A stretch of 64,000 nt of DNA from Myxococcales bacterium (GTDB taxonomy: Bacteria > Myxococcota > UBA727 > JABDBI01). Positions 1 to 64,000 of this stretch are shown here, one piece after another (the stretch's first letter is position 1; each line of letters begins with the position of its first letter). Made by a program: the position numbers and the translations under genes. The stretch is from positions 22,043 to 86,042 of the forward strand of contig JAHFEF010000004.1 in NCBI GenBank assembly GCA_023248545.1, given 5' to 3'. The notes beneath the pieces are model-generated. The model did not search any database, was not told where the DNA came from, and was given only the letters and a program-made list of their open reading frames with translations.

Positions 1-551
1 CCGTTATCGGCATCTCGTTGGCACAGGGGGTTGAACCGATTTTGAACCGTTTCTATCTGGGCAATTTTTCTAGCACGTTCAATTTGCTCAACGTCAACAT
101 TAGAAAGCCCAATGTGCCTAATTTTTCCTTCATCTTGTAGGCGTTTGAACTCACCGACGGAGTCTTCAATGGGCACTTCGGGATCTACAGCATGCAATTG
201 GTGTAAAAAGATTCGCTCGGTATCGAGTGCTTTTAAGCTTTTTTCGCAAGCCAATCTTAAAGCTTTGGGCTTGGCATTTTGGGTCCAGTCACCGTTGGGT
301 CGCTCCAAACCGCCTTTGGTGGCCACGTGTACCTGCGTTCTGTTTTCCCAGCGTTTGAGAGCCTTGGCAATAAGTCGCTCATTGTGGCCGATGTCCTCGT
401 TGCTTGTGCAATAGACATTGGCGGTGTCAATCAAATCAACGCCTAGCTCCAAAGCCGCTTGGATGACAGCGAGGGCTTCTGGCTCTGAAGGCCGGCCTTG
501 AATAGATAAGGGCATACCGCCAAGGCCGATTTTTTTGCAAAAATTTAGCAT
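1..551 (-). CDS. aldo/keto reductase family oxidoreductase, partial (C-terminus beyond left window edge)
   Basis: Absent from the ORF track because it runs off the window. My reverse-strand translation from ATG 551 reads MLNFCKKIGLGGMPLSIQGRPSEPEALAVIQAALELGVDLIDTANVY...EGKIRHIGLSNVDVEQIERA...IETVQNRFNPL, which are typical AKR motifs. The + ORF 112..414 is its antisense shadow. Confidence 0.75.
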   Translation of the reverse strand, partial: MLNFCKKIGLGGMPLSIQGRPSEPEALAVIQAALELGVDLIDTANVYCTSNEDIGHNERLIAKALKRWENRTQVHVATKGGLERPNGDWTQNAKPKALRLACEKSLKALDTERIFLHQLHAVDPEVPIEDSVGEFKRLQDEGKIRHIGLSNVDVEQIERARKIAQIETVQNRFNPLCQRDADN

Positions 552-1087
552 AAATCCTGTTTCACTTTCTGGGCATTTGATTCGCTGTCTAACACAGCGA
601 CGATTTTGAGGGCAAACTCTTGAGCTGAACCCGGGCTTTGTGCCGTGAGGCATTTGCCGTCGACACAGACTCTTTGTTTCACCCAATCAACACCGGGAGC
701 CTGGGCTTCGAAGCCGGGATAGCAGGTTGCTTTTTTACCCTCGAGCAAACCATGGGGAGCTAGAACAACGGCCGGTGATACACAAATAGCACCATAATAT
801 CGTCCAGCTTGGGCTTGTTTTTGAAGCATCGAGATTAAAAGCGCCGATTTTTCAAGATTTGTGGCTCCAGGCATGCCGCCGGGCAGAAAGATGCCATCGT
901 AGGATTGGCCTTGGCAATCTGACAGCAACTTGTCGGCCGTTAAATTAATCTTTCGAGCGCCAGAAACAGCCATATCTGCCACCCCAGCAACGGTCACGTT
1001 AAAGCCCGCTCTGCGCAAAACATTAATAAGAGTACAGGCCTCGATTTCTTCGCTGCCTGTGGCGATGGGGATGAGTACAGATTTCAT
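545..1087 (-). CDS. DJ-1/PfpI (YajL-like) family protein
   Basis: ORF 545..1171. The conserved part begins at MKSVLIPIATGSEEIEA (ATG at 1087, 20 nt after the upstream stop). Nucleophile elbow AICVSPA. Confidence 0.8.
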   Translation of the reverse strand: MKSVLIPIATGSEEIEACTLINVLRRAGFNVTVAGVADMAVSGARKINLTADKLLSDCQGQSYDGIFLPGGMPGATNLEKSALLISMLQKQAQAGRYYGAICVSPAVVLAPHGLLEGKKATCYPGFEAQAPGVDWVKQRVCVDGKCLTAQSPGSAQEFALKIVAVLDSESNAQKVKQDLC

Positions 1088-1106
1088 AGGCGTGCCTATA
1101 GCAAGA

Positions 1107-1985
1107 TTAATCAAACACCACAATCTGATTACCGCCAAGGCGTTTGGCAGCCGATAAAGCTTTATCGGCACGTTCTAAAAGCGACATCGCGAGCTCATCT
1201 TGAATCGACACGCTCGCTACGCCCATCGACAAGTGAATCTGCAGGGGAATCTCTTGGACTAAAATTGGCAAGTGTTTAAACTTAGACAACAGCCGAACCG
1301 CTGATTCAGCGGCATTCTGGAGCGTCGTCATGGGTTCTATCAAGGCAAACGTGTTTTCTGACAAGCGCGCAATAAAATCACCCTGCCGAATCTCGAGTTT
1401 AATACGCTGTGCTGTCTTACTTAAGATGGGATCCGGGCTGGCAAAACGCGCAAAACCGTCGATGTCGATCAACACGAGTGACAACGGCGCCTGATAGCGC
1501 CTGGCACGACCAAACTCTTGTTCCAAAAATTCAAAAAAGACTTCTCGACCCCAAAAGCCTGTTAAACGGTCTTTGACAATCTGTTGGTATTGGGTTTGTC
1601 GACCTAAATCTTCGTTTAAATGCTTGACGATTTTTTCTAATAGAGCCTGATCATTCGGCGAAAAAGCGTTGATTTCAGAACGGCCGAGGCTAATATTTCC
1701 AGAGACCAGCAGCGAGTTTAATTTGGCGTGTTGACCCACCCGAGGCTCAGATTTTCCGAGCAAAAACGCTTGATCCTGCGGCGGAATTGGGCTTGAAAAA
1801 TAGTCGGTTGAAAGACGCAGCAACACGGCGTCGGACTGGGTCATTTCTGCAATCAAAAACGCTGTTTTTTCGTAATTTTGTTCTGCAATCGAAGTGCTTA
1901 GTTCAAGCAAATAAGCCGTTAAGCTCTTTTCTTTGACGTCGCCCAAGCGACGCCCCAGTTTTGAAAACAGCAAAACGTCTTTCAA
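1107..1985 (-). CDS. GGDEF-domain protein with degenerate active site (signature replaced by LSENTF)
   Basis: C-terminal half reads RLTGFWGREVFFEFLEQEFGRARRYQAPLSLVLIDIDGF...GDFIARLSENTFALIEP...RADKALSAAKRLGGNQIVVF. This is the GGDEF-domain architecture, but the R-x-GG[DE]EF position reads RLSENTF. Confidence 0.7.
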   Translation of the reverse strand: MKDVLLFSKLGRRLGDVKEKSLTAYLLELSTSIAEQNYEKTAFLIAEMTQSDAVLLRLSTDYFSSPIPPQDQAFLLGKSEPRVGQHAKLNSLLVSGNISLGRSEINAFSPNDQALLEKIVKHLNEDLGRQTQYQQIVKDRLTGFWGREVFFEFLEQEFGRARRYQAPLSLVLIDIDGFARFASPDPILSKTAQRIKLEIRQGDFIARLSENTFALIEPMTTLQNAAESAVRLLSKFKHLPILVQEIPLQIHLSMGVASVSIQDELAMSLLERADKALSAAKRLGGNQIVVFD

Positions 1986-1988
1986 GCA

Positions 1989-2510
1989 CTACTCCACAAC
2001 TCCCACATATGGCAGGTTACGCATTTTCTGAGCCCAATCGAGTCCATAACCTACAACAAACTGATCAGGGATTTGAAATCCACAAAAATCTATTGCGATT
2101 GTACCCTGATTTTGGGCAGGCTTTTCAAGCAAAGCACACAAAGAAACGCTTTTAGGCTCTCGCGTCTTGAAATTGTCTAGCAAATACTTGGCGGTGAGTC
2201 CCGTATCGACAATGTCTTCGACCAACAAAACATCCCTGTTTTCAATCGGCCGTGTGAGATCCTGCGTAATTTGCACCACGCCTGAAGACTCAGTAGCCTC
2301 CCCATAGGAAGACACGCCAATAAATTCGATTTCAACTGGAACAGAGATTTTTCGGCACAGATCAGCCAAAAACAAAAACGAGCCTTTCAGAACCCCAACC
2401 AATACAAGCGGCTCTTTGACACTGGCATAGTGAGCCGATATTTCTTTGCCGAGCTCAGCGATACGCGTTTGGATCTGCTCCGAAGATAAGATTACTTTAA
2501 CAGTATGCAT
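1989..2510 (-). CDS. hpt: hypoxanthine phosphoribosyltransferase
   Basis: 173 aa. PRPP-binding motif VLLVEDIVDTGLT. Typical Hpt length and end (GYGLDW...R.LPYV). Confidence 0.9.
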   Translation of the reverse strand: MHTVKVILSSEQIQTRIAELGKEISAHYASVKEPLVLVGVLKGSFLFLADLCRKISVPVEIEFIGVSSYGEATESSGVVQITQDLTRPIENRDVLLVEDIVDTGLTAKYLLDNFKTREPKSVSLCALLEKPAQNQGTIAIDFCGFQIPDQFVVGYGLDWAQKMRNLPYVGVVE

Positions 2511-3315
2511 TGTTCATGATCTCCCCAAACCCACCGCCCCCGGGCAAAATATATTGTTTGTCGCTCAAGCCACTTTCTTGATTCCAGTGTTTACCAGGCG
2601 TTTCTGCCAAGATTTTGGCGGGTGAGGCGCCGCGATCCAATCTCAGTGCATAGATAATCGCCTCAGGATGTTCCGTATGGAGCCGCCTAATATACTCCGG
2701 CGTGATCATGAGATTCACCGTAATAAATTTGCGCGCTTTCCCCGGCACAGAACGCTTGTAATGCTCAATCACTTGTGCGAGCGAGCTTCCTGTCGCACCC
2801 ATGGGATCTGGAAATAAAACCATAGCGTCATCAATGCTGCCACCAATTTTACTATCACCCAGGTGTGAACCCGTTACATGTTCCAGAGCGTCCGTGACGC
2901 GTGACACCAACACGTGATCCTGTCGGACGCCCTGAGGGTCTAACGTCTTGTTCAAATAATCAAAGCAAACCTGGCTGGGCAGGGTTCCAGCTCGAACAAT
3001 ATTGACTGTCACTGTTTTTACATTGCGATCTAAAACCTGGCCAGACCAAACACCCAGAGGGGAGTGTTCAATCATGCGTGTTTTAACCGTCGTATGGGTT
3101 CTGGGAAACTCGCCATTCAAGACAGCCTTGATCAAATATTGGTAGAGATCTTTGACGACGCTGTTAATCGCTGGCTGCGTGGTGCTCTGTTCGCACAAAA
3201 AGGCCAGGTGCGAGAGCAAAAACGGGTCCGACAAAATATGGACATTCGGGCCATACAAGTGTTCGATCTCAACCGTTTTGTAAGGCAAATTTTGATAGGC
3301 AGAGTCTATAGACAT
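2497..3315 (-). CDS. uracil phosphoribosyltransferase family protein (long form)
   Basis: VRAGTLP, PRPP motif VLFPDPMGATGSS, C-terminal YILPGGGGFGE resembling the Upp YIxPGLGDAGD. I prefer ATG 3315 (MSIDSAYQ) over the TTG at 3336. Confidence 0.7.
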   Translation of the reverse strand: MSIDSAYQNLPYKTVEIEHLYGPNVHILSDPFLLSHLAFLCEQSTTQPAINSVVKDLYQYLIKAVLNGEFPRTHTTVKTRMIEHSPLGVWSGQVLDRNVKTVTVNIVRAGTLPSQVCFDYLNKTLDPQGVRQDHVLVSRVTDALEHVTGSHLGDSKIGGSIDDAMVLFPDPMGATGSSLAQVIEHYKRSVPGKARKFITVNLMITPEYIRRLHTEHPEAIIYALRLDRGASPAKILAETPGKHWNQESGLSDKQYILPGGGGFGEIMNNAYC

Positions 3316-3890
3316 GAAGTATCCTGTTGGTGGCAATATCTGCAGCGTGCTTCGTAGCTTTCGCTGGCACCTACAAAAACTTGAGCGTCTGTTTGTTCAG
3401 GCAGTCGATAGGTTTTGGTGGCAGCGGCTCCACAAAGCACGCAGACTGCATATTGTTTCGTGACAATATCAGCAATGGCTAATAAATGTGGCATGGGGCC
3501 AAATGGCTGGCCTTTAGAATCTTGATCTAAACCCGACATAATGACCCGAATGCCCGAGTTGGCCAGCCCTTCGACAAACTCAACAAGAGAGTGATCAAAA
3601 AATTGAGCCTCGTCGATTCCAACCAGATCAGCGGGAGCATCCAACTGGTCCAGGCAGTGCTTCATCGCAGGGGTATCTTCTACGGGAATAGACGCTATTT
3701 TTTGGGCTGAATGGCTGACAATCTGGACTTCATCAAAGCGTGTGTCGATTTGTGGTTTAAAAACAACGATGCGTTGTTTTGCTATTTTCGCTCTTCTTAG
3801 GCGCCGAATCAGTTCTTCGGTCTTACCAGAAAACATGGGCCCACAAATGACTTCGATGACACCGGTATTGAGTTGACGCAAACGTTCCAT
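3306..3890 (-). CDS. tdk: thymidine kinase
   Basis: 194 aa. P-loop GPMFSGKTEELIRRL, IGIDEAQFF, C-terminal Zn-ribbon cysteines (CVLCG...CRYC). Confidence 0.9.
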   Translation of the reverse strand: MERLRQLNTGVIEVICGPMFSGKTEELIRRLRRAKIAKQRIVVFKPQIDTRFDEVQIVSHSAQKIASIPVEDTPAMKHCLDQLDAPADLVGIDEAQFFDHSLVEFVEGLANSGIRVIMSGLDQDSKGQPFGPMPHLLAIADIVTKQYAVCVLCGAAATKTYRLPEQTDAQVFVGASESYEARCRYCHQQDTSCL

Positions 3891-3908
3891 GGTTTATGAA
3901 GCCTTGAG

Positions 3909-5198
3909 ATGATTCAAACTATTTCAAATTATGCGGGGCAATCGGTAACCCTAAACGGCTGGCTTTACAATAAGCGTGGCTCTGGAAAGATTCAGTTTTT
4001 GCAAATTCGAGATGGCACAGGGTTTATCCAGGCTGTCATGAGCAGGCAAGACGTTACAGAAGCCGAGTTCGAGGCAGCGGCCAGCTTGCCCCAAGAGTCG
4101 TCGCTCAAGATCACGGGGTTGGTGAAACAGGACGACCGAGCCCCTTTTTGTGGCTATGAGTTACAAGTCACTGGCTTTGAAGTAGTGTCTCGATCTGAAG
4201 AGTATCCCATTAGTAAGAAAGAACACGGCGACGCATTTCTGATGGACAACCGGCATTTGTGGCTTCGGTCCATGCGTCAGCATACGATTTTGCGCATCCG
4301 GGCGAGCATTGTTAAAGCTGTTCGAGACTATTTTGACGATAATAATTTCTTGCTTGTCGATAGCCCGATATTTACGCCCAATGCCTGTGAAGGAACGTCG
4401 ACTCTCTTTGAAACCGAATGGTTTGATAAACGCAAAGCGTATTTGTCTCAATCGGGCCAGCTGTATCAAGAAGCTGCGTGCATGGCTTTTGGGCGAAGCT
4501 ATTGCTTTGGACCCACTTTTCGCGCTGAAAAGAGCAAAACCCGTCGGCATCTCAATGAGTTCTGGATGGTCGAACCCGAAGTAGCCTTTATAGATTTGGA
4601 AGGCGATATTAGCCTCGCTGAAGACTTTTTATGTCATGTCATTGAGCGCGTGTTAAATTTGCACGAAAAAGATCTGACGCAAATTTTGGAACGCGACCTA
4701 AATATTCTCAAAAACACCCGAAAACCATTTCCAAGACTGCACTATTTAGACGCTGTCAAAAAAATTCAAGAGCTAGGCATGGAAATAGAGTTGGGAGGCG
4801 ATTTTGGGGCACCCCATGAAACCGAGTTGACCAAGCTCTATGATCGGCCATTGGTTGTCACGCATTTTCCTTCGGCGATCAAAGCTTTCTACATGAAGAA
4901 AGATCCTGAGAACCCAACTTATGCCAAATGCATGGATATTTTGGCGCCTGAGGGCTATGGCGAAATTATTGGGGGAGGGGAGCGCGAAGATAACTTAGAC
5001 TTACTGCTCGCTGAAATTAAGAAGCACGGCCTAAACCAAGCTGATTTTGAGTGGTTTCTCGATTTGAGGCGCTATGGCTCCTGTCCGCATGCTGGGTTTG
5101 GCATGGGCATCGAACGTTGTGTCGCCTGGGTTTGTGGTTTGCATCATGTACGAGAAACCATCCCTTTTGCTAGAACTTTGGATAGACTGAGTCCATGA
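3909..5198 (+). CDS. asnS: asparagine--tRNA ligase
   Basis: 429 aa class IIb aaRS. N-terminal OB fold (GWLYNKRGSGKIQFLQIRDGTG), motif 2 FRAEKSKTRRHLNEFWMVEPE, motif 3 GFGMGIERCVAW. Confidence 0.9.
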   Translation: MIQTISNYAGQSVTLNGWLYNKRGSGKIQFLQIRDGTGFIQAVMSRQDVTEAEFEAAASLPQESSLKITGLVKQDDRAPFCGYELQVTGFEVVSRSEEYPISKKEHGDAFLMDNRHLWLRSMRQHTILRIRASIVKAVRDYFDDNNFLLVDSPIFTPNACEGTSTLFETEWFDKRKAYLSQSGQLYQEAACMAFGRSYCFGPTFRAEKSKTRRHLNEFWMVEPEVAFIDLEGDISLAEDFLCHVIERVLNLHEKDLTQILERDLNILKNTRKPFPRLHYLDAVKKIQELGMEIELGGDFGAPHETELTKLYDRPLVVTHFPSAIKAFYMKKDPENPTYAKCMDILAPEGYGEIIGGGEREDNLDLLLAEIKKHGLNQADFEWFLDLRRYGSCPHAGFGMGIERCVAWVCGLHHVRETIPFARTLDRLSP

Positions 5199-5902
5199 GC
5201 CAGCTTTATTTTAAACAGCTATTAGCAGGTCGCGATTTTGGCAAAAATAATCCGTTTGCATCGCAAATGGAGAATTTTATTTATTTGATTGGCGATCAAA
5301 AAACACACGAGTGCGTCGTCGTTGACCCTGCTTGGGATATCCAAGAGATTTTAAATATTGCGGCTCAAGATGGCATGAAAATTGTCGGGGCCTTGGCCAC
5401 GCATTATCATCCGGATCACATCGGAGGCAGTGCTTTTGGGATGAACATCGAGGGTCTGGCTGAATTAATCGCCAAAAACCCGTGCCAATGTCACGTACAC
5501 AAATTAGAAGCTGCCGGCGTGACACAAATAACGGGCCTCTCGAAATCCGACCTGATGCTTCATGAATCGGGTGATGTTGTTCACGTGGGCGATATTTCAA
5601 TCGAGCTTCTGCATACGCCGGGGCATACACCAGGCTCGATGTGCTTTAGACTCAAAGACAGCTTGGTTTCAGGCGACACGCTTTTTTTGCAGGGTTGTGG
5701 CCGCGTCGATCTGCCAGGTGGAGACTCAGAACAAATGTATGAAACGCTCACGCAGCGCCTAAGTGCGTTGCCTGACCAAACTGTCCTGTACCCGGGCCAC
5801 GCTTATGGGGGTGAGCATGCGCCTCTATCTGAAGTCCGGGAGCATAACCCCATGATGCGCATCAAAGATTTGGCGACGTGGAAGAGGGTGAGGGGTTTTT
5901 AA
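5195..5902 (+). CDS. MBL-fold metallo-hydrolase (glyoxalase II-like)
   Basis: HxHxDH motif THYHPDHIGG, later HTPGHTPGS. ATGA overlap with the asnS stop. Confidence 0.8.
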   Translation: MSQLYFKQLLAGRDFGKNNPFASQMENFIYLIGDQKTHECVVVDPAWDIQEILNIAAQDGMKIVGALATHYHPDHIGGSAFGMNIEGLAELIAKNPCQCHVHKLEAAGVTQITGLSKSDLMLHESGDVVHVGDISIELLHTPGHTPGSMCFRLKDSLVSGDTLFLQGCGRVDLPGGDSEQMYETLTQRLSALPDQTVLYPGHAYGGEHAPLSEVREHNPMMRIKDLATWKRVRGF

Positions 5903-6483
5903 TAGTCGAAGATTTTCATTAAATCTAATTCAAGATCTCCAAACGGCGGCAGTGCTGTGACCCCATTAGCATCTTCGGCTGCCTGGATAATTTGATAGTG
6001 CTCGCCAGGATTTTTGAGTTCAAACACTTGGATATTTTTTCGAATCGGGTCAACAAGCCAGTAATAGGGCACCCCATGTTTTTCAAGCACCACACGCTTG
6101 CGTTGGGTATCATTCATCCAGTTGGAAGGAGATAAAATTTCGCAAACCCAAAGGGGTTTAACCATAATAGGGCCGCGTTCTGGAAGTTTTGGCAGGCTTT
6201 TTCGAGAGAAACCAGCTAGGTCATGTACAAACGAATTATCTTGATCATAATCGGTCCAAGCTTCCGAAAGTATAACCCACGAGTCTGTATCACTGGGGCC
6301 TTTGCCCTTCCTATCACTGAGATGGGTGCGGATCTTTAAGAATAATTCACTCGTGGTAAAAGAGTGTGTTGCCGCAGCAGGCGCCATCATATAAATCCTG
6401 CCGTGAATCAATTCCGCCTTGGCATCGTCAGGCAGGGCCATCAGATCATCTACTGTCGCGTGCGGTTCTTTGAGCTGGTGCAT
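5899..6483 (-). CDS. Uma2 family (DUF820) putative endonuclease
   Basis: AELIHGRIYMMAPAAATHS and a C-terminal PD-(D/E)xK-like core (PLWVCEILSPSN...KRVVLEKHGVPYYWLVDP). ATG at 6483 preferred over TTG 6537. Confidence 0.7.
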   Translation of the reverse strand: MHQLKEPHATVDDLMALPDDAKAELIHGRIYMMAPAAATHSFTTSELFLKIRTHLSDRKGKGPSDTDSWVILSEAWTDYDQDNSFVHDLAGFSRKSLPKLPERGPIMVKPLWVCEILSPSNWMNDTQRKRVVLEKHGVPYYWLVDPIRKNIQVFELKNPGEHYQIIQAAEDANGVTALPPFGDLELDLMKIFDY

Positions 6484-6500
6484 AGGTGCTCGAAATCCTA

Positions 6501-6812
6501 TCAGAATTTTTTCCTGAAGTAACCGATGATATCCCAAGGAACGTAAAATTCATAAGGTCCCCTATTCTTAACACAGATCCAAGTAAAGACCGCAGCGACT
6601 CCAACCCCCACCCACGTTCGCTTGTAACTAGAGACAGTATCGAACCAGGTTGGCACCAGTTTCGGTATCGGTTTGCAAACACCCGACACCAACTCGAAAC
6701 CAGGCCTACAGTAACATCGGCCATTCTCTAAAATCTCGTTCGGATCACCGCATGATTTGATCCCGGCATATGAAACGCTCGAAAAAGATAACAATAAAAA
6801 TAAAACAAACAT
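6501..6812 (-). CDS. hypothetical small bitopic membrane protein with Cys-rich ectodomain
   Basis: Signal peptide MFVLFLLLSFSSVSYA, EGF-like CGDPNEILENGRCYCRPGFELVSGVC, then a TM segment WVGVGVAAVFTWICV. Last gene of a tightly packed 5-gene string. Confidence 0.5.
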   Translation of the reverse strand: MFVLFLLLSFSSVSYAGIKSCGDPNEILENGRCYCRPGFELVSGVCKPIPKLVPTWFDTVSSYKRTWVGVGVAAVFTWICVKNRGPYEFYVPWDIIGYFRKKF

Positions 6813-6815
6813 AAA

Positions 6816-7265
6816 CTATTTTTTTAACAATTTACAATCACACTGAACATCGAGGCCATTCTGGGCTTCAAACGTGGTATTAATAGAAATTTCAGACAAA
6901 TTATTATCACCTAAAAAAGCTGTTTCGAGGCCATTCACGTCCAGACAGGCAATTGCTACCGAATTATTGCAGCGCACCAAAGCACGATGGGGTTGCACCA
7001 CATAGGCTGCTGGTACGTTGCAAAAGTCTAGATTGATTCGAACAGGTGATTCTCTCTTGGACGCAATTTCAACAACAATTATTTGTTGAGCAAGTGGGGT
7101 ATATCCCAATTGAAGTACTATTTCTTGAGCAGCGTTTTGTGACTTGATTTGCTGCTGGGAGTATTTCTGCGCCAAGGCGGTTGCTTCTTCAAGGCTAACC
7201 GCCCGCAAACAAACAGCCGCTAGCGTTCCCAATAAACAAATACCAACAAAATGCTTAGAACTCAT
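6816..7265 (-). CDS. hypothetical secreted protein
   Basis: 149 aa. N-terminal signal-like HFVGICLLGTLAAVCLRA. No recognisable domain. Confidence 0.5.
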   Translation of the reverse strand: MSSKHFVGICLLGTLAAVCLRAVSLEEATALAQKYSQQQIKSQNAAQEIVLQLGYTPLAQQIIVVEIASKRESPVRINLDFCNVPAAYVVQPHRALVRCNNSVAIACLDVNGLETAFLGDNNLSEISINTTFEAQNGLDVQCDCKLLKK

Positions 7266-7274
7266 GAACCAGCC

Positions 7275-7700
7275 TTACGGATTATTTTGCAAAGTCTCAA
7301 TCCCTGATTGAGTTGTCTTTATCTCTGCTGTGAGGGTAGCGTTCAGGGCTCTTGCTGAAGCAATTGTGGTGTTAATAACCTCGGTTCGTGCCTCCGCCGG
7401 TATCGCTTCCAACATGGCAACAACTGCCTGTTGGTTATTCAGCTCCATCTTTTTGTTCGTCAGTAAATTTTGGAGTCCCTGAATATGATCCACCTTGTTT
7501 TGATATGCATAATAAGCATTCATTGCCCTGTGAACACTCTGTTGAGCAAGATCAACAGATCCGCCAACACTCAAAGCCTGCGTTACGCTCTTGATAACAT
7601 TCAATGTAGTTTCAACGGGAGTTTCTTCCGCCAAAACGCCCTGAGAAACCAATAACAAAATTCCGATTACCATTTTTACGTTTTTCATAATTTTCTCCAT
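7275..7700 (-). CDS. hypothetical secreted coiled-coil protein
   Basis: 141 aa. Signal peptide MKNVKMVIGILLLVSQGVLA followed by helical, heptad-like sequence. Confidence 0.5.
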   Translation of the reverse strand: MEKIMKNVKMVIGILLLVSQGVLAEETPVETTLNVIKSVTQALSVGGSVDLAQQSVHRAMNAYYAYQNKVDHIQGLQNLLTNKKMELNNQQAVVAMLEAIPAEARTEVINTTIASARALNATLTAEIKTTQSGIETLQNNP

Positions 7701-8710
7701 TTTTGTACGTTGTTTGCAGCCTCTTCGAAATAACTTTGTAGCCGTTCTACCAGTAGCTTCTCATTTTCAGCGAGGCCCTTTAGTTCAGGTTCAAACTCTT
7801 GCCTCACCACGTAAGACAGATGTTTCATCCGATGAGCTTCTGCATAATAAGACCTAAACTTTAACATATTAGCGAAAGCCCTTTGGATTGTATCTTGAGA
7901 GGCCATTTGGGAAGCCAATAGCTCCATTTCAAACTTCACTTCCGAGTTGCTTTTTCCCGTTTCATCATGTGCTTGGTATTGAGAAAACACATGATTAACA
8001 AGTTCTTTCTCCGAGGCTGGCTTTGCAGCCAAAACTGCCTGAGTAATTTCTAGAATATTGTATCCTGGCAAAAATGCAAACGACAACATCGAGGCAGCAG
8101 CACCCCAGGTCTTATCCAACTCATGGGCGTAATCCATGAGTTCTGGAAGAGGTATGACATCAGCATGGATACAAGCTTTTCCGGTCAGACCAGACAGAAC
8201 GTAGTTTTTGTGGCTCGTTACAATCACCACACGATAGTTCGCCAATAGCTTAACCGGGATATTTCCCAGTTGACCCACCAAAAACACGGTATTCTCCGTA
8301 TTATTCTCTCTTAAGACCGCTTCCAACACCCGGTCATATTCAGCTGTCGTCCAAGCTTGAGCCTGGGCATCTTGGGCCAACCTGTCGATGCGTATTTCAA
8401 TCACCCGTGTGTTTTTATCGTGTAATGCCATTGCATCAACACGAGCGTCCATCTCCAAACCGGGCTGGCCAATCAAGAAAAGCTGTTTGGGCTGAGTTTT
8501 ATCTTCGAAAAACTTAATTAAGTCAGCCACTTCACGGGGAACAACGCCGTCATGATCTGGGGTCATCAGCTTCACATAAGGCGGAAAATTTTCAGGGTGT
8601 TCGCTTAGATTAGCCACATAGCGATTTAAATCCAGCGCATTCAGATTTAAGTCTCGGCTGGGACAGGCCATCACACACAGCAAAATAAAACTCAGTACTA
8701 TTTTTACCAT
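7685..8710 (-). CDS. hypothetical lipoprotein/secreted protein
   Basis: 341 aa. N-terminus MVKIVLSFILLCVMAC is lipobox-like. Contains LFLIGQPGLE, which only loosely recalls a decayed P-loop. Overlaps both neighbouring genes. Confidence 0.5.
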   Translation of the reverse strand: MVKIVLSFILLCVMACPSRDLNLNALDLNRYVANLSEHPENFPPYVKLMTPDHDGVVPREVADLIKFFEDKTQPKQLFLIGQPGLEMDARVDAMALHDKNTRVIEIRIDRLAQDAQAQAWTTAEYDRVLEAVLRENNTENTVFLVGQLGNIPVKLLANYRVVIVTSHKNYVLSGLTGKACIHADVIPLPELMDYAHELDKTWGAAASMLSFAFLPGYNILEITQAVLAAKPASEKELVNHVFSQYQAHDETGKSNSEVKFEMELLASQMASQDTIQRAFANMLKFRSYYAEAHRMKHLSYVVRQEFEPELKGLAENEKLLVERLQSYFEEAANNVQKWRKL

Positions 8711-9330
8711 GCGAACCCCGTATGGATGGCCGGCACGAAATTAAATTTATTTTCCGCAAAAGCCAGCTGGGATCCAGTCACCACATCCCAGTTGTATTCG
8801 ACACCCGTTTTGACCCCGATCACCAAACCGGTTTCGAACATACGTTCCCAGCCTGCATATAGAGACGGCCTGATGCGAATGGCATGGCGTGTGTCATTGA
8901 ATCCCTGAGCCTCTTGCGCGTAAATCCCCGCTTGGGTCCATAACTCTAAGTAAAAGCTCGATTTGGCCATCCATTCTGTCAATCTCAATTTCATACCCAG
9001 GCCAGCCAAAACCGACCCCTGGTTCGTAACCCGGTTGTTAAAATTAAACTGCGTGATGGCCAACTGGTTCGAATCAATCGACACTGGAAATATCAATTTA
9101 AAATAAGGGTTCAAAGCCACCTGGTAATCGAGTGAGAGCCGACCATTGATGAACGGATCTGCGCTGAAATTCAAAACCATTTTATGTGCAGCCGCACGGT
9201 ATCCATAGGCTTTGGGATCGATATCAACGAGCAATTCAATCAGATCAGGCGTTGCCTCAAGGTGACGTTCATTTTGATTTTCAGCCTGTGCCGCAAAAAC
9301 AAAAAATAATACTGACAAAACAAATCTCAT
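8704..9330 (-). CDS. putative outer-membrane beta-barrel protein
   Basis: Signal peptide MRFVLSVLFFVFAAQA (ATG 9330), alternating-hydrophobicity strands, terminal ...IHTGFAW typical of OMP C-termini. Confidence 0.55.
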   Translation of the reverse strand: MRFVLSVLFFVFAAQAENQNERHLEATPDLIELLVDIDPKAYGYRAAAHKMVLNFSADPFINGRLSLDYQVALNPYFKLIFPVSIDSNQLAITQFNFNNRVTNQGSVLAGLGMKLRLTEWMAKSSFYLELWTQAGIYAQEAQGFNDTRHAIRIRPSLYAGWERMFETGLVIGVKTGVEYNWDVVTGSQLAFAENKFNFVPAIHTGFAW

Positions 9331-9351
9331 AAATATTGACTGCAAACTATT

Positions 9352-9936
9352 TTATTTACTTGGATTGTCAATCAGGTATTTTGCTGCTTTTTCAAGCGAA
9401 GCCAGCCCGGTCGGGTCCGTTGTAAACTTACCACGCAGGTCGCCCCGTTGGTCAAATAATGCAAGTTCAGCGATGTGATGAGCATTGCCCATGGCAAACT
9501 TCATTTGGCCCTCAACCACCTGATTAATCTTGCTGCGAGAACCCGTTAGAAAAGACCAATCTAGATTATTTTTTTGGGCATAGGCCGCCAATACTTCCGG
9601 CGTATCAAACTCAGGGTCTACAGAAATACTGACAAAATGCGTTTTATCGAGCAATTTTAAGAAGCGCTTTCGGACTTCTGTCTGAGCAGCCATGAGCTTG
9701 GGGCACACACTGGGACAGCGCGTGAAAAAAAAGCTTGTGATCACTACTTTTCCTGCCAAATCCTGAGAACCAAAGGGTTGGTTATTCTGGTCCGTGAGCA
9801 CCCAAGGCCCCACAATCACCCAAGGGGGAGGGGCCGAAAGGCGCATTTTGGAATACTCGCGAACCCAGTGCAAACAACCAATTCCAAATAGAAATGCCCA
9901 TACATAGGGATTGCGAACTATTTTTTTCCAACTCAT
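9352..9936 (-). CDS. SCO1/SenC family copper chaperone / thiol-disulfide protein
   Basis: 194 aa. N-terminal TM segment, thioredoxin-like motif FFFTRCPSVCP (CxxxC), conserved H near the C-terminus. Confidence 0.8.
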   Translation of the reverse strand: MSWKKIVRNPYVWAFLFGIGCLHWVREYSKMRLSAPPPWVIVGPWVLTDQNNQPFGSQDLAGKVVITSFFFTRCPSVCPKLMAAQTEVRKRFLKLLDKTHFVSISVDPEFDTPEVLAAYAQKNNLDWSFLTGSRSKINQVVEGQMKFAMGNAHHIAELALFDQRGDLRGKFTTDPTGLASLEKAAKYLIDNPSK

Positions 9937-9988
9937 AGGAGCCTTCCTCTTGTCAAAGAACGTAAATTAAGGCAAGAAGGGCTTCTTC

Positions 9989-10573
9989 ATGGTTTTTCCC
10001 AATCCTCAAATTCCCCCGAATCCCCACAATTTAGACGCTGATCGGGGTCCCAAGCAGCGCACGATCGAACCTCGCGTGAATCGGCGTATTCGAGTTCCCG
10101 ATGTGCGCGTGATCATGGACGATGGCGAACAGTTGGGCGTGTTGCCCACGCAAGAAGCCCTGCGCCGCGCTGAATCCATGGGCCTGGATCTCGTGGAAGT
10201 TTCTCCCATGGCCAAGCCGCCCGTGTGTAAGATCATGGACTATGGCAAGTTCAAGTATCAGCAAAAGCGCAAAGCCAACGAGGCCAAAAAGAAACAGCAA
10301 GTGATCGAACTGAAAGAAATCAAATTCAGACCCAAAACAGACGTTCATGACTTTGACACCAAAGTGAATCGCTTGAAGGGCTTTTTGGCCGATGGCAACA
10401 AAGGCAAAGTAACCGTGATGTTTAGAGGCCGTGAAATCGTTCACCCACAGATTGGCTTTGATATGTTAAAGCGCGTGGCTGAGTGTATTCAAGAAGAGTC
10501 TGTGATTGAGTCCCCCGCACGCATGGAAGGCCGCCAAATGGTCATGATTGTAGGACCGGCAAAGAAAAAATAA
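9989..10573 (+). CDS. infC: translation initiation factor IF-3
   Basis: RVNRRIRVPDVRVIMDDGEQLGVLPTQEALRRAESMGLDLVEVSP...IKFRPKTDVHDF. Followed by rpmI-rplT as usual. The N-terminal roughly 20 aa and the true start are uncertain. Confidence 0.9.
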   Translation: MVFPNPQIPPNPHNLDADRGPKQRTIEPRVNRRIRVPDVRVIMDDGEQLGVLPTQEALRRAESMGLDLVEVSPMAKPPVCKIMDYGKFKYQQKRKANEAKKKQQVIELKEIKFRPKTDVHDFDTKVNRLKGFLADGNKGKVTVMFRGREIVHPQIGFDMLKRVAECIQEESVIESPARMEGRQMVMIVGPAKKK

Positions 10574-10634
10574 CCCCACTTGTATTTTTGCAAAAAGAGA
10601 GGAATTAAGAAAGCTTATGGCAGGTTGTAACAAA

Positions 10635-10850
10635 ATGAGGGCCAAAAATAGCCCCAAACAAAAGAGTAATCGCGGAGCGATGAAGCGCTTTTCCGTCACC
10701 GGCACTGGTCTTATCAAAGTGCCTTCGAAAGGCAAATCTCACTGCTTGAGCAATAAAAACCGCAAGCGTAAACGCATGCTGCTCAAAGCCGGTTACCTTA
10801 ATAAAGGCGATGCGCTCAGAACCGAACGCATGATTCCCTACTTGTTCTAG
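10635..10850 (+). CDS. rpmI: 50S ribosomal protein L35
   Basis: NRGAMKRFSVTGTGLIKVPSKGKSHCLSNKNRKRKR. Position between infC and rplT. ATG 10635 gives a canonical length (track ORF starts at 10617). Confidence 0.85.
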   Translation: MRAKNSPKQKSNRGAMKRFSVTGTGLIKVPSKGKSHCLSNKNRKRKRMLLKAGYLNKGDALRTERMIPYLF

Positions 10851-10873
10851 TTTTTGAAAAAGGATTTTGATTT

Positions 10874-11224
10874 ATGGCTCGTGTAACCCGTGGCTTCAAA
10901 GCCCGTCATCGTCGCAAACGTATCTTGAAGTTGGCTTCTGGCCATATCGGCACGCGTAATCGCTTATTTAGAACAGCGGTTGAAAGCGTCGAGCGTGGGT
11001 TGGTATATGCTTACCGAGACCGCAAAGTCAAAAAACGCGAGTTTAGAAAACTTTGGATCACCCGTTTGAATGCCGCCGCCAGACAAAATGGCCTGAGCTA
11101 CAGCGTCTTGATGAACAAGTTGAAAGCCGCCAATATCGCTCTAGACCGACGTGCTTTGTCTGAATTGTCCATCTCGGATCCATCAGCCTTCACAGCACTC
11201 GTGTCTAAAGTCCATGCAGCTTAA
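10874..11224 (+). CDS. rplT: 50S ribosomal protein L20
   Basis: MARVTRGFKARHRRKRILKLASG...AYRDRKVKKREFRKLWITRLNAA. Confidence 0.95.
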   Translation: MARVTRGFKARHRRKRILKLASGHIGTRNRLFRTAVESVERGLVYAYRDRKVKKREFRKLWITRLNAAARQNGLSYSVLMNKLKAANIALDRRALSELSISDPSAFTALVSKVHAA

Positions 11225-12224
11225 ACGGCTTAGAAAAGAAGCACAGTCTGGTTTTTCTCAGTGCAAGTCTTCTGAGCAACTCGAGGCCTTGCGCGTGGGT
11301 CTTTTGGGTAAGAAAGGCAAACTCTCTGAGATTTTAAAACAGATGGGCACCTTGGAGCCTGAAGAACGCAAAAAAGTGGGCCAAGAAGCCAATGCACTCA
11401 AGCAAGATATCGAAGCTTGGATTGAAGAATCTAGAGTCCGCCTTGGGCAAAGTACCAAAAACAAGATCCTAGGGCAAAGCCTAGATATTACGCTACCGGG
11501 CAAAAAGCCGGCGCTGGGCGCCATTCATCCGCTCACCCAGACAGCGTATGAAATCTTGGATATTTTGGGCGACATGGGCTTTGAGTCGGTGCGAGGCCCA
11601 GAAATCGAGCACGACTTTTATAACTTCGAAGCGCTCAATATTCCCCCGGAGCACCCAGCTCGGGAAATGCAAGATACGTTCTATGTGGCCCCAGAAGTGG
11701 TTTTGAGAACGCAAACCAGCCCAGTTCAAATCAGGGCCATGATGGCACTTCAAGAAGTCCCCTTAAGAGTCGCCTGCTTCGGCAAAGTCTACCGACATGA
11801 TCAGGATGCCACCCATTCTCCCATGTTTCATCAAATTGAGGTGCTTTGTATCGACCAAGATGTGTCTTTCGCAGACTTGAAGGGCACCTTGACGCTGTTG
11901 GCCAGAAAACTCTTTTCTGAGAAGGCCCGAGTAAGATTACGCCCGAGCTTTTTTCCATTTACAGAACCTTCTGCTGAAGTCGATATGAGCTGTTTTGGTT
12001 GTGACGGGGCAGGGTGCAGGCTGTGCAAAAATACTGGCTGGATCGAAATTTTGGGTTGCGGCATGGTACACCCCTCGGTTTTGAAAGTAGCTGGGATTGA
12101 TTCTGAGAAAAACTCAGGATTTGCTATTGGCATGGGCGTGGAGCGCATGGCCATGTTGCGCTATGGCGTCTCGGATATTCGGCTATTTTTTGAAAACGAC
12201 ATTCGGTTTTTAGGTCAGTTTTAG
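11214..12224 (+). CDS. pheS: phenylalanine--tRNA ligase alpha subunit
   Basis: Start MQLKRLRKEA (ATG 11214) overlaps the rplT stop. HPLTQ, FEALNIPPEHPAREMQDTFY, FGKVYRHD, FPFTEPSAEVD, GFAIGMGVERMAM. Confidence 0.9.
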   Translation: MQLKRLRKEAQSGFSQCKSSEQLEALRVGLLGKKGKLSEILKQMGTLEPEERKKVGQEANALKQDIEAWIEESRVRLGQSTKNKILGQSLDITLPGKKPALGAIHPLTQTAYEILDILGDMGFESVRGPEIEHDFYNFEALNIPPEHPAREMQDTFYVAPEVVLRTQTSPVQIRAMMALQEVPLRVACFGKVYRHDQDATHSPMFHQIEVLCIDQDVSFADLKGTLTLLARKLFSEKARVRLRPSFFPFTEPSAEVDMSCFGCDGAGCRLCKNTGWIEILGCGMVHPSVLKVAGIDSEKNSGFAIGMGVERMAMLRYGVSDIRLFFENDIRFLGQF

Positions 12225-12227
12225 CTT

Positions 12228-14312
12228 ATGCATATCAGTATCCAAACTTTACGCAGCCTGGTCGATTTGCCAGATCTTTCTCCTCAAGAATTGGCCGATA
12301 AATTAACGCTCGGTGGCCTCGAAGTGGAGGCGATTCAAGCTTTTGAAGATGATACGATTCTGGAGCTTAAAATTACACCGAACCGGCCAGACGCCCTAAG
12401 CCACATGGGCATCGCCCGAGAACTGGCGGCTATTTGTCACACGCGGACTACTTTTTTGGCGCCATCCATCAAAGAGCTCGGCGGGTCAATTCATGACTTG
12501 GTGCAGATCAGTGTGGTTTCAAAAGAAGCTTGTCCGCGTTATGCCTGTCGCGTGGTTGAAGGCGTTCAAATTGCCCCCAGTCCAGACTGGCTTCACAAGA
12601 AATTACTTTCGCTAGGCCTAAAGCCGATTAATAATATTGTCGACGTCACGAATTGGGTTCTATTTGAGCGTGGTCAGCCACTGCATGCGTTCGATTTAGA
12701 CACATTGGCCAAGCCCAAAGGCCGTATTGCACTCAAAATTAGATCTGCCAGTGCAGGCGAAAAGCTTCTTACGCTCGATGGCAAAGAACGAAGTTTGCTT
12801 GAGACAGACCTGGTGATCGCCGATGAAGACAAAGCCATTGCGCTGGCCGGTGTGATGGGCGGAAAAATTACAGAAGTTTCCAACAGTACCCAAAATATTT
12901 TGTTGGAATCGGCTTATTTTGAGCCTCGGGGCATTCGAAAGACAGCTAAGCGCCTGGGTTTAAGCACGGACGCGAGTTATCGCTTTGAACGCGGCACGGA
13001 TCCCAATGGTGTGATTGCTGCGCTGGATCGCGCTGCGTCGTTGATTCAAGAAATCGCCGGCGGCCGAATCAGACGGGATGCTGCCGATGTCTATCCCAAA
13101 GTCATTGAACCCCTTGAAATCTCGCTGCGGCCTCATCGATTGGCTCAATTTTCTGGCTTACCTGAAGTAGAACCTGCTGAACTTCGAACCCGTTTTTTAG
13201 CGCTTGGAATTGAAACTTCTGGACGTGCAGCACACGATGCACTCAAATTTAGGGTCCCAACCTTCAGGCCTGACATTACGGATGAGATCGATCTGATTGA
13301 AGAAGCCATGCGCTTGATTGGCTTCGATCAAGTTCCGGCGCGCATTGGTTTTCGTAAAAGTCTAGATGGCAAAAGCCTTGATGTGAGTTTGGACAAACTG
13401 GAACGTCATATGAAGACTTTCTTGAGTCAGGCTGGCTTTTTCGAGGCCATTAATTATTCTTTTGGTTCGCCTACTGAATTAGAATTATTTAAAGCCACGG
13501 ATTTGCTGACCCTGCAAAACCCCTTGGGCGAAGAGTACTCGGCCATGCGCCAAAGCTTATTTCCGGGTTTGCTCAATAACCTGCGTCATAACTTAAGACA
13601 GCAGGTCCAAAAGCTTTCTCTGTTTGAGGCAGGCGTTGTCTTCTGGGGCAAGAACCCGGCTGGTCAGAAGCCTGAGATGGCCAACTTAACTGCTCACAAC
13701 ATGGCTGCCGATGCTTATGCGCAGGAAAAACTATTTTTGGCGGGTGTGAGTTACCCTGGCGACTTTTTTGCTTTAAAAGGCATTTTAGAAAGCTTATTTG
13801 ACAGTTTGAAAGTGTCTGTTGATTTTAAGCCGCTTTCACTTCAGTTGTCTTTTTTGCATCCCAGTCAATCCGCCAATATTTGGCTTCAGGATGCTCCATT
13901 AGGATTTTTGGGATTTCTGCATCCAGATTTTAAAGAAGAAGCCAGTGCTTGCGTTTTTGCGCTAGACTTAGATCTCTTAAAATCGCACTGTTTCAAGCCT
14001 ATTCAGGTGAAGCCTCTGCCTAAATTTCCAGGAATCCAGCGCGATTTAGCCCTAGTGGTCGACGAGAAAGTTCTGGCCGGCGATATTTTGGGCGTGATAC
14101 GCAATTTTAAGACTCTGAAGCCAATCTTAGAAGACGCCAAGATTTTTGACGTCTACCAAGGCAAGGGCATCGAGCCTGGGAAGAAATCCATCGCTGTTTC
14201 GATCTATTTGCGTGATCTTGAGAAAACGCTCACTGAGGAGCAAGTTAATTTGCCTGTTGAGAGCTTGAAGCAAGAGTTAAACACAAAGCTTGGAGCGGTG
14301 TTGCGGGTTTAA
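12228..14312 (+). CDS. pheT: phenylalanine--tRNA ligase beta subunit, short form lacking the N-terminal OB-fold tRNA-binding (B2) domain
   Basis: 694 aa. The B1-like start LTLGGLEVEAIQAF runs directly into DDTILELKITPNRPDALSHMGIAREL (B3/4). C-terminal FDVYQGKGIEPGKKSIAVSIYL (FDX-ACB). Confidence 0.9.
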   Translation: MHISIQTLRSLVDLPDLSPQELADKLTLGGLEVEAIQAFEDDTILELKITPNRPDALSHMGIARELAAICHTRTTFLAPSIKELGGSIHDLVQISVVSKEACPRYACRVVEGVQIAPSPDWLHKKLLSLGLKPINNIVDVTNWVLFERGQPLHAFDLDTLAKPKGRIALKIRSASAGEKLLTLDGKERSLLETDLVIADEDKAIALAGVMGGKITEVSNSTQNILLESAYFEPRGIRKTAKRLGLSTDASYRFERGTDPNGVIAALDRAASLIQEIAGGRIRRDAADVYPKVIEPLEISLRPHRLAQFSGLPEVEPAELRTRFLALGIETSGRAAHDALKFRVPTFRPDITDEIDLIEEAMRLIGFDQVPARIGFRKSLDGKSLDVSLDKLERHMKTFLSQAGFFEAINYSFGSPTELELFKATDLLTLQNPLGEEYSAMRQSLFPGLLNNLRHNLRQQVQKLSLFEAGVVFWGKNPAGQKPEMANLTAHNMAADAYAQEKLFLAGVSYPGDFFALKGILESLFDSLKVSVDFKPLSLQLSFLHPSQSANIWLQDAPLGFLGFLHPDFKEEASACVFALDLDLLKSHCFKPIQVKPLPKFPGIQRDLALVVDEKVLAGDILGVIRNFKTLKPILEDAKIFDVYQGKGIEPGKKSIAVSIYLRDLEKTLTEEQVNLPVESLKQELNTKLGAVLRV

Positions 14313-15457
14313 AGTTTACCTAAAAACGCACTGATTTTTTGAACACCCTCTAAAATCTCTTCCAAGCTGGCCGCCAAGCCAATTCTTAAGAAACCGGGCG
14401 CGCCAAACGGTGTGCCTGCAACTGTTGCCACATGCGCTTCACCAAGCAGCCTGTTGGCTAAGTCTTGGTCGTCTGCATAGCGCCGGCTAAAATCAACCAT
14501 GGCATAGAAGGCCCCTTGAGGCTTTTCACATGACAGGCCGTCTATTTTTAAAATTGCTTCTAAAAATCTATTTCGACGCATCTCATAGGCCGCACGCATG
14601 CGTTCGATTTCAGCTTTAAGCTCTGGCGGCTCATTCAACGCATACACAGCTGCCGCCTGACAAATCGCTGGGATACAGGTATAACGCTGTTCTTGGAGCT
14701 TCGCCATCGCAGATACGAGTTTTTCTGGTCCGCCCGCAATGCCTACACGCCAGCCCGTCATGGCATAACCCTTGGAAACACCGCTAATTACCAGGGTTCT
14801 GTCATAAGCATCTTTCGAGAAACTTGCTGGCGAGATATGTTTCACACCGTCAAATACCAAGTGCTCATAAATCTCGTCAGAGATGACCCAAATCTCAGAC
14901 CCCTCCAGCAGGTTCATGAGGCCACGCAAGAAAGACTCACCCAGTACAGAACCGTCTGGATTGTTGGGAGAGTTCAAGAAAATCGCTCGGGTCTTGGGGG
15001 TAATTGCCTGTTTGATCGACTCCAAATTGGGCTTCGCAAAAATGGGCTCTGCGCCAGCAAGCTTGACCAACTCCGGATAGCTCACCCAATAGGGTTTTAA
15101 GATAATCGCCTCGTCACCTGGTTCTAAACAAGCATCGATGGCCAATGACAAAGAAGATTTTGCCCCAACCGAAGACAACACCTGGTTGGCCACATAATCT
15201 ACTTTCTGATCACGTTTAAATTTCAAACGCATCGCCGCAATCAAAGCATCGGTACCCCGAACGCCTGTATATCGACTCACCCCCCGATCCAAAGCTTGGT
15301 GAGCCGCTTGAATAATACAGGCCGGTGTTTCAAAATCAGGCTCACCGGCACTCAACGAAACAATCTTGACGCCTTGGTCCTGCAAGACCTTGGCACGGGC
15401 CTTCATACCTAAAGTTGCAGAGGGGGCAAGATTTAATACGCGGCTACTTAATTTCAT
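14309..15457 (-). CDS. class I pyridoxal-phosphate-dependent aminotransferase (aspartate aminotransferase-like)
   Basis: 382 aa. SAGEPDF, NSPNNPDG, PLP-lysine motif SGVSKGYAMTGWRVG. Confidence 0.85.
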   Translation of the reverse strand: MKLSSRVLNLAPSATLGMKARAKVLQDQGVKIVSLSAGEPDFETPACIIQAAHQALDRGVSRYTGVRGTDALIAAMRLKFKRDQKVDYVANQVLSSVGAKSSLSLAIDACLEPGDEAIILKPYWVSYPELVKLAGAEPIFAKPNLESIKQAITPKTRAIFLNSPNNPDGSVLGESFLRGLMNLLEGSEIWVISDEIYEHLVFDGVKHISPASFSKDAYDRTLVISGVSKGYAMTGWRVGIAGGPEKLVSAMAKLQEQRYTCIPAICQAAAVYALNEPPELKAEIERMRAAYEMRRNRFLEAILKIDGLSCEKPQGAFYAMVDFSRRYADDQDLANRLLGEAHVATVAGTPFGAPGFLRIGLAASLEEILEGVQKISAFLGKL

Positions 15458-16490
15458 GGAGGGTCTTCAAAATGCGAGTAGAAATTCGATAGGGATCAGC
15501 GTTCGCACCAGGCCGTCGGTCTTCAATATAACCACAGCGTTTGTTAGCCACCGGCTCTGGAATTCGAATCGACGCACCCCGATCACACTCACCGACTCTA
15601 AACGTATTAATATCACAAGTTTCGTGAAGGCCCGTGAGACGCTCTTCCAAGCCAACACCGTATTCAGCAATATGCTCCTTGTGATGCTTTGACAAAGCTT
15701 CTACCAACGCCGTAATCGCTGCCCAGCCAGTACCAGGGTCACGCGTGGCCCGCGTTGAAAAATTGGAGTGCATTCCCGCACCATTCCAATCGCCCTTCAT
15801 CGGCTTGCACGACCAATTGACCGTGATGTCGAAATCTTCGCCTAGGCGCATCAAGAGCCAGCGTGCCAACCAAACCTGGTCAGACATCGTCAAGGGATCG
15901 GCTTTTTCATCTTTAAAGCCTCGGTAGCCAATTTGAAACTCCCACTGCGAAGGCATGACTTCAGCATTCGTGCCATAGATCGCCAAATTCGCCCCGACAC
16001 AAGCAAAGGCATGCGCCTCCACCAGGTCACGCCCAAACATGCGATCCGCTCCAACGCCGCAATAATAAGGGCCCTGGGGACCTGGTTCACCAGATTCTGG
16101 CCAACCAAAAGGTCTGCCATCCTGATACAGCGTGTACTCCTGTTCAAAACCAATCAAAGCGTCTTCGTCTTTGGGACTGCGTTCTAATTCAGCCCGTAAT
16201 TTGGCTCGAAAATTAGTGACATGCGGCGTGTGGTCCGTGTTTAATACTTCGCACATGACCAAGTAACTTCCGGCGCCTCGAAGGGGATCATGCACAAAAT
16301 TGACCGGCTTTAGAATTAAATCTGAGTGCTTGCCGGTGGCCTGGTTGGTCGATGACCCATCATAGCCCCATTCTGGAAATTGGCCGAGGTTGGGCTCCTT
16401 GCCCCCAAAATCACAAATGCGTGTTTTGTTGCGCAAGTTTTGGGTAGGTGTTGAACCATCGAGCCAGATATATTCACAAAAACTCAGCAT
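15444..16490 (-). CDS. glnII: glutamine synthetase type II (eukaryote-like GSII)
   Basis: 348 aa. EYIWLDGS...LRNKTR, IGFEQEYTL, GPYYCGVG, NGAGMHSNFST and RIPEP all match the GSII/eukaryotic GS pattern rather than the 470-aa GSI pattern. Confidence 0.8.
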   Translation of the reverse strand: MLSFCEYIWLDGSTPTQNLRNKTRICDFGGKEPNLGQFPEWGYDGSSTNQATGKHSDLILKPVNFVHDPLRGAGSYLVMCEVLNTDHTPHVTNFRAKLRAELERSPKDEDALIGFEQEYTLYQDGRPFGWPESGEPGPQGPYYCGVGADRMFGRDLVEAHAFACVGANLAIYGTNAEVMPSQWEFQIGYRGFKDEKADPLTMSDQVWLARWLLMRLGEDFDITVNWSCKPMKGDWNGAGMHSNFSTRATRDPGTGWAAITALVEALSKHHKEHIAEYGVGLEERLTGLHETCDINTFRVGECDRGASIRIPEPVANKRCGYIEDRRPGANADPYRISTRILKTLHEIK

Positions 16491-16502
16491 AACTCCTCCA
16501 AA

Positions 16503-17570
16503 CTAAGCCAGAATATTCAACCGCGCCTTCTCTTTCTTGGGAGCAGGCCGAGAAAGTACAGCTTTCACAACCCCCGTCGCTATGGCATGCGCAAGCTCTT
16601 GATAAGGCGCATCTTGGGCTGTTAGGCTCGCATTTAATGGCAACTCTGCGAGACACGGAATCTCCAAGCGCTTCGCCAAACTCATCGCTCCTCCATGAGA
16701 GAAAATCTCATGTCTCTTATCACAGGAGTCGCAGACAAAGTAACTCATATTTTCGATCAGCCCAAACGTTGGGATATTCACTTTGTCGAGCATCGCTTTC
16801 GCTCTCACGACGTCGGCCAACGCTAACTCTTGGGGAGTCGATACAATCAAGGCGCCCGCCACGTTTACTTTCTGAGAAATAGTCAGGTGAATGTCGCCCG
16901 TACCCGGTGGCATGTCAACGATCAAATAATCTAAATCCCCCCAGGCAACATTGTAAAACATTTGCATCGATGCAGACGCGATCATCGGGCCACGCCAAAT
17001 CATTGCCGACGCAGTATCCACCAAAAACCCAATGCTCATGAGCTTGATGCCTTTTTGCTCCAATGGAATCATATAGTTCTCGGTGCTGCCTTCTTTGGCA
17101 ATCCCAAGTACCTCGACGTCTTTAGGAATACCAAACAGGGTGGGTATCGAGGGCCCATACACATCGGCATCGAGTAAACCGACGCGGCAACCCATGCCAG
17201 ATAGCGCAAGCGCTAAATTCGTCGCGACGGTGCTCTTACCCACGCCGCCTTTGCCAGACAGCACTAAAATCACATTTTTGACATCGGCAATGCCCGGCTT
17301 TTTCAGACTTTGTTCGGTGGCGGGAAGCACTTCAGCAAAAACGTTTAAGTCCACCTGGGTACCAGTAGGAACAGTCAAAATAGCCGCTTGCTTCACCGCT
17401 GTCGCACAGATGCGTTCGGATTTAAGCGCAAACGTTGGAAGCACTAAGTCGATCTGGACCTTCTGGTGGCTTAGTTCGATGTTGCGAACCCAGCCAAGTT
17501 TAACAACATCTTGAGCCAATTCAGGAACTTGAATCTTCGAAAACGCTTCGAGCAGGGCATCTTTAAGCAT
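16503..17570 (-). CDS. Mrp/NBP35 (ApbC) family iron-sulfur cluster carrier ATPase
   Basis: N-terminal DUF59-like region, deviant Walker A SGKGGVGKSTVATNLA, CxxC (FVCDSCDKRHEIF). ATG 17570 preferred (track uses GTG 17576). Confidence 0.85.
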   Translation of the reverse strand: MLKDALLEAFSKIQVPELAQDVVKLGWVRNIELSHQKVQIDLVLPTFALKSERICATAVKQAAILTVPTGTQVDLNVFAEVLPATEQSLKKPGIADVKNVILVLSGKGGVGKSTVATNLALALSGMGCRVGLLDADVYGPSIPTLFGIPKDVEVLGIAKEGSTENYMIPLEQKGIKLMSIGFLVDTASAMIWRGPMIASASMQMFYNVAWGDLDYLIVDMPPGTGDIHLTISQKVNVAGALIVSTPQELALADVVRAKAMLDKVNIPTFGLIENMSYFVCDSCDKRHEIFSHGGAMSLAKRLEIPCLAELPLNASLTAQDAPYQELAHAIATGVVKAVLSRPAPKKEKARLNILA

Positions 17571-17610
17571 AGGCACTCGGATTAACGTCGTATGGTTGAG
17601 AAGTCAAAGG
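17571..17610. repeat. left copy (R1) of a roughly 40-nt imperfect direct repeat flanking the cyclin/CDK islet
   Basis: aggcactcggattaacgtcgtatggttgagaagtcaaagg versus 20179..20218 aggccctcggactaacgtcgtatggcttagaagtctaaga. Identity is 34/40 by manual alignment. R1 abuts the mrp start codon. Confidence 0.8.
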
Positions 17611-17619
17611 GCATGGGTC

Positions 17620-17952
17620 TCAAAAATCTTCACATTCTAATTTTGAAATCTTCAGTCTTTGAACAAACTCTCGCTTGTTTTGCGAAAACTCAGCAAAGTT
17701 TTTGAGTAATCTAAATTTTTCTCCATTTGTTTCCAAATCAACATATTCAGTTATTTTTTTAACTACATCATAATAAGCAACATCTTGATTGTCAGATTTC
17801 TGGTGTACAGAAGCTTTCAGATTCCAACCTGGAAGCCCATAATCCATAATCAAAATTCGATGTTGTTCACTTTCACAACTCGCTGCTACCTCCACGGCAA
17901 AAAGAGGCGTTGTCATCATCACAGCCAGCGTACTAAAAATCAATCGGTTCAT
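17620..17952 (-). CDS. hypothetical small secreted protein (inside islet)
   Basis: 110 aa. Signal peptide MNRLIFSTLAVMMTTPLFA. AT-rich coding sequence. No recognisable domain. Confidence 0.5.
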   Translation of the reverse strand: MNRLIFSTLAVMMTTPLFAVEVAASCESEQHRILIMDYGLPGWNLKASVHQKSDNQDVAYYDVVKKITEYVDLETNGEKFRLLKNFAEFSQNKREFVQRLKISKLECEDF

Positions 17953-18069
17953 TTTTGTTACCTCTTCAAGAGAGACAACTGGTTCATGAAATGCCTTATT
18001 CCTACCATAAGCTGCTGCCAGAGACCTGCGGCTATTGTTGGGAGATGATTAGGGTGATAGGCATACAGC

Positions 18070-28016: not shown

Positions 28017-28715
28017 ATGTATCGTGCCTTTGTTCAGCCAGGTTTTTTGGATGCAGCTCAAAATGGCCAAGAGCTTATCTTAGACTCAGAGACAGCCAAG
28101 CGCTTCACGCGTGTCCTGCGCCTAGAGCCCGGCACTGAAGTGGAGCTCTTGGATGGCACAGGACGTATCGTCACGGGTGTGTTAGACCAAAAAATCTTAA
28201 AAAATATCCAGATTTTGCACATCAAACCCAAAGGGCCTGTTATCAAGCTATATCAAGCATTGGTCTCTATGGATAAGCTGGAACAAATCACGCAGCACTC
28301 TACTGAACTAGGCGTCGCAGAGATTATTCTATTTAAGTCTGAGCGCAGCCAAATAGATTTTAAAGACAAAATGGCGAGTAAGCTAGAGCGCCTCACGCGC
28401 ATCGCTCAAGATGCCAGTCGTCAATGCGGCAGGGCCGATGTGCCGGTGATAACAGGAGTGAAATCCCTCCTAGCCTCCCTTTTTCAAAGGGAGGAACAAA
28501 TCCTGATATGCACACCAGGTGCCTCTTCCCCCTTTGAAAAAGGGGGATTCAGGGGGATTTCTGTTTTAATCGGCCCCGAAGGCGGCTTTTCGCCGACTGA
28601 AATCCAAGCTTTCAAATCTCAAGGCGCCCAAGAAATTTCACTCGCCCCGTATGTGCTGCGTACTGAAACTGCCAGCTTGGCGGCACTGGCCCAAATCCAA
28701 GGAGCGTTCCTATGA
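28017..28715 (+). CDS. rsmE: 16S rRNA (uracil1498-N3)-methyltransferase
   Basis: MYRAFVQPG start (ATG 28017), LYQALVSMDKLEQITQHSTELGV, C-terminal LIGPEGGFSPTEI...LRTETA. Carries two inverted copies of the hairpin element. Confidence 0.8.
   Translation: MYRAFVQPGFLDAAQNGQELILDSETAKRFTRVLRLEPGTEVELLDGTGRIVTGVLDQKILKNIQILHIKPKGPVIKLYQALVSMDKLEQITQHSTELGVAEIILFKSERSQIDFKDKMASKLERLTRIAQDASRQCGRADVPVITGVKSLLASLFQREEQILICTPGASSPFEKGGFRGISVLIGPEGGFSPTEIQAFKSQGAQEISLAPYVLRTETASLAALAQIQGAFL
28459..28496. repeat. G/C-tract hairpin element, copy B (inside rsmE, same orientation as copy A)
   Basis: tgaaatccctcctagcctccctttttcaaagggaggaa. Both stem arms carry matching changes (CCTCCCTTT/AAAGGGAGG). Translated as KSLLASLFQREE. 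Confidence 0.75.
28525..28563. repeat. G/C-tract hairpin element, copy C (inside rsmE, inverted relative to copy B)
   Basis: cttccccctttgaaaaagggggattcagggggatttctg. Translated as SSPFEKGGFRGIS. Confidence 0.8.
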
Positions 28716-30481
28716 GTCCACTGAAACGCCTGTTAGCCTATGCCGACTTTGAACGCGCAAAAATAATCAAAGCGACTATTTTTTCGGTACTTAACAAATT
28801 TTTCGATATTTTACCTGAAGTTTTAATCGGTATCGCCGTCGATACGGTAATTAAGCGTCAAGACTCGTTGATGGCCCGATTCGGCATTGTCAACTTAGAG
28901 CACCAGCTGACTGCATTGGGTTTGCTCACGGCTTTGATTTGGGGCCTCGAGTCGCTGTTTGATTATCTTAATCAAGTGGGTTGGAGAGATTTGGCTCAAA
29001 GCCTGCAGCATCGATTGCGCCAAGATACTTTTGCGCACGTCGAAAAGCTGCCCATGAGCTATTTTGAAGACAAGAACACTGGCTCACTATTATCGGTCTT
29101 AAACGACGATATTAACCAACTGGAACGCTTTTTAAACCAAGGTGCGGATTCGATTATTCAGACGGTCATTGGGACTATTTTTGTCGGTGCTATTTTTATG
29201 TTTCTCGCGCCCCAAGTGGCGATTCTAGCGCTGCTCCCAATTCCGGTGATCATGGCCGCGGCGTATTATTTCCAAAATAAACTTGGGGTTGAATACGCAA
29301 AAGTCCGCGAAAAAGCCGGCTTAATTTCAGCTCACTTAAATAACACCCTATCGGGTATGGCGGTCGTGAAAAGCTACACGGCCGAAGAATATGAACTGGC
29401 TCGGCTCAAAGACAGCAGCCGTGCCTATCAAGAATCCAATCAGGCGGCGATTCGTTTGAGCTCGGCGTATATCCCAATGATTCGAATGGCGATTGTGATG
29501 GGCTTTATCGCCACGCTGATTTTAGGCGGTCATATGGCGTTGACGGGCCAATTAGCGGTCGGCGCGTACAGCGTGTTGGTATTTTTAACACAGCGCCTGC
29601 TATGGCCGTTTACGCGCCTAGCAGAAACCACTGATTTATACGAACGTGCGATGGCTTCTGCGAAGCGCGCACTTGATTTGCTGGCTCTACCCACCCCTCA
29701 CTCTGCCGAGCATTTAGACGGCCATTTAAAAGCCCATGCAGGCAACTTGTCTTTTAAACATGTCTCTCTGGTTTATCCGAATGGCTTTGTGGCGTTGCAA
29801 GATCTCAACTTAGAGATTCCAGCCGGCCAAACGATTGCATTGGTAGGCGCTACGGGCGCTGGCAAAAGCAGCATCACCAAGTTATTGCTCAGATTTTATG
29901 AGCCCAGCTCAGGCACCATCCAGTTTGGCGACCAAGTATTGACTGATATTTCGCTCAAAAATTTACGCCAATCGATTGGGCTGGTCAGCCAGGATGTCTT
30001 TTTATTCCATGGAACAGTTCGAGAAAATATTGCCTATGGGTCACTGGATGCTTCGCTTGAACAAATTATCCGGGCTTCTCAAATGGCTGAGGCCCATGAG
30101 TTTATTCTCGCATTGCCCCAGGGCTATGAAACGCTCATTGGCGAACGTGGTCAAAAGCTTTCAGGGGGGCAGCGTCAGAGAATTTCTATCGCACGTGCCA
30201 TCTTAAAAAATCCACCCGTGTTTATTTTTGACGAAGCAACTTCGGCGGTTGATAACGAAACCGAGAGTGCGATCCAAAAATCAATTAACTTGATTGCCAA
30301 AGACCGAACAACGATTTTGATTGCACACAGATTATCCACCATACGCCATGCGCACCGGATTTTGGTCTTGGATGACGGCCGGGTCGTACAATCGGGCACG
30401 CACGATGAGCTGGTTGCCCAAGCGGGTATTTACCAAAAATTATGGTGCATTCAAACAGGTAGCCAGTTACCCAATTTGTAA
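28712..30481 (+). CDS. ABC exporter, fused permease/ATPase (MsbA/MdlB-like)
   Basis: 589 aa. Six-TM N-terminal half, Walker A GATGAGKSS, signature LSGGQRQR, Walker B IFIFDEATSAVD. Confidence 0.85.
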   Translation: MSPLKRLLAYADFERAKIIKATIFSVLNKFFDILPEVLIGIAVDTVIKRQDSLMARFGIVNLEHQLTALGLLTALIWGLESLFDYLNQVGWRDLAQSLQHRLRQDTFAHVEKLPMSYFEDKNTGSLLSVLNDDINQLERFLNQGADSIIQTVIGTIFVGAIFMFLAPQVAILALLPIPVIMAAAYYFQNKLGVEYAKVREKAGLISAHLNNTLSGMAVVKSYTAEEYELARLKDSSRAYQESNQAAIRLSSAYIPMIRMAIVMGFIATLILGGHMALTGQLAVGAYSVLVFLTQRLLWPFTRLAETTDLYERAMASAKRALDLLALPTPHSAEHLDGHLKAHAGNLSFKHVSLVYPNGFVALQDLNLEIPAGQTIALVGATGAGKSSITKLLLRFYEPSSGTIQFGDQVLTDISLKNLRQSIGLVSQDVFLFHGTVRENIAYGSLDASLEQIIRASQMAEAHEFILALPQGYETLIGERGQKLSGGQRQRISIARAILKNPPVFIFDEATSAVDNETESAIQKSINLIAKDRTTILIAHRLSTIRHAHRILVLDDGRVVQSGTHDELVAQAGIYQKLWCIQTGSQLPNL

Positions 30482-30493
30482 TTCAGGTCCTTT

Positions 30494-30842
30494 TAGGCCA
30501 ACGCTGCGAATATGTTGCACCAAATCAATGAAACCCATCGTCCAGTGTTTATTACGCAAAATGGAGAACCGCGTGCGGTTTTGCAGGATCCAGAATCCTA
30601 TGAAAAGATGAAAGCCAGTCTTGCAATGATGAAAATCGTTGGAATAGGAGAAATGGAAATCCGCCGTGGCAAGTCTGTAGAACAGGATGAAATGTTCAAA
30701 CGTCTTATCGCAAAGCTCGAACATCGACGCGCCTCCCTGGCGAGTGATTTTCAAAATTACCAGTCAGACAGTATATGTCCTGGCAGTCTTTGACAGTCGT
30801 AGAAATCTGGAAGATATTTTGTTTGACCGTTTCAACCACTAA
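30494..30842 (+). pseudogene. decayed type II toxin-antitoxin module (Phd/YefM-type antitoxin lacking its N-terminus, plus C-terminal fragment of a RelE/ParE-type toxin)
   Basis: ORF 30512..30793 reads (ANAAN)MLHQINETHRPVFITQNGEPRAVLQDPESYEKM. It has an in-frame TAG at 30494 and no room for the first roughly 10 residues. A second frame (30687..30842) ends WRVIFKITSQTVYVLAVFDSRRNLEDILFDRFNH, a RelE/ParE C-terminal half only (51 codons). Confidence 0.5.
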
Positions 30843-30869
30843 TTTTACCCAATTTGATAATCTTGTTGG

Positions 30870-31172
30870 GTGAGCATTTTTTCAAAAAAGAAGCCCCCTC
30901 CAGACGACTCGTTCCAGAAAACACACGCTCCGGCATTTGTTGGCCGCAAACCCAGCGATAAAGCCCTGTTGGATGCCATCAGCCCTTATCAGAATGAGCT
31001 CTTGCTGCGCGGTAAAATCGGCATGGAGCCTGGGGTTGTCAAAAAAGACTCTGTCAAACCAGACACTAAGGATGATAAATCTGATACAATGAATCAAGAG
31101 CCAGAAACAGAATATGCACAAATTATGAAGATAAATATCAATCAAAAATTTAATGAAGAATCTATGGAGTAG
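30870..31172 (+). CDS. hypothetical protein (GTG start, Lys/Asp/Pro-rich)
   Basis: 100-aa ORF with no signal peptide and no recognisable domain. Immediately followed by the next ORF with a GGAG 6 nt upstream. Confidence 0.4.
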   Translation: MSIFSKKKPPPDDSFQKTHAPAFVGRKPSDKALLDAISPYQNELLLRGKIGMEPGVVKKDSVKPDTKDDKSDTMNQEPETEYAQIMKININQKFNEESME

Positions 31173-31175
31173 ATT

Positions 31176-32165
31176 ATGCATAAAAATACTGGAATTAGGA
31201 CTTCTGAATATCATCAACCAGTCACCTTAGATTCGGATGCTTTGCGTCCACCACTCCTGAGTATCCCTACAGGTCAAAACATCGACGACGCCTCCGAAAC
31301 AGACAAGAAAACCGGCATAGAAGTTCAGAATGAGCTTCGCGATATCCTCCGTGATGCTTTCACAAACTATAAAGACAGCGTCGATCCTAAGATTGGTAAA
31401 CAATCGATAAGTCCTCCAGGAGCAGAGCTTTTAGTGCGTAAAAACGTCAAAATCGACCCTGAAACTAGAACTATCTCATTCAGAGGACATCAGTTCGGCC
31501 TTCCAGCAGTGTTGCAAATCAACAAAGAAACCAAAACAATCGGGTACACACCAAGGATCTTCGGGGCATCCCGTGCGGTCGTTGCCAATGCTGCCAAAGA
31601 CTTGGCTGCCCCTAAAAAAACCACTGTCGGGACACCCTACGCACCTGTTTTGCACCCAGAAGCCAAACCCATGACACCCGCGCAACAGGCAGCAGCAGCC
31701 AGAGCAGCTCAGACCGCCCAAGCAGCTGAAGCGGCTTCTCAGGCGGCGCAGCAAAGAGAGCAAGCAAACAATATTATCAACAATAGCAAGAAACTTGGTT
31801 CTTCAACAGCCTCGCGTGGGTCGCCCAACAAAAACATCGATAATGTCAAACAACCTGACACAGAACTCAAGAATCCAGACAGCATGGCCAACAAGATTAT
31901 TACCGAGCAAAAATCGATGAAGCAAAACATCAATGACGCTCGAATTGTAGGAGATACAATAATCAACAAACGTCAAGAAAGCACCATCGCAGTCCAACAC
32001 TCAGCAGACCAAAATGTCGGCAATGTCGTAGCAGCCACCAATGCTTCCCGTGATGCCAACAGCAAAAATCAGCAAGACAGAGGGCAAAACGCTTTCCAAC
32101 AGGCTGAAACCGAGGCTGGAAGACGAGTTGTAGAACCCGGCAAGCCCGGGAAGCTCGGGAACTAA
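31176..32165 (+). CDS. hypothetical low-complexity (Gln/Ala/Asn-rich) protein, effector-like
   Basis: 329 aa. No signal peptide. AQQAAAARAAQTAQAAEAASQAAQQREQ tract. Likely largely disordered. Confidence 0.5.
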   Translation: MHKNTGIRTSEYHQPVTLDSDALRPPLLSIPTGQNIDDASETDKKTGIEVQNELRDILRDAFTNYKDSVDPKIGKQSISPPGAELLVRKNVKIDPETRTISFRGHQFGLPAVLQINKETKTIGYTPRIFGASRAVVANAAKDLAAPKKTTVGTPYAPVLHPEAKPMTPAQQAAAARAAQTAQAAEAASQAAQQREQANNIINNSKKLGSSTASRGSPNKNIDNVKQPDTELKNPDSMANKIITEQKSMKQNINDARIVGDTIINKRQESTIAVQHSADQNVGNVVAATNASRDANSKNQQDRGQNAFQQAETEAGRRVVEPGKPGKLGN

Positions 32166-32173
32166 GGAGTAAA

Positions 32174-32575
32174 TCAGGCCTGCGCGTGCACCAGAATTTT
32201 TGGACCCGCCGGAAACAACACTTCGATCTTGTTGCCGCCCCTGTCCGCCGTCACGATTCCAAGACCAAAGCTGGCGTGCCTCAGCAAAGCACCCAGTAAA
32301 AATTTGGCTTGGAAACTATAATCAACAGCTTCAGTATCGTTGTGAGTCTCCAGCAATGCCGCATAGCTGGTGGCCTTAGGCGCCGCTGCAAACCGAGCCG
32401 TCTTGACAGCTTTTGTCCCAGGTGGGTGCGCTTTGTACTGGTGCTTGCCACTGCAAGTATTACAGCAGACACGCTTCACGTCTGATCCAGCCAATGCTTC
32501 AATCGTGTGAGCCAATACCAGCTTGCACTTTGTGCACCAACCATCGATGTTACCACCCACTTTGAAATCGGCCAT
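32174..32575 (-). CDS. hypothetical zinc-ribbon protein
   Basis: 133 aa. CTKC...CCNTC four-Cys ribbon at the N-terminus. C-terminal small beta-rich module (FGLGIVTADRGGNKIEVLFPAGPKILV). Confidence 0.5.
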   Translation of the reverse strand: MADFKVGGNIDGWCTKCKLVLAHTIEALAGSDVKRVCCNTCSGKHQYKAHPPGTKAVKTARFAAAPKATSYAALLETHNDTEAVDYSFQAKFLLGALLRHASFGLGIVTADRGGNKIEVLFPAGPKILVHAQA

Positions 32576-32577
32576 CT

Positions 32578-34494
32578 TTATGCTCCTTGTTCAAGCCACT
32601 CTTTGAAAGCTTCAAAACGATAGGGACGTCCCAAAAAGTCTTGAACGAGTTCATCAGCATCCTTAGACCCACCTGCTTCTAAAATCAACTCCCTGTAGCG
32701 CTTAGCCTGTTTTTTATCCATCAAGCCATTTTGTTTGAAGGCACTCAAAAAGTCTTTGGCGATGACTTTTGACCACATGTAGGTGTAATACATGGCCGAG
32801 TAATCCTGCAAATGCCCAAAGCTCAAGTGCATGTGCGTGTTGTCAACATAGGGGAAATCGCTGTATTTGGCCTGCATCGTCTTCAGCAGATCTAACGGCT
32901 CAAAACTCGCCGGGTCTCTCAGATAATACTGCAAACTCAACGAGGCCAGCATCATTTGGCGTCTCGAATCAATGCCTTTGCCAAACTCGTCTGCTGCACG
33001 CATTTTAGCCACTAAGTCGCTGGGGATTTTAGAAAAGCCCTGCAAAACTTTAGGGTCCCAAGCCCATTCTTCAAAGAACTGCGACGGCGCTTCCACGAAG
33101 TCCCATTCTGTCGACACCCCAGAAAAGTGAATATATTTTTGATGACCACCCAAAATATGGTGCATCAAGTGACCAAATTCATGAAAGAACGTGACAACTT
33201 GATCGTGATCCATCAAATCGTTTGAAAAATTACAAACCAAGGCACCTTCTGGCAGCTGCTTGTCTGCCATCCCGTTTCGAACGGTGAATTGTGCCGCGTG
33301 TTTAAACTTGTTCTCTCTGGGATGCAAATCGAGATAAATCCTGCCAATCAGCTTTTTGTCGCGCATTACATTGAAAGCTTCTACCGATGCATGCCAGGCC
33401 TTGGGATCCGAAATACGCTTAAAAGAAAGCCCAAAGAGCTTGCCGGTCAAGTCTAACAAGCCATCCCGAACCTTCGGGAAGTTAAAATACGCACGAACGG
33501 CTTGTGAATCCACATGATAGCGGTCTTTTTTAATCTTTTCTTCTAAGTAGGCCTTTTCATAAGGGTAAACTTGGGTGGCCTTCGGGTCTGCTTTTTGCTT
33601 TTCAACCAACAATTCAGCGTATTCACGCTTAGCGCCCTTTTCAGCGATCTTAGAAATCGTCTCAATAAAATCAGCAGCCCGTTTTGTGTTTTTTACCATT
33701 TTGTCTTCGACCACATAGTCGGCAAAACTGGGGTAACCCAAGAGCAAAGCCAGATCATGGCGCTTCTGGATGAGCTCTTTCAGGACTTGTTCGTTTTTGG
33801 GGTAGCCGCGCTGATTAAATTGTATCCAGAGGGCCTGACGCGCCTTGGCATCATCGGCATAGGTCATAAACGGGATAAAGTCCGGATAATCGGTCGTAAT
33901 TTTGACTTTGCCATTGGAGCCTACCGGGTGGTCTTTGACATAGTCAGCTGGCATGCCTGCAAGACCTGTTTGGGGATCAACTTCTACAAACCGTTGATCA
34001 TCTCGGATATTGCGGCTGAAATTTTGGCCAATGATCACCAGCTCTTCCTCAAGGGCTTTGATTTTGGCTCGAGTTGCCTCGTCTTTGTCTATTCCTGAGC
34101 GTTTATAATCTTGGAGCGTTTTACCCAACAAGCGCTTGGCGTGTTTAGAAAGACCCTTGGGATTGATTCCCGCAAAAACATCATAGAGCTTCTTGTTCAG
34201 TGAGAGCCCAGTAGTGAATTGGCTGGCTTCCTGTTCACATTTTTCAGCCTCTTCGCGGACTTTCAGATCCGGGTGAACCTGAGACAAGAGGCCGGGAAGA
34301 GAAACCAGCGCATCGACGTGTACTTGCAGTTGGTTATAGAGTTCTAAAGGCTGTTTTTCGCCCTTCAGGATCCTGTCCAACAGCCCTTGGGCGGCTTTCA
34401 ACTCCGTATGGCAATTTTCAAGAACGTGATCAAACATGGCTTTTTCTCCGGCCGTTAGCGAGAGACAGGTAGCAAAGAAAAACAAAAAACGCAT
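32578..34494 (-). CDS. secreted M3-family zinc metallopeptidase (thimet oligopeptidase/Dcp-like)
   Basis: Signal peptide MRFLFFFATCLSLTA (ATG 34494). HEFGHLMHH zinc motif with a downstream E. About 640 aa. Confidence 0.85.
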   Translation of the reverse strand: MRFLFFFATCLSLTAGEKAMFDHVLENCHTELKAAQGLLDRILKGEKQPLELYNQLQVHVDALVSLPGLLSQVHPDLKVREEAEKCEQEASQFTTGLSLNKKLYDVFAGINPKGLSKHAKRLLGKTLQDYKRSGIDKDEATRAKIKALEEELVIIGQNFSRNIRDDQRFVEVDPQTGLAGMPADYVKDHPVGSNGKVKITTDYPDFIPFMTYADDAKARQALWIQFNQRGYPKNEQVLKELIQKRHDLALLLGYPSFADYVVEDKMVKNTKRAADFIETISKIAEKGAKREYAELLVEKQKADPKATQVYPYEKAYLEEKIKKDRYHVDSQAVRAYFNFPKVRDGLLDLTGKLFGLSFKRISDPKAWHASVEAFNVMRDKKLIGRIYLDLHPRENKFKHAAQFTVRNGMADKQLPEGALVCNFSNDLMDHDQVVTFFHEFGHLMHHILGGHQKYIHFSGVSTEWDFVEAPSQFFEEWAWDPKVLQGFSKIPSDLVAKMRAADEFGKGIDSRRQMMLASLSLQYYLRDPASFEPLDLLKTMQAKYSDFPYVDNTHMHLSFGHLQDYSAMYYTYMWSKVIAKDFLSAFKQNGLMDKKQAKRYRELILEAGGSKDADELVQDFLGRPYRFEAFKEWLEQGA

Positions 34495-34542
34495 GTGCAA
34501 CTCCCTAGGCAAACTAGCTTTTTTGTGTCAGATTTGGAGCCT

Positions 34543-35031
34543 ATGATCAAGTTTAATGTAGGGGATAAGGTGGTCTACCCCGCGCATGGGGTCGCTGAGG
34601 TGGTCAGCATCGAGGTCAGAGACATGGGGGGCAGCCAGCAAACCTTCTATGTTTTGAGCATCTTAGAAAACTCAATGCGTGTGATGGTGCCGACGGCCAA
34701 CGTTGATCAAGTTGGCATGCGCGAGATTGTGTCCAGTGAAGAGGCAGACAAAGTATTCGAAGTCTTGAAAAAGCGCGAGAAAACGGTCGAATCAACCACT
34801 TGGAACCGCCGACATCGCGAATATCTTGAAAAAATCAAGTCTGGATCCGTGTTTGAAGTCGCCAAAGTGTTAAGAGATCTCTATGTGTTGAAGGGTGACA
34901 AAGAATTGAGCTTTGGAGAGCGAAAAATGCTCGATACAGCTCGCTCTTTGCTGGTCAGAGAGCTAAGCTTGTCCAAAGGGATCTCGCATGAAGAAGTGGA
35001 AACAAAGTTTAGGACGATTTTTCGCTGTTAG
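34543..35031 (+). CDS. CarD/CdnL family RNA polymerase-binding transcription factor
   Basis: MIKFNVGDKVVYPAHGVAEVVSIE...QQTFYVL...WNRRHREY. GGAG 4 nt upstream of ATG 34543. Confidence 0.85.
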   Translation: MIKFNVGDKVVYPAHGVAEVVSIEVRDMGGSQQTFYVLSILENSMRVMVPTANVDQVGMREIVSSEEADKVFEVLKKREKTVESTTWNRRHREYLEKIKSGSVFEVAKVLRDLYVLKGDKELSFGERKMLDTARSLLVRELSLSKGISHEEVETKFRTIFRC

Positions 35032-35479
35032 CTTGTTGGCCGTTGGCCTGGTTTGGATCTTTGCGGATCGGGTCCCCAGTTTGGTTTATTTTTTCTCCGG
35101 AAAGCCCACCCAAATCACAGGTATCCTAGGAAATAGAGCAGGGACCGTGTCTGGCTTCTTGCCTGGTACTTTCTGGTTTGGGCCCATTCAAGTCCGAAAT
35201 GTCCTGGGCCAGCCGTATTTTGTTGCCAGTAACAAAGAATATCAGGCATTTACGCAAGTGACGCTAACAGGCCGCTTGGTGGATTTTGGGCCAGGCAGTG
35301 GGTTTCAAGCGATTCGCAATTTCTTCCAGAAACGCCTGGGCATGATTATCCCAGAACACGCCCAGCTGTTGATTGTTGGGGAAGAACCCTGGCAGCAGTG
35401 GCGCTACCCTATCCTATTTGCTCTGGCGCTTTTGCTGCTTCTAGTTGTTCTGGCCTGGAATCTTTCAAAGCGGTCTTAA
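34988..35479 (+). CDS. hypothetical membrane protein
   Basis: 163 aa with N- and C-terminal TM segments. The 3' end overlaps convergent tatA by about 70 nt. Confidence 0.45.
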   Translation: MKKWKQSLGRFFAVSLLAVGLVWIFADRVPSLVYFFSGKPTQITGILGNRAGTVSGFLPGTFWFGPIQVRNVLGQPYFVASNKEYQAFTQVTLTGRLVDFGPGSGFQAIRNFFQKRLGMIIPEHAQLLIVGEEPWQQWRYPILFALALLLLLVVLAWNLSKRS

Positions 35480-35594
35480 AGTTCTTGATTGCGCTGCCCA
35501 GGCCCGTAGCTATCCCCGGTAGACGTTTTCCTCCAAATAAGAGAAGAACAATGGCAAATACCAACATGAGCTCCCAAGGACCGATTCCAAACAT
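35409..35594 (-). CDS. tatA: twin-arginine translocase subunit TatA/E
   Basis: MFGIGPWELMLVFAIVLLLFGGKRLPGIATGLGSAIKNFK (ATG 35594), the canonical TatA N-terminus. Confidence 0.9.
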   Translation of the reverse strand: MFGIGPWELMLVFAIVLLLFGGKRLPGIATGLGSAIKNFKTALKDSRPEQLEAAKAPEQIG

Positions 35595-36339
35595 ACTGAC
35601 TCCCTTAGATTTCGACAGCGAAATTCTGCTGGCGCACGCATTCCACTGTGACCGCTTGCGCCTACGCATGGCTTTGGCAGATTATCGAAATTTTGTAAAG
35701 CGTCGGCAATCTGGCGAACCGGTAGCTTATATTACAGGTACCAAAGAATTTTTTGGCCATGAATTTGAAGTGAACCCTCATGTTTTAATCCCGAGACCTG
35801 ACACGGAAAAATTAGTTGAAGTGGCTTTAGAAAAGCTTCCCAAAGACCAAGAACTCTGGGTCATCGATGCCTGCACGGGGTCTGGCTGCATCGCTGTGAG
35901 CTTGGCCCTAGAACGCCCCCGTATTAAGATTATAGCAACCGAGTTAAGCCAAGAAGCCGCTGCAGTAGCTCGGCGCAATATTAAAAAACATGGCGTGGAA
36001 GACCGAGTCGAAGTTCTGGTGGGGCATCTTCTTAACCCAATTCCCCCCCTTGGATTCAATCTTCTCGTTTCAAACCCGCCCTATGTCAAACCTGCCGATA
36101 TGCCTCACTTGATGCCCAATGTTCGCAATTTTGAGCCTCACTTGGCCTTGCAGGGCCTTGGCAAAAATGGCCTGGGGCATCACGAAGAAATCCTGGAGAA
36201 AGCGCCCAGTTTGCTCAAAAAAGGCGCTTTTGTTTTGCTTGAAATAGGATACGATCAAGGCTGTTTTTTTAAAGACCGCGCTCGAATTATTCAAGACGAT
36301 GCCGGCAATGATCGCGTCGTGGAGGTTTGCTGTGGATAA
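35567..36339 (+). CDS. prmC: release-factor glutamine N5-methyltransferase (PrmC/HemK); 5' end unresolved
   Basis: GEPVAYITGTKEFFGHEFEVNPHVLIPRPDTE, DACTGSGCI, LVSNPPYV. All in-frame ATGs (35552, 35567) lie antisense to the tatA 5' end. Confidence 0.8.
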
Positions 36340-37600
36340 ATTTGTCATTGAAGGCGGCCTCAAGCTTGAAGGTGAAGTGGCTATCTCTGGGTCGAAAAAT
36401 GCGGCGCTGCCGGTTCTTGCTGCCAGTCTTTTGGCCAGCGACGAAAGCATGATCGAAAACGTCCCCAAACTCGATGACATTCACACACTCTGCCAGCTGT
36501 TTCAAAAACTAGGCGTTAAGATTGTCGAAGATCAAGGTGTCATGATTCTGGACACTCGAAATATCACGAGTGTCGAAGCGACGTATGACATCGTCCGTAA
36601 AATGCGAGCGTCTGTCTTGGTCTTAGGGCCTTTATTGGCCCGCTTTGGTAAAGCCCGTGTGTCTCTTCCGGGTGGCTGCGCGATTGGGGCTCGTCCCATC
36701 GATATGCACCTGACTGGCCTCGAACAAATGGGTGCCAAAATCACGCTCGAACACGGCTATGTCGACGCTGTTGCACCGGCGGGTGGTTTAGTGGGTGCTC
36801 GAATTGTGTTTGATATTCCGAGTGTAGGCGCGACCGAGAATCTCATGATGGCGGCCTGCTTGGCCCAAGGGACAACACTCTTAGAAAACGCAGCCAGAGA
36901 GCCTGAAATTGAAGAATTAGCGCAGGCTTTGAACAGTATGGGGGCGCGTGTTTCTGGCGCCGGCAGCAGCATGATTCAGATTGACGGTGTGTCGAACCTA
37001 CGCGGCATGCATCACCGGGTCGGTCCTGACAGAATCGAAACCGGAACTTTTATTGCTGTGGCAGCCGCCACAAAAAGCAGCTTATCCCTCAAGGACATTC
37101 GAATTGGGCATTTGGACGCTGTGATTGACCACTTCCAAAAAGCAGGCTGTGAGTTCAAAGTCGAAGGGGCCAATTTGCTGGTCCAAGCACCCGAGCGTTT
37201 GAAATCCGTCGATATCAGCACGGCTCCCTATCCAGGTTTTCCGACCGACATGCAGGCACAGTTTATGGCTTGCATGTGCATTGCCAACGGCACGAGCCAT
37301 ATTGAAGAACATATCTGGGAAAATCGCTTCATGCATACGCTTGAGCTCATGCGCATGGGGGCGGATATCTCCATGCATGGCAACTTGGCCGTTGTGCGCG
37401 GTGTGCCTAAACTCAGTGGTGCACCGGTCATGGCGACGGACTTAAGAGCGTCAGCGAGTTTAATTATCGCGGCGCTCGCAGCAGAAGGCGTCAGCGAAAT
37501 CTTAAGAATCTATCACCTAGATCGGGGTTATGTGGCTTTGGAGAAAAAGCTGGCACAGCTGGGCGCCCGGGTCAGGCGTGAAAAGCAAGAAGTGCTCTAA
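36332..37600 (+). CDS. murA: UDP-N-acetylglucosamine 1-carboxyvinyltransferase
   Basis: (V)[26 protein letters not shown] with GGAGG 7 nt upstream of GTG 36332. LPGGCAIG active-site Cys. The track ORF starts earlier (36299), inside prmC. Confidence 0.9.
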
Positions 37601-37602
37601 GG

Positions 37603-39492
37603 CTATTGATTATCGGCCTGGACACAAAGAAAACTTGCGCTGGTACTGCATGACATACTATTACTGTAGCTCCAGCTGTCATTGGGATTCGCTTGCGCAC
37701 CATAGAAGGTTGATTGATTGGAGCTCCATCCCAGACAGTTTGTCGTAATGCCCCCGACAGGAATTGCAAGATAGATATTTGCGGGTGTTCCAGCAAAAGC
37801 CCCCCAAAATCTAACTGATGGGATATTCGTCCACTGGGTAATGCAATCAAAATTTGCAGTGCCTGGTGAGGTTGGACAGGAAGGCGTGGCCGATGTCGGG
37901 ATTCCTAACGAAACCATTTTGCCTGGCACACCGGAACCTGCAAGAATGACATTGCGTTTGTTGTCTACCGTGCCACCTACAGACAAAAGATGCTGATAGG
38001 CCGATGCGTTTGGAGCATCTGAATCACTTAAAGCACCCAACATCGCCACCCAACTATCATTGCCAAAGCCATAATTTTTAGTGGCCTCTGCCTGGCAAAT
38101 GGCATCCCCATCCTTCACACTGCTAAATGTCCCAGTGCCCGGAGTATAAGCCCTCTGAGTTAAAAAAACATATCTTGGGGGATTCCCACAGGTTCCTTGC
38201 CCCGCATTGGCAGGATCCAGGTTACAAATTTGGCCTCCTGTGCAGGATGTTGCGCCAGTTTGAACACCGCAAATGCACTGTCCTAGCGTATTGCAAGTCG
38301 TATTGGCTAAGACCGATTTACTGCAAAAGCTCTTGGCGGCAGTGAAGAGAGAATCTGGAATACAATGGGTTGCCGTTTGAGCTACACACACTCCAGAGGT
38401 ACACATATCCTGGGTCCCATTGACGAGGCAATCCGAATCTTTTCCGCATGGACAGACACCTTGGGCGTTGCAAATTGCACTGTTTGCGCAAACACCTGTG
38501 GCCCCAGCTCTGCAGTTTGTACCTGACTGAGCGTTACATCTGCCGCTTTGGCAGGTCTGAGTCGTGTCTGTGCAATTACCAGCGCCACTGCCTGTACATG
38601 CGTTTATTTGGCAGGTTCCAGAAATACAAGCCAGGTTGCTTCCCAGCGAAGCATCACAATCCTTGGAGGCCGTACACGTTTTGGGAACGCAGGTTGGAAG
38701 GGCTGGAGCAGTTCCGGCCGTACACAGTGAGCCTGGCAAGGTGGTTGCACAAGTATTATTGGCCACGATACAATGTGCCGAGGTTTGAGCTGTGCAACTA
38801 TAATTGCTGCAGACGGAATTCCCTGGGCACTCTGAATCGGCCGTACAAGTCTGAGTGATACACTTTCCCGTAGCGACAGCACAGATCTGACCCTGATTCA
38901 TGCTACAGTCCAAATTCTGAGTGCAACTTGCTTTCACACACCGATTTGCGTTGCAGACCAGGCTTGCACTACAATCAGCGTTTGTATTACAACCACAAAA
39001 GCCGTAGCTGCCAGATACGGGTATGCAAGCCGTATTATTTGTGTTGGCATTCTCAATGCAAGCAGCATGGGTTTTACAGCCAGCGCTCGCAGATTGTTGT
39101 GTGCACTGGCCATTGAAGCAAATATGGGACGTATTGGTACAATCGCTCTGGGTTTTACAAACATTAGCCCCACAGACTCCATTGATACAAACTTGGGTAG
39201 TACCACACACGAAACCCTGTTTGCACTTCTGCGCTGTTTCGGGTTGACACTTGCCACTCGCACCGCTGACCTGGCAAGTTTGCTGGCTGGCACAAACATC
39301 CGTCGACGACTTAGGATTACAGTTTTGTTTGGACTGGGCCGTACACACTCCATCCACGGGCAACTGGGTGTCTGAGCAAGCACCCGCTAATGCAATCTCG
39401 GAATCTGTCCGGGAATCTGTTAGCCCACCGGTAATGTTACAAGAAAGAACCAGAACAAGACCTAAAGGCAACAAACATCGAAATCGCATCAT
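37603..39492 (-). CDS. secreted/lipoprotein Cys-rich repeat protein with C-terminal DUF1554/endostatin-like module (tentative)
   Basis: MMRFRCLLPLGLVLVLSC signal. Roughly 400 aa of repeats of the type C..(D/N/S)..C......C...G.C. C-terminus YVFLTQRAYTPGTGTFSSVKDGDAICQ...CLGWSS...SFLCVQ recalls DUF1554. Confidence 0.6.
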   Translation of the reverse strand: MMRFRCLLPLGLVLVLSCNITGGLTDSRTDSEIALAGACSDTQLPVDGVCTAQSKQNCNPKSSTDVCASQQTCQVSGASGKCQPETAQKCKQGFVCGTTQVCINGVCGANVCKTQSDCTNTSHICFNGQCTQQSASAGCKTHAACIENANTNNTACIPVSGSYGFCGCNTNADCSASLVCNANRCVKASCTQNLDCSMNQGQICAVATGKCITQTCTADSECPGNSVCSNYSCTAQTSAHCIVANNTCATTLPGSLCTAGTAPALPTCVPKTCTASKDCDASLGSNLACISGTCQINACTGSGAGNCTDTTQTCQSGRCNAQSGTNCRAGATGVCANSAICNAQGVCPCGKDSDCLVNGTQDMCTSGVCVAQTATHCIPDSLFTAAKSFCSKSVLANTTCNTLGQCICGVQTGATSCTGGQICNLDPANAGQGTCGNPPRYVFLTQRAYTPGTGTFSSVKDGDAICQAEATKNYGFGNDSWVAMLGALSDSDAPNASAYQHLLSVGGTVDNKRNVILAGSGVPGKMVSLGIPTSATPSCPTSPGTANFDCITQWTNIPSVRFWGAFAGTPANIYLAIPVGGITTNCLGWSSNQSTFYGAQANPNDSWSYSNSMSCSTSASFLCVQADNQ

Positions 39493-39582
39493 AAATAGCG
39501 AATCCCCCTGATCTAAGTGTCTATGAAATAGCCATTGAAAATCAAGCATAGGACTTGCCTTTGTTCAGCATCTCTCCTATAG

Positions 39583-41417
<1,835 letters not shown>

Positions 41418-41418
41418 C

Positions 41419-41805
41419 ATGGCTTTTTTAAACATTCAGAGCAAAAACCAACAAAAGCTGAAACCAAGTTTTGAGCCGATGCCCGAAGTGGCTCCCGGTG
41501 AAGTGGGCATTAGTGAAGCTGCGGCCAAGCACATTGCGGCTTTGTTGGTCGCGGAGCAACCTGGGTCACTGTTGCGCGTTGGCCTACAAGGCGGCGGTTG
41601 TTCAGGATTAAAGCCTTATTTTGCTTTCGAAGGGTCTGCTGCCGAGAACGACCAAGTTTTTTCACAGCACAGCGTTTCTATTTGTGTCGACCCGAAGTCC
41701 TTAAGTTTGATTGGCGGCTCTTGGTTAGACTTCGAGAATGGCTTTAAAATCCGAAGCAGCCAGCTGAAAAAGTCTTGCTCTTGTGGCGAATCGTTTGCTT
41801 TATAA
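41419..41805 (+). CDS. HesB/IscA/ErpA-family iron-sulfur cluster insertion protein
   Basis: GGGCSGL and C-terminal SCSCGESF motifs. About 20-aa N-terminal extension. Confidence 0.8.
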   Translation: MAFLNIQSKNQQKLKPSFEPMPEVAPGEVGISEAAAKHIAALLVAEQPGSLLRVGLQGGGCSGLKPYFAFEGSAAENDQVFSQHSVSICVDPKSLSLIGGSWLDFENGFKIRSSQLKKSCSCGESFAL

Positions 41806-42024
41806 CAAGAGCCAGGTCATCCCAGCGTAACACACGCCCACAATGCCTAGATTGGCCAATACGCGCAGTGAACGGCCTGTCTCATGTGCCGTCTTCAACA
41901 TGGGTATTACTACCAGCAGAAAAGCGACAGTAACAATCGTTTCAGCCGCTATATGATCGTTTGGCGGATTCGAAAAAGCAGAAGAGCCGAGAAGAAGAAT
42001 TAACGCCCAAGTATAAAATTTCAT
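41800..42024 (-). CDS. hypothetical small membrane protein
   Basis: 74 aa with two to three hydrophobic helices. Confidence 0.4.
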   Translation of the reverse strand: MKFYTWALILLLGSSAFSNPPNDHIAAETIVTVAFLLVVIPMLKTAHETGRSLRVLANLGIVGVCYAGMTWLLL

Positions 42025-42096
42025 AAATTATTTCCAACCCCAGTAGCACAATTGCTCAAGCTCCGCAATGACGCACAAAGCCAAGTGGAGGTAATC

Positions 42097-42378
42097 ATGC
42101 GTTTCTTGAATGTCCTATGTCTTGTTCTGTGTCTTCTTTCTATTCCATCACCAGCACACGCATCCTGGAAAACTCAAGCAGCCGGAGCAGCGACTGCAGT
42201 GGCATCCTTTGTCATATATCAGGGCTTTCTTCCGCTGGCTGCTATGGCTGGTTTCTATTGCCCCTGCAGTGGTCAATGGAAGGCATGCCCCCAAAAAGCA
42301 TTGCAACAAATCGTCGCTTTAAGCATGTTGGCTGTTGTTGTAATTGGAACGACTTTATGGTCACGAATGAATCACTGA
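42097..42378 (+). CDS. hypothetical small membrane/secreted protein
   Basis: MRFLNVLCLVLCLLSIPSPAHA signal. GGAGG upstream of ATG 42097. Confidence 0.45.
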   Translation: MRFLNVLCLVLCLLSIPSPAHASWKTQAAGAATAVASFVIYQGFLPLAAMAGFYCPCSGQWKACPQKALQQIVALSMLAVVVIGTTLWSRMNH

Positions 42379-42382
42379 AAGC

Positions 42383-42459
42383 TGGTTGCGGGGGGAGGAT
42401 TTGAACCTCCGGCCTCCGGGTTATGAGCCCGACGAGCTACCGAGCTGCTCTACCCCGCG
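42383..42459 (-). tRNA. initiator tRNA-fMet (CAT), CCA encoded
   Basis: Reverse complement is CGCGGGGTAGAGCAGCTCGGTAGCTCGTCGGGCTCATAACCCGGAGGCCGGAGGTTCAAATCCTCCCCCCGCAACCA. C1-A72 mismatch and three G-C pairs closing the anticodon stem, as in bacterial initiators. Confidence 0.9.
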
Positions 42460-42915
42460 TTCGAGAAGAGAGATAGCAGATCTTGTTTCGCTGTCAATAC
42501 CCACAAACTTGATTTGTCGCTGATTCTCTCCCAAATCTTGAAAGTAAATCCATAGGGTGTGGGCGGGCAGGGGATTCTTACGGTGTTTAGGCCATTCGAT
42601 GCAAATAATCGCTTCGGGATCATCCAACAAATTTTCAATGCCCAAGTCTTCTAAATCCTGATCTTGAACCCGATATAAGTCCACATGGTGAATAACAGGC
42701 TGAGTGGGATAGCTGTGTGCCAATGCATAGGTCGGGCTTCGAACGGTCAAACTAGAATCCAATGCCTGAACCAAGCCTGCCACAAAGCACGTCTTGCCAG
42801 CTCCTAAGTCGCCTTCGAGCGCAAGGGTCACCGGTGGTTTCAGATGCTTCACGAGACAGGCGGCGATCTGCTGCGTGTGGGTGTCAGAGTAGCTGTGAAT
42901 TACAAAGTCCATCAA
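42421..42915 (-). CDS. tsaE: tRNA t6A37 biosynthesis ATPase TsaE (YjeE)
   Basis: LALEGDLGAGKTCFVAGL Walker A, SPTYAL, HVDLYR. The open frame simply reads about 39 nt into the tRNA-fMet gene. Confidence 0.8.
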   Translation of the reverse strand: MMDFVIHSYSDTHTQQIAACLVKHLKPPVTLALEGDLGAGKTCFVAGLVQALDSSLTVRSPTYALAHSYPTQPVIHHVDLYRVQDQDLEDLGIENLLDDPEAIICIEWPKHRKNPLPAHTLWIYFQDLGENQRQIKFVGIDSETRSAISLLERGVEQLGSSSGS

Positions 42916-43286
42916 AATGTCACGAGCGCAGCTTCGTATTTTTTAAAATGCTTATCGCTGGTAATCAGCTTCAAATTTTCAACCATGGCCTGCGCAATCA
43001 ACATGCGATCGAATGGATCTTCATGATGCCTTGGTAAAAGCCCGGCTGTTTTGGCGTGTTCGATAGTAATATTAAGGGGCTTAAAGCCTTCTGAATAAAT
43101 AAAAGACTCCACACTATCCGCGGCATTTAAGTTTCCACGATTTTTCTTGATAAAAATCTCCCAGATTGTAGCAGCGCTCACCCAAATCTGATGTTCTCGA
43201 TTTCTTAGGATAAGCCTAACCTTTTCGGGCAGCCGCTGATCATCCAAAATCCACCAAAGAAAAACATGGGTATCTAGGAGATACAC
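42912..43286 (-). CDS. vapC: type II toxin VapC (PIN domain RNase)
   Basis: MYLLDTHVFLWW, IWEI, HHEDPFDRMLIAQA, ITSD. The acidic PIN residues are present. Stop overlaps the tsaE start. Confidence 0.85.
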   Translation of the reverse strand: MYLLDTHVFLWWILDDQRLPEKVRLILRNREHQIWVSAATIWEIFIKKNRGNLNAADSVESFIYSEGFKPLNITIEHAKTAGLLPRHHEDPFDRMLIAQAMVENLKLITSDKHFKKYEAALVTF

Positions 43287-43528
43287 GGAAAAATCTCACT
43301 CTCTTCAAACGAAGCGATGATGTCATCTGATGTTTCTTCGAGATCGCCAGATATATGAATCCGCCCCCGAGCTGCGCCAGCTTCCCTAGGCTTTTTCTCC
43401 GTCTCCAAACCCACAATCCTAGCCACCGGCTTTCCCGCCTTTGCAATCCAGATTTCCTCGCCCTGGGCAACTCGTTCGAGTAACTGAGACAAATGAGTCT
43501 TTGTTTCGTGTATGTTCGCTATATGCAT
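43274..43528 (-). CDS. Phd/YefM-family antitoxin
   Basis: MHIANIHETKTHLSQLLERVAQGEEIWIAKAGKPVARIV. Overlaps the vapC start by 13 nt. Confidence 0.8.
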   Translation of the reverse strand: MHIANIHETKTHLSQLLERVAQGEEIWIAKAGKPVARIVGLETEKKPREAGAARGRIHISGDLEETSDDIIASFEESEIFPCIS

Positions 43529-43533
43529 ATAGA

Positions 43534-43552
43534 CTTAGTCTAGCTTAGTCTA
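43534..43552. promoter_or_regulatory. two direct CTTAGTCTA 9-mers 1 nt apart, immediately upstream of the antitoxin start (possible TA operator)
   Basis: gaCTTAGTCTAgCTTAGTCTAatc within the 33-nt menB-phd spacer. Confidence 0.3.
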
Positions 43553-43561
43553 ATCTAAAAA

Positions 43562-44359
43562 TCAAGGCCTACGGGGAAATTGCCCATAATCCGGTTTCCG
43601 CTTTTCTAAGTAGGCATTTCGGCCTTCTTGGCCTTCTTCGGACATGTAAAACAGCATAGTCGCACACCCAGCCAGCTCTTGAAGACCTGCTTGGCCATCG
43701 CAGTCGGCATTGAGCGCGGCTTTTAAGCATCTGATTGCCATGGGCGAGTTCGCTAAGATTTCTCGGCACCAGGTATCGACTTCGGCATCGAGTTGATTGA
43801 GGGGCACAACTTTATTGACCAAACCCATTTCAAGCGCTTCTTGGGCATTATATTGCCGACACAAAAACCAAATTTCACGCGCTTTTTTCTGACCGACGAT
43901 TCGGGCCATATAACTGGCGCCATAGCCACCATCAAAAGATCCCACTTTGGGACCCGTCTGACCAAAAATAGCGTTATCAGCCGCAATGGTCAGATCGCAC
44001 ATCATATGCAACACGTGACCGCCGCCGATGGCATACCCGGCGACGCGAGCAATCACGGGTTTGGGACAGGTTCTAATTTGACGCTGCAAATCCAACACAT
44101 TAAGTCGATGCACGCCTTGATCATCTTGATAGCCAGCATCGCCCCGCACGCGCTGATCCCCACCGGAACAAAACGCTAGTTCGCCTGCGCCGGTCAAAAC
44201 CACCACGCCAATTTTTTGGTCATCGCGCGCGTCATTGAGTGCGTCAGACATCTCAACAACAGTCAGTGGCCTGAACGCATTGCGAACTTCGGGGCGGTTA
44301 ATAATTATTTTGGCGACGCCATCGGCTTTTTTATAAACAATATCCGTATACTTTTGCAT
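43562..44359 (-). CDS. menB: 1,4-dihydroxy-2-naphthoyl-CoA synthase
   Basis: [31 protein letters not shown]...AFCSGGDQ...[12 protein letters not shown]...DGGYG. ATG 44359 preferred over TTG 44395. Confidence 0.9.
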
Positions 44360-44434
44360 AGGAGCAGCTCTAAACAGTCTGGTTCTGATCGTCAATCCTT
44401 TGGTGCAACCAAGGCTATGTTTTGGCTGGATGCT

Positions 44435-47400
44435 TTAAGGAGTCTGTAACACAGCAAGTACCATACTTGCAGCCTCGCGCACATCGACATCTGAATCAGT
44501 TAGACACGTTGCAATCTGCTTGCGAATCGTTGGATCCGTGGGCTTAATCGCACCCAGAGCCGAAATCGCATTCAGGCGCACATCGGCATTTGAATCAGTT
44601 AGGCACCCTGCAATCTGCTTGAGAATCATTGGATCCGTGCACTTAATCGCACCCAGAGCCCGAATTGCAGCCGAGCGCACAAAGGGGTCTGAATTCGTGA
44701 GTTTAATCGCACCCAGAGCCTTAATTACAACCCGGCGCACAAAGGAATTTTGATCAGCTAGGTACCCTGCAATCTGCTTGAGAATCGTTGGATCCGTGGG
44801 CTTAATCGCACCCAGAGCGTTAATTGCAACCAGGCGCACATCGGCATTTGAATTAGTTAAATACCCTGCAATCTGCTTGAGAATCGTTGGATCCGTGGGC
44901 TTAATCGCACCCAGGGCATCAGTTGCAACCCAGCACACATCAGCGTTTGGATTCGTTAGGTATGCTACAATCTGCTTGAGAATCGTTGGATCCGTGGGCT
45001 TAATCGCACCCAGAGCCACAATTACAGCCCGGCGCACATCGGCATTTGAATCAGTTAGACACAGGGCAATTTGCTGGTGAATCGTTGGATCCGTGGGCTT
45101 AATCGCACCCAGAGCCTTAATTGCACCCTGGCGCACACCGACATTTGAATCAGTTAGACACAGGGCAATTTGCTGGTGAATCGTTGGATCCGTAGATTCC
45201 ATCGCACCAAGAGCCTCAATTGCAACCAGGCGCACATCGGCATCTGAATTAGTTAGGTACCCTGCAATCTGCTTGAGAGTCGTTGGATCTGTGGGTTTAA
45301 TCGCACCCAGAGCATTAATTGCAACCTGGCGCACATCGGCATTTGAATCAGTTAGACACGTTGCAATCTGCTGATGAATCGTTGGATCCGTGGGTTTAAT
45401 CGCACCCAGAGCCACAATTACAGCCCGGCGCACACCAACATCTGAATCAGTTAGGAATGCCGCAATCTGCTGATGAATCATTGGATCCGTGGGCTTAATC
45501 GCACCAAGAGCATTAATTGCATACCAGCACACCATGGCACTTGAATCAGTTAGACACGCTGCAATTTGCTGGTGAATCGTTGGATCCGTAGGTTCCATCA
45601 CACCCAGAGCGTTAATTGCAACCTGGCGCACATCGGCATTTGAATCAGTTAGACACGTTGCAATCTGCTGATGAATCGTTGGATCCGTGGGTTTAATCGC
45701 ACCCAGAGCATTAATCGCAGCCTGGCGCACATCGGCATTTGAATCAGTTAGACACGTTGCAATCTGCTGATGAATCGTTGGATCCGTGGGTTTAATCGCA
45801 CCAAGAACACCAATTACACTCTGGCGCACATCGGCATTTGGATTCGTTAGGTACCCTACAATCTGCTTGAGAATCGTTGGATCCGTGGGTTTAATCTCAC
45901 CCAGAGCCACAATTACAGCCTGGCGCACACCAACATCTGGATCAGTTAGACACGCTACAGTCTGCTGGTAAATCTCAGAATCCGAAGGCACCGACGGTAA
46001 ATCCTCCATCCCAAGTATTGCGCCCAATCGTTCGAAAGACCTCAGTTCTTGAAGTGTACTTGGCAGGTCTTGAGCCACCAGTCGCTCTTTCACAGAAAAT
46101 CCCGATTCAAGTTTAGCTCGAACTAACTCATGGATTTTTTTCGGCAGTCTTACAGCTGCGGCATTCATAATCAGTATATCACGATTAATAATGATATCGA
46201 GATCAAATTTCTTTGCCAAATACTGGTTAAGATCTATGCGCTCAGTGCTCGCTTCTGCTTCTAACTTCCGATACAGGTCAACATGTGCCTTTCGAAAATT
46301 AGGCAGATCCAGGACTCGAAGGTTATTAGAGCGAATCACCCTGAGCTCCAATACAGTCCCTTCAGGGCGAGCATACTTGGCAGGTATCGAACGCATTTGG
46401 GCGGTATAGGTGCCCGCTCCGAAATGAGCTGCTCCCTGTTTTTTAGGGATACTGGCAATCAACCCATTTCGGATCATGGTGAGCACATATTCGAGCTTCG
46501 GTGTTCCGTGATAGAGCAGACCCTTGTCCGTATACTTCCATTGAAATTCAGCAGGACTCACTAAAAATTTATCGATGGTATGGTCGCTCACCCGACGCGT
46601 ATCGATTTTCTGATTTCGCGTAAATTCAGGAATCAGAGGCAGGTTTTTCTCATTTCTGGCCCCAAACATCGAAATCTGATGCACCAAATGTGCTATGGGA
46701 TCTCCCTCTCGAGGAACACTAAATCGATTATGCGCCGCTTCAAAACGAGCATTTCGGATCATTTCTTCAAATCGTTTCAGGGGCCTGTCACCCTCGAGCG
46801 GAATCTTTTTATTAAGTTTAGCCAATATAAGCTCTAGTTCTTGAATTAATATCTGAGCTCCCTTTGTCGACGGCTTTAGGAAGGGCAATTCTAACAGTGG
46901 TCGAAGCATCCGAATGCATTGTTCGTCTCGATTGTCTGCATGTTCTGGAGACACATACTCGATTTCGCCTTTCAAAAATCGCCCTAAAGTGCCAGGAACA
47001 CCTTCGACAAACTGAGTCCCAGAAGCAGATGAAACGGGGAAAGCGAGCCAGTCCAATGGACTACCACCTTGGCCCATAGAGCGTTCCAACTGAGCTTTGC
47101 GTTCGACAACGTCGCCCACCGGCAAAACACTTCTGGTCAGCACCGAGGTTTTGTCTGCCTGCGGCATGAGTTGGTCAGTGGCACTCTCGATAAATTGTTT
47201 GGTTATCTGCTTAATCTCTTCACGTTTATTCGGAGTGCAGCCACTCGAAAAATCGACAGAGATATCTAAATCACTCCCAATTCCTAGGGCAGATAGTTTG
47301 GGCAGGTCTTGATCTATGGGAAAAATCTCGAACAGTGCACCGGGAATAGGCTTTCGACTAGCTCCTTGAATAATGCGATTCAATACATTTTCTGTTGTGT

Positions 47401-56345: not shown

Positions 56346-57083
56346 ATGTTAGAAATCAAAAATCTGAAAGTGAATATCGGCGATAAGCCTATCTTAAAAG
56401 GCGTCTCACTCAAGATAAAACCGGGTGAAGTCCACGCCATCATGGGCCCCAATGGATCAGGCAAAAGCACACTCAGTCAAGTTTTGGCCGGTCACTCTGA
56501 TTACCAAGTCACGCACGGGAGCGTGACTTTTAAGGGCCATGATTTGCTCAAGCAGGCCCCAGAGGAGCGCGCTCTAAACGGCCTGTTTTTGGCGTTCCAG
56601 TATCCGGTCGAAATTCCGGGTGTGAATAATACGTATTTTCTCAAAGCAGCGCTCAATGCCAAACGCAAAACGCAAAATCTCCCAGAGTTAGATGCCTTAG
56701 ATTTTTTGAAGTTAATCAAAGAAAAAATGGCGCTCTTAAAAATGGACGAAGCGTTTTTGCAACGCAGCGTGAACGAGGGCTTTTCGGGCGGTGAGAAAAA
56801 ACGCAACGAGGCGCTCCAAATTGCGCTTCTAGAACCCGACTTAGCGATTTTAGACGAAACAGATTCTGGATTAGATATCGACGCGCTCAAGATTGTCGCC
56901 GAGAGCATCAATGCCCTTCGAAGCCCCAAGCGCAGTTTTTTATTGGTCACGCATTATCAGAGACTACTTGATTATATTATCCCAGATTATGTGCATGTAT
57001 TGCAAAACGGGCAGATTACGCAGTCCGGCGGAAAAGAATTGGCCTTAGAACTTGAGCAGAGTGGTTATGAAAATCCGCGTTAA
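56346..57083 (+). CDS. sufC: Fe-S cluster assembly ATPase SufC
   Basis: MLEIKNLKV..., [31 protein letters not shown]. Confidence 0.95.
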
Positions 57084-57681
57084 AGAAGGCGAGATATTAA
57101 GGGGCCGGGGCGAGGGTCAATATGAACTCGAAGCCAACTCACACCTCGAACTCACCCAAATCACATTTGCCGACACCAATTTATCTCAAACTTTCGAAAT
57201 TGTTTTTCTAGGCGAAGGAGCCTCCTGCAATCTATCGTTTTTAGATTTAGCTAAAAATTCTGGGCACTTAGAATCGATCATTCATGTTAAGCATCAGGTT
57301 CCGAATTGCAAAAGTGTCTTGGTACACAAGGGTCTTTACAACGACGCTGCGCAGGGAACTTTCAAAGCCATGGTTGAAGTGGCTCCCCATGCACTCGATA
57401 CAGACGCCTCGCAACTACATCGAAGCTTGCTCTTATCCCCGACGGCAAAAGTTCACGCAGAGCCGCATTTGCAAATCCAGGCAGACGCCGTCAAATGCAA
57501 ACATGGCGTGAGCATTGGGCAATTGGACGACAAAGCTTTATTCTATCTTAAAACCCGTGGCCTCGACGAACCAACAGCCCGGCGTTTTTTAATTCAAGGC
57601 TTCGCCAAAGAAATATTAGATCACATCCCAGACGTCGAATCACGCGCCCAACTTGAACAACAGGTGTTCGCATGGATATAA
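57067..57681 (+). CDS. sufD: SufD, short form (C-terminal beta-helix/helical part only)
   Basis: About 205 aa versus about 420 aa typical. [77 protein letters not shown]. Confidence 0.75.
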
Positions 57682-58850
57682 GAAGCCAATTCCCCGTATT
57701 AAATCAGCAGGTTCATGGCAAGCGCTTGGTGTATTTAGACAGTGCCGCGACGTCGCTCAAGCCATTATCCGTCACAGAAGCCGAGCGCCAGTATGAACAA
57801 GAATATTGCGCCAACATACACCGTGGCGTTCATGCGCTGAGCGAGAAAGCAACGCTGGCGTATGAAAGTGTTCGAACACAAGCCCAGCAGTTTTTAAATA
57901 CGCGTTCTGAGCGTGAAATTATTTTCACGTCGGGCACCACGCAGGGCATCAACTTGGTGGCCTATTCCTATGGCCGCAAATTCTTAAAACCTGGCGATGA
58001 AATCTGGATATCGAGTTTAGAACACCACTCTAATATCGTCCCCTGGCAGGTCCTGTGCCAAGAAATTGGCTGCATTCTCAAAGTGATTCCCCTGGGTCAC
58101 ACCGGCGATCTCAAGTTTTCGAAAAAATCTAAGCTGCTAGCAATCGCGTACGCATCGAATGCCTTAGGCATATTCAACCCAGTGCAAGATTGGATCGCCC
58201 AAGCCAAGGCCCATCATATGGCCGTCTTGATCGACGCTGCTCAAGCCGCGCCGCATATCCAACTCGATGTCCAAAAACTAGATTGCGATTTCTTGGTATT
58301 CTCGGGCCATAAAATCTACGGCCCCACTGGTACTGGCGTGCTTTATGGCCGCGAGACTTTGTTAGAGCAAATGCCTCCGTATCAAACGGGCGGCGATATG
58401 ATCGAACATGTGAACTTCGAAAAAACGACTTATGCCAAGCTGCCGGCTAAATTTGAGGCCGGAACGCCCAATATCTCTGGTGTTATTGGACTTGGCGCAG
58501 CGATCGAGTTTTTATTTTCCCCCTTTGAAAAAGGGGGATTAAGGGGGATTTCTGACTACGCCAAACAACGCCTCTTAGAAATCCCCGGCATCCAACTCTT
58601 TGGCGACGTCCCAGAAAAATTACCCATCTGGTCTTTCTTACTCGGCGATATTCACCCGCATGATATCAGCTCAATTATAGACCAAGAGGGCGTCGCTGTA
58701 CGGGCAGGGCACTTGTGCACGCAGCCACTCATGAAGCTGCTCGGCGTGCCTGCTCTTGTACGTGCCTCTCTAGGTGTTTATAATACCCGTGAAGACATCG
58801 ACGCCCTAATCACAGCTCTATACAAAGTCAAACAGGTGTTTCGATGCTAG
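57672..58850 (+). CDS. sufS: cysteine desulfurase SufS (group II)
   Basis: YLDSAATSLKP, NIHRGVH, SGHKIYGPTGTGVLY (PLP Lys), RAGHLCTQP (catalytic Cys). Contains hairpin element copy D. Confidence 0.9.
   Translation: MDIRSQFPVLNQQVHGKRLVYLDSAATSLKPLSVTEAERQYEQEYCANIHRGVHALSEKATLAYESVRTQAQQFLNTRSEREIIFTSGTTQGINLVAYSYGRKFLKPGDEIWISSLEHHSNIVPWQVLCQEIGCILKVIPLGHTGDLKFSKKSKLLAIAYASNALGIFNPVQDWIAQAKAHHMAVLIDAAQAAPHIQLDVQKLDCDFLVFSGHKIYGPTGTGVLYGRETLLEQMPPYQTGGDMIEHVNFEKTTYAKLPAKFEAGTPNISGVIGLGAAIEFLFSPFEKGGLRGISDYAKQRLLEIPGIQLFGDVPEKLPIWSFLLGDIHPHDISSIIDQEGVAVRAGHLCTQPLMKLLGVPALVRASLGVYNTREDIDALITALYKVKQVFRC
58515..58554. repeat. G/C-tract hairpin element, copy D (inside sufS)
   Basis: ttttccccctttgaaaaagggggattaagggggatttctg. 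Translated as FSPFEKGGLRGIS. Differs from copy C by only a few bases. Confidence 0.8.
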
Positions 58851-59254
58851 AAGATTTATACCAAGAGCTGATTTTAGATCACAACCAGCATCCACATCAT
58901 TATGGCGAGTTGCCTGCTTACACCCATACAGCTCACGGTCACAATCCATTATGTGGGGATGAACTTGATGTCTATTTGATTCTGGAAAATAATCGCATCC
59001 AAAATATTACTTTTACTGGCCAAGGCTGCGCCATCTCGAAAGCTTCAGCTTCGATGATGACCGACGAATTACTGGGTAAAACGCTTGAAGAAGCCCAAGA
59101 GCTCTTCGAAAACTTTCATGAGCTGCTCACAAAAGAAGGCGCCACAGGCAAGAAGCTTCAAAAAGCCCAGGTATTTGCTGGTGTGAGGGAGTTTCCTATT
59201 CGCGTCAAATGCGCCACGCTGGCTTGGCATACTTTTCAAGAGGCAAAATCATAA
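58844..59254 (+). CDS. sufU: SUF-system NifU/IscU-like scaffold SufU
   Basis: GHNPLCGDELDVYL, GQGCAISKASASMMTD, RVKCATLAW. Confidence 0.85.
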   Translation: MLEDLYQELILDHNQHPHHYGELPAYTHTAHGHNPLCGDELDVYLILENNRIQNITFTGQGCAISKASASMMTDELLGKTLEEAQELFENFHELLTKEGATGKKLQKAQVFAGVREFPIRVKCATLAWHTFQEAKS

Positions 59255-59796
59255 TGCATATGTATGGCGGCGGCCTAAATGTTCAATTAACCCGAGATTG
59301 CAAGGCGATTCAAATCCCGAATGGGGAAACCATGACGCTCGAGCAGGGCCATGAAGTTTATATTACCCAAGTTTTGGGCGGCATGTTCACCGTCGAAACC
59401 GAATGGGGCTATTTGGTCAGAATTGATGGCCAAGATGCTGACGCCTTAGGCCAAGAAATTCCCAAAGAACGCCAAAAACCAGACTGGTCGCAATTCGCCA
59501 GCTTAGAAGATGCTGCCTGGTCGCAACTTAAAACCTGCTACGACCCCGAAATCCCGGTGAATATTGTCGAACTCGGCTTGGTCTATAAGCTCGAAATCGT
59601 TGGGCATGATTTGCGCGTCCAAATGACCCTTACAGCCCCAGGCTGCGGCATGGGTGAAGTTTTAAAGACAGACATTGAAACCAAATTGCTGGATATCCCA
59701 GGCATCGAATCTGTAACAATCGATTTGACTTTCGATCCGCCCTGGAGCAGCGAAATGATGTCCGATGCAGCCAGACTGCAACTCGGAATGATGTAA
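59254..59796 (+). CDS. sufT: SufT-like Fe-S assembly protein (DUF59 with N-terminal extension)
   Basis: ATG 59254 (TAATG overlap with sufU). LKTCYDPEIPVNIVELGLVY...LTAPGCGMG. Confidence 0.6.
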   Translation: MHMYGGGLNVQLTRDCKAIQIPNGETMTLEQGHEVYITQVLGGMFTVETEWGYLVRIDGQDADALGQEIPKERQKPDWSQFASLEDAAWSQLKTCYDPEIPVNIVELGLVYKLEIVGHDLRVQMTLTAPGCGMGEVLKTDIETKLLDIPGIESVTIDLTFDPPWSSEMMSDAARLQLGMM

Positions 59797-59840
59797 ATCG
59801 TTGCGGCTACCAACAAAAAGCTCCCATCAACACGGCAGGC

Positions 59841-61079
59841 TTGAATCTGAGCTATCATGTATCTGATATGCTCAAACACATTGAATTCGAGAGGCATGGC
59901 ACACCCGATTCTGACACTGAACAACGTTCCATCTCTCCCGGAGGTGTGACCGATGATGATACTGAGTTAAACACCCCCTCTACGCAACGATCTTTGTCGC
60001 CGGTAGCGCCGGAGAGGCTGAAAAGTCCAGTGATGCCCAGTGCTGATCTGAGCTCACAAGAAATCAGACGTTTGTCGAACGAGATAGCCCACCAACCTGA
60101 CATTGATCCGGATTTTGCTCACTATGCAGGCCTGGAGTTATTGGCGCGGCATTTGGCATACGCCGAATCTTTGCCGCTGGGATCAAAAGTGGATCTGATG
60201 GTCAATGGGCGGCCAGTCACTTATCAATACCGTGAATCAGCCCAGTTTGGCAGAAGCCTGATTGAGGGCCATATGACGGCCATGGCCCTGACACCGGAGC
60301 AGGAAGATGATCCATCCCCACCGATTATCCTGTTCCATGGAACAGTAGTGGATCCTTTATCGCATCGATGGGCGGGGAACACCTGGCTCAGCAATTTTGA
60401 CCCGCGGGGAATTGGCCGAAGCTTGTTAAATTGGCGAGGGACAGGTCTGGATGAGCAGGTGAATAACTTTTTTGATAGATACACAGGGAGAGGAAGCCAC
60501 AAGGCCATCGTAGTAGGCCATAGTTTGGGAGGCACTCTGGCTAACTTGGCAGCCATTTATAAGCCCAATTGCATAGAAAAAACGGTGACGTTTAACGCTC
60601 CGGCCGTTCATTGGTATGCCAAGCAGCAGGCGGATTCAACGCCTCACCAGCAGCGGCCTAAAGTTTGGCGATTCGAACCAGCCATCAACGGCGCGCCTGC
60701 AGACTTCATTGCCCAATTGGGTTCTCGTAAAGACGGCGCAACCATTTTGATGAATACTCCACCGACAACAACTTTGGGGGCTCATTCAGCCCCTCTGTTT
60801 TTGAACAATGCGCCGTTCGTGAATGAAGGGCCGGGTACTTTTTCGGAACGCCTCACGCGGGCAGAGAAGGCAGGTCAAGCACTCACGCAGCATTTTAATG
60901 AACAACGCCCTTATTGGAGAAATCTTTTTCCTGCCCATGGGAGTTTGGCTGTACAAACAATAGGTTCTTGGTTCGCTTATCCTCTGACCGGTGCTGTGCT
61001 AAAAGTCTTTAGGCCTGTGATAGGGGCCTTTAGGACCATCAGAGTTCTTGGCCGTTCCGGACGAGGTTTGATAAAATAA
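59841..61079 (+). CDS. lipase-like alpha/beta hydrolase with disordered Ser/Pro/Asp-rich N-terminus (effector-like)
   Basis: Nucleophile elbow AIVVGHSLGGTLANLAA (GHSLGG, class-3-lipase-like). TTG start in the track, first ATG at 59868. No signal peptide. Confidence 0.6.
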   Translation: MNLSYHVSDMLKHIEFERHGTPDSDTEQRSISPGGVTDDDTELNTPSTQRSLSPVAPERLKSPVMPSADLSSQEIRRLSNEIAHQPDIDPDFAHYAGLELLARHLAYAESLPLGSKVDLMVNGRPVTYQYRESAQFGRSLIEGHMTAMALTPEQEDDPSPPIILFHGTVVDPLSHRWAGNTWLSNFDPRGIGRSLLNWRGTGLDEQVNNFFDRYTGRGSHKAIVVGHSLGGTLANLAAIYKPNCIEKTVTFNAPAVHWYAKQQADSTPHQQRPKVWRFEPAINGAPADFIAQLGSRKDGATILMNTPPTTTLGAHSAPLFLNNAPFVNEGPGTFSERLTRAEKAGQALTQHFNEQRPYWRNLFPAHGSLAVQTIGSWFAYPLTGAVLKVFRPVIGAFRTIRVLGRSGRGLIK

Positions 61080-61089
61080 TAACAGCCTC

Positions 61090-61279
61090 TCTTGCCAACT
61101 GCACTTCGTTACGGCAATTCTCTCGAGATAACGGGGTGTAGCTCAGCTTGGTAGAGCGCTTGGTTCGGGACCAAGAGGCCGCATGTTCAAATCATATCAC
61201 CCCGAGATTTCTACCTTTGGCTTCACCCGCGGTGTAATCTCCCTCTGCGCCTGTTCCATCTCAGTTTGGAGCAATTGGC
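61090..61279 (+). repeat. duplicate B1: tRNA-Pro plus about 40 nt upstream and about 70 nt of polA-like 3' end
   Basis: Matches 62252..62441 at a constant offset of 1162 nt. I count 6 mismatches over the first 170 nt. Identity decays over the last 20 nt. Confidence 0.9.
61132..61205 (+). tRNA. tRNA-Pro (CGG), duplicated copy with a C50-A64 mismatch in the T stem (possibly decaying)
   Basis: CGGGGTGTAGCTCAGCTTGGTAGAGCGCTTGGTTCGGGACCAAGAGGCCGCATGTTCAAATCATATCACCCCGA. Clean cloverleaf except that the T-stem 3' strand is CATAT instead of CATGT. Confidence 0.75.
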
Positions 61280-61304
61280 CAGATTGCAACTTGGAATGAT
61301 GTAA
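61278..61304 (+). repeat. duplicate A': relic of the last 8 codons plus stop of sufT
   Basis: gccagattgcaacttggaatgatgtaa versus 59770..59796 gccagactgcaactcggaatgatgtaa (25/27). Both read ARLQLGMM*. Confidence 0.75.
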
Positions 61305-61342
61305 GTTGACATTAAAAAAGCCTATCGACTAGAATATTCATT

Positions 61343-62239
61343 ATGAAACTGGTTTTATCGCTGATTGCGATTGCTTTTTTTTCGAGTTGTGGCTCTGGGA
61401 CGTCATCTGGCGGACCCTCTGTGTCGACGGGCGCTTCGACCAAGTTTGCGCTGACGCCTGCAAAAACGCTGACAAACTCAAGTGTCATTCTTCAATCGAT
61501 TACACTCAATGACGATGGAACTGGAACGCTGGTTGTTTCAGAACCCCCGAATACCTATACGTTTGCACTGAATTACCTGTTCGACACAGGAAGTTTTAGT
61601 TCAATTAACACCAGCGACTCTGTGACCGTCACGTCTTCAGACAACAGCTCGGCGCCAGCTCAAATATCGCGTCAAGCCGCTGGAATAGGAAATATCAAAG
61701 GCTATCTCCAATTTGTCATCAAAGGCGCCTATTACTCAGTAAAAGCTTATTTCCACTATACAAACCAAGTGGGCGGCTCCACGCTCCAACAGGCCATCGA
61801 TGATCGGCCTCAAGATATGCAATACAATGGCTCTGCCACGGTCACAACGCCTGCTGCATGCGATCCAACAACGCTGGATACTGCGACGACAGCTACCCTT
61901 AAAAACTGTTGTGTTTATACACAAGACGATTTGAAAATCCTTAACCACCCAAGTTGCCAGTCTTGCAGAACGGATCCAACTTGTTTGGGAACAGCAACAA
62001 CAACTACTACTACTACAACAACTACAAATGTCTGGCCCAAGTGCACAACGTGTAACATTGAGTTCCAGGCCAATTTCAGCCTCAACAGCATCTTTTTTGT
62101 CACTGCGACAGCCAATTCCTCAGGAACCTACCAAAGCTCAAGCTATGGTTGCAGCGGTGCAGATTGCAACGCCATCAAAACTTGCCTTCTGCAAAACAGC
62201 ACCTTAAAAAACCAGTACATTGGGTATACCTGTCAATAA
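61343..62239 (+). CDS. hypothetical lipoprotein with Thr10 tract and Cys-rich C-terminus
   Basis: MKLVLSLIAIAFFSSCGSG (lipobox). ACA/ACT run at 61997..62026 encodes TTTTTTTTTT. Confidence 0.6.
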   Translation: MKLVLSLIAIAFFSSCGSGTSSGGPSVSTGASTKFALTPAKTLTNSSVILQSITLNDDGTGTLVVSEPPNTYTFALNYLFDTGSFSSINTSDSVTVTSSDNSSAPAQISRQAAGIGNIKGYLQFVIKGAYYSVKAYFHYTNQVGGSTLQQAIDDRPQDMQYNGSATVTTPAACDPTTLDTATTATLKNCCVYTQDDLKILNHPSCQSCRTDPTCLGTATTTTTTTTTTNVWPKCTTCNIEFQANFSLNSIFFVTATANSSGTYQSSSYGCSGADCNAIKTCLLQNSTLKNQYIGYTCQ

Positions 62240-62251
62240 TAGCAATTCAAG

Positions 62252-62441
62252 TCTTGCCAAAACCACTTCGTTACGGCAATTCTCTCGAGATAACGGGGTG
62301 TAGCTCAGCTTGGTAGAGCGCTTGGTTCGGGACCAAGAGGCCGCATGTTCAAATCATGTCACCCCGAGATTTCTGCCTTCGGCTTCACCCGCGGTGTAAT
62401 CTCCCTCTGCGCCTGTTCCATTTCTGTTTGCAACAACCGGC
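62252..62441 (+). repeat. duplicate B2 (the copy contiguous with the intact polA-like gene)
   Basis: See B1. Confidence 0.9.
62294..62367 (+). tRNA. tRNA-Pro (CGG)
   Basis: Same as the copy at 61132 but with an intact T stem (GCATG/CATGT). Anticodon loop TTCGGGA. No encoded CCA. The last 9 nt overlap the stop region of the convergent polA-like ORF. Confidence 0.9.
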
Positions 62442-63444
62442 TAATAGCTTCAGTGTCCTGCTCTAAGCACTCGACCACTAATTCGTCGTGAATCATGTTG
62501 ACTAAAAAAGCATTTTGAAAAGACGCGAGGCCATTGTGAATGCGCACCATGGCCAGCTTGCAAATCTCAGCAGCCGTACCCTGAATCGGCATGTTTTTGG
62601 CAATGCGTGAGATATCTTGTGTCTTGTCTAAATAGAGCCGCCGACCCAGGCGTGTTTCAGCATAGCCCCGGGTATAAGCCAGATGAACACAGGAATCTAA
62701 ATAAGATTTAATGGCCGCATGCTTTTTGAAATATTGGTCCAATAACTGCTGAGCTTCATGCACAGAAACAGAAAGACTGCGCGCCAGAGAGTTTGCCCCC
62801 ATGCCATAAATCAACCCAAAATTAATCGCCTTGGCTTTGTCTCGATATTTGATATCGCCAAATAAGTCTTGGGCTACTTGGCCATGCAAATCTAAATCTT
62901 GTTCAAAAGCTTTTAGAAAAACAGGATCTCCTGAAAAATCGGCTAAAATACGCAGCTCACACGCCGCGTAGTCTGCTTTCACTAATTTTTTGCCCGCTGG
63001 GGCGATCAAACACGCTTGAAAACGTGAATCAGAAGGCAAGTTTTGAATATTAGGAGAGTGACAGGCGACTCGACCCGTCGACGTCCCCTCCGGTTCAAAT
63101 GTCGCATGAATACGCCAAGTCTGGGGGTGAATGTATTCTAGAAAATTATGGCCATAGGTGCCGATTAATTTGGCTGCTTCGCGGTATTTTTTCAAAGCCC
63201 TCTGAGCTTCCTCGAGACAGTCGACACGCTGAAGTGCCTGTGTGACTTCCAACGGGCTATCCAAGTTCAAAGTCGATTCGCCAAACAAATCCAAATGCTG
63301 CGGACCGGCTAGAAGCTTTGAGGCCGTCTCGCGAGCATCTCGCATTTGAGCACGAACTTCATCGAGCACACTCTGCCACCGCTCACGATGAACATAGAGC
63401 CCATGAGCACTCATGCTCCTAAAGATTAGATTAAGTCGTTCCAA
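62359..63444 (-). CDS. stand-alone family A (Pol I-type) DNA polymerase domain, no exonuclease domains
   Basis: 361 aa. Motif A VKADYAACELRILADFSGD, motif B RDKAKAINFGLIYGMG, motif C LVNMIHDELVVEC. The upstream gene is unrelated. Confidence 0.75.
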   Translation of the reverse strand: MERLNLIFRSMSAHGLYVHRERWQSVLDEVRAQMRDARETASKLLAGPQHLDLFGESTLNLDSPLEVTQALQRVDCLEEAQRALKKYREAAKLIGTYGHNFLEYIHPQTWRIHATFEPEGTSTGRVACHSPNIQNLPSDSRFQACLIAPAGKKLVKADYAACELRILADFSGDPVFLKAFEQDLDLHGQVAQDLFGDIKYRDKAKAINFGLIYGMGANSLARSLSVSVHEAQQLLDQYFKKHAAIKSYLDSCVHLAYTRGYAETRLGRRLYLDKTQDISRIAKNMPIQGTAAEICKLAMVRIHNGLASFQNAFLVNMIHDELVVECLEQDTEAISRLLQTEMEQAQREITPRVKPKAEISG

Positions 63445-64000
63445 AGACTAACACACTGCTGAAAATGGCAGGTCCCCCTTTGGGTTTAGCGAAAACAAGG
63501 CGCAACAAAATGCTCTTGATACAATCCATGACTTCACGTTCTCTTAAGGTATCTTCGATGAATTTTACATCGAGAACTTGGCCTTGGTCGCTGACGCTGA
63601 TTTCATAGCCAATTTTCCCAGCCAATTGAGGATTATTTCGCAAGGCCCGCTCATAGCAACGTGTGAAGCTGCTGTTCTTACGGGTAATTACCCCGAGCAC
63701 AGAAGCTGGATCCTCGTTTCCAGACACCAAACTGCCTTCGGAACTGCGAACTCTTGGAGTCGGGATATCATAGCCTTGACGCCCCCCGGACTCAACCGTT
63801 CCGGAAGAAGTTGAAGCAATGCCTCCAATGTCTTCGGGGCCCCCAGAACCAGACCCGCTCCCTCCCCCAGACCCCTTCAAGGCTTGTCGCGATATATTTG
63901 AACTGTTGGCGAGCTCGACGCGTTGTTTGCCTTCCATGACAGAACCCAAATTATCACTGACTCTGCCCGAACCCGATGAGAATACGTTGGCCACACCTGA
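63431..64000 (-). CDS. AgmX/PglI- or TonB-C-like C-terminal domain protein, partial (N-terminus beyond right edge)
   Basis: Gly/Ser-rich linker, then ...VITRKNSSFTRCYERALRNNPQLAGKIGYEISVSDQGQVLDVKF...CIKSILLRLVFAKPKGGPAIFSSVLVF. The frame stays open to the window end. Confidence 0.45.
   Translation of the reverse strand, partial: SGVANVFSSGSGRVSDNLGSVMEGKQRVELANSSNISRQALKGSGGGSGSGSGGPEDIGGIASTSSGTVESGGRQGYDIPTPRVRSSEGSLVSGNEDPASVLGVITRKNSSFTRCYERALRNNPQLAGKIGYEISVSDQGQVLDVKFIEDTLREREVMDCIKSILLRLVFAKPKGGPAIFSSVLVFGTT

Follow-up and report, generated by a model that had tools for sequence, protein, structure and literature searches.

In-frame copies of a hairpin repeat, associated elsewhere with DUF559 genes, in three predicted housekeeping genes of a Myxococcales bacterium

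Four hairpin units in three host genes

The window (the whole stretch of DNA analysed, 64 kb) is about 92–95 % coding. As read from the sequence, four copies of a short hairpin unit reside in frame in predicted housekeeping genes: one in a gene for an RluA-family pseudouridine synthase, an inverted pair in rsmE and one in sufS, which sits in a sufCDS–sufU cluster (Table 1). A first-pass annotation had claimed four copies at these positions; all four were found there and the unit bounds are refined here. The consensus of the four is TCCCCCTTTGAAAAAGGGGGATTNAGGGGGATTTC, which is 35 nt long (units, 35–37 nt). A search of the 64 kb window with CCCCCTTTGAAAAAGGGGG, allowing up to three mismatches, gave seven strand-matches, all at the four sites (shuffles give 0.01), and an HMM made from 102 copies in other genomes matched exactly these four in the window.

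Table 1. Positions of the hairpin units and of their host genes in the window
Feature	Position	Strand	Details
RluA-family pseudouridine synthase gene (host gene 1), 258 aa	25594..26370	minus	PF00849 (PseudoU_synth_2), E = 2.9e-23; gene call on L201
Copy A	25798..25835	minus	C6/G6-type unit CCCCCCTTTGAAAAAGGGGGGTCAGGGGGGATTTTCC; predicted 12-aa peptide; HMM E = 1.3e-8
rsmE, 16S rRNA m3U1498 methyltransferase gene (host gene 2), 232 aa	28017..28715	plus	PF04452 (Methyltrans_RNA), E = 2.7e-41
Copy B	28460..28495	minus, antisense to rsmE	CCTCCC/GGGAGG-type unit; predicted peptide KSLLASLFQREE; HMM E = 1.5e-4
Native rsmE codons between copies B and C	28496..28526	plus	QILICTPGAS, beta strand
Copy C	28527..28561	plus	G5-type unit TCCCCCTTTGAAAAAGGGGGATTCAGGGGGATTTC; predicted peptide SPFEKGGFRGIS; HMM E = 1.1e-14
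sufS, cysteine desulfurase gene (host gene 3), 392 aa	57672..58850	plus	PF00266 (Aminotran_5), E = 1.3e-126; PDB 5vpr, E = 3e-124
Copy D	58518..58552	plus	G5-type unit TCCCCCTTTGAAAAAGGGGGATTAAGGGGGATTTC; predicted peptide SPFEKGGLRGIS; HMM E = 1.1e-14

The unit has a C-run/G-run stem of 9–10 bp with a variable 3 nt loop, and a tail in which a second G-run, a few bases past the stem, repeats the 3′ arm and which ends in ATTT. Each of the four window units has the 9 bp stem described in the earlier annotation, with a 3 nt loop, and folds as DNA with −8.8 to −12.2 kcal/mol. Copies B and C form an inverted doublet that folds as a single long hairpin (−29.9 kcal/mol, z = −5.4). Depending on base N, the unit can be open in five of its six reading frames, and the same unit DNA, read in both orientations and in different frames, gives unrelated predicted peptides; those quoted previously were correct when the unit translations were rechecked. 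The reading frame is intact in all the host genes, and homology with orthologues of RluA, RsmE and SufS runs on past every unit, in either direction, without a change of frame. An Rfam scan of the window returned three tRNAs only, with no match at the units, and no matches to promoter or terminator consensus sequences were found at the units.

An independent metagenome assembly (L201) is 99.95 % identical to the window over 5.7 kb and has copies A, B and C, showing that these copies are not an assembly artefact. The one SNP between the two (C/G at 28467) lies within copy B; the RsmE cluster representative P0001 (232 aa, from L201), which is near-identical and is listed at 100 %, differs by L to V at this SNP. 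Copy B had been read as carrying matched changes in both stem arms. Compensatory evolution in place was rejected in favour of a distinct, pre-existing subtype, CCTCCC/GGGAGG, in which the tail G-run covaries too and which is commonly paired with the G5 type in other phyla.

The units replace native residues

It had been argued that peptides shared by three unrelated enzymes cannot be ancestral, and this agrees with the alignments: distant orthologues of all three enzymes keep native sequence at the sites, and the closest relatives (66–85 % identical) have other sequences, or different hairpin repeats, in these positions. The copy A peptide is present in none of the 20 other aligned RluA relatives, including the closest (66–74 % identical); the site is mostly KRERRDVY-like in these proteins, and P0256 and P0253 have other, possibly decayed, sequences. 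The SufS unit site is different in every close relative, and SufS identity reaches no more than 55 % in the species-representative genome set. In RsmE the spacer between the two units aligns with SIMLVASPEAS of an element-free orthologue (L205).

The units had also been described as insertions into surface loops. Simple addition is not borne out: alignment with orthologues shows replacement of native residues at each unit. In RluA, 12 aa stand in place of 8 (+4 aa), copy A taking up 37 nt as against 25 nt of native loop codons in the relative L303. In SufS, the 13 aa of copy D stand in for about 16 native residues of the 'EKVGLETAAAWERELL' type (−3 aa) and the lost part includes the start of a helix. 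In RsmE, 25 aa replace about 32, with a helix in the lost part, and the region is 38 aa long compared with 45. As a result the host proteins are hardly longer, or are shorter. Plain insertion, followed in a protein-shortening lineage by independent deletions that trim loops, could also have produced the replacement; SufS has a further deletion, of 7 aa, away from the unit.

In the AlphaFold models the hairpin half of the units is coil, and the tail half (GIS, LRGIS) forms part of the strand or helix that follows. The RsmE model (mean pLDDT 92) has the spacer as strand E160–165 and residues 170–179 as coil, with GIS joining strand 180–185, and in the SufS model SPFEKGG is coil and LRGIS begins helix 290–301. 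Confidence in both models is lowest in the unit-coded coils.

Turnover at the unit sites in relatives

The sites of the units hold different sequences in related lineages. Directly after the left junction of the SufS site (TTTTTA) there is a G5 unit in the window, a reverse unit of the CCCCTCTCC type in L289 and another palindrome in L287. At the two RsmE positions some relatives have G5/G6 units and others a GEGLGVR-type family; the pair is at the same two positions in P0009, P0013 and P0016, which are only 56–68 % identical. At the same RsmE position the unit variants of the window and of the relative L202 differ by several frame-compensating homopolymer indels, which argues for wholesale swaps.

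The unit belongs to a cross-phylum repeat family

The unit is not restricted to this genome. An exact 23-mer of the unit was found at no fewer than 120 loci in many phyla, both in isolate chromosomes, some of them complete (Luteimonas, Methylotuvimicrobium, Lysobacter, Iodobacter and Muribacter), and in MAGs of Desulfobacterota, Nitrospirota, Dehalococcoidia, Binatia and others, and the whole 35 nt is conserved across the family loci. The loci listed (at least 120) hold 214 units, arranged as 34 tails-in doublets, 35 tails-out doublets, three direct pairs and 74 single units; inverted doublets therefore number 69 and direct pairs three. At least about 80 % of the copies in other genomes are intergenic. 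In-frame copies are found in genes for a type IIG restriction-modification enzyme (L067), an SNF2 helicase (L061) and a DUF2064 protein (L059), and in TilS of the relative L202; in the frame-2 copies of L067 and L061, a C at base N keeps TGA/TAA from arising.

Neither a target-site duplication nor a clear target motif was seen at the units; the 5′ flank is weakly T/A-rich, and CTTC alone is common to filled and empty RluA sites. When ORFs within 1.5 kb of the units were clustered at the 120 loci listed, there was no recurrent protein family (the largest cluster, an ABC ATPase, came from five loci) and thus no transposase or RAYT there. A GTAG or CGTC tag within 10 nt, on either side, accompanies 2–3 % of the 214 units. 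Carriage by phage was considered and rejected: the 23-mer is in 13 viral contigs only, and the sole contig with two copies has a 448 nt tandem duplication, not a cassette. A full-text literature search for the unit sequence gave no relevant paper.

Units bracket DUF559 genes

Units flank a DUF559 gene in a syntenic relative of the window organism (L206) and in a Dehalococcoidales MAG (L050). The association was measured at 80 DUF559 loci among the matches listed, fetched by protein similarity alone. With nhmmer, a unit lies just upstream of the gene at 61 of these loci, just downstream at 55 and on both sides at 39; the corresponding numbers with a regular expression are 51, 50 and 31, and in its strict form this finds no unit at 10 of the 80. 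The far flanks of the same loci have 0.135 units per kb, about 28-fold fewer. The orientation is also fixed, with 55 plus units within 100 nt upstream and 47 minus units within 100 nt downstream (nhmmer), the tails pointing toward the gene. The cassette is about 450 bp and consists of two tails-in units around a DUF559 gene of 115–125 aa. Ends within one cassette are more alike than ends from different loci (0.70 vs 0.64, p = 0.02).

The partner gene is assigned to DUF559 by PF04480 (E = 1e-35 to 1e-38) and PDB 3HRL (E = 2e-20). Its product has a Vsr-like PD-(D/E)XK fold with conserved catalytic residues, and across the 80 genes there is conservation of the motif VDF..E.DG.QH (at least 90 % for E.DG.QH). 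One MAG has four copies of the cassette, each at a different locus and at least 98 % identical. The amplified segment of one Desulfobacterota MAG runs past the units to an outer palindrome, leaving the true ends of the mobile segment uncertain. Among the matches listed, the unit set and the DUF559 set have six assemblies in common, a degree of sharing that may be inflated; several cultured hosts, e.g. Pseudoxanthomonas sp. z9, have both units and cassettes, and Methylotuvimicrobium buryatense 5G is also a carrier of DUF559 in culture. There is no DUF559 gene within the 64 kb window, and in the literature on DUF559, REPIN/RAYT/Vsr and EDxHD we found no paper that ties DUF559 to repeats.

Origin and spread of the units

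The window copies probably belong to a mobile, DUF559-associated hairpin family, as non-autonomous units that persist only where the frame is maintained. The units bracketing the DUF559 gene suggest an undescribed kind of mobile DNA, and we infer that DUF559 is the mobilising enzyme, by a cut-and-repair route. The nuclease would recognise the palindromic unit, and cleavage followed by copying or repair would spread and renew the units. Because the window is so densely coding, most new copies in this genome would land in genes; those that survive would have kept the frame, would lack a stop codon and would lie in a tolerant part of the protein, where they would be translated as Gly/Pro-rich segments of 12–13 residues. 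A resident unit would be cut and repaired repeatedly, and this would lead to the loss of native flanking residues, to sites that are hypervariable in close relatives and to other hairpin families at identical sites.

A wider proposal, to which we give slightly less than even weight, regards the unit-flanked DUF559 gene as the autonomous version of an unrecognised class of minimal mobile element (about 450 bp, with two 35 nt hairpin ends and a 120 aa Vsr-like nuclease). Its gene-less ends may have spread through many phyla as REP-like repeats, and the cutting and repair of resident units may rewrite short stretches of essential proteins, a natural loop-swapping in compact genomes. The palindromic units at both gene ends and the multi-copy cassettes would be circumstantial support for DUF559 cutting a specific target at or beside its insertion site and being copied there.

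Chance low-complexity similarity, or an assembly or binning artefact, might be suspected of a homopolymer-rich unit whose related sequences come mostly from MAGs. This is refuted by the shuffles, by the unit in complete isolate chromosomes and by the same copies in the assembly L201, and the reading frame is intact in every host gene; its probability is close to nil. The units might instead be patches that are copied from other copies in the genome, through gene conversion or synthesis templated by microhomology, when breaks or stalled forks are repaired at sites prone to hairpins; no dedicated enzyme would take part, and the DUF559 genes would be a mere cargo or favoured landing place. Native DNA is replaced and not added to, target-site duplications were not found, different hairpin families share identical junctions and the RsmE variants of the window and L202 argue for wholesale swaps, all of which suits such patches. 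They seem unlikely to be the explanation, however, because they would leave unexplained why units have a fixed orientation and spacing beside DUF559 genes in many phyla, why one genome has four near-identical DUF559 cassettes and how a 35 nt sequence can be nearly the same across phyla.

That the units are classical REP/REPIN elements moved by a RAYT (an HUH Y1 transposase), with an incidental DUF559 association, we regard as improbable. They have the size and hairpin form of REPs, form BIME- or REPIN-like inverted doublets of two subtypes and are mostly intergenic elsewhere. Against this, the GTAG/CGTC tag is rare beside them, the 120 loci listed have no recurrent neighbour family within 1.5 kb, and the gene that is bracketed by units is DUF559. 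Moreover, one genome has several copies of the DUF559 cassette, while RAYTs are typically single-copy according to the available text of PMC5581495, and the 23-mer is cross-phylum, while REPIN–RAYT systems are reported, in such text as was available, to be mostly vertically inherited and to persist within individual lineages. Less probable again is that the segments have been retained for their own function, as an adaptive Gly-rich loop peptide or a regulatory mRNA hairpin. The RsmE pair does recur at the same two positions in relatives that are only 56–68 % identical, and the unit tails encode residues within modelled secondary structure; but the units are read in both orientations and different frames into unrelated peptides, most copies in other genomes are intergenic, the sites are hypervariable in close relatives, model confidence is lowest in the unit-coded coils and no promoter-like or terminator-like signal was detected at the units.

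Comparison with known repeats and nucleases

The units had been likened to the Rickettsia palindromic elements (RPEs), as selfish repeats tolerated in frame, and the likeness holds. RPEs were reportedly described by Ogata et al. in 2000 as selfish palindromic repeats that lie in frame in coding genes and are translated as extra segments. Both kinds of repeat sit in frame in otherwise conserved enzymes, although here the translation is predicted. RPEs are about 100–150 bp, occur only in Rickettsia and related bacteria and lengthen the protein by a segment, whereas the present family is 35 nt, is found in many phyla (hosts labelled Myxococcota and others), is mostly intergenic outside this lineage and replaces residues. 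The likeness is one of behaviour, and no sequence relation is claimed.

With REP, BIME and REPIN sequences the units have in common that they are GC-rich hairpins of 20–40 nt with two subtypes inverted across short spacers, that there are dozens of non-autonomous copies per associated gene and, as far as the available text of the sources goes, that the associated gene is bracketed by inverted units (PMC3116915, PMC3337134). They differ from REP/REPIN–RAYT systems in that the GTAG/CGTC tag is absent from nearly all units and each unit has a third run repeating the 3′ arm. Additionally, the bracketed gene encodes a Vsr-like PD-(D/E)XK nuclease (DUF559) where those systems have an HUH tyrosine transposase, several copies of the cassette can be present and nearly the same unit is common to many phyla.

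A homing endonuclease is among the members of the Vsr/DUF559 clade (PMC3424549), and the EDxHD/Vsr-like homing endonucleases share a nuclease fold and catalytic motif family with DUF559 (PMC3424549, PMC9403480). I-Bth0305I, a homodimer, cleaves a pseudopalindromic sequence (PMC3239194), and a palindromic unit would be a fitting target of this kind. The enzyme is larger, with two domains, and is encoded in a phage group I intron, whereas the DUF559 genes are free-standing, about 120 aa and hairpin-flanked, and leave many gene-less repeat copies. Coxiella MITEs and the Correia elements of Neisseria are, in the available text of PMC5896051 and PMC10969869, likewise non-autonomous inverted repeats that may be located inside ORFs or fused with them. 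These elements are 100–300 bp, have target-site duplications and are of IS-type ancestry; no duplication or transposase was found for the units. The doublets of the present family have inverted ends. As for descent by deletion from an autonomous element with the same ends, a mark of MITEs, the DUF559 cassettes have the unit ends, tails-in; DUF559 is a nuclease and not a known transposase.

Significance

REPs rank with the most common features of bacterial genomes that lack an explanation and, to our knowledge, the only established REP-mobilising enzymes are the RAYT tyrosine transposases. A REP-like family tied to another nuclease fold, the Vsr-like one of DUF559, would provide a role for a very large domain of unknown function, and such a second system would add an independent case for the study of repeat persistence. 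Judging by the sequences of the host genes, repeats of only 35 nt appear to overwrite 8–30 residues of RsmE, SufS, RluA and TilS without destroying the enzymes, at sites that are rewritten again and again in related lineages. Such in-gene units are relevant to the tolerance of protein loops, to annotation and to the spurious repeat peptides of metagenomic protein databases.

Four repeat units in the window

Copies A to D lie where the first-pass annotation had placed them; their refined limits are given in the table. A search for the 19-mer core, allowing up to 3 mismatches, matches the window at these four places only (0.01 matches in shuffled sequence), and an HMM trained on 102 copies from other genomes recovers all four from the 64 kb and no fifth. 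Each unit is a hairpin (C5-6 TTT, a 3-nt loop and AAA G5-6) followed by a tail in which a few bases lead to a second G-run and ATTT. The predicted hairpins are borne out by DNA folding, which gives a 9-bp stem per unit (-8.8 to -12.2 kcal/mol) and folds the inverted B-C pair into a single long hairpin (-29.9 kcal/mol, z = -5.4). No Rfam match and no promoter-like or terminator-like signal was found at the units.

The host genes encode an RluA-family pseudouridine synthase, RsmE and SufS, and the units do reside in frame: reading frame and orthologue homology are unbroken across all of them. A second, independently obtained assembly from this species (L201) also has copies A, B and C; it differs from the window at 3 positions in 5,743 nt, one of them in copy B. 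The window is ~48% G+C and ~92-95% coding. Its closest proteins are from uncultured bacteria labelled Myxococcaceae or Myxococcota by NCBI, and its syntenic relatives include L202 (GCA_964635635.1), L205, L206 (GCA_040384225.1) and L287 (GCA_037134495.1).

Location of repeat units and other features
Feature	Location	Strand	Remarks
Copy A	window 25798-25835	minus	refined unit
Copy B	window 28460-28495	minus	refined unit
Copy C	window 28527-28561	plus	refined unit
Copy D	window 58518-58552	plus	refined unit
PSPxxGEGLGVR-type repeat in RsmE	L206 10001-10702; P0004, P0005, P0007, P0008, P0010, P0015
Type IIG restriction-modification enzyme	L067 294-3653		two in-frame unit peptides, one just before NPPY motif
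SNF2 helicase	L061 1570-3582		unit doublet in frame
DUF2064 protein	L059 4333-5325		unit peptide in frame
Desulfobacterota MAG cassettes	L262, L263, L266, L269; ~1450-1960 in each
Tandem duplication, viral contig	L298 1027-1687		448 nt, perfect
Toxin-antitoxin-type insertions in relatives	L204 1233-1921; L303 1947-2512, 4745-5396; L205 6810-7569
SufS	window 57672-58850
Tandem 99-nt repeats	window 44333-46078		in ORF 44435-47845 (minus)
190-nt duplication	window 61090-61279, 62252-62441		encloses ORF 61343-62239
412-aa protein	window 59841-61079	plus	directly 3' of suf cluster

Units replace native sequence

The unit peptide of the RluA-family protein is found in none of the 20 other aligned relatives (up to 74% identical), most of which have HYKLL-KRERRDVY-RLEV at this site. 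The window has 37 nt where the relative L303 has 25 nt, and the junctions have only CTTC in common. In SufS, the native segment iGfeaiaahE..L..ya is kept in orthologues of many phyla and in more distant clade members, and each of the seven closest relatives (79-85% identical) has its own shortened sequence between GLGAAIEFL and YAKQRLLEIPGI. At the same left junction (TTTTTA|), L289 has a unit that belongs to another subtype (CCCCTCTCC) and is oriented opposite to that of the window, and L287 has a different palindrome. In RsmE, 38 aa separate GRADVP from IGPEGG in the window, against 45 aa in the relative L205, which has no element; for two other element-free orthologues, P0039 and P0020, counting from the alignment gives 39 and 45 aa. 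The two units, together 25 aa, thus stand in place of about 32 native residues. The absence of the peptide from the RluA relatives and the retention of the native SufS segment in many phyla uphold the view that the shared peptides are not ancestral. Simple insertion does not stand: judged from the orthologous sequences at the three sites, the mode is replacement of native residues.

The proposal that the units occupy surface loops is only half right according to the AlphaFold models. The RsmE model (mean pLDDT 92) has coil at residues 149-159 of copy B, where pLDDT is ~70, and at residues 170-179 of copy C; the GIS of copy C joins the strand before GPEGG. The SufS model, built on a shallow alignment (mean pLDDT 73), shows SPFEKGG as a loop of low confidence, with LRGIS at the start of helix 290-301.

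SufS is 392 aa in the window versus ~400-420 aa, and after residue 148 it is missing 7 further residues that orthologues from other phyla have; the lineage therefore shortens proteins in general.

Turnover of units at the same sites

Both RsmE positions are occupied by G5/G6 units in relatives at 56-68% identity (P0009, P0013 and P0016). Other RsmE relatives have at these positions a PSPxxGEGLGVR-type hairpin family, tails-out like the window pair. Its DNA (CCCCTCTCC...GGAGAGGGG plus a G-rich tail) has the same hairpin-plus-tail architecture as the G5 unit, suggesting that both belong to one superfamily. At the second RsmE position the units of the window and L202 are several homopolymer indels apart, cancelling in frame, which would be more easily explained by wholesale exchange than by stepwise mutation in an essential gene.

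The matched arm changes of copy B did not evolve in place. Copy B belongs to the CCTCCC/GGGAGG subtype, whose stem and tail G-run covary and whose pairing with a G5 unit is common in other genomes (L002, L016, L064, L120); the changes were therefore inherited from the subfamily.

A cross-phylum family

At least 120 loci have an exact copy of the 23-mer TCCCCCTTTGAAAAAGGGGGATT, and conservation extends through ...GATTNAGGGGGATTT. Carriers include complete or isolate genomes (Luteimonas sp. R10, Methylotuvimicrobium buryatense 5G, Lysobacter, Pseudoxanthomonas, Iodobacter and Muribacter) and MAGs of Desulfobacterota, Nitrospirota, Dehalococcoidia, Binatia, Kapaibacteria and others; only 13 viral contigs carry it. 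The units are of G5, G6 and CCTCCC/GGGAGG subtypes. Of the 214 at the 23-mer loci listed, 74 are single; the doublets are tails-in in 34 cases and tails-out in 35, and there are 3 direct pairs. No recurrent gene family was found near the units at these listed loci. The duplication in viral contig L298 (IMGVR_UViG_3300027728_001619) spans a unit doublet together with an ORF of 70 aa that consists mostly of unit peptides.

At most 20 of 109 copies in other genomes lie in a long open frame, and the clearly genic ones are in three genes, all in other phyla. In the frame-2 copies (L067 and L061) base N is C, so that TGA and TAA are avoided. By contrast, all five independent sites in the window's clade are genic (RluA, two in RsmE, SufS, and one in the TilS of L202; compared with the other genomes, Fisher p = 4e-4).

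Association with DUF559 nuclease genes

In the syntenic relative L206 a 136-codon DUF559 ORF is bracketed by two units, one G5 and one inverted G6, and a second G5 unit after this cassette directly repeats the first. A Dehalococcoidales MAG (L050) has the same layout with other subtypes. We sampled 80 DUF559 loci, chosen by protein similarity alone among the matches listed. A strict regex finds a unit upstream in 51, downstream in 50 and on both sides in 31 (nhmmer: 61, 55 and 39). The regex units are in plus orientation upstream, starting 36-65 nt before the ATG, and in minus orientation downstream, starting 0-26 nt past the gene, while the far flanks have 0.135 units per kb, ~28-fold fewer. 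Within 100 nt of the gene nhmmer finds 55 plus-oriented units upstream and 47 minus-oriented units downstream. Linker and loop are often common to both ends of one cassette (0.70 vs 0.64 for ends of different loci, p = 0.02).

In one Desulfobacterota MAG four loci carry cassette copies that share at least 98% identity; their homology reaches an outer palindrome, CCCTCCCCCTCGACGGGCATAAGCGCTAAC ... GTTAGCGCTTATGCCC...GGGGGAGGG, with the cassette nested inside. Pieces of this palindrome are also present in doublet spacers elsewhere. In L209 the last ~20 nt of the DUF559 gene recur nearby together with the adjoining unit, in one direct and one inverted copy; from the sequence it looks as if cassette ends were copied with a little of the gene.

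The DUF559 proteins keep the Vsr-like motif and match PF04480 and PDB 3HRL. In the literature DUF559 is grouped with Vsr and with I-Bth0305I, an EDxHD homing endonuclease that cuts a pseudopalindromic site as a homodimer (PMC3424549, PMC9403480, PMC3239194). We found no connection of DUF559 with repeats in the literature on DUF559 and on REPIN/RAYT.

Other features of the window and its relatives

Toxin-antitoxin-type genes (PhdYeFM/PIN, PemK, AbiEii) adjoin rsmE or the RluA-family gene in relatives, with none at the matching points of the window. A 1136-aa protein contains ~16 tandem 33-aa repeats (60-83% identical), named HEAT by Pfam, and a weak PARP catalytic-domain match at residues 433-494. 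The two copies of the 190-nt duplication (94% identical) each contain a tRNA-Pro(CGG) gene and enclose a 298-aa ORF with no Pfam match; this looks like insertion at a tRNA gene. The N-terminal third of the 412-aa protein is of low complexity, and the protein's GHSLGG core is of the alpha/beta-hydrolase, class-3 lipase-like type.

Proposed origin and maintenance of the units

We interpret the window copies as non-autonomous units of a cross-phylum DUF559-associated family; the 64-kb window has no DUF559 gene. We infer that the nuclease recognises the palindromic unit, and cleavage followed by repair would spread and renew units. Such a process would by itself account for four observations: native residues next to the units have been lost, hypervariable alleles are found at unit sites and not elsewhere, other hairpin families have arrived at identical junctions, and units are near consensus within genes diverged to 56% identity. 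No target-site duplication was found at the units. Given the near-absence of intergenic space, the survivors would be copies that keep the frame in tolerant segments, and the unit is suited to this because most of its frames are open and encode Gly/Pro-rich peptides.

Palindromic repeats in frame have a precedent in RPE, which the window copies resemble, and hairpin repeats associated with a gene that they flank have one in REP-RAYT. In the latter, however, the gene encodes an HUH transposase rather than a Vsr-like nuclease, and RAYT-type REPs carry GTAG or CGTC tags, which the units here do not. What appears to be new is the hairpin family itself and its breadth across phyla, its association with a Vsr-like nuclease instead of an HUH transposase, and the replacement mode with recurrent turnover inside essential genes.

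Follow-up and report, generated by a model that had tools for sequence, protein, structure and literature searches.

Two contents of one variable intergenic slot stand side by side in a groundwater myxobacterium, plausibly through tandem insertion of a piece from a relative

The window analysed here, a stretch of 64,000 nucleotides of contig JAHFEF010000004.1, comes from an uncultivated groundwater myxobacterium and contains a site at which sufT, tRNA-Pro(CGG) and a polA-like gene mark the convergent end of two operons. Two tandem units occupy this site in the order sufT with its 3' end (A), a lipase-like gene, B1, A', a lipoprotein gene and B2, which is followed by the intact polA-like gene. 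The features, with their positions in the window, are as follows.

59254..59796, plus strand: sufT, last gene of the sufBCDSU-sufT operon, with an FeS_assembly_P domain (Pfam PF01883, E=1e-16)
59770..59796, plus strand: A, the resident sufT 3' end, consisting of the last 8 codons and the stop (repeat family D3)
59841..61079, plus strand: cargo 1, a lipase/alpha-beta-hydrolase-like gene with a GHSLGG nucleophile elbow
61090..61279, plus strand: B1, consisting of a 42-nt leader, tRNA-Pro(CGG) copy 1 and a stub of the polA 3' end (repeat family D1)
61132..61205, plus strand: tRNA-Pro(CGG) copy 1 (ARAGORN; 60.8 bits with the Rfam tRNA model)
61197..61280, minus strand: polA' stub, the stop codon and 27 codons, with the protein end …GQLLQTEMEQAQREITPRVKPKVEISG before the stop (from codon and orthologue comparison)
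61278..61304, plus strand: A', a stub of the last 27 nt of sufT (repeat family D3)
61306..61335, plus strand: predicted promoter of cargo 2, sigma-70-type and near-consensus (TTGACA, 18-nt spacer, TAGAAT; 11/12 matches)
61343..62239, plus strand: cargo 2, the lipoprotein gene (from the ORF list)
62252..62441, plus strand: B2, consisting of the leader, an intact tRNA-Pro(CGG) and the 3' end of the intact polA-like gene (repeat family D1)
62294..62367, plus strand: tRNA-Pro(CGG) copy 2, with all stems paired (ARAGORN; 66.9 bits with the Rfam tRNA model)
62359..63444, minus strand: polA-like gene, 361 aa, with the family A polymerase domain only (Pfam DNA_pol_A, E=2e-81)

The sufT product shares 94-96% amino-acid identity with SufT of the relatives L001, L194 and L195. 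The NCBIfam matches of the polA-like gene are restricted to the polymerase part of Pol I, and the 3' end of the tRNA gene, on the opposite strand, contains its stop codon. No DNA is missing from the site: the sufT, lipase, tRNA and polA genes have remained intact, and 190 nt are duplicated.

For cargo 1, gene callers begin at ATG 59868, which gives a protein of 403 aa (the gene call as in P0002). It has weak Pfam matches to Abhydrolase_6 and Lipase_3. A search of 5.8 billion proteins yielded just two homologues (44% and 30% identity), and the cargo 1 motifs are conserved in the homologue alignment. The product of cargo 2 carries a signal peptide (MKLVLSLIAIAFFSSC), a Cys-rich C-terminal half and a poly-Thr tract, and matches no Pfam or NCBIfam family. 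A single full-length homologue, P0125 (48% identity), was found among 1.84 billion cluster representatives, with the N-terminal Cys conserved in the alignment, and none was found in the genome collection. The lipobox signal peptide of one product and the secretion-less, disordered N-terminus of the other suggest that the cargos may be surface or effector genes. No blastp match was found between the two, so that, as originally predicted, the same left and right borders enclose two unrelated genes. Neither cargo gene is foreign by composition; such native-like composition fits a close donor and gives transfer no independent support.

The repeats that frame the two units comprise family D1 (61090-61279 and 62252-62441), 190 nt long, 94% identical and at a fixed offset of 1162 nt, and family D3 (59770-59796 and 61278-61304), identical at 25 of 27 positions; none of 100 shuffles gave a match for either. 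Each B copy is made up of 42 nt of leader, the 74-nt tRNA and the polA-like 3' end as 27 codons plus stop. The repeat search and ARAGORN thus bear out the nested repeats and the two tRNA-Pro(CGG) genes of the original prediction, and its count of differences between B1 and B2 is exact: six sites differ in the first 170 positions (61099-61101, 61196, 61213 and 61218), and the last 20 positions contain six more. Likewise, the C-A mismatch that it had noticed in the T stem of the B1 tRNA is real, since alignment to the Rfam tRNA model places a non-canonical C50·A64 pair there, caused by G>A at 61196, and copy 1 scores 60.8 bits vs 66.9 bits for copy 2.

At the boundary between the units, B1 and A' overlap by 2-3 nt (GCC), and the polA stub is joined straight onto the sufT stub. 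The joint is circularly permuted: the polA stub precedes the sufT stub, the reverse of the chromosomal order, as expected of a circle or a tandem junction. The trinucleotide GCC at 61278-61280 is common to the polA Gly27 codon (as reverse complement) and a sufT Ala codon, and GCC, possibly GCCA, appears to be a microhomology of 3-4 nt at an illegitimate joint.

Because the joint recurs in four assemblies or runs that are independent of one another, it is no artefact. The MEGAHIT k141 contig L191 corresponds to window positions 58864-63191 at 99.86% identity and spans sufU to polA with both copies; contig L192, also assembled at k141, corresponds to 59216-61928. The B1/A' joint is also crossed by Logan contigs of runs X1 (61230-62314) and X2 (61230-61928), where depth across it is even at 4-5x. 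An artefact, either two stitched strain variants or a one-cassette chromosome accompanied by a free 1162-bp circle, could draw on the low coverage of the metagenome source (~4-5x), on a 94-nt identical core that k=31 contigs do not bridge and on a contig depth of the lipoprotein segment that is ~0.8 of that of the lipase segment in X1 and X2 alike. Against this, the two sides of the joint have just 3 nt in common, from which no assembler would make such a joint, and the same joint is seen in four contigs obtained independently and from different samples. The assembly graph settles the tandem order because the longest exact repeat between B1 and B2, 94 nt, is shorter than the k of 141 at which L191 covers both copies. 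A 1.2-kb circle without a replication function would not be maintained in two samples at roughly one copy for each genome. We regard an assembly error as barely conceivable.

The differences between the border copies are informative about their origin. Seven of the ten coding differences are synonymous (P about 0.001-0.003 vs random changes), including a double change, TTG>CTC, which keeps leucine. The residues specific to the polA stub in B1, Val5, Gln26 and Gly27, are the states found in working polA genes of the nearest relatives, L193, L194, L195 and L001, and the stub codons GGC CAA and GTA are identical to those of L194. Similarly, A' has the L001-type sufT allele at both sites at which it differs from A. 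Because V5, Q26 and G27 are seen in the polA of relatives, the non-functional stub is ancestral-like and the working polA derived, which is the opposite of decay in place. Judged from these comparisons, the border sets appear to be two functional alleles from two different genomes rather than copies decaying in place. This agrees with the earlier proposal that a cassette came from a related genome, which the synonymous and orthologue-matching differences and the L001-like A' bear out. The differences between B1 and B2 are clustered at the edges (3/158 in the core vs 6/20 at the right edge; Fisher P = 6e-5); diverged edges around a near-identical 158-nt core would fit a crossover or heteroduplex in the core. 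Divergence within B falls from about 30% in the last 17-20 nt to 0% in the adjoining 41 nt, a step for which a crossover model has to assume a conversion or heteroduplex tract and which therefore weighs against it.

In the window, as in L001, L194, L195 and L198-200, sufT lies next to polA in convergent orientation, and a survey of the interval between them, as the original prediction had suggested, found its contents to vary. In L198-200 the order is sufT, 4 nt, tRNA and polA; in L001 the slot is empty, with 14 nt between sufT and polA and no tRNA. L194 carries a small secreted-protein gene (a 145-aa ORF), and L195 a 131-aa homologue of it together with a Fic gene. The interval thus has five different states; since the polA of these relatives is merely 66-75% identical, this variation lies between species or genera. 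From this comparison, the sufT/tRNA-Pro/polA site seems to take up differing genes in this lineage. The idea of a hot spot of exchange is accordingly upheld by the five states among relatives but not at the level of strains, because all four samples that hold this organism have the same double arrangement. No single-cassette strain was found, every run with one cargo at usable depth having both, and no donor-type genome with the order sufT, lipoprotein gene and tRNA-Pro was found. As had been claimed, no dedicated recombinase accompanies the insert: window positions 37.6-64 kb, which include about 22 kb upstream, contain no recombinase, integrase or transposase gene. The genes near the insert are suf, atp, TonB-like and polA genes, and comparable scars are absent from the other slots.

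We lean towards the interpretation that two alternative contents of one variable slot became adjacent by tandem insertion of a 1.16-kb piece derived from a relative. This piece would, somewhat more probably than otherwise, have consisted of the last 27 bases of sufT, the lipoprotein gene and tRNA-Pro. The best model, to which we give slight preference, has DNA from a relative about 93% identical closing into a circle, which then entered the chromosome through one homologous crossover in B. The resident chromosome would have started as sufT, the lipase-like gene, leader with tRNA-Pro, and polA. A double-stranded fragment of the same locus would have come in from a relative ~93% identical in the flanks, whose slot held the lipoprotein gene with its own promoter. 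The ends of the fragment would have lain 27 nt ahead of the sufT stop and 27 codons inside the 3' end of polA. Illegitimate joining at the 3-4-nt microhomology GCC(A) would have closed it into a 1162-bp circle, which could then have entered through one RecA-type homologous crossover in the roughly 160-nt near-identical core of B, that is, the leader, the tRNA and the first 20 polA codons. The outcome would be a Campbell-type tandem of sufT with A, lipase gene and B1 followed by A', lipoprotein gene, B2 and polA, with an extra tRNA-Pro gained and its T-stem mismatch acquired since. Ligation of linear DNA followed by integration through a single crossover is a documented route (PMC3240628). We infer the circular intermediate, the position of the crossover, the route of DNA entry and the identity of the resident cassette. 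The final structure is equally reachable by other routes, such as a duplicative insertion resembling homology-facilitated illegitimate recombination (HFIR) or an in-place duplication with imports. Of the original proposal of a circle and a single crossover in B, the involvement of two genomes and the documented route therefore stand, but the circle is not singled out among two-genome routes.

HFIR, or a comparable event in which linear DNA of a relative is inserted duplicatively, would yield the identical final structure and would also explain borders that represent two functional alleles. A fragment running from A' through the lipoprotein gene and tRNA into polA would have been anchored by polA homology right of codon 27, and its left end would have been joined illegitimately to resident polA codon 27 at GCC(A), so that B1 would be wholly resident and B2 with part of the present polA imported. 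The 3-4 nt of microhomology at the joint suits this route, whose joints typically have microhomologies of 3-10 bp (PMC3240628). In HFIR the recipient normally loses about as much DNA as it gains (PMC3240628), whereas here such a deletion is absent and 190 nt are duplicated instead. Moreover, the donor B would pair with the resident B, for which plain homologous replacement is expected, and the 158-nt near-identical core of B1 and B2 is unpredicted if these are merely two diverged alleles. We consider this route unlikely.

An in-place tandem duplication of the segment from A to B by microhomology-mediated slippage in an ancestor, with one cargo later replaced and the flanking core genes later overwritten by homologous imports or diverged in situ, is less probable again. 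Tandem duplications are common and can be triggered by transformation (PMC3784515), their joints have exactly such a permuted form with short microhomology, and the arrangement is uniform in all samples. However, at least three more events would be needed, namely the cargo replacement and allele changes on both flanks, and the left homology for swapping the second cargo is 27 nt only. The polA stub is also ancestral-like, with synonymous-type or orthologue-matching states and no indels, and the working copy is derived, although a neutral fossil should change at least as fast as a working gene. tRNA genes are classic integration sites, and the insert is flanked by direct repeats, as would follow if a small tRNA-targeting element or integron-like cassette had been integrated site-specifically by a recombinase acting in trans. 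But the repeat is no short att core in the tRNA 3' end: besides the complete tRNA it takes in 42 nt of leader and 27 polA codons. The 27-nt sufT stub within the insert indicates ordinary chromosomal DNA of the same locus. The 1162-bp insert has no recombinase gene, nor was one found in the window from 37.6 to 64 kb, and the other slots are without comparable scars. This origin is therefore highly improbable.

The favoured reading, circularisation and a single crossover, invokes a mechanism already known and none new; the locus is a tidy natural example of it. As in Campbell-type integration, direct repeats of the homology segment surround the insert (B1/B2, 190 nt, 94%, 1162-nt spacing), the joint within the insert is circularly permuted, the insert encodes no recombinase, the homology of about 160-190 bp is enough for RecA, and the insert would stem from a separate molecule or genome, judging by the allele pattern. 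What differs is that the product is fixed in a natural, uncultivated population of Myxococcota and does not come from a laboratory cross, that the donor DNA would be another allele of this variable slot, which puts two alternative cargo genes in a stack, and that the circular intermediate is presumed. The locus also resembles a minimal mobile element (MME), in which conserved flanking genes (here sufT and polA) enclose whole genes that differ between relatives, no mobility genes lie nearby and homologous recombination is, from the structure, the likely means of incorporation. However, MMEs swap cassettes by double crossover and vary between strains, whereas this is a tandem addition with stubs of both flanking genes, and the variation is between species or genera. 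HFIR shares the combination of a homologous segment with an illegitimate joint at 3-4-nt microhomology, but couples insertion to a deletion of similar size (PMC3240628), in contrast to a duplication with no deletion. Transformation-triggered merodiploidy and tandem duplication in Streptococcus pneumoniae likewise involve recombination with exogenous DNA partly repeated in the chromosome (PMC3784515); those duplications, however, extend over 100-900 kb with IS-repeat borders (PMC3784515), compared with 1.16 kb and two units with different genes here. Islands that target tRNA genes by a tyrosine integrase share the insertion by a tRNA gene, the direct repeats and the duplicated tRNA sequence. 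Unlike them, the present insert has no integrase in or beside it, and its repeat extends well past the tRNA on both sides, with stubs of both core neighbours.

A broader reading, that recombinase-free stacking of cassettes works repeatedly at sufT/tRNA-Pro/polA, with circles added in tandem and lost by recombination between B1 and B2, is very doubtful. Circles would, on this improbable scheme, be cut from the same slot of related genomes and cross over in the tRNA block. Each would then, with equally slim probability, bring along a tRNA-Pro, the stubs of sufT and polA and a gene driven by its own promoter. If true, it would be an analogue of an integron array that uses general recombination alone, and a population could keep and shuffle alternative surface or effector genes. 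For the annotation of MAGs, the locus cautions against dismissing a second tRNA copy flanked by pieces of adjacent genes as an assembly error, since such structures can be real. It is an unusually legible natural record of a variable intergenic slot gaining a gene without mobile-element machinery, its history being preserved because both core-gene stubs, the joint at 3-nt microhomology and the allele pattern occur together. Alternative contents of such a slot can be stacked and not just swapped, so that a genome briefly has both variants and a spare tRNA.

The interval between sufT and the polA-like gene holds two cargo genes, each with a sufT 3′ end on its left and a copy of a longer repeat, B, on its right:

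59770-59796: A, the resident sufT 3′ end
between A and B1: cargo 1, a lipase-like gene
61090-61279: B1, the first copy of B
61278-61304: A′, a 27-nt sufT stub
between A′ and B2: cargo 2, a lipoprotein gene
62252-62441: B2, the second copy of B, continuing into the intact polA-like gene
62359-63444 (minus strand): the polA-like gene

This layout agrees with the original prediction. The repeat finder returned B1 and B2 as a direct repeat of 190 nt with 94% identity and a spacing of 1162 nt, and A and A′ as a 27-nt repeat with 25 of 27 positions identical; matches of either kind occurred in 0 of 100 shuffles of the 64-kb window. Each copy of B comprises a 42-nt leader, tRNA-Pro(CGG) and, on the opposite strand, the last 27 codons of the polA-like gene with their stop codon, which lies inside the tRNA 3′ end. 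As predicted, exactly six sites differ in the first 170 positions (61099-61101, 61196, 61213 and 61218); six further differences fall in the last 20 positions, and the longest exact stretch common to the two copies is 94 nt. The G>A change at 61196 causes the C-A mismatch that had been noticed in the T stem of the B1 tRNA (C50·A64), and this copy scores 60.8 bits versus 66.9 bits for the B2 copy. The exact tRNA sequence had no match in genome_contigs. B1 directly abuts A′, and the polA stub (whose last codon, Gly in reverse complement, is the GCC at 61278-61280) shares this triplet with the sufT stub, which begins with it. In the repeat register, the insert is 61280-62441 (1162 bp), with the lipoprotein gene as its only gene. 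A leftward extension of B into both cargo stop codons (AATAATARCA) was dropped as not significant (P = 0.2).

The tandem structure is not an assembly artefact, which had been a concern with the original prediction. The sequence comes from groundwater metagenomes of one single study, and two MEGAHIT k141 contigs from other samples carry the structure: L191 corresponds to 58864-63191 of the window at 99.86% identity and L192 to 59216-61928. Logan per-run contigs from two sequencing runs, X1 (61230-62314) and X2 (61230-61928), span the joint between the polA stub and the sufT stub, with an even depth of about 4-5x over both cargo genes; coverage in runs X3 and X4 is too low to interpret for cargo presence. 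Because the longest exact repeat is shorter than k=141, the unit order was resolved by the assembly graph, and because the two sides of the joint have just 3 nt in common, no assembler would create it. We give an artefact a very slight chance.

Several smaller differences were observed among these contigs. The depth of the lipoprotein segment (61305-62251) is about 0.8 of that of the lipase segment (59797-61089), with 3.9 versus 4.7 in X1 and 3.8 versus 4.8 in X2, which might reflect a minority of cells without the 1162-bp unit through recombination between B1 and B2, or noise at 4x. B2 of L191 differs from the window by C>T at 62284 and G>A at 62297 (L191 positions 3421 and 3434); the former is also present in the X1 contig, and the latter would leave A4·C69 mismatched in the acceptor stem of the higher-scoring B2 tRNA. 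These differences could be population polymorphism or low-coverage error, B1-B2 gene conversion being another possibility. The poly-Thr tract of the lipoprotein (61990-62025) seems to be variable in the population; L191 differs from the window at six places, of which four lie within the Thr codon run (62011-62021), and the X3 contig differs from the window at three letters in 62012-62241.

Judged from their differences, the border copies are two functional alleles rather than one copy decaying in place. Codons 1-26 of the polA stub differ from the resident gene by five synonymous and three nonsynonymous nucleotide differences, and both differences between A and A′ are synonymous (7 of 10 overall; P about 0.001-0.003 against random substitutions). 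One polA-stub difference is a double substitution, TTG>CTC, that retains leucine. Working orthologues in relatives have the same residues as the stub at Val5, Gln26 and Gly27 (...VGQIL...PKVEISL in L194, ...VGQLL...PKVEVG in L195, and similar in L193 and L001), the stub shares the codons GGC CAA and GTA with L194, and A′ has the sufT bases of L001 at both sites differing from A. No more than two or three changes are private to the polA stub, each of the synonymous type, and it has zero indels; over 27 codons, the resident polA carries several silent changes and has three amino acids replaced. Altogether, 14 of 217 flank positions (about 6.5%) differ. The direction of change alone is insufficient to tell a fossil in place from a foreign allele, as ancestral states persist in a fossil too. 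The argument against a fossil comes from the asymmetry: after an old in-place duplication, the neutral stub would be expected to show no fewer changes than the adjacent selected gene, but it shows fewer than the working gene and lacks random-type changes. We infer from this asymmetry that the stub belonged, until recently, to the working polA of another genome. The differences between B1 and B2 are also unevenly distributed, with three in the 158-nt core (61102-61259) and six in the last 20 nt (Fisher P = 6e-5), and three more within the first 12 nt. This pattern is consistent with a crossover in the core of B, and would be expected if reciprocal exchange left a heteroduplex or conversion tract across the leader-tRNA-polA core.

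The inserted DNA clearly originated at this same chromosomal locus in another genome. The best reading of its arrival, towards which we lean without great confidence, is the one originally proposed: a fragment of a relative's locus, in the order sufT-lipoprotein-tRNA-polA, would have been circularised at a 3-4-nt microhomology and then integrated through one homologous crossover in B. The stubs and the two alleles fit this proposal, but no donor-type genome was found. Other routes involving two genomes are unlikely, though worth keeping in view; among them, homology-facilitated illegitimate recombination gives similar joints, but it normally deletes recipient DNA (PMC3240628), and nothing is deleted here. 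Duplication in place, followed by cargo replacement and allele imports, would require more events and fits the allele asymmetry poorly, and we regard it as rather improbable. Site-specific integration is very improbable, as the repeat greatly exceeds an att core in size and the inserted DNA belongs to the same chromosomal locus of another genome. From 37.6 kb to the window end, the gene content includes no dedicated recombination machinery, as had been predicted: it consists of two unassigned ORFs, the ATP synthase and suf operons, an enoyl-CoA hydratase, a HEAT-repeat protein, a TonB-like gene and polA, in addition to the cargo.

Some features of this neighbourhood were recorded alongside:

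37603-39549 (minus strand) and 52468-54813 (minus strand): large ORFs of 648 and 781 aa beside the ATP synthase and suf operons, with no Pfam match
44435-47845 (minus strand): a 1136-aa protein, mostly HEAT repeats, with a marginal PARP catalytic domain match at residues 433-494 (27.6 bits; cut-off, 26.7)

The combination of HEAT repeats and PARP, given the marginal match, would be unusual for a bacterium. The polA-like gene encodes a stand-alone family A polymerase domain without exonuclease domains, of about 350-375 aa across the window, L001-L003 and L193-L201; this form is conserved over this Myxococcota clade, and more distant relatives have about 540 aa. Its start overlaps the TonB-like gene in the window, and in L195 the genes upstream of it are exbB-exbD-exbD.

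The nearest relatives, with polA 60-75% identical, are MAGs and metagenome contigs of Myxococcota. Scans with SufT against metagenome_contigs and genome_contigs yielded nothing but relatives at about 50% identity and were uninformative on the slot because SufT is too conserved.

The sufT-to-polA slot in relatives (locus; polA identity; arrangement)
L198-200; 68%; sufT stop, 4 nt, tRNA-Pro (94.6% identical), polA
L001; 71%; sufT stop, about 14 nt, polA; tRNA absent
L194; 72%; 145-aa secreted-protein gene in slot; tRNA absent
L195; 70%; 131-aa homologue of the L194 slot gene (68% identical) and a Fic-domain gene
L002; 62%; tRNA-Pro at polA end; BI-1-like gene where sufT would be
L003, L196/197, L201; 60-69%; other neighbours

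The compact arrangement of L198-200 is probably the basal state. No duplicated sufT or polA ends were present in the slots of L194, L195 or L001. The interval is a hot spot at the scale of species and genera; the strain-level exchange originally envisaged did not emerge, as no single-cassette strain was found. No run at usable depth holds one cargo only, and both cargo genes are confined to this one study, co-occurring wherever depth permits a call. The slot lies between two convergent operon ends where insertions are harmless, which may alone be enough to explain its permissiveness.

The small secreted protein kept in two relatives (L194 1679-2116, minus strand; L195 7077-7472, minus strand) belongs to no family, and its gene overlaps the polA stop codon and sits in the tRNA's place; the additional Fic/DUF4172 gene of L195 is at 7556-8674 (plus strand). 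The polA-like stop codon lies within the opposite-strand tRNA-Pro 3′ end in the window, L002 and L198-200. The tRNA-Pro(CGG) of L198 (4636-4720; also in L199 and L200) starts 4 nt past the sufT stop with no room for a promoter and is probably co-transcribed with the suf operon, unlike the window copies, each of which has the conserved leader.

The two cargo genes are unrelated, as first described. Cargo 1 encodes a lipase/alpha-beta-hydrolase-like protein with a GHSLGG motif (P0002 as called; gene callers set the start codon elsewhere). Cargo 2, whose ORF is identical to P0001, encodes a lipoprotein of no assigned family carrying a lipobox signal peptide, and a near-consensus promoter begins 2 nt past the A′ stop codon ahead of it. 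Among 1.84 billion cluster representatives, cargo 2 has one full-length homologue (P0125, 48% identity), encoded on a Logan contig of 3.9 kb, and a search of genome_contigs found none. Cargo 1 has two homologues, the closer 44% identical and located at the end of contig L188 (6889-7403 and 8001-9221), adjoining a SpoU methylase gene and a ParE/PhdYeFM toxin-antitoxin pair; as this is outside any sufT slot, the gene family moves between contexts. Because the predicted structures are of low confidence (pLDDT 47 and 38), the functions stay at "serine hydrolase-like" and "Cys-rich lipoprotein". In codon usage and GC, both genes fall within the range of neighbouring genes, giving no compositional sign of foreignness.

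The locus resembles a minimal mobile element, as defined in PMC3082526, in having conserved flanks, different whole genes and no mobility genes. It differs in that the incoming cassette was placed beside the existing one instead of replacing it, and in that the variation is between species and genera, as against strain-level exchange. The event would be a Campbell-type duplication-insertion, and the locus is a well-preserved new case of processes already known, from a lineage that is itself poorly known, rather than something categorically new; as a natural example of these processes, it is of moderate interest.
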